This document shows, one piece after another, positions 1 through 37,347 of a DNA stretch of 37,347 nucleotides. This DNA is from a virus. Lineage: Duplodnaviria > Caudoviricetes. A model generated the notes under the pieces. It worked only from the letters and a program-made list of their open reading frames with translations. It had not been told where the DNA came from and searched no databases. The stretch is from positions 1-37,347 of the IMG/VR virus record IMGVR_UViG_3300037502_001141; one strand, 5' to 3'. A program made the position numbers and the translations under genes. The stretch's first letter is position 1. Every line of letters starts with the position of its first letter.

Positions 1-718
1 TGCGCATCACATGCGTAACACGCTGCGAAGTCTGAATATTTGACGCCCCATACGGCACGACAACGTCTTCTGCTGGCACAAATAGCGACACCTGACGCTC
101 AAGCGATGGGTCGTAGTAGACCTTCTTAAACGCATTACCAGCTAACCCCAAGCCCCATAGCATGCGCTCATGCTCAGGCCGGTACTCCACCATAACTTCA
201 GTTAACTGATAGTTCATGTCGTCTTTGACACGAATGGCTGCTTCTTTTTTCTCTGGTGTTTCTTTGCCGATGATCTGAGTCTTGACTGGGCCTCCCGAGG
301 GGAAGGTTTCCATGATGGTCTCGGCTTGGAACTTAACTAACGCCTCACTTAATAGTGGGTGGTAGACACCACACGCACCCGGCCAAGGCTCTGTACGCTC
401 TTCAATCTTTAAGCCCAATAACTCTAGACCATCTACATAAGTCTGCATCCAATCTTTGCGGCTAGATAAGTCCTCTTCAAACTCGCCAAGTAAGTCTCCG
501 CATAACTCGGTCAACTCATCGTCTTCCATCTCTTCAGCAAGGTTGGCGTTGAAGTCATCTTCAGCTTCTTCTGCTTCAATCTCTAGTATTGGCTGACCAT
601 CGATGCCAATACGCACGGCTTCGGGATCTTCGATCTCTATCTCAAGAGCAGGCTCATCTGCCATCTCTTCAAGATCTAACCCTAGCGGGGCCTGTCCTAG
701 TGCTTTATCAATTGCCAT
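1..718 (-). CDS. Phage portal protein, N-terminal part (runs off the left edge)
   Basis: Not in the ORF track (truncated). Manual translation from ATG at 718: MAIDKALGQAPLGLDLEE...DLSSRKDWMQTYVDGLELLG...PWPGACGVYHPLLSEALVKFQAE...GNAFKKVYYD. This resembles podovirus-type portal N-termini, and the gene directly follows the terminase. Confidence 0.85.
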   Translation of the reverse strand, partial: MAIDKALGQAPLGLDLEEMADEPALEIEIEDPEAVRIGIDGQPILEIEAEEAEDDFNANLAEEMEDDELTELCGDLLGEFEEDLSSRKDWMQTYVDGLELLGLKIEERTEPWPGACGVYHPLLSEALVKFQAETIMETFPSGGPVKTQIIGKETPEKKEAAIRVKDDMNYQLTEVMVEYRPEHERMLWGLGLAGNAFKKVYYDPSLERQVSLFVPAEDVVVPYGASNIQTSQRVTHVMR

Positions 719-727
719 ATTCTGTCC

Positions 728-2248
728 TTAGTAATAGCCCTCGAAGTGCCTTTTAAACTGCGGAATTTCTTCAGGCTCATCTAAATTAGTACGAATGTAT
801 CCGCCCTTGCGGAATCTCATCAACGCAAGAGATACAGAGTCAACGTAGTCATCATGCTCGCCAGCGGGAAAAGATGCAACTTCATCAATTACTTCTTCCG
901 CCCACTGGGTGTTCGGTGCCCACACTCTACCACTAGCAAATAGGTCTGATACCGCGTTCAAACGACTAATCTTGTCGTTCCCCCTGCTCGGCGTGAACTC
1001 CTGCACGGGTATCCCCATAGCCCGCATCTCATAAATTAACGGCGAACCAGAAGCCTTTTTCTCTATGATCACGCTGTCTGGATCCCACTCTTTATATTGG
1101 TCAATAGCTTCTTGTTTTAGCCTTGGAAACTCCATCCGATCCCTAAAGGCGTTCAAAAGTATGATGTTTGCCTGCATTAGCCCCGTGTCGTCGGGCTGAT
1201 AGAACACCCCCCAAGTCGTCAGGGCGCTGTAGTCGGAGCGTTGGCTCTTCTCAAAGGCCGTATCCCATGCCATCAGGGTAAATTCGCAGCTTGGTGGGTC
1301 ATCTTTTTCCCAAACCTGCCACCATTCCCGCTTAACTATGGCTGAACTCTCTGAAACGGGGTTCTGCTGGTACTGTGCCTGCCATTTACTGTTGGGAAGT
1401 TCTTCTTTTAGGGCAGCTAGTTCCTTTAAAGACCAAAACTCAGGCCAAAGTGGGTTGCCAGACGGTAAAAGAGCCGGAAATTCAATGACTTCCCACTCTT
1501 CCCCACCCCTTTGAGCCGCGCTTTTAAGCACTTGGCCCGTCAAATCGCGCTTTGACCACCTTGTCATCACTATAACGATGCTTCCACCCGGCTGTAGACG
1601 CTGCCGTGGCCCGGATGTGTACCACTCGTAGGTCTTATCGTAGATATCTGGGTTTACTTCCGCCAGCGCCGCCTCTTGTTCTGAGTGCGGGTCGTCAATA
1701 ATGAGGAGATCCGCGCCTTTACCCGTGACAGCACCCCCCACACCGATAGCAAAATAGTCTCCACCAGCGTTAGTCGCCCACCTGCCAGCAGCTTTAGAGT
1801 CCGCCTGTAGGCCAACTCCCGGAAATACCGTTGTATAGACGTCTTGATCGACAAGATTTCGTACCTTTCTACCAAACCCAACGGCTAGTTCGGCTGTGTG
1901 GCTGGTCTGGATCACCTTTTTGCCCGGATAATTGCCCAAAAACCATGCCGGAAGCAGGTATGACGCGAACTCGGACTTAGTGTGCCGGGGTGGCATGTTA
2001 ATAATTAGCCGCTTTAGCTCTCCTCTAGCCACCCTCTCAAAGGCACGAGCCATCCGCTTGTGGTGCGCCCCCTCAATAAAGTGGGGCCAGACCTTTTTTA
2101 CAAAATGCATGAAGTTAGTGGCGGCATCCTCGCGGTCTTTTACGACCTCTAGTTTGTCTAGATCCTCCAAAAGGCGTCGCAGATCCGCCTCGGGTATAGA
2201 ACCAAGGTTGTTTAGGAGGGATTTGACTTCATTCGGGCTTATCTGCAC
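728..2248 (-). CDS. terL: Terminase large subunit
   Basis: Walker A-like MPPRHTKS, Walker B LLIIDDP, coupling motif MTRW, RNase H-like nuclease motifs AWDTA, SDYSA and HDDYVDS. Confidence 0.95.
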   Translation of the reverse strand: MQISPNEVKSLLNNLGSIPEADLRRLLEDLDKLEVVKDREDAATNFMHFVKKVWPHFIEGAHHKRMARAFERVARGELKRLIINMPPRHTKSEFASYLLPAWFLGNYPGKKVIQTSHTAELAVGFGRKVRNLVDQDVYTTVFPGVGLQADSKAAGRWATNAGGDYFAIGVGGAVTGKGADLLIIDDPHSEQEAALAEVNPDIYDKTYEWYTSGPRQRLQPGGSIVIVMTRWSKRDLTGQVLKSAAQRGGEEWEVIEFPALLPSGNPLWPEFWSLKELAALKEELPNSKWQAQYQQNPVSESSAIVKREWWQVWEKDDPPSCEFTLMAWDTAFEKSQRSDYSALTTWGVFYQPDDTGLMQANIILLNAFRDRMEFPRLKQEAIDQYKEWDPDSVIIEKKASGSPLIYEMRAMGIPVQEFTPSRGNDKISRLNAVSDLFASGRVWAPNTQWAEEVIDEVASFPAGEHDDYVDSVSLALMRFRKGGYIRTNLDEPEEIPQFKRHFEGYY

Positions 2249-2846
2249 CGTCGCCCCCGTCTACCTCATGCGCCTCAACCTCAATTAGCCCTAACTCTTC
2301 TTCGGCACTTGGCCTAGTGTCTTCAACGTCCTGTGTATTGGATAGCAAAAGCCGCTTCAGTTTGTCCTCGATAGCCTTGCGAAGGTCGCTAGATGTCTTG
2401 TGAGTGATAGTTATTTCTGATTTTTCAGTAAATGCACCGATGTCCGACATCTTCCCAATAAGCTCTAAGGCTCGCAGTTCATGTTTAGTATCCCCGCAAG
2501 CAGAAATATCTAGAAGTTTATTCAGTATGTAGGTTCTGGCTTGGGCGGCATCAGCCACAATGGCCTTGTCATACTCGCTTAGCAGCGCCGAGAGCCTTAC
2601 TGCAACTGGACTTTCATATAGCTGTGGTGGATTGTTCTGAGTTTTCTTGGTTGTATCGACAGATCGGAACAATGCCTGTGCCTTCTTCTCGTCCTCCTCC
2701 GTCATTTCAAACGGCATACCGAGTTCAGACAGTAAAGCGGCGGTTGAAGCGGCAACTCTAGCGTTCTCCGAAAACGAAGAAGCTACCTGATCATCATAGG
2801 AATCAGGCAAAGGGTGGGCGCTATCTGGCGTAATAGATAGTGTCAT
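2229..2846 (-). CDS. Probable terminase small subunit
   Basis: 205 aa, helical, overlaps the terL start; LRALELIGKMSDIGAFTEK resembles TerS C-terminal segments. Mainly a positional call. Confidence 0.6.
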   Translation of the reverse strand: MTLSITPDSAHPLPDSYDDQVASSFSENARVAASTAALLSELGMPFEMTEEDEKKAQALFRSVDTTKKTQNNPPQLYESPVAVRLSALLSEYDKAIVADAAQARTYILNKLLDISACGDTKHELRALELIGKMSDIGAFTEKSEITITHKTSSDLRKAIEDKLKRLLLSNTQDVEDTRPSAEEELGLIEVEAHEVDGGDGADKPE

Positions 2847-3217
2847 GGAGGAAACGAGGCTCCAAAAAAGTATAGGGGGTGCGTTTCATTGGCGCCGAGT
2901 ATAGCACCAATTTTAAAAAGTGCAAGGGGTGTGGGGGACTTTGAAAACCCCCATCGTCAAAAAAGGGCGCCCCCACGAAAAAATTATATACCCCCCGGGG
3001 GGCATGGATCCAAAAAGACAAGGGGGGTGTTTAACTAGAGGACTTAATCCCCCTAGCGGTAAAATTTGCCTAGGGGGTGGGGTAATTCTATTTATGTGAT
3101 ATTGACAGTGCAGAATAATGTGTATGTGGCGGTCTAGTAACATCTGCGTGTATTTGGGGGGTCGGGGCTGGGTGGGGTCGCTGGGCGCCTCGATGTCCTG
3201 TTGGGCGCCTGGACAAT

Positions 3218-3240
3218 AAAAAACCCGGCGCAAGGCCGGG
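3218..3240 (-). terminator. Intrinsic terminator after the 231-aa gene
   Basis: Minus strand CCCGGC-CTTGC-GCCGGG-TTTTTT, 23 nt after the stop codon. Confidence 0.85.
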
Positions 3241-3263
3241 TTCAAGGTGATGCTGGCTGCTGC

Positions 3264-3959
3264 TTAGTCTTGGTCTGTCTCGTGCAGCTCCTGATCTGCG
3301 CCGGTCATGTAGTCAAAGTCTGCTGCGCCTGACAGAACATCGAGGGCTGCCTCGAGGGCTGCCTCATCTGTACACTTGTTGGCTGCCTCTCTTACTTGGC
3401 TGCGTAATGCCTTCAAGGCCTCCATCCGCTCTTTAGTCTCTTCGCTGGTCTTCTCTTTGAGTACTGTCTCGAGATCCTTTACTGCCTTCTTCAGATCCCT
3501 GTTGGTCGGGTTCTTGGCGAGGGCTGAGTACTTCGACTCGATCTGCTGCCGTACTTGGTCGGGGCTGCTGTTGGCGTGCGCTGCCAAGAGGTCTGCCTTC
3601 TTCTGCGCCCGTTCTGCTGCTCGCTGCTGGGACAATGGATTCTCGGATTCGGGTTTGATGATCTCGATCTCGAACATGTCTTCGAGATCTCCCTTGAATC
3701 GAGACCAAGCTTTATCGACCGCTGCGCTAGTCTTGCCGGGGTTTGCGCCCATCCAGCCTTCTTTCCAATCAAGCTGCGCGGTCTCGAATTGCAGCCGGGT
3801 TACCTTGTCCCCTAACATCCGGGCATAGTTAGTTAGGGTCTCAACAGCTAGGCTGTCTTTGCGTGCCCAAGCTGCGCCAGCGTTCTTGGCTGCTGCGTGC
3901 TGCTCAGGCGATAGCGCGTCGATGGCTGCTGCGACTGTGGTCATCTGTGGTGCGTTCAT
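3264..3959 (-). CDS. Hypothetical helical protein, paralog of 4161..4790
   Basis: 231 aa; RBS ACCAAGAGGAG upstream; own terminator; colinear similarity to the neighbouring ORF. Confidence 0.85.
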   Translation of the reverse strand: MNAPQMTTVAAAIDALSPEQHAAAKNAGAAWARKDSLAVETLTNYARMLGDKVTRLQFETAQLDWKEGWMGANPGKTSAAVDKAWSRFKGDLEDMFEIEIIKPESENPLSQQRAAERAQKKADLLAAHANSSPDQVRQQIESKYSALAKNPTNRDLKKAVKDLETVLKEKTSEETKERMEALKALRSQVREAANKCTDEAALEAALDVLSGAADFDYMTGADQELHETDQD

Positions 3960-3996
3960 CTGTACTTCTCCTCTTGGTTATGGCCGGGATGGCCGG

Positions 3997-4023
3997 GACA
4001 CTCAGACCCCTTGTCCGACTGTC
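3997..4023. promoter_or_regulatory. 27-bp palindromic motif, site A (degenerate)
   Basis: GAC-ACT-CAGAC-CCCTT-GTCCG-ACT-GTC. Confidence 0.6.
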
Positions 4024-4031
4024 CTGTGGAC

Positions 4032-4040
4032 ATTGTACCA
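4032..4040 (-). promoter_or_regulatory. Possible extended -10 promoter for the 231-aa gene
   Basis: Minus strand TG-G-TACAAT; no clear -35; a motif half-site (GACAATCTGAC, 4058-4068) lies where the -35 would be. Confidence 0.45.
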
Positions 4041-4101
4041 TTTCCCTATGATGCTAGGACAATCTGACAATGTCCCCCAGCTATACCCCACCGAGGGGCT
4101 G

Positions 4102-4126
4102 GGAACGGTCATACCAACGCGGGAGC
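4102..4126. repeat. 25-bp direct repeat, copy 1
   Basis: GGAACGGTCATACCAACGCGGGAGC, identical to 4894-4918. Confidence 0.95.
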
Positions 4127-4128
4127 AC

Positions 4129-4151
4129 AAAAACCCCGAATTGCTTCGGGG
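4129..4151 (-). terminator. Intrinsic terminator after the 209-aa gene
   Basis: Minus strand CCCCGAA-GCAA-TTCGGGG-TTTTT (GNRA loop). Confidence 0.9.
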
Positions 4152-4160
4152 TCGGCTTTG

Positions 4161-4790
4161 TTACTGGGTCACAAAACTAACTTCGTTGTCCTGACTGAGC
4201 ATCTCAACCACTAGGTCTAGCCTCGTGATGTCGGAGCACTCTCTGACCGCTTTAATGACCTCGTCACGCTTTGCCTTTAACTCGGCTTTGGATTCGGCCT
4301 CGGTGTCTTTGGTACGAGCCTTCAAAACCGTTTTTAGTTCTTTCAGGATCGCGTCACTTCCCAACGGGTTTTTAGCCTGACGCTCGTATGCCTGACTGAC
4401 TAGTTGATGCAATTGGTCGGTGCTCGTGTCCTCGTAGCGTTTGATCGTGTCGGCTAGTTTGGTTGCGCGTTCCTCGGCTTTCTTAGTCGCGGCTTTGCTA
4501 GTTGCCTTCGGGATTGGTATTCCATAGGTATCTACCAAACGGGTCTTAAATCTTCCGAATGCTTTATACGCGGCGTCACCCTTTGCCTTTGGCTTAACCT
4601 CGGTGTATCCGTTTATCCAAGATAGTCGCTCGGTTTCCCATACCTGATAAGTCGGCTCGGTTCCTACGGCCTCTGCGAACAATTGAAAAGACTCTGACGC
4701 ATTGACCTCTGACTGAGCAAATAACCTACCGGCATCAATTGACCGCGTTGGGTTTAGTGCTTGTGCTACAACTGTTTTTTCGTTTTGCAT
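4161..4790 (-). CDS. Hypothetical helical protein, paralog of 3264..3959
   Basis: 209 aa; RBS ACCAACGAGGA upstream; own promoter and terminator. Confidence 0.85.
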   Translation of the reverse strand: MQNEKTVVAQALNPTRSIDAGRLFAQSEVNASESFQLFAEAVGTEPTYQVWETERLSWINGYTEVKPKAKGDAAYKAFGRFKTRLVDTYGIPIPKATSKAATKKAEERATKLADTIKRYEDTSTDQLHQLVSQAYERQAKNPLGSDAILKELKTVLKARTKDTEAESKAELKAKRDEVIKAVRECSDITRLDLVVEMLSQDNEVSFVTQ

Positions 4791-4812
4791 AATTTCCTCG
4801 TTGGTTAGTTAG

Positions 4813-4839
4813 GACACGCTGACCCTATGTCAGGTAGTC
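4813..4839. promoter_or_regulatory. 27-bp palindromic motif, site B
   Basis: GAC-ACG-CTGAC-CCTAT-GTCAG-GTA-GTC, between promoter and RBS. Confidence 0.75.
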
Positions 4840-4847
4840 CACTTATA

Positions 4848-4875
4848 ACTATACTCTCACTAGGATCATATGCAA
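4848..4875 (-). promoter_or_regulatory. Sigma70-like promoter (leftward)
   Basis: Minus strand TTGCAT-16 nt-TATAGT. Confidence 0.55.
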
Positions 4876-4893
4876 ATTAACTTGTTGCCCCTA

Positions 4894-4918
4894 GGAACGG
4901 TCATACCAACGCGGGAGC
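4894..4918. repeat. 25-bp direct repeat, copy 2
   Basis: Identical to 4102-4126. Confidence 0.95.
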
Positions 4919-4971
4919 GAAATTTTGTATTGTTCGAATCGCACATAATGTTCTAGGTAATTGTTCCGTCG

Positions 4972-4984
4972 CAAGTCATTGATT
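4972..4984 (-). promoter_or_regulatory. IHF consensus site
   Basis: Reverse complement AATCAA-TGAC-TTG matches WATCAANNNNTTR. Confidence 0.6.
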
Positions 4985-5260
4985 TTTCAGCAATGTTCTA
5001 ATGTTCGGACTTTTTGGCACATAAGAGGCGCCAAAATAAAATAAATCCTGAGAGAACGAGGCTCCCCGCAAGTGTTTACCAAGCATATACGCAGGGGGTC
5101 GCGCGTAGGCTTAATCTCTCTTCTCTTTTTTAGAACATTCAGAACATTACAGCAATTTCGGTACAATGGCGTCCACAAGCCATTCTTTTGTTCGAATTTC
5201 TCCTCCTCTCCAAGAACATTGCAACCCCCATTCGTACATTACCCACAATACTCCACGAAC

Positions 5261-5273
5261 AATCAATGACTTA
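5261..5273 (+). promoter_or_regulatory. IHF consensus site
   Basis: AATCAA-TGAC-TTA matches WATCAANNNNTTR; inverted relative to 4972-4984. Confidence 0.6.
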
Positions 5274-5308
5274 CAGCCGACACAGCACCTTGCAGACTGT
5301 TTCCTAAC

Positions 5309-5337
5309 TTGACTTTGTAAACTACCTATGCTATAAT
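5309..5337 (+). promoter_or_regulatory. Strong sigma70 promoter of the early operon
   Basis: TTGACT-17 nt-TATAAT with TGn extension. Confidence 0.9.
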
Positions 5338-5412
5338 ATGAGAGTGGGAATTCGCATATTTTGCATTGTTCTAGTTTCAAATGTTCTAAGAACATTGCAC
5401 CCACAAAACCCG

Positions 5413-5439
5413 AACATTCTGACACTTTGTCAGTTTGTC
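5413..5439. promoter_or_regulatory. 27-bp palindromic motif, site C
   Basis: AAC-ATT-CTGAC-ACTTT-GTCAG-TTT-GTC in the early leader. Confidence 0.7.
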
Positions 5440-5472
5440 GTAATTACTAACCAACCAAGAGGACTTACTACT

Positions 5473-5805
5473 ATGCGTACCGACACCAAAACCGATCAAC
5501 TTATCAGCCTGTACAACCAAGGCATGATCTACAACCTGCGCAACCTGCCCGAAGGTGAGCATCATGTATTCGTCAACCCCCGCCTGACCCTGCGCCACAA
5601 AGATGCCAAGGACTTCAAGTCCCAACCCTTTTTCATCCGCGCCACACAGACGATGTTTGCTACCAACACCACACCAATCGACGCCATCGAGCAAGCCCTC
5701 TATCAGCACCCCCTGCTCGTGTACTACACACTCGGCAAGCGCAGGTTCCACTACAACACCTTGCTTGCCTCAGCACTTCAAACCGGCAATGTATTTGTCG
5801 TATAA
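5473..5805 (+). CDS. Hypothetical protein (110 aa), first early gene
   Basis: Start reassigned to ATG 5473 after ACCAAGAGGA (5454-5463); MRTDTKTDQLISLYNQG... Confidence 0.75.
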   Translation: MRTDTKTDQLISLYNQGMIYNLRNLPEGEHHVFVNPRLTLRHKDAKDFKSQPFFIRATQTMFATNTTPIDAIEQALYQHPLLVYYTLGKRRFHYNTLLASALQTGNVFVV

Positions 5806-5821
5806 GTCTAGGGAGACCAAC

Positions 5822-6058
5822 ATGAGACGAGTAATCAAGAACGGCTACTGCCGAATCTGCAACGAGAACGGCATTGGCAAAAAGCGCGCTGCCTACGGGC
5901 ATCTCATCTGCAAGCCATGCGGTGAGGTCAAAGCCAAGACCGACAGGAAGTCGTGGTGCGTGCTCACCCTACACAAGCAGGGGGCGATGTTCTTCACTCC
6001 TGAGTACGCTAGGGAAGCAGCCGTAGGAGCTAACAACAAGGGGGGTATTGTTCGATGA
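5822..6058 (+). CDS. C4 zinc-finger protein (DksA/TraR-like finger)
   Basis: Start at ATG 5822 after GGGAG; CRIC-x16-CKPC with internal I..KR. Confidence 0.65.
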   Translation: MRRVIKNGYCRICNENGIGKKRAAYGHLICKPCGEVKAKTDRKSWCVLTLHKQGAMFFTPEYAREAAVGANNKGGIVR

Positions 6059-6327
6059 ATAAGCCAAGAAAGATCAGCAAGGAAGAGTGGATGGAGTATT
6101 GCGACAACCTGACAGATGGTCAGAATGTCGGCGCGGTGAATGCCCTGATTGACGCTGCAAACCCATATATCTTCAACCCAAAGCGAGAGGGGTGGGATCT
6201 GCGGTGGGAGATTGACCGGCTTGGAAAGATGCTAGAGAGCAAGGACAAAGAGATTGGCAGTCTGCGGTTCGACATCGCCGTACTCAAAGCCGAACTCAAC
6301 GCAATGAGAGGGGGGCAAAATGGCTGA
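6055..6327 (+). CDS. Hypothetical protein with C-terminal coiled coil
   Basis: ATGA overlap with the previous gene; 90 aa. Confidence 0.75.
   Translation: MNKPRKISKEEWMEYCDNLTDGQNVGAVNALIDAANPYIFNPKREGWDLRWEIDRLGKMLESKDKEIGSLRFDIAVLKAELNAMRGGQNG
6103..6129. promoter_or_regulatory. 27-bp palindromic motif, site D (intragenic)
   Basis: GAC-AAC-CTGAC-AGATG-GTCAG-AAT-GTC. Confidence 0.75.
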
Positions 6328-6424
6328 GGTTCTGCGTGCCTTGAACGGGGCGCTTGGTCTAATCTGCATAGCGTTCTGTGTGTACTTTTTGGCGTGCATC
6401 ATATCGGGGGGAGATGACAAATGA
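6320..6424 (+). CDS. Small membrane peptide (34 aa)
   Basis: MAEVLRALNGALGLICIAFCVYFLACIISGGDDK; GAGGGGG RBS; overlaps both neighbours. Confidence 0.6.
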   Translation: MAEVLRALNGALGLICIAFCVYFLACIISGGDDK

Positions 6425-6609
6425 AAAATCCGGAAACAATGAGTGACGCTGAGTTGCTCATGACCCAAGGGTTGTACAAAGACCTGAAATCAACAGGGGT
6501 ACGAGATGAAATTTATATCTCAATGCTAGAGAACGAGATAGTTAAGAGGATCCAAATGGGTACTTGGCGTGGCGTGATAAAAAAGGAGATGACAAATGAG
6601 CAAATATAA
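6421..6609 (+). CDS. Hypothetical protein
   Basis: 62 aa; GGAG RBS; ATGA coupling. Confidence 0.7.
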   Translation: MKNPETMSDAELLMTQGLYKDLKSTGVRDEIYISMLENEIVKRIQMGTWRGVIKKEMTNEQI

Positions 6610-6829
6610 ACAAGTAAAGTGCCGTGGGTTTTGGGTAAGTGATTTAGATAAACCCCCAACCAAAGTCAATATTTTAGATGTAATTGTTTCGCCTGATTCG
6701 TGGGACGAAGTTGAAGATGCCGAAGATATGCGCATCTTTTTCTACACAGATGGCGAACCCATAGTCGAAGGTATGGTGTTGGATATTGATCAGGGGTTTG
6801 TAATTACTAGCGTAGAGGATGACAAATGA
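6596..6829 (+). CDS. Hypothetical acidic protein
   Basis: 77 aa; AAGGAG RBS. Confidence 0.75.
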   Translation: MSKYKQVKCRGFWVSDLDKPPTKVNILDVIVSPDSWDEVEDAEDMRIFFYTDGEPIVEGMVLDIDQGFVITSVEDDK

Positions 6830-6990
6830 AGGGACTGTTTAAGCGCACCTATATGTGTGGCGTAGGCGGTATGAAGTGCCCATGTTGCGGTAAGCGCAAG
6901 GATCCAAGAGCACGACGGCTATACCATCGGCAAGCCAAACGCCGGTTAGCCGAGCACATTAAACAAGTGGAGAAATCAGATGAAAACTAA
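6826..6990 (+). CDS. Small basic Cys-rich protein (54 aa)
   Basis: MKGLFKRTYMCGVGGMKCPCCGKRKDPRARRLYHRQAKRRLAEHIKQVEKSDEN; GAGG RBS; ATGA overlap. Confidence 0.7.
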   Translation: MKGLFKRTYMCGVGGMKCPCCGKRKDPRARRLYHRQAKRRLAEHIKQVEKSDEN

Positions 6991-7108
6991 TTGGTGGATT
7001 GAGTCAGGCATGGCTGCTCAGGCTGCTCAAGAGTTGGTGTGGTTCGTAGTAATAGTGTTTGTTGGTATCGGTATAGTAATTTGGCTAGACATGAGAAAGG
7101 ATAAATAA
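6980..7108 (+). CDS. Small membrane peptide (42 aa)
   Basis: MKTNWWIESGMAAQAAQELVWFVVIVFVGIGIVIWLDMRKDK; GGAG RBS; one transmembrane segment. Confidence 0.65.
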   Translation: MKTNWWIESGMAAQAAQELVWFVVIVFVGIGIVIWLDMRKDK

Positions 7109-7109
7109 C

Positions 7110-8099
7110 ATGACTTGGGGAAGAACTAGTTTGCCGGACAATCTGCCGAAGTTAGAAAACTATGCGGATGCTCTGTATCGGTATAGCAAGACCGAGCCTC
7201 TGCGTGCGGGGAAGGACAAGGGGCTTGTGCCGTTGGGTTGGAACCGGCGGTACAAGCGTAGTCAGATACTCAAGGTCGAGACCCTGCAGGGTAACGCCAT
7301 TTTCTGCAGATTCCATAGAACCGATGTCGTTAAGTTTTACGAGAACGGCATGGTGGAGTTTGGGGTTGGTGGATGGGACTCGCCCACAACGCTTATGTTT
7401 TTACAGGGTGTTTTTGGTATGGCTAAGTTTGCTAGGTACAAGGGCAAGATTTACTACAAGCAACTGAGTACCGGCAAATTCTTTCTTATTGGCAAAAATG
7501 GTCTGCGGATTGACGAGACCGGCACGCCCCTAGACCCGACACCCGAGGTCGCTAAGGTATTGAACCGAGCAAGGTGGAAGGATCTTTTGCAGAAACTTAA
7601 GCCGTTCTCCACATACGCATCTGACATGTCAAAACTTCTAGAGCCTAAATCAGGGCATGAATTATCGGGAGAGTTTGATGCCTTGGTGCGAACCTATGGA
7701 GAAGAGTATTGGCGCGGGCTTCTACCTACTCAACTTAAACCGCATAGTAGATTGGGGATTCCGTACTTGCCTATTTCTGCAAGGGAGATCCGATACAACC
7801 GAAACAACATCGCGCAGTCGCGGGCTGAGTTTATCAACCGAGTCTTGGAAGCATCGCAGACAAACGATGCCGAGAAAATGTATCCGCTTCTTTTTACATT
7901 GCAAGCGAGTGCATCAGAGCAACGGTGGACAGGCAACGGCTATGTGTCCGAGTGTAACCCTGCCCGAGTTAGGAAGTATTTGATGGAGTTATTGAAGTTT
8001 GAGTTTTGTGAAGGTCTATTTGATAGTGTTGTTCAACCATTGGGAGAATTCGTAGCCGATAGTAATGCAAAGTATTTTGTTAACCGAAAGACAACCTGA
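7110..8099 (+). CDS. Hypothetical protein (329 aa)
   Basis: Long ORF with AAGGA RBS; no family recognised. Confidence 0.85.
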   Translation: MTWGRTSLPDNLPKLENYADALYRYSKTEPLRAGKDKGLVPLGWNRRYKRSQILKVETLQGNAIFCRFHRTDVVKFYENGMVEFGVGGWDSPTTLMFLQGVFGMAKFARYKGKIYYKQLSTGKFFLIGKNGLRIDETGTPLDPTPEVAKVLNRARWKDLLQKLKPFSTYASDMSKLLEPKSGHELSGEFDALVRTYGEEYWRGLLPTQLKPHSRLGIPYLPISAREIRYNRNNIAQSRAEFINRVLEASQTNDAEKMYPLLFTLQASASEQRWTGNGYVSECNPARVRKYLMELLKFEFCEGLFDSVVQPLGEFVADSNAKYFVNRKTT

Positions 8100-8116
8100 C
8101 ATCTTGTCAGAGTGTC
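8090..8116. promoter_or_regulatory. 27-bp palindromic motif, site E
   Basis: GAC-AAC-CTGAC-ATCTT-GTCAG-AGT-GTC, spanning the stop codon at 8097-8099. Confidence 0.75.
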
Positions 8117-8150
8117 GCAATCAAATCATTTAAATCAAGAGGAAATTATT

Positions 8151-9212
8151 ATGGAAATTCGTATGACATCAGAAGTATCTCTAGCAGAAGCCGAAGAATC
8201 TATCATTGCTTTTGGTAACGAGAATGCGGTGCATTTGGTAGGTGAGCCTGGAGTTGGTAAGACCGCGATGTTCGAGCGTATCGTAGAGCGCACCGGCTAC
8301 AAGGGTGTGTACATGGATGTGCCGAATCTAGAGTTGGGCGAGATCGGCATACCGATGCCGAACCATGAGACTAAGACAACGAGCCTGTATCCCAACGACG
8401 CGTGGGGGTTCCACAAGTCTGAGCCTATGGTGATCTTCTTAGACGAGTTTACTAAACCATCTAGCCAAGCGGTGCAGAATACTTTGCATCCTTTGCTCAA
8501 CGAGAGGCGGATCGCTAACTTCAAACTGCATCCCGATACCATCGTGATAACGGCGGGTAACAACTCAAGCGACGGGGTGGGCGATAACCTGAAAGCACAC
8601 TCACTAAACCGCATTACTGTGATGCCGGTGCGCAAGCCGACTGCAGAGGAATGGTTGGAGTGGGGTAGTCAGGGTGGGATTGCTCCCGAGATGTTGGCGT
8701 GGGTCAAGGCTTATCCGCATGCTATGGCATCCTACCTAGATCCATCACAGGCTGACAATCCATACATCTTCAATCCTAAGTTCCCGAAACGGTCATTCTT
8801 CTCGCCACGCTCAGGGCATCGTGCGTCAAACATCATCAAGAAACGCGACAAGATTTCCAAGAACGCATTGATTGTTGGCTTGGTTGGCACGATTGGTGAA
8901 TCTGCAGCAAGGGATCTAACCGCGTATGTTGATGTTGCTGATAGTCTACCAACATGGGAACAAGTGATGAACGATCCTGCCAATGCACAAGTGCCGACTT
9001 CTCCTGCTGCCCTATGCATCATGGCTTACGGCGCAATTCAACGGGTTGACCGAGCCAACATCAGCAAGTGGTTTACTTACTTGAAGCGCACGCCGACTGA
9101 GTTGCAGAGTGTGTTCTGCTTGTCTGCTACTAAACACAACGAGAAGAAGCAAGTGCTTATGACGAGTGGCGCATTTGTCGATTGGATGCGTGAGCATCAG
9201 TACTTGTTCTAA
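8151..9212 (+). CDS. AAA+ ATPase (MoxR/dynein-related type)
   Basis: Walker A GEPGVGKT, Walker B IFLDE, sensor TAGN, arginine finger LNR, SPR; start at ATG 8151 after ATCAAGAGGA. Confidence 0.9.
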   Translation: MEIRMTSEVSLAEAEESIIAFGNENAVHLVGEPGVGKTAMFERIVERTGYKGVYMDVPNLELGEIGIPMPNHETKTTSLYPNDAWGFHKSEPMVIFLDEFTKPSSQAVQNTLHPLLNERRIANFKLHPDTIVITAGNNSSDGVGDNLKAHSLNRITVMPVRKPTAEEWLEWGSQGGIAPEMLAWVKAYPHAMASYLDPSQADNPYIFNPKFPKRSFFSPRSGHRASNIIKKRDKISKNALIVGLVGTIGESAARDLTAYVDVADSLPTWEQVMNDPANAQVPTSPAALCIMAYGAIQRVDRANISKWFTYLKRTPTELQSVFCLSATKHNEKKQVLMTSGAFVDWMREHQYLF

Positions 9213-9214
9213 TT

Positions 9215-9409
9215 ATGGCTATCGAGTATGTGCTATATCGTGGAGATGTGTGGGCTTTGCACAGGCAAGATCACTTTGGTGACGACACTATGTGGCTTGT
9301 GAGCGCAATCAATACCGACGCAATACATAATTGTTGGGTTTATGCTAGAGACTGCACACTTCTCGATCCCGCATTAAATGTTTTATTTGAAAGGAAGAAA
9401 AATGGTTGA
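9215..9409 (+). CDS. Hypothetical protein
   Basis: 64 aa; fills the gap in the operon. Confidence 0.6.
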   Translation: MAIEYVLYRGDVWALHRQDHFGDDTMWLVSAINTDAIHNCWVYARDCTLLDPALNVLFERKKNG

Positions 9410-9578
9410 AATTACTACGCTGTTTGCAACGCTATCGATGTTCTTAGCGTGGCGTCTGTATGTTGTTAGCAAGAGGTTTGACATGGCAGAAACTATGCTA
9501 CGAGGAATCGTATCAGGAAGAGTTGTAATAACCCGCACCGAAGATGGTGTAGAAATGGAGTTGAAAGATAATGGCTAA
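9402..9578 (+). CDS. Small protein with N-terminal hydrophobic helix
   Basis: MVEITTLFATLSMFLAWRLYVV...; AAGGA RBS. Confidence 0.65.
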   Translation: MVEITTLFATLSMFLAWRLYVVSKRFDMAETMLRGIVSGRVVITRTEDGVEMELKDNG

Positions 9579-10836
9579 ACTAACTGCAGAGCAACGCATT
9601 GAGCGCACTCATGTGCAATTGATGCGGGAGAAAAACTTCTGCCTATTCTCAGGCGTGTTTATGATTGGCAAGGTAACCATCTCTGACAAGGTGGCTACTG
9701 CGCGCACAGATGGGCGCAATGTCGAGTATGGTCGTGCATTTGTGGATAGGATAAACGACAAACAGTTGGCTTTCCTAGTAACCCACGAAGCCATGCACAA
9801 AGCATATCGGCACATGATGGTTTGGAAGAACCTTGCCAAAGAGAACGCACGCTTGGCAAACATGGCGATGGACTATGTGATTAACTTACAGATCCAAGAC
9901 TATGACCCACAACGCATTACAGTCGAGATGCCTCAAGACGAGTTGGGTAATCCTCTTGGTCTTATCGACGAGAAGTATCGTGGTATGGATACCATGCAAG
10001 TCTACCAAATGCTTAAGAAAGAATGTGGTGATGGTAAAGGTAGAGGTGATGGTAAAGGTAGAGGTGATGGTAAAGGTAAAGGTGGTGGACAACCTGACAA
10101 TTCGTCAGATGGTCAAGGTGGTGACTCCCAAGAGTTTGACGAGCATGATTGGGAAGGCGCATCTGATATGTCTGAAGAAGAAGAGCAAGAACTTGGTAAA
10201 GAGATTGACCATGCCTTGCGTGAGGGTGCGATCCTCGCCGGTAAGATGAAAGGCAATGTGCCAAGAGGTATCGAAGAACTACTGCATCCCAAGGTAGATT
10301 GGAAAGAAGCCCTGCGTGATTTTGTAAAAGCGCATACCAAAGGCTTGGATGAATCGACATGGCGCAGACCAAATCGTAGGTATCTTGGTGTAGACATCAT
10401 CATGCCATCAACGATTGGGTTCAAAGCCGAGCGCATATCTATCGGGACTGACACATCGGGTTCGATTGGTGGAGAGATCCTTGGTAGGTTTCTAGGCGAA
10501 GCAAAACTTATCTGCGACGATGTTGAGCCTGAGATCATCGACATGATGTATTGGGACACTCATGTGGCACGACACGAGATCTATGCGGGTTCGGAAGTCA
10601 GCAACTTTGTCAACTCAACTAAACCTGCGGGGGGTGGTGGAACAGACCCAGACTGTGTTCCCCGTTTCCTATTAAAGAAGGGAATCAAACCACAATGCAT
10701 CGTGATGTTGACTGACGGGGTGTTCTTTGGTCACGAGACTACGAAGTGGGAAGAACTTGGTGTGCCTGTGTTGTGGTGTGTAGTAGGCAACAATGAGTTT
10801 AAGCCCAAGGTCGGGCAAGCCGTTTGTGTTGAATAA
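9571..10836 (+). CDS. HExxH metallopeptidase-like plus vWA domain protein (DUF2201-like)
   Basis: ARTDG, THEAMH, NMAMDYVIN; Gly/acidic linker; MIDAS DTSGS, GGGGT, MLTDG. Confidence 0.9.
   Translation: MAKLTAEQRIERTHVQLMREKNFCLFSGVFMIGKVTISDKVATARTDGRNVEYGRAFVDRINDKQLAFLVTHEAMHKAYRHMMVWKNLAKENARLANMAMDYVINLQIQDYDPQRITVEMPQDELGNPLGLIDEKYRGMDTMQVYQMLKKECGDGKGRGDGKGRGDGKGKGGGQPDNSSDGQGGDSQEFDEHDWEGASDMSEEEEQELGKEIDHALREGAILAGKMKGNVPRGIEELLHPKVDWKEALRDFVKAHTKGLDESTWRRPNRRYLGVDIIMPSTIGFKAERISIGTDTSGSIGGEILGRFLGEAKLICDDVEPEIIDMMYWDTHVARHEIYAGSEVSNFVNSTKPAGGGGTDPDCVPRFLLKKGIKPQCIVMLTDGVFFGHETTKWEELGVPVLWCVVGNNEFKPKVGQAVCVE
10027..10080 (+). repeat. 3 x 18-bp in-frame tandem repeat (GDGKGR)
   Basis: GGTGATGGTAAAGGTAGA x2 plus GGTGATGGTAAAGGTAAA. 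Confidence 0.95.
10088..10114. promoter_or_regulatory. 27-bp palindromic motif, site F (intragenic)
   Basis: GAC-AAC-CTGAC-AATTC-GTCAG-ATG-GTC. Confidence 0.75.
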
Positions 10837-10846
10837 GGAGAGTGAT

Positions 10847-11023
10847 ATGAAACTAGGAAGCTTGAAGTACAACACTAAGACAGAAGAGGGAGAAGTAAAA
10901 ATAGATTGGACTCAAATGCCCGAAGATGTTGTTGGGCTAGATCTATTGTCTGATTGGATTGCAGACTTAACGAAGATATACAACCGAGAATTAAATAATG
11001 TTTTTTCCAAGAAAGGAAAGTGA
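10847..11023 (+). CDS. Hypothetical protein (58 aa)
   Basis: TAAGGAG RBS before ATG 10847. Confidence 0.7.
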   Translation: MKLGSLKYNTKTEEGEVKIDWTQMPEDVVGLDLLSDWIADLTKIYNRELNNVFSKKGK

Positions 11024-11024
11024 A

Positions 11025-11891
11025 ATGACCTACGCACCTTTTAACCTAAGCACAAGCGCCATGCTTGTAGAACTAAACATCAGCAATTGGACTGCTAGGA
11101 AACTAGACAAAAAGGTTTCCGAGGAAGTCGATGCAAGCAAGGCAACCAAGACCCGCGCAGGGAACTACCACAAGAACTTACTTGCCGGTAGCCAAGCCCT
11201 TGATGCGGTGATTAAGTACACCAACAACGCACGCCTGTGGCATCACAAGCAGACGCTACCTTGGAGCGATTCGGGTTCGCGCATCATCACGATGGAGAAC
11301 TTCTTGGACTACAAGGCGCAACTAAGCGAGTGCGAAAATAATTACAACCGCTTAGTTAACAACTTCCTAGTAGCCTACCCAACGCTAATTAGTGCAGCAG
11401 CGTTCCAACTTGGTGATCTATTTGATAGGAACGAGTACCCCGAACCCGAATTGATTGCCAAAAAGTTTCGGTTTAGTTATCTGTTCTCTCCGCTACCCAA
11501 CGCGGGAGATTTCAGGGTAGACATTGGCGAGCAGGCTGCGAAGGAATTGGTAGACCAATATGAAAGCACTTTCAACAACCGAGTACAGGATGCGATGAAG
11601 GATATATGGGACAGGGTTCATAACTGTCTGACACATATGTCAGATCGTCTCGCTGACACAGAGGATGGGGAGCGCAAAGGCTTCCATAAAACCCTGCTGT
11701 CCAATGCATCGGAACTGATTGATCTGATGCAGAAACTCAACATCACTAAAGATCCTAAGTTAGAGGCTGCTCGTAAGGATCTTTCTCAGGCAATCCTTGG
11801 GGTAGAGATCGATGAGTTGAAGGAAAGCACCCATGTGCGTAAGCATGTGAAGAGTCAGGTCGATGAGATCTTAGGTAAATTTGATTGGTAA
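11025..11891 (+). CDS. Phage helical protein (possibly DUF3150-like)
   Basis: AAGGA RBS; MLVELNISNWTARKLDK...AGNYHKNLL resembles proteins accompanying phage AAA/vWA pairs; family name tentative. Confidence 0.7.
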   Translation: MTYAPFNLSTSAMLVELNISNWTARKLDKKVSEEVDASKATKTRAGNYHKNLLAGSQALDAVIKYTNNARLWHHKQTLPWSDSGSRIITMENFLDYKAQLSECENNYNRLVNNFLVAYPTLISAAAFQLGDLFDRNEYPEPELIAKKFRFSYLFSPLPNAGDFRVDIGEQAAKELVDQYESTFNNRVQDAMKDIWDRVHNCLTHMSDRLADTEDGERKGFHKTLLSNASELIDLMQKLNITKDPKLEAARKDLSQAILGVEIDELKESTHVRKHVKSQVDEILGKFDW

Positions 11892-11914
11892 CCACAAAGG
11901 AATAGGTAACTACT

Positions 11915-12775
11915 ATGATGCATAAAGGTGAGAAATTTAAAAACAACGAGGTTTGTCCTGAGTTGGAAATGCTAGTGCAGCAGTTGTTTTCTGTGATGCC
12001 GAATCTAGAGTTTTACGCTACTAACGCTATTAACAAAGGATCAATTGGGGACGCCCGAAAGATCAATGCGTTTGATGTATTTAGCGGGGATCAGAAACTC
12101 GGGGTAGTAAGTTGGTCTGAGAGTTACTCTAGGAGCAAGGGGTATTATTTCTCATACAGGATTTACTCTAGGAAGATTAGGAAAGAGCGGGGGGATGCCC
12201 ATCTGAAAATGACGGGCAGCCTAAAGTCTGCGCTAAAGATTGCGGGGGAGGTATTTGTCAAAGATGCCCCGAATGTCTTGGTAGAAAAGTTTTATGAGGC
12301 GATGAGATCAGAGATGAGCGGTCTGATATACCATGCATCAAACGACATAGAGCATCGGTGCAGACCTTTTTTCCAAACAGCGTTTGCCTATACAGTTAGC
12401 GTAATACAGGGAAGCCCCGTGCCCATAGATGCAAAACTTTTGCAAGAGGTAACAAGCCCAAGGTTTGAAGAAGCGCAAAACACTTGCCGAATAGCAAAAT
12501 TGGTAGGTAATGCCTTGTCGTCTCGGGAAGGTGTAATTGTCTATGTTGATAGGGAAGAGAAACTAACCGTAGTGGATTTGCAAACACATACGATTAGTAA
12601 GTTGGAGTCTACCTACGACTTGCCCAAGAACTACCAAGAAAAGTTTACTATCTTGAAAGTCATGGAAGACAATCAGCCAATCGAAGGGACAGGCATCAAG
12701 TTGAAAGTATCTGTTGATGATATGAAGTTACATCTTTTCTATCTTATCTCGGGGGATGTCATCATCACTCACTAG
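11915..12775 (+). CDS. Hypothetical protein (286 aa)
   Basis: Long ORF, last gene before the terminator. Confidence 0.85.
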   Translation: MMHKGEKFKNNEVCPELEMLVQQLFSVMPNLEFYATNAINKGSIGDARKINAFDVFSGDQKLGVVSWSESYSRSKGYYFSYRIYSRKIRKERGDAHLKMTGSLKSALKIAGEVFVKDAPNVLVEKFYEAMRSEMSGLIYHASNDIEHRCRPFFQTAFAYTVSVIQGSPVPIDAKLLQEVTSPRFEEAQNTCRIAKLVGNALSSREGVIVYVDREEKLTVVDLQTHTISKLESTYDLPKNYQEKFTILKVMEDNQPIEGTGIKLKVSVDDMKLHLFYLISGDVIITH

Positions 12776-12802
12776 CAATCTAGTAGTTTAGTCTTATCTA
12801 GC

Positions 12803-12838
12803 AGGACAATCTGACCAAGCGTCAGGTTGTCCTTTTTT
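12803..12838 (+). terminator. Early operon terminator, coincident with palindromic site G (12805-12831)
   Basis: AGGACAATCTGAC-CAAGC-GTCAGGTTGTCCT followed by a T run. Confidence 0.85.
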
Positions 12839-12861
12839 ATTGGTGTTTTTACCTAGCCCCC

Positions 12862-12890
12862 TTGCTTTTGTTTATTCCTTGGTGTAATCT
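12862..12890 (+). promoter_or_regulatory. Possible sigma70 promoter of the replication operon
   Basis: TTGCTT-17 nt-TAATCT (alternatively TG-G-TGTAAT). Confidence 0.45.
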
Positions 12891-12944
12891 TGCGTTAAGT
12901 ATCTCCGAAGTGAGATAAGGATCTAATACCAAGAGGATATAGTT

Positions 12945-13268
12945 ATGGGGTTTACACCCGAAGGCAAGGTCAAGGCGCGAATCCGTCGCATCTTGGAAAT
13001 CAATAAGGTCTATCACTTCATGCCCGCAACGGGCGGTTATGGTCGAAGTGGCGTTCCCGACATCATTGGCTGCTACCGAGGTTACTTCTTTGCTATCGAG
13101 TGCAAGGCGGGGAACAAGCGCCCTACCGCGTTACAGGAAAAAGAACTCCAACGGATTCGTGACTCCGGCGGTCAGGTCTTTGTCATTAACGAAGAGAATA
13201 TAAAAGACATCGAGATTTGGCTAAACATGATGACCGTTCCTGAGAAAAGGATGGGCAGCGATGCGTGA
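12945..13268 (+). CDS. VRR-NUC domain nuclease
   Basis: TPEGKVK, GVPDII, AIECKAG, TALQ; PD-(D/E)xK fold. Confidence 0.9.
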   Translation: MGFTPEGKVKARIRRILEINKVYHFMPATGGYGRSGVPDIIGCYRGYFFAIECKAGNKRPTALQEKELQRIRDSGGQVFVINEENIKDIEIWLNMMTVPEKRMGSDA

Positions 13269-13563
13269 TAGGTTTGTTAGCCCACAGGTGCGCATATTGC
13301 TTGAGCGCATGGACATGCGCCCCGAAGAGTTTGTACATCCTTTTGAGTCACGTCATGTAGAAACTAAGTGGAACAGTATATTGTTGGAGGGTCGTTTTAA
13401 TTGGATTGAGAAGTTTTTGATTAAGCGCAAATACGTTAAGTTAAAACGTCAGGCTACAAGAGACGCCATTATGGCTACTATTATGTACGATGAACCAAAA
13501 GAGCCACCCAATTATTTTTTTGATGCTGTATCCCTCGCAATTGCGAAAGTTAAAAAACCATGA
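13261..13563 (+). CDS. Hypothetical protein
   Basis: 100 aa; overlaps both neighbours. Confidence 0.75.
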   Translation: MRDRFVSPQVRILLERMDMRPEEFVHPFESRHVETKWNSILLEGRFNWIEKFLIKRKYVKLKRQATRDAIMATIMYDEPKEPPNYFFDAVSLAIAKVKKP

Positions 13564-15389
13564 TCATTACAGTAGACTTTGAGACGTACTATGATAAAGA
13601 GTTTTCGCTCTCAAAGATGACTACAGAAGAGTATGTGCGTGACGACAACTTTGAAGTGATAGGAGTTGGCGTAAAGGTTGACGATGCCGAACCCGAATGG
13701 TTTAGTGGTACGTACTCTGAGACCATGCATTTCTTGGGTAAGTTTAAGTGGGCTGAGGCGTTTGTCTTGGCGCATAACACCATGTTCGATGGCGCGATCC
13801 TTACTTGGAAGTTTGGTATCAAACCTATGGCGTGGCTAGACACCTTGTGCATGGCTAGGGCGATTGATAACGAAGTATCAAATAGCCTTGCAAAACTTGC
13901 GGATCGTCTCGGGGTAGGCCAAAAAGGCAACGAGGTCATCATGGCTATGGGCAAACGGCGGGTCAACTTTACCCCCGAAGAACTAGCACAGTACGGCAAA
14001 TATTGCTGCAATGACGTAGACCTTTGCTACAACATCTACAACATCTTGAAGCAGAACTACAAACTTAAGGAGCTTAAGTTAATTGATTTAACTTTAAAGA
14101 TGTTCACCGACCCCGTATTACAGTTGAACCTACCCCTGCTTGAACAGCACTTGGGAGAAGTTAAACACCGCAAAGAAGCACTGATCGAGAAGGCGATGTC
14201 TGACCGCGAGACATTGATGAGCAATCAAAAGTTTGCTGAGAAACTAGCAGCCTTGGGTGTGCGCCCCCCGACTAAGATTAGCCTTACTACAGGCAAAGTG
14301 GCGTTGGCATTAGCCAAAAGTGACGACGGTTTTAAAGCCCTAGCAGAGCACCCAAACGAAGAAGTGCAGGCGCTAGTGGCTGCTCGACTTGGGGCAAAAA
14401 GTACTTTGGAAGAGACAAGGACAGAGCGATTCATTTCGATAGCGAAGCGCGGGAGCCTCCCTGTCCCCCTACGGTATTACGCTGCACACACAGGCAGATG
14501 GGGTGGGGACGACAAACTTAATCTTCAGAACTTACCAAGGAAATCAAAACTTAAAGACGCCATGATCCCGCCCGAAGGCTATGTACTAATCGACGCCGAC
14601 TCTTCTCAAATTGAGGCGCGGACTGTTGCTTGGTTAGCAGGGCAAACTGATTTAGTAGATGCATTTGAAAACGGCGAAGATGTTTACAGAATCATGGCAT
14701 CTAGGATTTACCACAGGCCAATTGACAAAATCACCACTGCAGAGCGATTTGTAGGTAAGACAACCATTTTGGGTGCAGGCTATGGCATGGGGTGGAAAAA
14801 GTTTCAACTACAGTTAAAGACTTTTGGCGTTGAGATGACTGACTCATTCTGTAAGCAAATTGTTGATACCTATCGTGGGGTATACCCAAGAATACCAAAC
14901 TTATGGGTGCAGGCCGAAAGATGCCTAGATGCTTTGGCTAGTGAGGATCTTAAGACTTGTGATTTTGGTACGCAACCACAGGCAGTAAGTTTGCTCCCCG
15001 GAGTTGGGTTTGATCTACCAAGCGGACTGCCTTTGAAGTACATGAATCTGCGTGCAATCGAAGAGCAGAACCCCAAAAGTGGGGTATGGGAAAAGCACTA
15101 CATATACAACACCCGCAAGGGCATAACCAAGATTTATGGCGGTAAAGTGGTGGAGAACATCTGCCAAGCCGTAGCCCGTTGCGTAATCGGTGAACAGATG
15201 CTACGGATATCTAAGAAATACCGAGTTGTTCTTACGGTGCATGACGCAATTGCGTGCGTTGTTAAAAAAGAAGAAGTAGATGAAGCGACAAAATACATTA
15301 CCGAATGTATGAAGTGGCGACCAAAATGGGCAGAGACCTTGCCTTTATCGTGTGAAATTGGACATGGAGATAGTTATGGTGAATGTTAG
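13560..15389 (+). CDS. polA: DNA polymerase, family A, with 3'-5' exonuclease
   Basis: Exonuclease motifs VDFET, HNTMFD, YCCND; TGRW, NLQNLP; motif A DSSQIEAR; motif B RFVGKTTILGAGYG; motif C VHDA. Confidence 0.95.
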   Translation: MIITVDFETYYDKEFSLSKMTTEEYVRDDNFEVIGVGVKVDDAEPEWFSGTYSETMHFLGKFKWAEAFVLAHNTMFDGAILTWKFGIKPMAWLDTLCMARAIDNEVSNSLAKLADRLGVGQKGNEVIMAMGKRRVNFTPEELAQYGKYCCNDVDLCYNIYNILKQNYKLKELKLIDLTLKMFTDPVLQLNLPLLEQHLGEVKHRKEALIEKAMSDRETLMSNQKFAEKLAALGVRPPTKISLTTGKVALALAKSDDGFKALAEHPNEEVQALVAARLGAKSTLEETRTERFISIAKRGSLPVPLRYYAAHTGRWGGDDKLNLQNLPRKSKLKDAMIPPEGYVLIDADSSQIEARTVAWLAGQTDLVDAFENGEDVYRIMASRIYHRPIDKITTAERFVGKTTILGAGYGMGWKKFQLQLKTFGVEMTDSFCKQIVDTYRGVYPRIPNLWVQAERCLDALASEDLKTCDFGTQPQAVSLLPGVGFDLPSGLPLKYMNLRAIEEQNPKSGVWEKHYIYNTRKGITKIYGGKVVENICQAVARCVIGEQMLRISKKYRVVLTVHDAIACVVKKEEVDEATKYITECMKWRPKWAETLPLSCEIGHGDSYGEC

Positions 15390-15435
15390 GGGTGTGCAAG
15401 CATATAACAATGTAGCGTCATTACAGGGTGCAACT

Positions 15436-15615
15436 ATGAAAATAGACACAGCATTAAATTACACGGCACATGAACTGAAAGTAAAAGAGTTATTAAAAGA
15501 AATCCACATACAATTACTTGAAAATGACCATGTAGCAGCAGCGTCTACAATCGAGCAAGCAATTGTTGAACTGCGGTTAATGAGGGCGGCTGTTAAAAGC
15601 CATATCAAAGAATGA
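15436..15615 (+). CDS. Hypothetical protein (59 aa)
   Basis: Start at ATG 15436 after GGGTG; ATGA overlap with the next gene. Confidence 0.6.
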   Translation: MKIDTALNYTAHELKVKELLKEIHIQLLENDHVAAASTIEQAIVELRLMRAAVKSHIKE

Positions 15616-16283
15616 AATACACTTGGTCATACAGCAGCATTTCGCTGTTTCAGCAGTGCCCTCGCAAGTATTATCGGATGCGGATTGTCAAAGATATTGT
15701 TGAACCGCCGACCCCACACCTTGACTATGGCTCAGAGGTTCACAAAGCAGCCGAAGATTATGTGTGTGGAGACAAGTCACTAGACCCTAAATACGCTTTC
15801 ATAAAGCCGACGCTAGATGCGCTCAAGGCGCTTCCCGGTCTTAAGTTGTGTGAGTACGAGATGGGGTTGACCAAAGACTTTGAGCCGGTTGGGTTTAGAG
15901 ATGAGAATGTGTGGTTTAGAGGTATCGCTGATTTACTGATTATTGATGGTGATCATGCTCACCTTGTGGACTACAAGACAGGCAAGTCTTCTCAGTATGC
16001 TGATACTAAACAGTTAGAACTTCTGGCGCTATTAGTTTTCAAGCACTTCCCCCACGTGCAATCGATAAAAGCAGGGTTGGTATTTGTTGTAGCCCAAGAT
16101 TTAGTCAAAGCTTCATTTGCAAACGACATACAAGAAACTGCGTGGGGGCGTTGGTTACCTGAGATTCAAAGGCTTGAGGCTGCTATGTCAAACGACGTAT
16201 GGAACGCAAGACCGAACTTCACATGTAGAAAGTTTTGTCACGTAAAAGACTGTGAGCATAATGGAAAGGGACAATGGAGATGA
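15612..16283 (+). CDS. Cas4/RecB-like PD-(D/E)xK exonuclease
   Basis: SYSSI...CPRKY, GSEVH, GIAD, VDYKTG, QLELL; C-terminal CRKFCHVKDC (probable Fe-S ligands). Confidence 0.9.
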   Translation: MKYTWSYSSISLFQQCPRKYYRMRIVKDIVEPPTPHLDYGSEVHKAAEDYVCGDKSLDPKYAFIKPTLDALKALPGLKLCEYEMGLTKDFEPVGFRDENVWFRGIADLLIIDGDHAHLVDYKTGKSSQYADTKQLELLALLVFKHFPHVQSIKAGLVFVVAQDLVKASFANDIQETAWGRWLPEIQRLEAAMSNDVWNARPNFTCRKFCHVKDCEHNGKGQWR

Positions 16284-16447
16284 CAGCTAAGAAAACCCCC
16301 AAAGTTGAAGAGGTTACTTTCCCTCTAAATGATGTACCGTATGAAATGCGTAAATTAGCGTGGCCCTTTAAGACTTCAAAGGAGCATGAATTAATTCTTA
16401 AGTGGGCTAGAAAACAAACCAAGATAAGGAGAATTGTGTTTCCATGA
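16280..16447 (+). CDS. Hypothetical protein (55 aa, WPFKT motif)
   Basis: MTAKKTPKVEEVTFPLNDVPYEMRKLAWPFKTSKEHELILKWARKQTKIRRIVFP; ATGA overlaps at both ends. Confidence 0.7.
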   Translation: MTAKKTPKVEEVTFPLNDVPYEMRKLAWPFKTSKEHELILKWARKQTKIRRIVFP

Positions 16448-16653
16448 GCGCAAATGATGAACAGGTTGGTGGCACACATTACAAAGACAAGTCTATTCAG
16501 CCTTGGGACTACATAGCTGCCAACAACATCGGGTATTTTGAGGGCAACATTATTAAGTACGTTTCTCGGTGGCAAAGCAAAGGTGGCGTCGATGACTTGA
16601 ATAAAGCCGCGCACTACCTAGAAAAGCTGATTGAGTTGCAAAAGGAGCAGTAG
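16444..16653 (+). CDS. DUF3310 (SaV-like / T7 gp1.7-like) protein
   Basis: QVGGTHY...IQPWDYI...GNIIKYVSRW..KGG..DLNKA.HYL. Confidence 0.9.
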   Translation: MSANDEQVGGTHYKDKSIQPWDYIAANNIGYFEGNIIKYVSRWQSKGGVDDLNKAAHYLEKLIELQKEQ

Positions 16654-16654
16654 C

Positions 16655-17047
16655 ATGTCATACGAACTAGACTACAGGGCACAGGGTACAGCCAATCGTA
16701 GACTGCTATCTGCAGTTGTGGCTTTAGCGATCCAAGATGCGCAATCAAAACCCCGCAGAATGGGAAGACTGCGTATACCCACAGATGAGGCAATTTCTGC
16801 AATCTACTTTTTGTTTCAGCATTCTGATACTTATTTGAGCATTTTAGACATAGATCCTCAGCAGTTTCGTGAAAGATTATTGAAGTTGATGTTTGACATG
16901 AATAGAAAGATTGCTCAGTTTGATCCAATTAAGCGCCGAAACTTTAGGTACAACTACGAATGGATGCGGCGTAAAGAAAACATATTAGACCTAACCAAGG
17001 CTTATGAAGCAGAACTTGAGAAGTTAGATGAGGATGAGGCTGTATGA
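16655..17047 (+). CDS. Hypothetical protein
   Basis: Start at ATG 16655 after AAGGAG. Confidence 0.8.
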   Translation: MSYELDYRAQGTANRRLLSAVVALAIQDAQSKPRRMGRLRIPTDEAISAIYFLFQHSDTYLSILDIDPQQFRERLLKLMFDMNRKIAQFDPIKRRNFRYNYEWMRRKENILDLTKAYEAELEKLDEDEAV

Positions 17048-17226
17048 CTACTCAAACTCATACATCCCGCCACCCATCAGGGCTGACGTGGGAACGGTGG
17101 GAGTGGCCCTTCAAAACACCACAGGAAAGACAACTTGTAGCAAAGTATTTTAACCGAGTAAAAAAGATAACTGACAAAGAGGAAAAACAGAAAATGCTAA
17201 ACGAAATAGGAGAAGCTTTATTATGA
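17044..17226 (+). CDS. Hypothetical protein (WPFKT motif)
   Basis: 60 aa; GAGG RBS; ATGA overlaps. Confidence 0.75.
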   Translation: MTTQTHTSRHPSGLTWERWEWPFKTPQERQLVAKYFNRVKKITDKEEKQKMLNEIGEALL

Positions 17227-17510
17227 GAGACTTACGCAAAGCAGCAGAGATGGCGTTGGATGCTTTAGAATTACTAAGTAAAAATGAACTACCAAAAAAG
17301 GGCGCCGCCAAAGCGGAATTAGACGAAGTAGTAATTCCAACACTACGCCAAGCACTAGCGCAGCCGGAATGGCAAGAACTAAATGTAAACGAAGTAATTC
17401 AATTAATCAGTGAAAACATAACTGACCCAAGCCCCGAGTTATTACAAGAACTTTATAGTTTGATGTCAGATGTCGATATGTATTTACAGGAGAAGAACAG
17501 TGGCAGTTGA
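17223..17510 (+). CDS. Hypothetical protein
   Basis: 95 aa; AGGAG RBS; N-terminus shared with 17703..18053. Confidence 0.75.
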   Translation: MRDLRKAAEMALDALELLSKNELPKKGAAKAELDEVVIPTLRQALAQPEWQELNVNEVIQLISENITDPSPELLQELYSLMSDVDMYLQEKNSGS

Positions 17511-17706
17511 GATGACCGATTTTGAAGAGAAGGTATGGAAGTATCTACTCTCTCATCCTAAAACCCCCGTTCAGGCAAGAACGATTGCAAAGGCATGGAT
17601 CGTAAGCGATAACAAAGTAGCCCGTGTCTTGCACAGATTTGTTGAGAACGGTATCGCTGACTTGGTGCGTATCGGAACCAAGAAGTTTTATAAGGTGAAA
17701 GAATGA
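17500..17706 (+). CDS. Small winged-helix-like protein
   Basis: GTG at 17500 after AGGAG; VWKYLL...ARTIAKAWIVSDNKVARVLHRFVENGI...KFY pattern. Confidence 0.55.
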   Translation: MAVEMTDFEEKVWKYLLSHPKTPVQARTIAKAWIVSDNKVARVLHRFVENGIADLVRIGTKKFYKVKE

Positions 17707-18053
17707 GCGATCTACGAGATGCAGCAGAGTTGGCATTGACGGCTTTGGAGACTATAACAAGCCCAAACTCATGGCCCTCAACAAAAGAAAATCTACGCAA
17801 GGCACTAGCGCAATCACATAGTCCTTTGGTTTGGATGAACAAATACGGGCACGTTGCGTCGTTTAAAAACGAAGAACTTGGCTATACCGACGCTCTCTAC
17901 ACCATACCAGTTGAGTACAAAGCCGAGATCGAGCGGTTGCACAGAGAAATTGAGAACTTGAGACAGGCTTACCACAGGGTCAAAGATGAGAACGAGCGGC
18001 TGGCCCTTGACTTAGGTATCAAAGATAATCCACAATTTGGGAAACCTTATTAG
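17703..18053 (+). CDS. Hypothetical protein with C-terminal coiled coil
   Basis: 116 aa; ATGA overlap. Confidence 0.75.
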   Translation: MSDLRDAAELALTALETITSPNSWPSTKENLRKALAQSHSPLVWMNKYGHVASFKNEELGYTDALYTIPVEYKAEIERLHREIENLRQAYHRVKDENERLALDLGIKDNPQFGKPY

Positions 18054-18062
18054 GAGACTACC

Positions 18063-18371
18063 ATGCCCTACGCAAACAAAGCTGACCGCAACTACAAGCA
18101 AGAATACGAAAACTATGATGGCACCGAAATGGTTAAAAAGAAACGTGCCGAGCGCAACCGAGCACGGCGAATCATGGAAAAGGCTGGCAAAGTTAGCAAA
18201 GGGGATGGCAAAGATGTGCATCACGTTAAAGCACTGTCTAAGGGTGGCTCACACAAAGATGGCTTAAAAGTTACGTCAGCGGCCAATAATCGTTCGTTTG
18301 ATCGTGATTCCAAACAGAAGTTAATTTCAGAAGTTAGCCCACGGGAAAAGAAGCGTGCAAATAATAAATGA
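18063..18371 (+). CDS. HNH endonuclease-like protein
   Basis: RAERNRARR...DGKDVHHVKALSKGGS...L.V.....NRS. Confidence 0.8.
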   Translation: MPYANKADRNYKQEYENYDGTEMVKKKRAERNRARRIMEKAGKVSKGDGKDVHHVKALSKGGSHKDGLKVTSAANNRSFDRDSKQKLISEVSPREKKRANNK

Positions 18372-19908
18372 CCGGATACTGCTAGTTAAGACTAAGTTTC
18401 CTAGCCGTATTACAGAAACAATCAAGAAGAGCAAAGTAGTACAAAAAGAGGGGGAAGTTAGTGAGGTAGCCGTCAACTGGGGGCTATCTGAAGCCCAAGC
18501 TTTGCGTAAGTTACGGATTAAAAAAGTACCGTCCCCAATTCAGCGTGACTACGATTGGCCGGGGCTGCATAAGCCGATGGAACATCAAAGGGACACAGCA
18601 TCGTTCCTAACTTTACACAGACGGGCATTCTGTTTTAACGAGCAAGGCACAGGCAAAACGGCCTCTGCCATATGGGCTTCTGACTACCTGATGAACGCAA
18701 AGATCATTCGTCGGGTATTAGTTATCTGTCCCCTATCCATTATGCAATCCGCATGGCAAGCAGACTTGTTTAAGTTTGCAATTCATAGGCACGTAGACGT
18801 TGCTTATGGAGCCAAGCAAAAAAGAGCCGAGATCATCAATGGCGGGGCAGACTACGTCATTATTAATTTTGATGGGGTAGAAGTTGTAAAAGATGACATC
18901 AAAAATGGGAAGTTTGACCTAATTATTATTGACGAGGCAAACGCCTATAAGAGTTCTCGCACTCAGCGCTTTAAGGTAATGAAAGACATTATCCAACCGA
19001 CCACATGGCTATGGATGATGACCGGCACCCCTGCTGCGCAGTCCCCGCTTGATGCTTACGGACTTGTCAAACTTTGTGTACCCGAAAGAGCGCCGATGAC
19101 CTTGGGTGGGTTCAGAGATACTGTTATGTATCAACTGACTAGGTTCAAGTGGATACCGAAGCCGAAAGCAAACGAAGTCGTGCATGACCTGTTGCAGCCC
19201 GCCATTCGGTATACGAAAGAAGAATGCCTTGACTTGCCGGAAATGCTTTACACATCTCGGTATGTCCCCATGACCCCGCAGCAAGAGAAATACTACCGGC
19301 AGCTAAAGAAAGATATGCTTATTGCCGCTGCTGGAGAAGAGGTATCGGCTGTCAACGCCGCCTCAAGCCTGACTAAATTACTACAGATTTCAGGCGGTGC
19401 GGTCTACACCGACAACGGTAACGTAATTGAATTCGATGTATCAAACCGTCTCAAGGTAATTCAAGAAGTAGTTGAAGAAGCCTCACATAAGGTATTGATT
19501 TTCGTACCTTTTACTCACACTATTAATCTACTAAAAGACTACCTTACCAAACAAGGAATAGAGTCGGAAGTTATTAACGGCTCTGTAAGCGTCAATAAAC
19601 GTACAGACATCTTCAAGCGCTTTCAGGAAAACCCTAACCCCAAAGTTTTATTAATACAGCCACAAGCCGCTGCACATGGGGTAACATTAACTGCTGCAAA
19701 CGTTGTTATATGGTATGCCCCAGTGACATCTATTGAGACATACTTGCAGGCTAACTCGCGTGCACACAGGCAAGGGCAAAAGAATCCTGTAACTGTGGTG
19801 CATATTGAAGGCAGTCCCGTAGAAACAAAGTTGTATGCAATGCTGCAAAGCAAATTAGATTTCCACACTAAGATAATTGATTTGTACAAAAAAGAATTAG
19901 ATACTTGA
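18355..19908 (+). CDS. SNF2-family helicase
   Basis: EQGTGKT, VICP, IIDEAN, MTGTP, HGVTLT, QANSRAHRQGQ. Confidence 0.95.
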   Translation: MQIINDRILLVKTKFPSRITETIKKSKVVQKEGEVSEVAVNWGLSEAQALRKLRIKKVPSPIQRDYDWPGLHKPMEHQRDTASFLTLHRRAFCFNEQGTGKTASAIWASDYLMNAKIIRRVLVICPLSIMQSAWQADLFKFAIHRHVDVAYGAKQKRAEIINGGADYVIINFDGVEVVKDDIKNGKFDLIIIDEANAYKSSRTQRFKVMKDIIQPTTWLWMMTGTPAAQSPLDAYGLVKLCVPERAPMTLGGFRDTVMYQLTRFKWIPKPKANEVVHDLLQPAIRYTKEECLDLPEMLYTSRYVPMTPQQEKYYRQLKKDMLIAAAGEEVSAVNAASSLTKLLQISGGAVYTDNGNVIEFDVSNRLKVIQEVVEEASHKVLIFVPFTHTINLLKDYLTKQGIESEVINGSVSVNKRTDIFKRFQENPNPKVLLIQPQAAAHGVTLTAANVVIWYAPVTSIETYLQANSRAHRQGQKNPVTVVHIEGSPVETKLYAMLQSKLDFHTKIIDLYKKELDT

Positions 19909-19932
19909 CAAAGTACAGTTTTTAGATATAAT
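19905..19932 (+). promoter_or_regulatory. Consensus sigma70 promoter
   Basis: TTGACA-16 nt-TATAAT. Confidence 0.85.
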
Positions 19933-19958
19933 AGTAAAAAACAACCAAGAGGACATAT

Positions 19959-20348
19959 ATGGATAAGGCCATAGATAAGATCGTCGCCGTTTACATCAAA
20001 ATTCGTAACGCTAAAGAAGATTTAACACGCGAGTACGATGGTAAAATTGCGACCCTTGATGAGCAGATGCGAACTCTAAAAGAAGAGTTGCTGAAGATAT
20101 CTAAGGAAACCGGCGTTACAAGTTTTAAAACCGAAAATGGTACAGCCTACCGAACAATTAAGAATCGGTACTGGACTAATGATTGGGAAAGTTTCTATGG
20201 CTTCATGCGTGAACATGGTGCTATGGAGTTGTTGGAAAAGCGCATACATCAGACAAATATGCGTGAGTTTTTAGAGGATCGACCCGATGTGCATCCACCG
20301 GGATTAAATGTGGATCAAGAGTATGAAATCACCATTAGGAGAAAATAA
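19959..20348 (+). CDS. Phage replication-module protein
   Basis: 129 aa; N-terminal coiled coil, SFKTENGT, DWESFY, PPGLNV; ACCAAGAGGA RBS. Confidence 0.8.
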   Translation: MDKAIDKIVAVYIKIRNAKEDLTREYDGKIATLDEQMRTLKEELLKISKETGVTSFKTENGTAYRTIKNRYWTNDWESFYGFMREHGAMELLEKRIHQTNMREFLEDRPDVHPPGLNVDQEYEITIRRK

Positions 20349-21214
20349 TGAGCAATGTTGCTTTGTTTAATCAAAATCTGCCTGACTACCTTAAAGAAGT
20401 TGAACTTGATGACTTAACTAAGTCTTTAGCAGGTAATACGGCACTCAAGCGTATTTCTATTCGCGGCGGTGTATTTCGCATGATGGTCAATGGCGAAGAG
20501 ATTGCTAAGAACGAAAACCGTGCAATGAATGTAGTCATTGTTAACGGCAATCCGCACGTATCCCGACAGTTTTACTCTGGCGCTTATGTTGCTGGAGAGT
20601 CGGTTGCGCCGGACTGCTGGTCAAACGATGGCATTACGCCTGACCCAAGCATTGAGTCTGCGCAAAACAAGACCTGTGATGGGTGCCCTCAAAACATTAA
20701 GGGGTCTGGTTCAGGTGACTCCCGCGCTTGCCGGTTCCAACAAAGGCTTGCTGTAGTCCTTGAAAGCGATATAAATGGGGACGTATTCCAACTAACGCTG
20801 CCTTCTACTTCAATCTTTGGTCGTGGCGATTTAGATAAAATGCCCTTCCAGCAGTATGCTAAGTATGTAGGGTCGCAGGGCAAGAACATCAACACCCTAG
20901 TTACCGAGATGAAGTTTGACTCGGACAGTGCAACTCCCAAGCTAACCTTTAAGCCAGTAAGATTCTTAGAGCGTGAAGAGTGGGCAGCAGCTAAGGAAAA
21001 AGGCAACAGCCCTGCTGCTAAGTCTGCGGTCATTCAAACCCCGACTCAAACTGACGGGCCGAAAGCAAAGGCTATAGCAGCACCGGCAAAGAAAGTAGAC
21101 GCTGCCGATGAAATAGCCGAGCCGACTAAAAAGACAGCCAAGAAAAACATTGAGCCAGCAGCTAAAAAAGAATTTGCTGATGTTCTCAATGAGTGGTCTA
21201 CCGACGATGAGTAA
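20348..21214 (+). CDS. Putative single-stranded DNA-binding protein
   Basis: RISIRGGVF, PDCWSNDG, CDGCPQN, ACR; Ala/Lys linker and acidic tail (EWSTDDE). Function inferred from tail and position. Confidence 0.55.
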   Translation: MSNVALFNQNLPDYLKEVELDDLTKSLAGNTALKRISIRGGVFRMMVNGEEIAKNENRAMNVVIVNGNPHVSRQFYSGAYVAGESVAPDCWSNDGITPDPSIESAQNKTCDGCPQNIKGSGSGDSRACRFQQRLAVVLESDINGDVFQLTLPSTSIFGRGDLDKMPFQQYAKYVGSQGKNINTLVTEMKFDSDSATPKLTFKPVRFLEREEWAAAKEKGNSPAAKSAVIQTPTQTDGPKAKAIAAPAKKVDAADEIAEPTKKTAKKNIEPAAKKEFADVLNEWSTDDE

Positions 21215-21216
21215 GC

Positions 21217-21471
21217 ATGGCAGAAACACGCGGCTACTCGTTTCGGCTAATAGAAACTAACAAACGCGCAATCGCAACCCACCCCGGTGTCATGCTGGGG
21301 AGGTTGTGTATTGCTCAAGATATCCCAGTCTCGGACGCAGCGCAGTTCTTCGGCGTAAGCCGTATGACCGTATACAAGTGGTTTAAGGGTCAAGAAATGC
21401 CACGCAAAAAGCAGATTGAGAAGATTGAGGAAGTCATTGCGAAACTTAAAACTAAAGTCCACTTGGATTAG
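21217..21471 (+). CDS. XRE-family HTH protein
   Basis: IPVSDAAQFFGVSRMTVYKWFKGQEMP. Confidence 0.85.
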   Translation: MAETRGYSFRLIETNKRAIATHPGVMLGRLCIAQDIPVSDAAQFFGVSRMTVYKWFKGQEMPRKKQIEKIEEVIAKLKTKVHLD

Positions 21472-21473
21472 GA

Positions 21474-24353
21474 ATGGCTACAACAGACCTATTGTCGGCG
21501 GTGCTATCCACAGAGGGGTGGTACTGCATTGTCGGCTTAAAGAAAAAAGGTCTGCCCAAACAGGTTTTTGTACAGACGCTGGTAGAAGCAGATCAAGAAA
21601 TACAATCCCTTTTAAGCAAGCACTATGATGTCTATTTTGCCTGCTCGAAGTACGAAAAGCCTTCCACACGGACAGCGGATAACGTAAAAAATATTAAGTC
21701 GTTTTGGCTTGATATCGATTGCGGAGAAGGAAAACCCTATGCAGATCAGGCTGACGGGGCTTTAGCCCTACTCAACTTTTGCAAAGCATTAGGGCTTCCT
21801 AAGCCGACTATTGTTAATTCAGGGCGTGGGCTTCATGTCTACTGGCCTCTGATATCGGCTGTCCCTCGGCTTGATTGGAAGCGTGTAGCAGAAAAACTAA
21901 AGAAGCTTTGCGTCGATTACAACCTCGAAGCCGACCCTGCTCGTACATCAGATGCAGCATCTATCTTAAGAATACCGGAGACCTTAAACTATAAACCTGA
22001 TCCCCCTGCGCAAGTCCAACTACAGCACCTCTCTCAACCAGTAGACTTTGAAGCGTTTAAAACTTTATTGGGTGTATCCGACACAGACGGAGAAGCGCCT
22101 GACTATGCTACTAGCAATTTAAATGAACTAACCAAAGCCTTGATGGGCAACCGGCAGTCTCGGTTTCAAACCATTTGGCTAAAGACTCAGAACAGCGAGG
22201 GGTGTGCTCAGATAAAGTATGCGATGGATAACCAAGAAAACTTGGAGGAACCGCTTTGGCGTGGTGCATTATCGATTGCAGCATACTGTGTAGATAGTGA
22301 TACAGCCGTACACGAGATATCTAAAGGGCATCCAAACTACTCTGAGCAAGAGACTGAAAACAAAGTTAAGTTAATTAAAGGCCCATATACTTGCGAAGTA
22401 TTTAACAAAAACAACCCCAACATCTGTGATAAGTGCCCACACTGGGGTCAGATCAAATCACCCATCGTGCTTGGTGCCGAAATTGCTGAAGCCGCACCGG
22501 AAGATAATGTTGTCCAAGTTACCCCACCGGCTGCGTTTATGCCGGTTACATACACTATTCCTGAGTATCCGTTTCCATTTTTTAGAGGTAAAAACGGCGG
22601 AGTTTATTCTCGCCCCGCCGAAGATGGCGAAGAGCCAGACTTAATTTATGAGCATGACCTGTATGTAGTAAAGCGTATGCGTGACCCCGAGTACGGCGAA
22701 ATGGTTTGGATGAGGCTGCACACACCAAAAGATGGAGTCAAAGAATTTGCATTGGCAGCTATGGACTTACTTGCAAAAGAGAAACTGCGGGACAAGCTTG
22801 CTTATCAAGGAATCGTTGCCATGACTAAGCAGATGGAAGCGATTATGTTCTATGTTGTGCGGTTTACTAAGGAGTTGCAGTTTAAACACGAGGCAGAAAT
22901 TATGAGAACGCAGTTTGGTTGGACAGATAAATATAAATCTTTTGTAGTAGGCGACACAGAAATTTGCGCCGACGCCGACAGGTATAGCCCACCGTCTAGT
23001 TACACTAAAGAATTAGCGCCGTGGTTTGAGCCACAAGGCACGCTAGAAGAGTGGCAGTCTGTTATTAATGTTTACAACAACCCCGGCTTTGAGCCTATGG
23101 CATTTGGCTTCTTTACGGCTTTCGGTGCCCCTCTTATGAAACTGCTGAACCTCAAGGGGGCCATCATTAATTTAATTAACAACGAGTCCGGTACAGGTAA
23201 GACCACGACGCTGAAGGCTATGCATAGTGTGTACGGCCACCCCGAGGAGTTAATGCTGATTCAGAGAGACACTATGAACGTCAGGCTGCACCGTCTTGGG
23301 GTTATGAATAACCTCGGCTTAGGCTGTGACGAAATTACCAAGATGACTGCAGATGACTTTTCCGACTGGGCATACGCTGTGTCTCAAGGCCGAGGTCGCG
23401 GTCGGATGAGGGCTAGTGCTAATGAAGAGCGTAAAAACTTTGCTCGTTGGGAGACTATCCTCTTATGCTCATCAAACGCATCGGTGGTGGATAAATTGAA
23501 ATCCTTGACTAAGTCGGCAGACGGAGAGTTAATGCGGGTTATCGAGTATGAAATCCCGTCAGTTAAGCTGCTGAGCAAGGAAGAAGCGGATGAAATTTAT
23601 CCTAAGTTGTATACAAACTATGGTCACGCGGGGCGTATATACCTGCGCGACTTGGTTTCTAACTTGGAAGAACGGCTTGAAGAAGTTCGTCAAATCCAAA
23701 AGATCATTGATAAAAAGGTTGGATTCACAAACCGTGAACGTTTTTGGTCAGGTGTTGCTGCTTGCAATATTGCTGGGGCTTTATTTGCTAGGCGTTTGGG
23801 GCTTTTTGATATTGATGTTGGCAGAGTGTTCAAGTGGATGCTCACCCATTTTGGGGAAATGAAAGAGGAAATTAAGCCGCCCCTTACAAGCCAAGCCAGT
23901 GTTATTGGCGAGTTTTGGAATATGCACCGCAACAATACGCTGGTTATCAATGGCGAGGTTGACAAGCGTACCGGGGTAGAAATGTTGCCGATTCTAGAGC
24001 CACGCGGGGAGTTGATGATCCGCATGGAACCGGACACCATGAAGTTGTTTATTACGGCTACCGCACTGCGGAAATACTGTACTGAGCACCGGATCACGCT
24101 AAAGGATGTCCTGACCTCCCTGACCGCCGAGGGCGTCTATGGGGGCGCTACGAAGAAACGGATGTCCAAAGGCACTAAATTAAGCGCTGTGCCGCCCGTA
24201 GATGTGTACGTCTTTGACTGCTCTAGGGGCGATTTCCTTGACCCAGACGTCTTTATTGCTGCCGCCCAGCACGGCTTAGACGACCCCGATGCGGCTCAGG
24301 AAGAGGTTCAGGAGGAGGCTCCGGCGGAGGAAACACCGAAAGATGCAGGTTAA
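21474..24353 (+). CDS. Primase-helicase fusion (AEP-type primase, Cys-rich domain, DUF927-like P-loop region)
   Basis: WLDID, NSGRGLHVYW, ILRIP; PYTC...CDKCPH; QFGW, SGTGKTT, CDE, GRGRGR. Confidence 0.85.
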   Translation: MATTDLLSAVLSTEGWYCIVGLKKKGLPKQVFVQTLVEADQEIQSLLSKHYDVYFACSKYEKPSTRTADNVKNIKSFWLDIDCGEGKPYADQADGALALLNFCKALGLPKPTIVNSGRGLHVYWPLISAVPRLDWKRVAEKLKKLCVDYNLEADPARTSDAASILRIPETLNYKPDPPAQVQLQHLSQPVDFEAFKTLLGVSDTDGEAPDYATSNLNELTKALMGNRQSRFQTIWLKTQNSEGCAQIKYAMDNQENLEEPLWRGALSIAAYCVDSDTAVHEISKGHPNYSEQETENKVKLIKGPYTCEVFNKNNPNICDKCPHWGQIKSPIVLGAEIAEAAPEDNVVQVTPPAAFMPVTYTIPEYPFPFFRGKNGGVYSRPAEDGEEPDLIYEHDLYVVKRMRDPEYGEMVWMRLHTPKDGVKEFALAAMDLLAKEKLRDKLAYQGIVAMTKQMEAIMFYVVRFTKELQFKHEAEIMRTQFGWTDKYKSFVVGDTEICADADRYSPPSSYTKELAPWFEPQGTLEEWQSVINVYNNPGFEPMAFGFFTAFGAPLMKLLNLKGAIINLINNESGTGKTTTLKAMHSVYGHPEELMLIQRDTMNVRLHRLGVMNNLGLGCDEITKMTADDFSDWAYAVSQGRGRGRMRASANEERKNFARWETILLCSSNASVVDKLKSLTKSADGELMRVIEYEIPSVKLLSKEEADEIYPKLYTNYGHAGRIYLRDLVSNLEERLEEVRQIQKIIDKKVGFTNRERFWSGVAACNIAGALFARRLGLFDIDVGRVFKWMLTHFGEMKEEIKPPLTSQASVIGEFWNMHRNNTLVINGEVDKRTGVEMLPILEPRGELMIRMEPDTMKLFITATALRKYCTEHRITLKDVLTSLTAEGVYGGATKKRMSKGTKLSAVPPVDVYVFDCSRGDFLDPDVFIAAAQHGLDDPDAAQEEVQEEAPAEETPKDAG

Positions 24354-24540
24354 TGGGGTCAACTACGAGGTCGATTGGACTAAGTTTAAGGTAGGCAGAT
24401 CCTTCTTTGTACCCTGCCTAGACGTAGAAGAAGCCCGAGCCGTTGTAAAAAACACTATGGACAGACTGGGATTTGAGGTCAAAGTAAAGTTAGTGGTGGA
24501 GGACGGGTTCCGTGGCTTGCGTATTTGGAGAGTTGGGTAG
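24343..24540 (+). CDS. Small phage protein (65 aa)
   Basis: MQVNGVNYEVDWTKFKVGRSFFVPC...GLRIWRVG; GGAGG upstream. Confidence 0.7.
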   Translation: MQVNGVNYEVDWTKFKVGRSFFVPCLDVEEARAVVKNTMDRLGFEVKVKLVVEDGFRGLRIWRVG

Positions 24541-24546
24541 TAAACT
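24517..24546 (+). promoter_or_regulatory. Possible sigma70 promoter for the sRNA candidate
   Basis: TTGCGT-18 nt-TAAACT; predicted start about 24552, at the base of hairpin 1. Confidence 0.5.
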
Positions 24547-24551
24547 TCGAC

Positions 24552-24647
24552 CTGACAGTGCCTCCTCGCTGTCGGTGCCTATGGCACTCCTCTTGGTGGT
24601 TGAACTCCTTCAACCTTGCACCCCCGCCCAGCGCGGGGGTCTTTTTT
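24552..24647 (+). ncRNA. Candidate multi-hairpin sRNA with three anti-Shine-Dalgarno CUCCU motifs
   Basis: Hairpins at 24552-24575, 24575-24587, 24598-24615 and terminator 24620-24647; CCUCCUC, CUCCUCUUGGU and CUCC lie in loops or linker. Confidence 0.65.
24620..24647 (+). terminator. Intrinsic terminator at the strand convergence
   Basis: ACCCCCGC-CCAGC-GCGGGGGT-C-TTTTTT. Confidence 0.9.
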
Positions 24648-27600
24648 ACTCTCTACCGTATTCCAACATTGGGGAAACCCGTGGGCGTAGTTTCTTCTGA
24701 ATCTGCGCACCAAATACTTCGGCTTCCATTTGGTTCTGTCCCCGACGTTTGAAGGAGTCAATTACATCTTTTGGTTCGACTGCGTATTCTGGGTACTTTT
24801 GGTTAAACTTTTGAATGTTTTCAATGGTGTCTGCGTAGGCATCGGTATTGCCGCGCTCCATCCATAGTCTGTTCATTAGAGTATTACGTTTGTCAATTAC
24901 CTTTTGCTCGTAGGTCTTAGCCTCAATGGCTGCTTTCTGTTTTTGGGCAAGGCGTTCAGGCTGCAGTCCAACTGCTTGTATTGCAAGTTCCCAAGCCGAG
25001 AAGTTATCTACTAGCGTAATGCCAGACTTAGTTTTAGCCCCCTCATCAGCCATACGATATGCAGCGGCTGGTTTAGCCACAATTGCCGGAGCGGCTTTCT
25101 CAAATGCACGCTGATACTGCCCCTGCTCCATCAACTCAATAGCCTCAGCCCAATTTACCCCTAACCCAACCACAGGGCCAGCGTTGGCAATTACACTTTC
25201 CACCACATTCTCTCGGGTATCGGTGGAGAACCGAGGGTCACGCAACCATAAATTTACGGGGTCAAGGCTGACACGCTCACTTAGTGAGCCACCAGTTGCA
25301 ACTGAAGCCGGGCCACGGACAACTGCCTCCATAGTTCCACGGCCAGCCTTACGGGCAGTCTCTTCGCCCATACCCATCTTCTTGTATATGTCGGCTACAT
25401 AACCACCAAGTTCGACTTCCATGTAGTTCTTAAACCAGTTATCCCAGTCAAAGAACTCATCGTCATCATCATTAGCCGCTAATTTAACTATGTTACCAAT
25501 TAACAAAGTAAAAAACGGTAAAGCCTCTGCACCGCCAAGCAAGAATGTCACACCTAAAATACCAGCCAACCGACGACGCCCTTCTTTGTAAGTCTCTCGG
25601 CGCTGAGCATCGGCTTCGGCAATCCGCTGGTCTATGATGTTCTGCGGAATCTTGTCTTCGATCATCTGCCGCCGAAACTCTTTTATCTCAGCTTTACGGA
25701 ATGGGGCGGCAAGAGTAAAGTAAAAGTTACGGGCTACGACGTAAGTAGCTAACACAGAGTATTGTTTAAATTTAGTCAACACCGAAAGCAGCGGAGGCGT
25801 AAAGTACCGTGGCTTCATCTGACGAGTAAAGTCACCCAAAGACAGGCCAGCAATATCTTTAGCTTCCGTAATTGCTAACTCAAAGGCTTCGTCTGGTGTA
25901 TTTGGTATTGGGTTACCTGCATTATCACGCTGGATAACGCCACGTAAATTTTTCTTAGGTTCATTTAAGAACTTGTCGTAGGCTAACTCAAACACAGACA
26001 GTAGCGTTACTTCGCGGTTTAGCCTTTCAGACTGATGAAACAATGCAGCAATAGTCCGTTTTACTGTGTTGTACCGCCCTGTATAAAGCTCTGATGGTCG
26101 ACCACCAATGTCCATAATGTCATTGGTCTGCGAGATATTGATATCGTTATCTTCAATAAATCGGTCTGCCGCTCGTTGCATCAATGGGTCTAAGTTGCCG
26201 CCTTCTACAATCGACGGGAACTCCATCTGCATAATTTGTCCTTTAAACGCCGGACTAATTGTACGTTTCGGCATTGTGGCTGTGTACCGACCAAGATTTT
26301 TAAGCATTACAGCATTTGCTTTAGCATATCCATATCGGCCACCAATATAAGGCATTGTGATCGCAGCCATACCTAAAAGGTTTAGCATAGCCGAGAACGG
26401 CGCAGACAGCATAAAATAAAACGTAGCATCTGATAGTTTGCCTGCTACTACCGCAGACATGCTGGTATCTTCGTTGCTTAGAATTGTCGGCGTGCGCTTC
26501 TCTACTTCCTTGATGTAATCGTCGTAGACATCCGAGTTAGGTAAATTTTTGACGTATTCCTTGGCATTAATTAAGTTATTAATAAATCTTTCTGAATATT
26601 TAAACCGCGACTGTTGATAAGCAGTATGTACAGCCGTAGTAGCAAAAACACGGATCATATCTTCACTAGCACCTTGAATTGACTGCCGGTTGATAAACAT
26701 TTTCCGAACACTTTGCTGGGGGAGCAAAATATAAATTAACTGATTAAGACTTTCTTTAAGTTCTTTCTTTGTATTTTCTACAGCAAATACTTTTTCTACT
26801 TCTTCTTGGGTTGGGATTTGGCCCATTTGTTTAGTTAGAGCTTTTTCAATTTCTTGATACTCTTTTTGAGTAGGTTTAGTTATGGCGCCTACAGAGTCTA
26901 TAATATCTTGAACGTCTTTAAGAACTTGAGTCGAACTAGCATTTTGATTGTATAGCTCTGAGATGCCGTTACCTTTGCGCATGGTTTCGGCTAAGTTTTG
27001 CTGCTGTGCGTTGCCATTTGATAGCTGTCTTTTACGCTTACGAAACGCTAACTCTCTACCCAATACAGTTTCAAACTCATAGAACTCTTTAAAGTTGCCT
27101 TTGCCGACTTGGAACCAATAGTTACCAAAACGACGTAGGGGGAAGTAAGGTGCGACTAACTTATCACGACCAAACTTATCATTGATTTCTTTAATAACCT
27201 TTTGACGCTCGGCTTTGGGCAACTGCAACGCACGCTTCTTCATCTCCGAAACCATTGTATTAATGGAGTCGGCGTAAAAATCTCTTACACGGCGATAAAT
27301 AGTTTTAAACTCAGGATTTAGTCCATCCCAAGCTGCTTGCATCGCTGGGTTTAAAGAACCTGCTTGTGCTGTATCTGGATCAATCCCTCGGATAGTAGAC
27401 TCCAACATAATTCGACCCATGAGCCGAGACTGCTTCGGATAACGTGCTTGCAAGCGAGTCCATTCGGCCAAGATGTCTTTAGCCTTGGTCATTGTGCGGT
27501 TCCGATCAGCAATCATCTGCTCAATAATTCGGATAGCACCGCTAATCTGAGGGAATTTGGTTTTAGTTAAGTCATCAATTTGACGTAAGTTAGCAAAGCC

Positions 27601-30600
27601 GAGAATAGACCGACGGAATATAGTATTGCCTGCATCCCACATTGGCGCAAGAATATCAGAACGTAATTTATCCCATGTTTCGTGCCCTTTAATAGCACTT
27701 TCAATTTCACCAACAAGTTTTACTGCGACTTGTTCTGCAGAACGCCATGTTGTTGAAATTGGCCCCTGAATACGTTTACCTTTTGGGGCGAATCGAGCAC
27801 CTGCTGCTGTAGGAGTACGGGTGCGCACTGCCGAGAACAACTGTGTGGCCGTAGCCATAGCGTTGCTAGCAAGGTTATCTATGCCGACCATTTGGTAAAT
27901 TGCACGGACTAGGCGTGTAAAGAACGGCATCTTAACCGGTTTGTACATTATCTTTCTAAGCCGGTCTTGAAATGACTTATTAGTAAAGACCTCAGACACA
28001 AACTCGTGGATATCAGTTAGACCATACAAGTCCAACGGAATATTAGCGACTGCATACTTATACATCTTTTGGAGTTCTTCACGAGCAGCACGCTGCCCTT
28101 CCGTAAGCGTAGTAACGTCGGCGTTAAGAATAGCCTCAGTAGCCGCGTGCAGCACTTCGTGCAAGAAAACGTCGTTTGTAGAGTTATCAAGGTCTATCGT
28201 AATAGCATCAAATGCCGGGTAGTAAGCACCGGCAACCTCCAACCCACGGATGTTGTCTTCAAAGGCTTTGTTAACATCGGTAAATTCTGCAATTACCGGC
28301 TGCATGTTATAGCGAGGAGAGCGTAGTTCTTTTATACCTCTATAGACTTTTTCAAGGTTTTCATCCCGGTCATAGTTTTCAAAATATTTGTTATACAAAT
28401 CCGGGTAGGTAAGCTGAACGTAATTAAACATTCGCTTCTGTTGATGATGTGTTTTTAAGTCAATCTGGCGACGGGTTAAGTCTCGAGCGCTGTTGAAGCT
28501 AATCGTAGTTGGTAGGTCTAACGCTGCTAGTTTTGCGGCTAGTTCTTTGTATAGCGGATTAGTAAGCCGAGTTGAAAGCACTTCGAGAGCACGCTTTAAA
28601 TTGCCTTTGGCTATCTCATCGGCAACTGCAGGGGCAATATTTCGGGGCTTAGCAAGTCGATTTATTACTTGGTCTTCGATGCTTCCCGGCGTAGTTTGCC
28701 CAGAAAATCTGGCACGCTCGCGCTCTTCTGCAAGATCTGCAAGGCTGCGTTCAGTTCCTCCAGATACTCCGAGTTCGCCTGTTGCTGTTCCCCCAAATCT
28801 CTCCACGCTGTCAGCACGGCGTTCATCTCGTTTTTCGTAGGAGCCAGAGTCTTGGAAGCGCTTTCCACGAGGTTTAGCGTTTGCATTTTTATTTACCTCT
28901 CGAATAAATTCAAAAATATCTTTGTTATCGCGGTAAGTTTTAAACAACCGCTGACGAATATCGTTTAGAGTGGTATCGCCTGTAAGAGCTTCACCTTCCA
29001 TTAGATACAAAATTCGCTGCATTTCAGCAGGGAAATCGGCGTTGTGGCTACGCACTTTATGGTGGGCTAACTCATGCACCATCGTACCTAAGATACCTGC
29101 TGCAGCAAATCGTGGTTCAGCGGATTCAGTTACAGCCGGGTTTACATACGAGCCGCTAAAAGGCAATCGAATGCTTACGCCTCGATATTCTGTGTCAAAA
29201 CTTATGCCGATAGCTTCGTTGCGAAGCTCGTTATATCCCGTAAGATCAACGACATAAGATCTAAGTTTTTGGAACTCATCACCAATTTCATATATAAACT
29301 TATCAAAACGCTGACCAAACTTGTTTCGGGCCATTTCAACTAAAGATGAGCCTTTAACATTTTCTATTTTGCGTTCAACTTCGGCTCTCTTAGATTTCCA
29401 TTCAGCATCGGTAAGTTTATTAGCGTACCAATCCTCCCGAATGTCATTTAATTCGCTTTTAAGTTCTTTAACTTTTTCTTGATCTGGAATTTCTACGTTG
29501 TCATGCAACATGACACGTTTAGCATCAACGTTGGCTTGATCAATCTTAAATTCGTCAAGGTTAATTCTAGAATTCTTAAGATCATCTTGAGACAGTTCAG
29601 GGATAACCCGGCCTTTAACAATTAAGCGGCCTTCTTTAACCTCAATGACATCGCCTTCAGAAATGTCAGAAGCAACTTTTACAATGCCAGCATCGCCTTT
29701 AGGCGCAAGTTCTTCTGGTGCAGTTGCTTTAATAGTCCCTCTGTCGTCATACAGATACTGTATTGACCCAAAGTTTTTAGCATCATTTCCTAAATCGACA
29801 GCCCCATAAACTAAGTTTAAATAACTAGTTAACTGTTCAAACCCTTTTTCCGTCGTTGGCGAAAACCGTTGCCGGTTTAAATCAAATGGATAATTAAAAT
29901 CTTCTGGTTTTACGTTTTTATTAGGAGATACGTCAAGATAAAAATTTCTAGGTACTGTTTTAGAATCAAAGCCCGCACCTACTGCAATCCTCCCGTCAAA
30001 CTGCCACAACCCATTAGATAGTATGTGTAAGTTATCACTAGGTACATACCGTTGAGGGCTTTTTTCAACATAAATTCTTGCAGTACCCCAATCAAACTTA
30101 ACATCAGCAAATTGGGTATAGCTATCGTATGGAAATTCATTACCTATGCGCACAGTACTATTGTTGAATGTAACAGAAATATCCGCAAACAACGGACTTT
30201 TTGTTAAAACTTCATAATCAAATTGGCTATCAGGGATTTTAATTTGCTTAGTCTCCCCTGTATCTGAATCTATATAAGACTCAGGTACGCCTACTTCAGC
30301 ATAAGTACCATGCCCATCTGGGAAAAGTTCAAGATATTGGAGGGGGATGTCATTACCTTTATACACCCGAATGTCTGGCTGCATGGATGGGTCATCCATT
30401 GCATCTTCTAGTTCAACCCCAGTGCTTTCTAAAACACTTAGCACATCATCACGCAGAGTAACAACTTTTATGCGTTTGTTACCAAACAAAAATTGCATTT
30501 TGGCAATACCAAGACCACCAGAAGCCCGGGTGCTTTCTTTTTCCGTCCCTGCAACAGTTAGAAATGTAGTTGACAAAGTCTTAGGAGACATGCCAGTTCC

Positions 30601-32997
30601 ATTATCTAATACTGAAATGATACGAGTAGCTGAATCTACATTTATATTAATAGCGCCTTCTTTAAGCTGCCCTTTTTCCTGCAGTGTTTTAATGGCATCA
30701 AATGAATTTTGAACCATTTCTTTAACCGACACAGTCGGCATTTTGTCAGGATTACCATACAACTTTTGCCCAAAAAGTTTATTCATGCGGCGTTTGTTGT
30801 AGTCTGGTTTAGCCTTGATGGTTTCCCCAGACGGGCGTAAGTCAGCGGGCTTTGAAGTAGCCGCTAGTTCATCAAGTAGGGCTTCGCCTTCAGGCGACAA
30901 TGAGTTATTTGATAGGGCTAGACCAGAATCTCTGAGTGCCTTTAAGGCTTGAAACTTAACCGCACCGACCTTGCCAGCACGAAGTTTGGTAGCTGCATCT
31001 AAAAACTGTGCGTCATTCATTCCTCTTGGCAACGCAGTCGGTGCCGCTTTCGGTATATCTTTGCCTTTAAAACCAGCCCGAATCTCATCTTCAATCTGCT
31101 TAATTTTGTCAGCACGCTGCTCCATTGGTACCGCAGCAATTTCAGATTGACGAGCGGCTACGCCTTTGTTTACGGCTAATTGTTCATTTAGTTTGTTAAC
31201 CCGTGCTTGTACGGTGGGGTCTTCAACAGCGGCTAAAGCATCCGCAATAATCTTGTCTACCGAGTCGATCTCCCCTTGAACTTGCTTTAGGGCCGAATCT
31301 ACCTTGGCTTGAGAACCTCGTTTGTTACCCGCAGTTAAATCTTTAGATGCGTTAACAAGCCGCGCCGCCGAACCAGCAGCGGAAGGATAATTAAGCAACG
31401 CACCTAGAGGGGTTGGTAATTGAACCCCTAACCCCATCATGTCTTCACCAGACGGAATGTTTAGTCGTGTAGCGACGTCGGCGTAGGCATCTTTTGCTTT
31501 TTGTATTGACGCATCAAGAGAATTTAATGACTGCGTTACCGGATTTGCCGGATCTGTCATTAAGGCGTTGTAGTGAATGTTTGCCTGTTTTTGCTGCGGG
31601 CTTACTGTGTCACTTGGTTGAAATAAGGTTTCTAATGCACTTGGCTTAGCCGTTGCTCCAACTCCAACCCCACCAGCAGGAACCCCAAAAACTTCCACTC
31701 CTCCGGCTCCAGTTTCAGTAGGCTGCTCGGTAACTCCTGCTCCGACACCTGTTTCGTCAGGTACCTGAAGGCTAGGCTCAATTCTTCCGGCGGCATCCGC
31801 TGTAGCAACTCTTCCTTCCAGTTCTCGTTCTCCATAAGCTTTCACCAATTGGTCGAGTTCTTCATCAGTGGCATCACGCCCGTACATCTGTTTAAAACCA
31901 GTAGCAAATGCTGCTTTGATTTCGGGAGTAACTGCTTCAGGTTCTGCAGGCTCTTCAAGCTTTGCGTCTAACCCGGCAATAAGTCGTTCTTCAGGGGTTT
32001 GTAGCCCAGCAAATTTTTCCGCACCTTTTTGCATGGCTTTACCAACAATAACATTACCGCCAGTGCCAACAACAGTTGCAATAAAAGTTTGCGCTGCAGC
32101 AGAAGGGCGGTCTGCTAAATAACTAGAGAACGGTTTTTCAGGGTTTAATACAGCCCATTCGTTTAAGTCTTGCAGTATGGTCGCAAGTTGCTCTCCGGGT
32201 ATTTCTTTCTTTAACTGATTAAGCAGCATCCGACCAAAGCCGGTCTTTTGGTTAATGTCATTGAGCAAACTGCCAAGAGGCATCTTTTCAGTAGCAACTT
32301 CAATAACACCTTGAGATGCGGCAAAGGGTAACGCTTGCTCAGGTCTTAAACCTTTTTCTCTAGCCTCTTGATATGCCTGACCACCAGTAAGCCCACCGAA
32401 CGCCGTAAGCACAGCAGCCTGACCACCGGGAAGCATTGCAGCGGGCAATAAGGCTAGGTTTTGCCCAAAACTTTCAAGGCCGGATTCGACACCACTAAGT
32501 ATTAGTCCTTGGTCGGCAGGAGGTTTTATCTTCCTAGCCTCTGACTCACGAGCCTGCTTTGCCATAAATTCAGCGGCTTGAGCAGCAGGGTCTTTTTCTC
32601 CAATAGTGCCAGTAAGCGCCTGATAAAACCTACCCTGTGGGGTCTTTTGGTATACATCACTTGCTTGTTCAGATAATGCACGGAACGCCCCAGCCGCCCC
32701 AATGTTCATGCTTTCGGGGACATTTTTAACCACGCGCCCTAAAAAGTCAGTGATCGAGTTTGTTGATGTAGTGGGGGAAGGCGCAACTTCTTCAGGAGTA
32801 GCCGGGGCTACCGGTGCTTCTTCTACCTTTGGCGCAGGCGCAGTCGGCGCAGCGGGGGCAACACCCAGTCCGATACGCCCTGCAAAATCCTCAAACGGTA
32901 AATCAGAGTAAAACTTTTTGTGAAATCCTATTGCTAAGTCTTGGTCTGATAAGTCATTGTATTGAGGATATTGTTTGCGAAGTTCTTGAATATTCAT
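24646..32997 (-). CDS. Giant internal virion/ejection protein of polyvalent type (GHKL ATPase, two HExxH domains, PLxRFG domain)
   Basis: 2783 aa; EMVQNSFDA (~aa 760), DNGTGM, GGLGIA; HELAHH (~1308); HEVLH...EFVSE (~1613); YFPLRRFG (~1953); last gene of the structural operon. Confidence 0.85.
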   Translation of the reverse strand: MNIQELRKQYPQYNDLSDQDLAIGFHKKFYSDLPFEDFAGRIGLGVAPAAPTAPAPKVEEAPVAPATPEEVAPSPTTSTNSITDFLGRVVKNVPESMNIGAAGAFRALSEQASDVYQKTPQGRFYQALTGTIGEKDPAAQAAEFMAKQARESEARKIKPPADQGLILSGVESGLESFGQNLALLPAAMLPGGQAAVLTAFGGLTGGQAYQEAREKGLRPEQALPFAASQGVIEVATEKMPLGSLLNDINQKTGFGRMLLNQLKKEIPGEQLATILQDLNEWAVLNPEKPFSSYLADRPSAAAQTFIATVVGTGGNVIVGKAMQKGAEKFAGLQTPEERLIAGLDAKLEEPAEPEAVTPEIKAAFATGFKQMYGRDATDEELDQLVKAYGERELEGRVATADAAGRIEPSLQVPDETGVGAGVTEQPTETGAGGVEVFGVPAGGVGVGATAKPSALETLFQPSDTVSPQQKQANIHYNALMTDPANPVTQSLNSLDASIQKAKDAYADVATRLNIPSGEDMMGLGVQLPTPLGALLNYPSAAGSAARLVNASKDLTAGNKRGSQAKVDSALKQVQGEIDSVDKIIADALAAVEDPTVQARVNKLNEQLAVNKGVAARQSEIAAVPMEQRADKIKQIEDEIRAGFKGKDIPKAAPTALPRGMNDAQFLDAATKLRAGKVGAVKFQALKALRDSGLALSNNSLSPEGEALLDELAATSKPADLRPSGETIKAKPDYNKRRMNKLFGQKLYGNPDKMPTVSVKEMVQNSFDAIKTLQEKGQLKEGAININVDSATRIISVLDNGTGMSPKTLSTTFLTVAGTEKESTRASGGLGIAKMQFLFGNKRIKVVTLRDDVLSVLESTGVELEDAMDDPSMQPDIRVYKGNDIPLQYLELFPDGHGTYAEVGVPESYIDSDTGETKQIKIPDSQFDYEVLTKSPLFADISVTFNNSTVRIGNEFPYDSYTQFADVKFDWGTARIYVEKSPQRYVPSDNLHILSNGLWQFDGRIAVGAGFDSKTVPRNFYLDVSPNKNVKPEDFNYPFDLNRQRFSPTTEKGFEQLTSYLNLVYGAVDLGNDAKNFGSIQYLYDDRGTIKATAPEELAPKGDAGIVKVASDISEGDVIEVKEGRLIVKGRVIPELSQDDLKNSRINLDEFKIDQANVDAKRVMLHDNVEIPDQEKVKELKSELNDIREDWYANKLTDAEWKSKRAEVERKIENVKGSSLVEMARNKFGQRFDKFIYEIGDEFQKLRSYVVDLTGYNELRNEAIGISFDTEYRGVSIRLPFSGSYVNPAVTESAEPRFAAAGILGTMVHELAHHKVRSHNADFPAEMQRILYLMEGEALTGDTTLNDIRQRLFKTYRDNKDIFEFIREVNKNANAKPRGKRFQDSGSYEKRDERRADSVERFGGTATGELGVSGGTERSLADLAEERERARFSGQTTPGSIEDQVINRLAKPRNIAPAVADEIAKGNLKRALEVLSTRLTNPLYKELAAKLAALDLPTTISFNSARDLTRRQIDLKTHHQQKRMFNYVQLTYPDLYNKYFENYDRDENLEKVYRGIKELRSPRYNMQPVIAEFTDVNKAFEDNIRGLEVAGAYYPAFDAITIDLDNSTNDVFLHEVLHAATEAILNADVTTLTEGQRAAREELQKMYKYAVANIPLDLYGLTDIHEFVSEVFTNKSFQDRLRKIMYKPVKMPFFTRLVRAIYQMVGIDNLASNAMATATQLFSAVRTRTPTAAGARFAPKGKRIQGPISTTWRSAEQVAVKLVGEIESAIKGHETWDKLRSDILAPMWDAGNTIFRRSILGFANLRQIDDLTKTKFPQISGAIRIIEQMIADRNRTMTKAKDILAEWTRLQARYPKQSRLMGRIMLESTIRGIDPDTAQAGSLNPAMQAAWDGLNPEFKTIYRRVRDFYADSINTMVSEMKKRALQLPKAERQKVIKEINDKFGRDKLVAPYFPLRRFGNYWFQVGKGNFKEFYEFETVLGRELAFRKRKRQLSNGNAQQQNLAETMRKGNGISELYNQNASSTQVLKDVQDIIDSVGAITKPTQKEYQEIEKALTKQMGQIPTQEEVEKVFAVENTKKELKESLNQLIYILLPQQSVRKMFINRQSIQGASEDMIRVFATTAVHTAYQQSRFKYSERFINNLINAKEYVKNLPNSDVYDDYIKEVEKRTPTILSNEDTSMSAVVAGKLSDATFYFMLSAPFSAMLNLLGMAAITMPYIGGRYGYAKANAVMLKNLGRYTATMPKRTISPAFKGQIMQMEFPSIVEGGNLDPLMQRAADRFIEDNDINISQTNDIMDIGGRPSELYTGRYNTVKRTIAALFHQSERLNREVTLLSVFELAYDKFLNEPKKNLRGVIQRDNAGNPIPNTPDEAFELAITEAKDIAGLSLGDFTRQMKPRYFTPPLLSVLTKFKQYSVLATYVVARNFYFTLAAPFRKAEIKEFRRQMIEDKIPQNIIDQRIAEADAQRRETYKEGRRRLAGILGVTFLLGGAEALPFFTLLIGNIVKLAANDDDDEFFDWDNWFKNYMEVELGGYVADIYKKMGMGEETARKAGRGTMEAVVRGPASVATGGSLSERVSLDPVNLWLRDPRFSTDTRENVVESVIANAGPVVGLGVNWAEAIELMEQGQYQRAFEKAAPAIVAKPAAAYRMADEGAKTKSGITLVDNFSAWELAIQAVGLQPERLAQKQKAAIEAKTYEQKVIDKRNTLMNRLWMERGNTDAYADTIENIQKFNQKYPEYAVEPKDVIDSFKRRGQNQMEAEVFGAQIQKKLRPRVSPMLEYGRE
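28665..28886 (-). CDS. Nested +1-frame ORF (73 aa) inside the giant gene
   Basis: AGAGGT-AAATAAAA-ATG; amphipathic helical sequence; main frame is linker-like here. Confidence 0.55.
   Translation of the reverse strand: MQTLNLVESASKTLAPTKNEMNAVLTAWRDLGEQQQANSEYLEELNAALQILQKSASVPDFLGKLRREASKTK
31632..31835 (-). CDS. Nested +1-frame ORF (67 aa) inside the giant gene
   Basis: GGTG-AAAGCTT-ATG; helical Leu/Glu-rich sequence; main frame is a G/V/T/A-rich linker here. Confidence 0.45.
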   Translation of the reverse strand: MENENWKEELLQRMPPEELSLAFRYLTKQVSEQELPSSLLKLEPEEWKFLGFLLVGLELEQRLSQVH

Positions 32998-34424
32998 TAA
33001 CGAATGCCAAGGGGGTCATTAACATTTGAAGCGCCCATTCTACCACTGCTAAGATCTACGCCTTGAACTTGATACAGTTTGAATGTTTCTTGCTGTATCT
33101 TATCTTTAATTGCCTTAACTCTTGCTTGCGCAGCGGCATCACCAGCAGCGGCTTTTTTCATATCTTCTTGAAGCTTAGGATCAAATGTAGCCCGTTGCAT
33201 AAACTCAGCATTGGCATCTTTTGCCGCCGACGATACCGCAGTTCGAGTAGCGTTGTAAGTATCTTTTGGAGCAAGTGCCTGTGCAGCTTGAGAAACTGAA
33301 TCCAAATACGACAAGCCGGGATTAGCCTTACGTAATTGTGCTGCTGCTTGAAGGGTTTTATCAGGGATATTAGCAATTGCTAGGCGATTTTCCCTATCTA
33401 AACGAGCAGTCTCTTCACGGCTTGCTCGGTCTAAAGCGCTTTCTTCACCGCGAGCCTCTCGCTCTCTTTCTGACATTGCTATTCTTTCAGCCGATGAAAT
33501 CGCATCAAGTTTTTCTTTACGTGCAGCCTCTTCAAGTTGCAATTTAAGTTGCATATCAGCCATTGTCTGTTTACGGCGCTCCTTAACATCTTCAGCAAAA
33601 CCTTTAACTGCGGCTTGGGAGCCTTTGCCGATATTAGTTAAAGCATAGGGAGACTCACCACCTAGAATACCTAGCCCTGCCTCTAGCGCACGAGTCCAAG
33701 CATCTGTCCGTACATCGGTAGTTTTACGGGCTTGATCCTCAAGATACTTGTTAATTACTTCTCGTTCTTTAGACGACGGTGCTTCTCTTTGTCTAAGTAC
33801 ATTTCCACTAGTGAAAATATCTTCGACTGTTCTTGCTTTAAAAGGAATCCTTTGAGCGGGCATAGTAGCGCCTAAGCCAAGTCCTGACCCAAATCCCGGT
33901 GTCTGAGAGTCTATATCTTGCTGGACTGCATTAGAAAACATAGATGAGAACGAGGGTGCTTCTTCGGTGCTATATAAATTTTTGGAACGGTCACGCTCTA
34001 AAGCCCTTAAATAGTCTTCGTCGTTTAAATCTCCACCTGCTTGGAACGCTACAATTCCGCCACCTGCATACTCGTTGCCATACATCTCTTCGGGTACTGG
34101 CAATGAGGCAACTCCCGTGTCCATAGACGGCATTTCTTGTTGCGGTGCCATAGCCATCATCTGTGGCTGCGCTTGTGGCGCTTCGGCTTGGGCATTAATT
34201 GCCATGTTTCTTTCAGTTACCGAGGCTGGCATAGGTTTAGCCATTGCCTGCATATTGGCAGCAGCTTGTGCCATTTCGGCTTTTTCATTCAGGATAATTG
34301 GTAGCATGTCAGCCGGTATACGACCTTGCTGCGCCATAGCCATAAGTTGCTGCTGTGGCAGTTGTGCTAGAGCATTAATTGGCCCTTCCTGAAGTTTAAG
34401 GGCTTGAGTTATTCCCATTGCCAT
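32997..34424 (-). CDS. Probable internal virion/ejection protein (475 aa)
   Basis: Ala/Gln/Met-rich, coiled coils, YAGGGIVAFQAGG; TAATG coupling on both sides. Confidence 0.75.
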   Translation of the reverse strand: MAMGITQALKLQEGPINALAQLPQQQLMAMAQQGRIPADMLPIILNEKAEMAQAAANMQAMAKPMPASVTERNMAINAQAEAPQAQPQMMAMAPQQEMPSMDTGVASLPVPEEMYGNEYAGGGIVAFQAGGDLNDEDYLRALERDRSKNLYSTEEAPSFSSMFSNAVQQDIDSQTPGFGSGLGLGATMPAQRIPFKARTVEDIFTSGNVLRQREAPSSKEREVINKYLEDQARKTTDVRTDAWTRALEAGLGILGGESPYALTNIGKGSQAAVKGFAEDVKERRKQTMADMQLKLQLEEAARKEKLDAISSAERIAMSEREREARGEESALDRASREETARLDRENRLAIANIPDKTLQAAAQLRKANPGLSYLDSVSQAAQALAPKDTYNATRTAVSSAAKDANAEFMQRATFDPKLQEDMKKAAAGDAAAQARVKAIKDKIQQETFKLYQVQGVDLSSGRMGASNVNDPLGIR

Positions 34425-35365
34425 TATGATTTACTCATTAAGTTATACAGACTTAAACCAGACAACCCAAGACCTGCTAATTGGCTTGCAAATGAGGGCG
34501 GTGGTGTAACTGTCTGTGTTGTGGTGTCAGTAAGTGGGATACCACGAATAAAGCCACTAAGTTTATCAAGCTGCTGCTCAGGGTACTGGATACGCTGTAA
34601 TAAGTTTTGATAATCAATATCTGTTTTCTGCTGCTGCACTGCACGCTCATAGTCACCATAGGCACCAAGAGTCTTTAAGCGGTCAATATCTGCGGCTTGT
34701 TGCGCTACACCTAACTGACCAAACTGCTGACCTAATGTACCGTAGGTTTGTGCCTGTTGTAGACGGGCGGCACGCTCTGATTCCAACCCTTTCTGTCCAG
34801 CCTCATATGCAGCTTGAAGTCCTTTGGCCTGAATGTCACCGAGTTGGTTTTGAAGGTTGCGCTCACGCTCTGTTGTAGCAAGCAGTTGCCGTGCTCCGCC
34901 ATAAGTACCTTGACGGGCCGCACCAAGATTTTGTGCTAACTGGGCTTTCTGAGCATCTGTTATGGCTTGTTGTTTTGATACATCCACTACGCCCTGTGCA
35001 TAGGGAGACATATACTGCTGCATCACCCCTTGATCTAACATACTAGGGAGTCCGGTGGCTGCGGCATAGCCTGAACCGAGAGCGCCCGTCCCCATAGCAA
35101 ACTGCCCGGGGGTCTGCATGGCAGAAAGTTGCGTACCTACCTGCTGCTGGCCGGGGGTTAAACCTGCTACCCGCTGCGCGCCGGTATAAAGACCAGCCGC
35201 CTCTAGGGGGCCTTGGATGTTGGCTTGGTAGTCGGCGGGGGTGCCTGCTCCGTAGAGTTTAAAGGCCGTTGGGATTAACCCGGGAACGCCTTGGGCACCG
35301 GTCTTATAGAACTCTTCAAACGCGGTGGGTAGTTGACTGGTTACGACTTGTGAGGTGGTTGCCAT
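34424..35365 (-). CDS. Probable DNA ejection (pilot-type) protein (313 aa)
   Basis: Gln/Ala/Gly-rich; QRVAGLTP.Q, YMSPY, GTYGGAR; hydrophobic C-terminus LAGLGLSGLSLY. Confidence 0.75.
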   Translation of the reverse strand: MATTSQVVTSQLPTAFEEFYKTGAQGVPGLIPTAFKLYGAGTPADYQANIQGPLEAAGLYTGAQRVAGLTPGQQQVGTQLSAMQTPGQFAMGTGALGSGYAAATGLPSMLDQGVMQQYMSPYAQGVVDVSKQQAITDAQKAQLAQNLGAARQGTYGGARQLLATTERERNLQNQLGDIQAKGLQAAYEAGQKGLESERAARLQQAQTYGTLGQQFGQLGVAQQAADIDRLKTLGAYGDYERAVQQQKTDIDYQNLLQRIQYPEQQLDKLSGFIRGIPLTDTTTQTVTPPPSFASQLAGLGLSGLSLYNLMSKS

Positions 35366-35375
35366 AATCTATCCT

Positions 35376-36965
35376 TTAAGCAGGCATCATTTTGCGAGTA
35401 TTAACTTGAGGCGCTTGACTAGTTTTGCCTGTGCGTGACTTGCGAATTCGATCCATCATTGCGTATAACTTTTTAGCCCCGGCATTTGAGGAGCCATTAC
35501 CAAGATGTGACACCACGTCGGCAGGAACTACAAACTCACCATCAGCCAGACGGGCTTCTTGTTTACCACCTATACGGGCACGAATGCTGTCAGACATTCC
35601 GTCGCCACCGCCACGAAGATACCGAGGGGGTAGGCCACCCTTGGCTAAAGCGGCAATACCGCCTTGCATCATACTATCGTCCCCACCGATTTCGTCGTCG
35701 TAAGAGGTAATCCGACCACCCATAGCCATGCCGCGCTCACGGCGAATATCTTCTTCGGTTAGGCGTTGGTAGTTGTAGGGATAATCACGGAGGACGCCTT
35801 GTGCCCACGCAATCTCTTCTTTCTTGCGGTTTTCTTGATCAGCTAAAATACGATTAGCCGCGTCTCTAGCAGCGTCAAGTTCTTTCTTTGTTTGGTATGC
35901 GGTGTACCCACCATAAGCAATACTAGCAGTGGTCATTGGATTAGAAGCCGCGAGATCATATGCACCTTCTGCTAAAGAGCCAGCAGCCCCTAAATAATTT
36001 TCTCCAGCAGTGTCAAGTCCACGAACGCCGCTAAAGTCTGGTGATACAGGTCTACTAAAATCTTCAACTGGTGGCAAATTGTAACCGGGTTTATAAGAAC
36101 CACCACGCTCAGTAACACCACCTTCAAACCCACTCATATCAGGAGCAGTAGGCGCAGGGGCAGGAGCCGGAATACCATCTGTCATGGTGGGTGAATCCAA
36201 GACGGCGGATTGGTTTATTGCTGGAGCGCCGCTAACGTAGGAATTAGGGTCTGAAGGGTAAGGAATTGCTTGTTGTCCTGCGCTTGTAACTGCACTTTCT
36301 ACAGCGCCTACAGGTGGAGCTGAAGGAATATTAGGATCCATACCCGGAATACCTTCAAAACCACTTGCATCAAAACCACCCGGCCCATAACCACCCGGCC
36401 CCCCAGCGCCAGAATAATCGCTAAGTGAAGTTGGGTCTATGCCATCTGGACTCATACCAGAGGGAGCACCTATTGCATATTCTTTTATCCCTTGCCCTAT
36501 TTGTTGCATAGCAGCAGCCTTGGCAGCGCCTTTTACATCAAAACTACTACCTTCAGGGGCTAGACCAGCATATAAAAACGCAGAAACTGGATGCAAATAA
36601 GACGCTATTTGAGCAATCGGGCCAAGAACTTTGTTTCTGGCTATTGATTCAATACCGCCTTCAATTGCTTGGCCAATTTCAGAACCTAATTTGTAAAGTG
36701 GTTTGGGGACAATTTTCTTTAAAAATGATTTGTATTCGGGTAAACCCGTATATGGGTTAATAGTTCCTGATCCACCCAGAAGTTTTAGGATGCCAGCCTC
36801 TTCGGGGGATATATGGGCAAGGACGGTATCGCCTTCCCGACCCTGACGGCGGATCATCTCAGCGGCATTTTCTAGGCCGTAGGTTTCTTTGACCCGACCG
36901 CCTTTTTCAAAGGTAGGCATAGGAGGGGCGTATGCGTATTGGGGGGTAGCAGGGGCTGAGTACAT
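35376..36965 (-). CDS. Probable internal virion protein
   Basis: Start reassigned to ATG 36965 after AAGGA; GREGDTVLAHISPEEA...GGSGTINPYTGLPEY and GDGMSDSI...LADGEFVVPADVVS motifs around a Pro/Gly-rich middle. Confidence 0.75.
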   Translation of the reverse strand: MYSAPATPQYAYAPPMPTFEKGGRVKETYGLENAAEMIRRQGREGDTVLAHISPEEAGILKLLGGSGTINPYTGLPEYKSFLKKIVPKPLYKLGSEIGQAIEGGIESIARNKVLGPIAQIASYLHPVSAFLYAGLAPEGSSFDVKGAAKAAAMQQIGQGIKEYAIGAPSGMSPDGIDPTSLSDYSGAGGPGGYGPGGFDASGFEGIPGMDPNIPSAPPVGAVESAVTSAGQQAIPYPSDPNSYVSGAPAINQSAVLDSPTMTDGIPAPAPAPTAPDMSGFEGGVTERGGSYKPGYNLPPVEDFSRPVSPDFSGVRGLDTAGENYLGAAGSLAEGAYDLAASNPMTTASIAYGGYTAYQTKKELDAARDAANRILADQENRKKEEIAWAQGVLRDYPYNYQRLTEEDIRRERGMAMGGRITSYDDEIGGDDSMMQGGIAALAKGGLPPRYLRGGGDGMSDSIRARIGGKQEARLADGEFVVPADVVSHLGNGSSNAGAKKLYAMMDRIRKSRTGKTSQAPQVNTRKMMPA

Positions 36966-36984
36966 AGTTAGATTATCCTTGATT

Positions 36985-37347
36985 TTAAGCAATAGTTACA
37001 GTAGGAGCGGCTCCAGTCAAGACCAAAGATGCCACCGGGGGAGTCCGGGCTACACCACGAAGCAGACTTGGGGCAACGCCAGCCAAGACCAAATCATCTG
37101 GTTTGGGAAATAAAAACGCCGGGGGTAGGGCTGATACAAAGTTAGCCGTCAAAATGACCGACGGAATCTCAGGGCGGGTTGGGCTAGTCCCTGCGGCGTA
37201 GTGCTCAAGATAGACATCCGTGGAGTCTGACCACCAAGCAATCTCAAGATAATCTGTCTCTGGGTCATTTATCGTAAAAATACCGTTAATGACAGCAACC
37301 ACATGGCTATAGATTGATGCGCTTTTGCGGGCTGGAATGTCAAACCG
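36985..37347 (-). CDS. Structural/tail protein, C-terminal part (runs off the right edge)
   Basis: Frame stays open to the window end (RFDIPARKSASIYSHVVAVING...DYLEIAWWS...PSVILTANFVS); beta-rich. Confidence 0.6.
   Translation of the reverse strand, partial: RFDIPARKSASIYSHVVAVINGIFTINDPETDYLEIAWWSDSTDVYLEHYAAGTSPTRPEIPSVILTANFVSALPPAFLFPKPDDLVLAGVAPSLLRGVARTPPVASLVLTGAAPTVTIA

Follow-up and report, generated by a model that had tools for sequence, protein, structure and literature searches.

The DNA analyzed here (the window) is the whole of a 37,347-nt virus record of an uncultured tailed phage, estimated as 59% complete. The replication arm occupies the + strand. It begins with small early genes, a MoxR-like ATPase, a vWA/metallopeptidase, a VRR-NUC nuclease, and a DNA polymerase, and continues with an exonuclease, a helicase, a 129-aa DUF7307-like protein, a 288-aa protein, an HTH protein, a primase, and a 65-aa gene. 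The 129-aa gene heads an SSB-like/HTH/primase operon. The virion arm converges on the replication arm. The nearest relatives of the terminase are in Pelagibacter phage HTVC027P, phage 023Pt_psg01, and DSL-LC04 (56%); that of the primase is in Pseudomonas phage Rollin (31%). A host search by genome-contig scan gave a single weak, irrelevant match. Integrated lysogeny is disfavored because neither a tyrosine nor a serine recombinase was found in any of 24 records, including the six that are at least 90% complete.

The two arms meet at a gap of 105 bp (24541–24645), occupied by a predicted small RNA (sRNA) unit (Table 1). A structured gap of about this size had been described in the original prediction, with hairpin 1 (CUGACAG/CUGUCGG), hairpin 2 (GUGCC/GGCAC), hairpin 3 (GGUUGAA/UUCAACC, loop CUCC), and a U-tailed terminator, and all of these are present where it placed them. 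Hairpins 1 and 2 share G24575, however, and the first base of the seed is paired within hairpin 2, which corrects the earlier description. A role for the CUCC loop of hairpin 3 is not upheld, since that loop varies among the 11 aligned relatives. The loop of hairpin 1 is a possible, unproven second seed, and the 5′ arm of hairpin 3 may extend the pairing with targets. The window element folds with z = −2.5 against 200 shuffles, and the predicted cost of opening the seed is 1.5–2.6 kcal/mol. The assembled contigs of three RNA-labeled runs (libraries that may hold DNA) end at 24494–24511, shortly ahead of the predicted promoter, and none covers the element; an assembled contig from a further run, of unspecified kind, spans it.

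Table 1. Features of the predicted sRNA unit, its neighbors, and its predicted targets (window coordinates, except in the last row)
Feature	Position	Strand	Remarks
65-aa gene, last of the replication arm, carrying the predicted sRNA promoter	24343..24540	+	
Predicted −35 box, in Leu-Arg codons of the 65-aa gene	24517..24522	+	Comparative codon evidence
Predicted −10 box	24541..24546	+	TAnnnT in 21/25 types
Predicted small RNA, ~96 nt (start placed from the −10 box)	24552..24647	+	
Hairpin 1, CU-rich loop a partial seed repeat	24552..24575	+	Stem invariant in 11 relatives, without compensatory change
Hairpin 2, dispensable	24575..24587	+	Deleted in L009 and L227; loop variable
Predicted seed, 11 nt, mostly single-stranded linker	24587..24597	+	Invariant in 11/11 aligned relatives
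Hairpin 3, loop not conserved	24598..24615	+	
Intrinsic terminator, polarized to the + strand	24620..24647	+	Minus-side U-tail in 1/26 types
2783-aa putative virion protein, converging; stop overlaps the terminator U-tail	24646..32997	−	
Main predicted target: RBS of the 129-aa gene	19944..19953	+	Covariation z 8.8/9.4, 25 types
Predicted target: RBS of the VRR-NUC nuclease gene (12945)	12928..12937	+	z 3.8/4.9, 11 types
Predicted target: RBS of the MoxR-like ATPase gene (8151), one G-U	8134..8143	+	z 3.5/3.9, 10 types
Predicted target: RBS of a 110-aa ORF (5473–5805)	5454..5463	+	11/12 promoter (5309–5337) ahead
Predicted target: RBS of the 231-aa gene, 11/11	3968..3978	−	
Predicted target: RBS of the 209-aa gene, one bulge	4795..4805	−	Promoter 4875–4848
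Possible further target: leader of the 69-aa DUF3310 gene, bulged pairing	16418..16431	+	Rank 6/38 (window only)
int-alpA motif, in relative loci	L102:1657-1727, L055:3682-3748, L071:1467-1533, L114:3521-3587, L099:1578-1645	all +	Rfam

The seed is complementary to ribosome-binding sites (RBSs) of the phage itself. The pairing claimed at the outset was confirmed: 11 of 11 nt upstream of the 231-aa gene (3968–3978, − strand), 10 of 10 at 5454, 12928, and 19944, one G-U at 8134, and one bulge at 4795–4805. When phage 5′ regions are ranked by a custom accessibility-corrected script (not IntaRNA), the best seven of 38 start regions all use the seed; they belong to the 231-aa, 110-aa, 129-aa, VRR-NUC, ATPase, 69-aa, and 209-aa genes, and virion genes rank low. 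A strong σ70-like site lies within 200 nt of three of the seven, against a base rate of 0.07 per 200 nt, and the RBS of the 129-aa gene lies 26 nt behind a 12/12 σ70 promoter (19905–19932). A match of loop 1 to the 209-aa gene had also been claimed. The 6-nt match exists, but the hexamer occurs 11 times in the window and the main seed also explains this target. The window alone is weak evidence because a second copy of the 10-nt seed lies within coding sequence (9951–9960) and scores as high as the element in a scan across the genome (14,910 windows).

The 231-aa and 209-aa genes (window 3264–3959 and 4161–4790, − strand) are paralogues (33% identity in record G006) with a similar leader ahead of each. 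A spaced palindrome, CTGAC-N5-GTCAG, is found six times in the early region (window 4820, 5419, 6109, 8096, 11628, and ~12812); several of the copies lie in leaders of predicted sRNA targets and look operator-like. Other lineages repeat different palindromes, with up to 14 copies. The idea that hairpin 1 is the operator of each lineage was rejected as a general rule, the half-site being common only to the sub-lineage of the window and one other type.

The 65-aa protein served as query in two scans, which returned 118 loci. Of these, 21 distant loci that lack the anchor motif and six with <150 nt downstream were left out; together with the window, 92 remain. The junction unit (promoter, 5′ hairpin, CU-rich seed stretch, and terminator) is present in 79 of the 92 and absent in 13, and the units fall into 26 sequence types without a common 13-mer. 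At 20 more distant loci, there is no gap whatever at the junction. The predicted RNA is thus dispensable. In a primase tree (FastTree, 51 rows), the element-less loci fall among the element-bearing ones, in about five lineages, a pattern suggestive of repeated loss. A terminator without the rest of the unit is found at the junctions of L074, L095, and the cultured phage RHph_TM3_14A. Pattern matches of the window type number 49 (22 distinct, in viral and metagenome contigs), all behind the 65-aa gene; loops 2 and 3 vary among the 11 aligned loci of the type, and no compensatory stem change occurs in 25 pairs of this type. By estimate, the anchor gene matches ~1600 IMG/VR stretches. Among 50,697 cultured phages, no DNA match to the junction or to the 65-aa gene was observed; the junctions of the primase relatives Rollin and RHph_TM3_14A carry no unit, and five cultured relatives (partial genomes), scanned window by window, gave no comparable unit. 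The window-type element is found in two separate primase lineages (the window vs. L058, L065, and L102/L106), which suggests ancestral retention or module exchange. One 84-kb contig kept in the counts (G027, with L073 and L146–L148) has apparently two capsid/replication modules and may be a chimera.

A lack of seed/target covariation had been named as what would refute the original prediction; across the 26 types, covariation is found. The sample was enlarged by 60 further regions of 40-odd contigs, with starts taken from a simple custom ORF caller. In a 26 × 26 matrix of own versus cross matches, 56 start regions have an exact complement of at least 9 nt to their own element, against 20.8 ± 5.6 expected, and none of 200,000 permutations is as high. 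Six of the 26 representatives lack an own 9-nt match and only four rank strictly first. Divided by genome arm, own matches number 57 versus 13.8 expected in the replication arm (561 genes, 26 types), 1 versus 2.1 in the virion arm (225 genes, 16 types), and 0 versus 1.9 for the minus-strand upstream genes (141 genes). The late arm was tested as a pool because late orthologues have fewer than five reliable starts each; for terL, the orthologue test covers six types (P 0.12).

Among single orthologues, the signal is highest for the 129-aa gene (z 8.8 by energy and 9.4 by run length, 25 types), followed by the VRR-NUC, ATPase, and helicase genes (z 3.1–4.9). Of the two measures, the two 288-aa genes pass one, and the polymerase and primase reach a marginal signal for one; the HTH, 65-aa, exonuclease, and HNH genes give no covariation signal. 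For the 129-aa gene, the own element is the best in 11–12 of 25 types. In 14 disjoint pairs of near relatives, chosen by eye from the tree, its own seed beats the swapped one in 12 by energy (p 0.006), with a score of 12-0-2 by run length. The matching reaches lineage-specific leader bases beyond the Shine–Dalgarno (SD) sequence, and two-part matches of seed and leader occur (11 + 10 nt in L115, 9 + 7 nt in L089). A stricter rule, in which the most repeated leader 9-mer of an element-bearing phage always matches its element, was rejected: The most repeated start-region 9-mer does so in only four of the 12 types that have such a repeat.

The promoter-like TTGCGT and TAAACT are present at the predicted place with an 18-nt spacer, and the comparison between types supports an independent promoter. 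The site scores 7/12 in the window and was not reported by the consensus scan. The Leu codon under the −35 box is TTG or TTA in 23 of 25 element types versus one of 13 element-less loci (p 0.003 at the level of lineages, the 13 loci representing about five). A TAnnnT hexamer 17–19 nt after the −35 box occurs in 21 of 25 element types versus one of the 13 loci, and the −10 hexamer keeps its distance from the −35 box when the stop codon of the 65-aa gene shifts. In the 26th type (L023–L025), the Leu codon is lost and a full promoter-like site is found in the gap instead. On this comparative evidence, the promoter codon in the 65-aa gene is under selection.

Eight element-less records were searched for a terminator-preceded complement of the 129-aa leader. 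One was found, in the complete genome of L095 (record G040), upstream of a small-terminase-like gene (L164 ~8350–8450, − strand). This relocated unit has a promoter-like site, hairpins, a terminator, and a duplicated seed, has 19 exact bases in common with the junction type L062, and pairs 12/12 with the RBS leader of its own 129-aa gene; at the L095 junction itself, only the terminator is kept. The other seven scanned records (mostly partial contigs) contain no substitute unit. The L095 copy cannot be the 3′ end of its target mRNA and, being on the opposite strand, points to action in trans. In the window, two of the targets are also on the strand opposite to the predicted sRNA. Judged from these sequences, the small-RNA unit is mobile and moves as a unit.

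AbcR1 and the cuckoo/CcsR RNAs carry anti-SD motifs in repeated hairpin loops and have many targets. Grouping the unit with these RNAs, which the earlier prediction cited as precedents, is not supported: The seed lies in a linker, there is only one CU-rich loop, loop 3 is variable, and there is no Rfam match. The start-associated sequences of mycobacteriophages offer a parallel. In an Rfam search of the window and nine relative loci, no sRNA-unit family reaches its cut-off. MmgR/SuhB (RF00519) matches the window over 24580–24654 with 29.8 bits (E 0.022), below the gathering cut-off of 41 bits, through the CU-rich linker and the terminator; no suhB match occurs in the nine relatives. The Betaproteobacteria toxic sRNA (RF02278) and anti-hemB (RF02837) do not match the window; in two of the nine loci, they score 24.0–27.3 bits versus cut-offs of 50 and 49.5. 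Their layout, a hairpin, an unpaired CU-rich anti-RBS stretch, and a terminator, is seen in most of the 26 predicted type folds.

The Burkholderia double-hairpin RNAs are predicted to cover the RBSs of many genes (PMC5688073); they are host-encoded with host targets, whereas the seeds of the phage unit change with its own phage leaders. The c4 RNA of P1/P7 is a phage RNA of similar size that acts in trans around the RBS of a phage mRNA, with sequence differences setting specificity (PMC12197685). Likewise, by computation only, the phage unit pairs in trans at phage-mRNA RBSs with a lineage-specific sequence. However, c4 controls the ant (antirepressor) mRNA in temperate phages, whereas the phage unit, carried by phages without a detected integrase, matches many operon-leading genes and its predicted targets are replication and early genes; unlike c4, it has its own terminator. 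Rfam C4 is not matched in the window (E up to 1) or in the nine loci (E up to 2). OppZ and CarZ of Vibrio cholerae are RNAs at operon 3′ ends that pair with the transcript of their own operon (PMC7398697). They are cut out by RNase E, whereas the phage unit has a selected promoter, is mobile, and matches other operons. The T4 endoribonuclease RegB inactivates early phage mRNAs at GGAG (PMC1702504); RegB is a protein nuclease, whereas the specificity of the phage unit would stem from RNA pairing. The predicted phage unit would work like c4 or the Burkholderia double-hairpin RNAs but belongs to neither.

The feature is probably a trans-acting phage sRNA regulating the phage's own early/replication regulon. 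The complementarity to early and replication RBSs, the core of the original prediction, is supported by seed/RBS covariation limited to the replication arm. The unit could instead be the 3′ end of the mRNA running from the 129-aa gene to the primase, pairing with the RBS at the 5′ end of the same transcript or excised as a feedback RNA like OppZ/CarZ. The best-conserved target does head the operon that ends at the terminator of the unit, the two-part matches to the 129-aa leader are long, and a precedent exists (PMC7398697); with a selected promoter inside the last gene, a separate gap promoter in L023–L025, a relocated opposite-strand copy in L095, and targets on other transcripts, this origin is unlikely, but the operon-3′-end and own-promoter modes can coexist. 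It is very unlikely that host mRNAs are the main target, as with the Burkholderia double-hairpin "toxic" RNAs, and that phage leaders match because their RBSs are of the host type. A host-aimed RNA should select against matches to phage genes, not for them. Virion genes, read by the same ribosomes, are without a match, and the matches extend to lineage-specific leader bases outside the SD, despite the generic anti-SD core within the seed, the same overall shape, and the sub-threshold Rfam scores to suhB, anti-hemB, and the Betaproteobacteria toxic sRNA.

The minus strand of the unit, downstream from the virion arm, reads as an RBS, and folding energy favors neither strand (13/26). A small gene with its own RBS on that strand, or a decoy for a protein binding the leader motif, is nevertheless highly improbable. 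The minus-strand ORF was rejected as a candidate, with a start codon after the SD in only seven of 26 types and no common frame or length; a minus-side U-tail is present in one type of the 26 and the promoter is on the + strand. Still another reading is that only the terminator matters, the remainder having arisen by chance or as an inverted, neutral duplicate of an early leader. Versions reduced to a terminator do exist (L074, the L095 junction, and the cultured RHph_TM3_14A) and a chance 10-mer occurs elsewhere in the window, but covariation over 26 types, an invariant seed beside variable loops, selection on the promoter, and relocation as a unit have already largely refuted this reading, and we regard it as extremely improbable.

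In the sRNA mechanism that we propose, the host σ70 polymerase would make a stable ~96-nt RNA from a promoter probably weaker than those of its targets (7/12 vs. 12/12 at the main target), and the RNA would build up with time and genome copies. The seed would cover the SD of operon-leading genes, foremost the 129-aa gene heading the SSB-like/HTH/primase operon, and often also the A-rich leader or the AUG. As in established sRNA biology, such pairing would block 30S binding. Early and replication protein synthesis would be capped, then wound down, and virion genes would escape. A threshold followed by a wind-down is favored because of this same difference in promoter score. The U-tail and the A-rich leaders make the use of Hfq plausible. 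Dormancy or superinfection control may be the purpose, with operator-like palindromes at several of the same promoters. A bolder version appears possible but doubtful: The seed would be a lineage-specific password that, with the palindromes, silences the whole early/replication programme of an integrase-less phage during a carrier or dormant state and excludes superinfecting kin with the same leaders, seeds and leaders diversifying against cross-silencing in the manner of a genome-wide P1/P7 c4 heteroimmunity.

Characterized phage sRNAs, as covered in a review, control a single gene in cis, an antirepressor, or host mRNAs. A catalogue of viral structured RNAs from IMG/VR exists (PMC10690425); six supplement files of that catalogue contain no seed match, with an unannotated listing possible in files 1, 2, and 4. 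A literature search, with most subscription papers outside its scope, returned no description of the phage sRNA family or of seed/RBS covariation in phages. If true, the sRNA reading would add a new level of control over the timing of phage genes: One RNA would define a regulon made up of the genes that lead the phage's own operons, and at least 26 seed types, from an abundant uncultured group of aquatic phages, would represent natural compensatory changes. The sRNA reading would explain the repeated extended RBS motif in such phages and let early regulons be read from sequence, and the sRNA/leader pairs would be a source of orthogonal pairs.

The HTH and primase genes are 2 nt apart in the window, and the Rfam int-alpA motif is absent there. 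In five of the nine relative loci scanned, that motif is found above cut-off between these two genes (Table 1).

Follow-up and report, generated by a model that had tools for sequence, protein, structure and literature searches.

A conserved small gene in the +1 frame of a phage polyvalent-protein gene encodes a predicted inhibitor of the adjacent GHKL ATPase–metalloprotease cassette

A GHKL ATPase–metalloprotease cassette within a giant phage polyvalent protein is directly followed by a second gene, contained entirely in the +1 frame of the same DNA, whose 73-aa product we interpret as a separately translated cognate inhibitor of the injected, ATP-driven protease, probably captured by hosts as a defense. 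This reading is assigned a probability of roughly 0.6. The window (the whole stretch of DNA analyzed, 37,347 nucleotides) is a linear 37-kb virus record that is 59% complete. The original prediction proposed an effector with a cognate partner, either an inhibitor or a chaperone, and this pairing is supported by the state of the +1 frame in homologues, the selection acting on it, its linkage to the cassette and a predicted complex. The features discussed below are as follows.

24646..32997, minus strand: host gene, encoding a 2783-aa PLxRFG/LPD39 phage polyvalent protein
28897..30816, minus strand: mobile cassette (host aa 728-1367), with a GHKL ATPase and transducer, a small beta region and a metalloprotease
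28969..29523, minus strand: Wss1/WLM-like zincin domain, with HELAHH at 29076-29059; predicted binding site of the nested gene 1 product
28895..28900, minus strand: Shine-Dalgarno (SD)-like site AGAGGT, 8 nt before the nested ATG
28665..28886, minus strand: nested gene 1, located in the +1 frame of the host gene and encoding a 73-aa protein with a predicted four-helix fold; ATG at 28886
31632..31835, minus strand: nested gene 2, a 67-aa +1-frame ORF over another linker (host aa ~388-455)

The host gene and its nested +1 frame

The host gene matches NCBIfam PLxRFG (NF032893, E = 2e-89), LPD39 and HATPase_c_3, with NF032893 and LPD39 exceeding their cut-offs, and it contains a second HExxH motif (HEVLH, aa 1613). 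Matches to family libraries elsewhere in the window include a terminase, a family A DNA polymerase, a helicase, a primase and a DNA-ejection protein, the last being a PHROG match two genes upstream of the host gene. The host protein is probably a virion ejection protein; its packaging and injection are suggested by these neighboring genes and by passages of the survey of polyvalent proteins by Iyer et al. (2017, PMC5512222). The early region (window 8112-10836, plus strand) carries a gene for a MoxR-like AAA ATPase followed by one for a DUF2201 metallopeptidase-vWA protein. DNA near-identical to the window was found mostly in freshwater, riverine and subsurface metagenomes. Contigs from three DNA runs join across window positions 28818-29011, with a short side of just 20 letters, possibly reflecting a recombinant relative or noise.

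The start signals of nested gene 1 are exactly those noted originally: AGAGGT, an 8-nt spacer (AAATAAAA, positions 28894-28887), ATG and a 73-aa +1-frame ORF. Its placement downstream of HELAHH also stood: the ATG lies 57 codons after the end of the motif (63 after its first His), where about 55 had been noted. The ORF occupies the longest stop-free +1 run of the host gene (75 codons), in which 153 +1 stops are distributed over 2783 codons. The product was described as having amphipathic helices; the peptides quoted are present, and the protein was modeled as a four-helix bundle with a pLDDT of 84. The main frame was described as a charged, disordered-looking linker over the same span; across 66 homologues, L makes up 3% of its residues over codons 70-125 after HE, with G at 19%, S at 11%, E at 10% and R at 9%, whereas the +1 frame is 15% L and 12% A.

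Those homologues were obtained with a profile of the HExxH region, which recovered 77 viral loci; removal of exact duplicates and addition of the window left 66 distinct loci, which are related to each other and are not independent events. Across codons 70-125 after HE, the +1 frame was open in 66 of 66 loci, the window included, against a mean background of ~8% measured on 62-codon windows elsewhere in the same genes, a figure that is slightly low for a span of 56 codons and that rises to 29% in GC-rich hosts. An SD-like site followed by ATG or GTG was found at the expected place in 60 of 66 loci, as opposed to 829 of 7395 random windows (11%). One locus (L064, on the same contig as L015) has neither ATG nor GTG at the usual place, and an ATA located 8 nt after GGAGG may serve as its start. 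Identity in the HExxH region falls as low as 25-35% among the loci, whose +1 products align as one family with two subgroups.

Frame-specific selection, which had been suggested as a check, follows the +1 frame. Of 1035 pairs drawn from 46 aligned loci, 871 showed better conservation of the +1 protein than of the main frame and 63 a tie, in an alignment built on the +1 protein; higher +1 identity was also evident in gap-free pairs with the window (e.g., 0.81 vs. 0.67 and 0.53 vs. 0.33). The third codon position of the main frame is the least variable in the overlap and the most variable in the upstream control around HExxH, so codon periodicity is inverted relative to the control. The possibility that the open frame arises by chance from the composition of a G/E/R-rich linker draws on the scarcity of stops in the +1 frames of GC-rich hosts, reflected in the background of up to 29%. 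That explanation is nearly untenable in view of the 66 open frames, the homologous products retained at 25-35% cassette identity, the inverted periodicity and the occurrence of copies in other proteins, and the nested ORF is almost certainly a real conserved gene. Neither frame has good codon usage; that of the main frame is slightly better (the nested frame was better in 22 of 66 loci), and it does not point to the nested frame as the older of the two.

An internal SD can stimulate frameshifting, and programmed frameshifting might instead give access to the +1 frame, yielding a shortened polyprotein with the helical domain at its end. The +1 frame is indeed open well upstream of the ATG in several GC-rich loci, and the SD-like site could act as the stimulator. 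This route is very improbable, since in the window and in closely related loci a +1 stop precedes the start by 1-3 codons, and most loci have the ATG or GTG 6-10 nt downstream of the SD, at the spacing of initiation. No promoter or terminator signal near the nested start exceeded shuffled sequences; two promoter-like sites were found near the gene, both on the opposite strand, compared with 1.8 expected. Transcript coverage of the region came from low-depth contigs of a single RNA run, which carry no information on the frame used.

Similarity searches gave the nested protein no family name in Pfam or PHROGs. Matches to PADLOC JetD (E = 0.001, weak) and NCBIfam gshA (E = 0.097) were taken as chance. 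The best match of its model in a viral structure library had an E value of only 0.24, a comparison that is uninformative for a small helical bundle, and a PDB fold search gave a best Z of 7.3, with no structure at or above 8; a ribonuclease-inhibitor entry (1tfk_B, Z 6.3) was counted as no evidence. A word-indexed search with the single nested protein as query returned no match. A search for longer forms was empty, though another search shows that such forms exist. In metagenomes, the protein was occasionally picked up by gene callers, with 8 matches in one search and 88 in another; five of the 88 (P0047, P0052, P0062, P0078 and P0082) are repeat proteins with no or marginal match to a larger profile and were dropped.

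The cassette, its linkage to nested gene 1 and the predicted complex

The cassette (host aa 728-1367) was modeled with a pLDDT of 88. Its first ~350 residues form a GHKL ATPase with a transducer, whose nearest folds are Hsp90/GRP94, ParE, MORC and TopoVI-B (GRP94: Z 20.1, rmsd 3.9, 300 aligned residues), and HATPase_c_3 scores above its cut-off. The hallmarks of GHKL proteins are all present: the Bergerat fold, the N-box Glu/Asn, the G1 Asp and the transducer domain. Residues E33, N37, D71 and R315, the last of which would be the transducer arginine, as in Hsp90, are invariant in 46 of 46 sequences. Cassette residues 432-616 resemble Wss1 (5xbn; Z 8.7, rmsd 3.3, 116 aligned), and H581, E582, H585 and H591, comprising HExxH and a third His in a minimal zincin fold, are likewise invariant in 46 of 46. 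The C-terminal domain matches Pfam WLM with E = 3e-4 and 21.4 bits, under the gathering cut-off of 26; the protease is Wss1-like by fold and falls below the score for filing as a WLM member. Because the catalytic residues are invariant, both the ATPase and the protease activities are probably intact, as far as sequence can indicate, and the cassette would constitute an ATP-gated clamp joined to a Wss1-like protease. It had no match among 50,697 cultured phage records, and an Atlas search returned only HATPase clusters without a name.

The relationship between cassette and nested gene was evident in a search with the PLxRFG region, conducted independently of the cassette, which gave 48 loci from 42 distinct hosts, some of them contigs of the HExxH set. 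Nested gene 1 was present in 20 of 20 cassette-bearing relatives and in 0 of 22 lacking the cassette, 16 of which extend across the cassette position; this agrees with the cognate partner proposed originally. Searches with the nested family found 15 loci: seven were contigs already in the set, and eight were new and all lay in such polyproteins. The HExxH domain lies just upstream in seven of the new loci, and the eighth starts inside the tail of the domain. Two near-identical sister polyproteins (L188:1793-1864 and L189:6001-6072) lack the cassette and retain only the last ~24 nested codons, with no start, a remnant that looks like a deletion scar at the module boundary.

The cassette enzyme is not always paired, because four stand-alone cassette genes (L105:5603-7444, L106:1-1557, L191 and L195) have an intact HExxH and no nested gene. 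Stand-alone cassettes were found in 3 of 300 small bacterial genomes, all of one class, with one further drawn genome left unscored. They sit among housekeeping genes and were probably acquired from phage; both of those with a visible start have a long N-terminal extension, and the proteins may be exported. No nested homologue was present elsewhere in two incomplete genomes that carry them. The stand-alone genes end 68-72 codons after HE, at about the start of the nested gene. These ends mark the natural end of the cassette and therefore hint that an operon of enzyme plus inhibitor was read through into the polyprotein, for which codon usage gives no confirmation.

A complex of the nested protein with the whole 640-aa cassette was predicted at the HExxH domain with an ipSAE of 0.73 (0.73-0.75 in three runs), whereas the best of three controls scored 0.00, in keeping with the partnership proposed originally. 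Of solved complexes, 116 of 157 reach the ipSAE mark used, as do 2 of 215 mismatched pairs; this calibration applies only approximately here, as the complex was modeled from custom paired alignments. The runs share at least 93% of contacts, with a partner pLDDT of at least 83. The protease domain (543-546, 562-581 and 591-621) accounts for every listed contact and the ATPase for none. Helix 2 of the nested protein runs along the catalytic, zinc-ligand helix, with W28 and L31 placed against H581, G577 and T578; E582 and H585 are absent from the listed contacts, which come from a contact list and not from coordinates. In zincins, the residues corresponding to H581, G577 and T578 line the substrate pocket. 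Since W28 and L31 contact these residues, the model suggests inhibition, in which the nested protein would occlude the protease cleft. Interface positions are barely more conserved than others (mean entropy 2.30 vs. 2.42).

The nested gene could also be a real gene that hitchhikes with the cassette and performs an unrelated job, the predicted complex then being a false pass. Physical linkage alone would give co-occurrence, and false passes did arise in 2 of 215 mismatched pairs. Nested gene 2 supplies a precedent, as a small linker gene without a link to the cassette. It represents a separate conserved family, whose product usually ends in His or Gln, and PLxRFG proteins may have it whether or not they contain the cassette. 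Of the 66 cassette loci, 39 include it, as do 34 of the 42 PLxRFG relatives; the other eight relatives are 5'-truncated or short. An Atlas search with nested gene 2 gave no match, and its product possibly partners the N-terminal region of the host protein. Hitchhiking is nonetheless improbable for nested gene 1, given that all three runs converged on one confident interface with the adjacent catalytic domain while controls scored 0.00, and that no cassette-free polyprotein keeps an intact copy. Taken over the three readings in which it binds, the nested protein is likely a direct partner of the protease domain.

Copies outside polyproteins and the proposed mechanism

Relatives of the nested protein also occur outside polyproteins. 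Membrane segments, called by a simple hydropathy rule, were predicted in nine proteins shorter than 300 aa (P0017, P0025, P0029, P0039, P0042, P0049, P0053, P0060 and P0071) and in P0094, which combines the nested domain and membrane segments with a T5orf172 domain. P0074 has two nested domains, one of each subgroup (53 and 41 bits). The membrane, T5orf172 and doubled copies are candidate inhibitors or sensors acting outside the polyprotein. A further cluster of 32 members belongs to the YkuD (L,D-transpeptidase) family. Among the 15 members listed (P0080 and P0098-P0111), 12 have the complete 67-residue domain inserted in frame behind residue 21, another is a fragment that includes the end of the domain, and two have an empty site.

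The YkuD insert and the nested gene of one phage locus (L186:6001-6204) share 87% identity; one allele starts like the protein of that locus, and another resembles that of a second (L187:6001-6216). Across the 12 alleles, the predicted-interface half of the insert varies at 23 of 37 positions, compared with 4 of 30 for the remaining half and 6 of 141 for the YkuD part. The variation is regional and not interface-specific, as 17 of 25 interface positions vary compared with 6 of 12 neighboring ones. The YkuD part had no match in viral contigs, and its best matches in a plasmid collection were proteobacterial (51-53%), so that the protein carrying the insert is apparently non-viral; two phage-labeled 254-kb records match it at 47%, and a viral home for the fusions is therefore possible. 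Four freshwater runs searched with the L186 nested gene did not yield the YkuD junction. As read from the proteins and not from surrounding DNA, the inserts would represent repeated capture of the phage inhibitor by hosts.

Self-inhibition is the mechanism that best accommodates these observations. Ribosomes would initiate internally on the late mRNA, and the inhibitor would be made alongside the polyprotein and keep the protease off in the producing cell. Once injected into the next host, with the small protein left behind or released, the ATP-driven protease would become active and cut host proteins, perhaps DNA-bound defense proteins by analogy with Wss1. Placement of the inhibitor in the +1 frame of the linker would allow enzyme and inhibitor to move between polyproteins as one in-frame block. 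Capture by non-viral genes would then account for the in-frame inserts, the membrane-anchored fusions and the tandem pair, in which the inhibitor likely serves to disarm or sense the incoming protease. A more extended version is offered tentatively, at somewhat less than even odds: freshwater phages inject a GHKL/Wss1-like protease with a hidden +1 antidote, and hosts repeatedly steal the antidote, swap its binding half and graft it into housekeeping or membrane proteins to track phage variants.

Two other roles for a binding partner were weighed against self-inhibition. The nested protein may bind the protease as a chaperone, activator or substrate adaptor, for example in folding or processing of the polyprotein before packaging. 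Such a role predicts the same co-occurrence and complex, and autoproteolytic processing by polyvalent-protein metallopeptidases has been proposed in the part of PMC5512222 consulted. It is nevertheless doubtful: the contacts center on the zinc-ligand helix, an activator would be of little use to non-viral genes with diversified copies, and stand-alone cassettes persist without the nested protein. Alternatively, the inhibitor might mainly target the protease of a competing or superinfecting phage and not the phage's own new polyprotein, a use to which the copies outside polyproteins would be suited, including P0074 with one domain per subfamily and the allelic series. We regard this as unlikely, because the gene lies within a virion gene, has no surplus of promoter-like sites around it, and is lost together with the phage's own cassette. 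Inhibition of the phage's own protease thus remains the preferred reading.

Relation to known systems and significance

In searches of the open literature, no description was found of a GHKL/Wss1-like cassette paired with a nested partner. In effector-immunity and type II toxin-antitoxin pairs, such as colicins and polymorphic toxins with their immunity proteins, a small partner is encoded next to the enzyme. The nested pair is similar in having a small helical partner directly downstream of the enzyme and predicted at its catalytic site, in moving as a two-part module, and in the orphan and tandem partner copies found elsewhere. It differs in that the partner lies wholly out of frame inside the enzyme's own reading frame, that the enzyme is a domain internal to a virion protein, and that both toxicity and neutralization are here putative. 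The pair would work like an effector-immunity pair and is built like an embedded gene. Among embedded genes, lambda Rz1 lies within Rz. Passages of PMC8227390 describe phiX174 E embedded in D, together with 11 viral overlaps whose products interact. As in Rz1/Rz and E/D, nested gene 1 is a small gene with its own start in a shifted frame, contained entirely inside another; the examples in the material covered are lysis genes or eukaryotic-virus pairs, whereas nested gene 1 would encode the regulator of an enzyme domain in a mobile cassette.

The two parts of the cassette share their folds with Wss1/WLM metalloproteases and with GHKL clamps (Hsp90, MORC and TopoVI-B). According to passages of a preprint (bioRxiv 10.64898/2026.09.30.754977), a GHKL ATPase is likewise combined with a Wss1-like fold in the anti-phage protein Tiamat, but there the fold lacks HExxH; the cassette has an invariant HExxH, is carried by phage and comes with a small dedicated partner. 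The host protein resembles the polyvalent proteins treated in the main text of PMC5512222 in being a giant multi-domain late-gene product, presumed to be packaged and injected, that combines LPD39/PLxRFG with HExxH. The zincin MPTase peptidases of such proteins were proposed there to process themselves or attack host proteins (Iyer et al. 2017, PMC5512222). They have Glu as the third zinc ligand in the passages covered, whereas the cassette domain has an invariant third His, like Wss1/WLM. That main text contained no match for GHKL, Hsp90 or overlap, and its passages held no embedded partner gene.

In the arrangement described here, a giant virion protein would hold both a harmful enzyme and the means of controlling it in a single in-frame block, and standard annotation misses the nested gene because it is fully embedded. 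This host gene has two such genes, and disordered linkers in polyvalent proteins may thus often provide room to encode small partners. The analysis names a testable function for an uncharacterized injected enzyme, the GHKL clamp with its Wss1-like protease, and with a probable inhibitor in hand the enzyme should become clonable and its host target findable. Should the YkuD and membrane fusions prove to be cellular, they would represent anti-phage defense derived from a captured phage inhibitor, and the allele series would permit direct tests of specificity.
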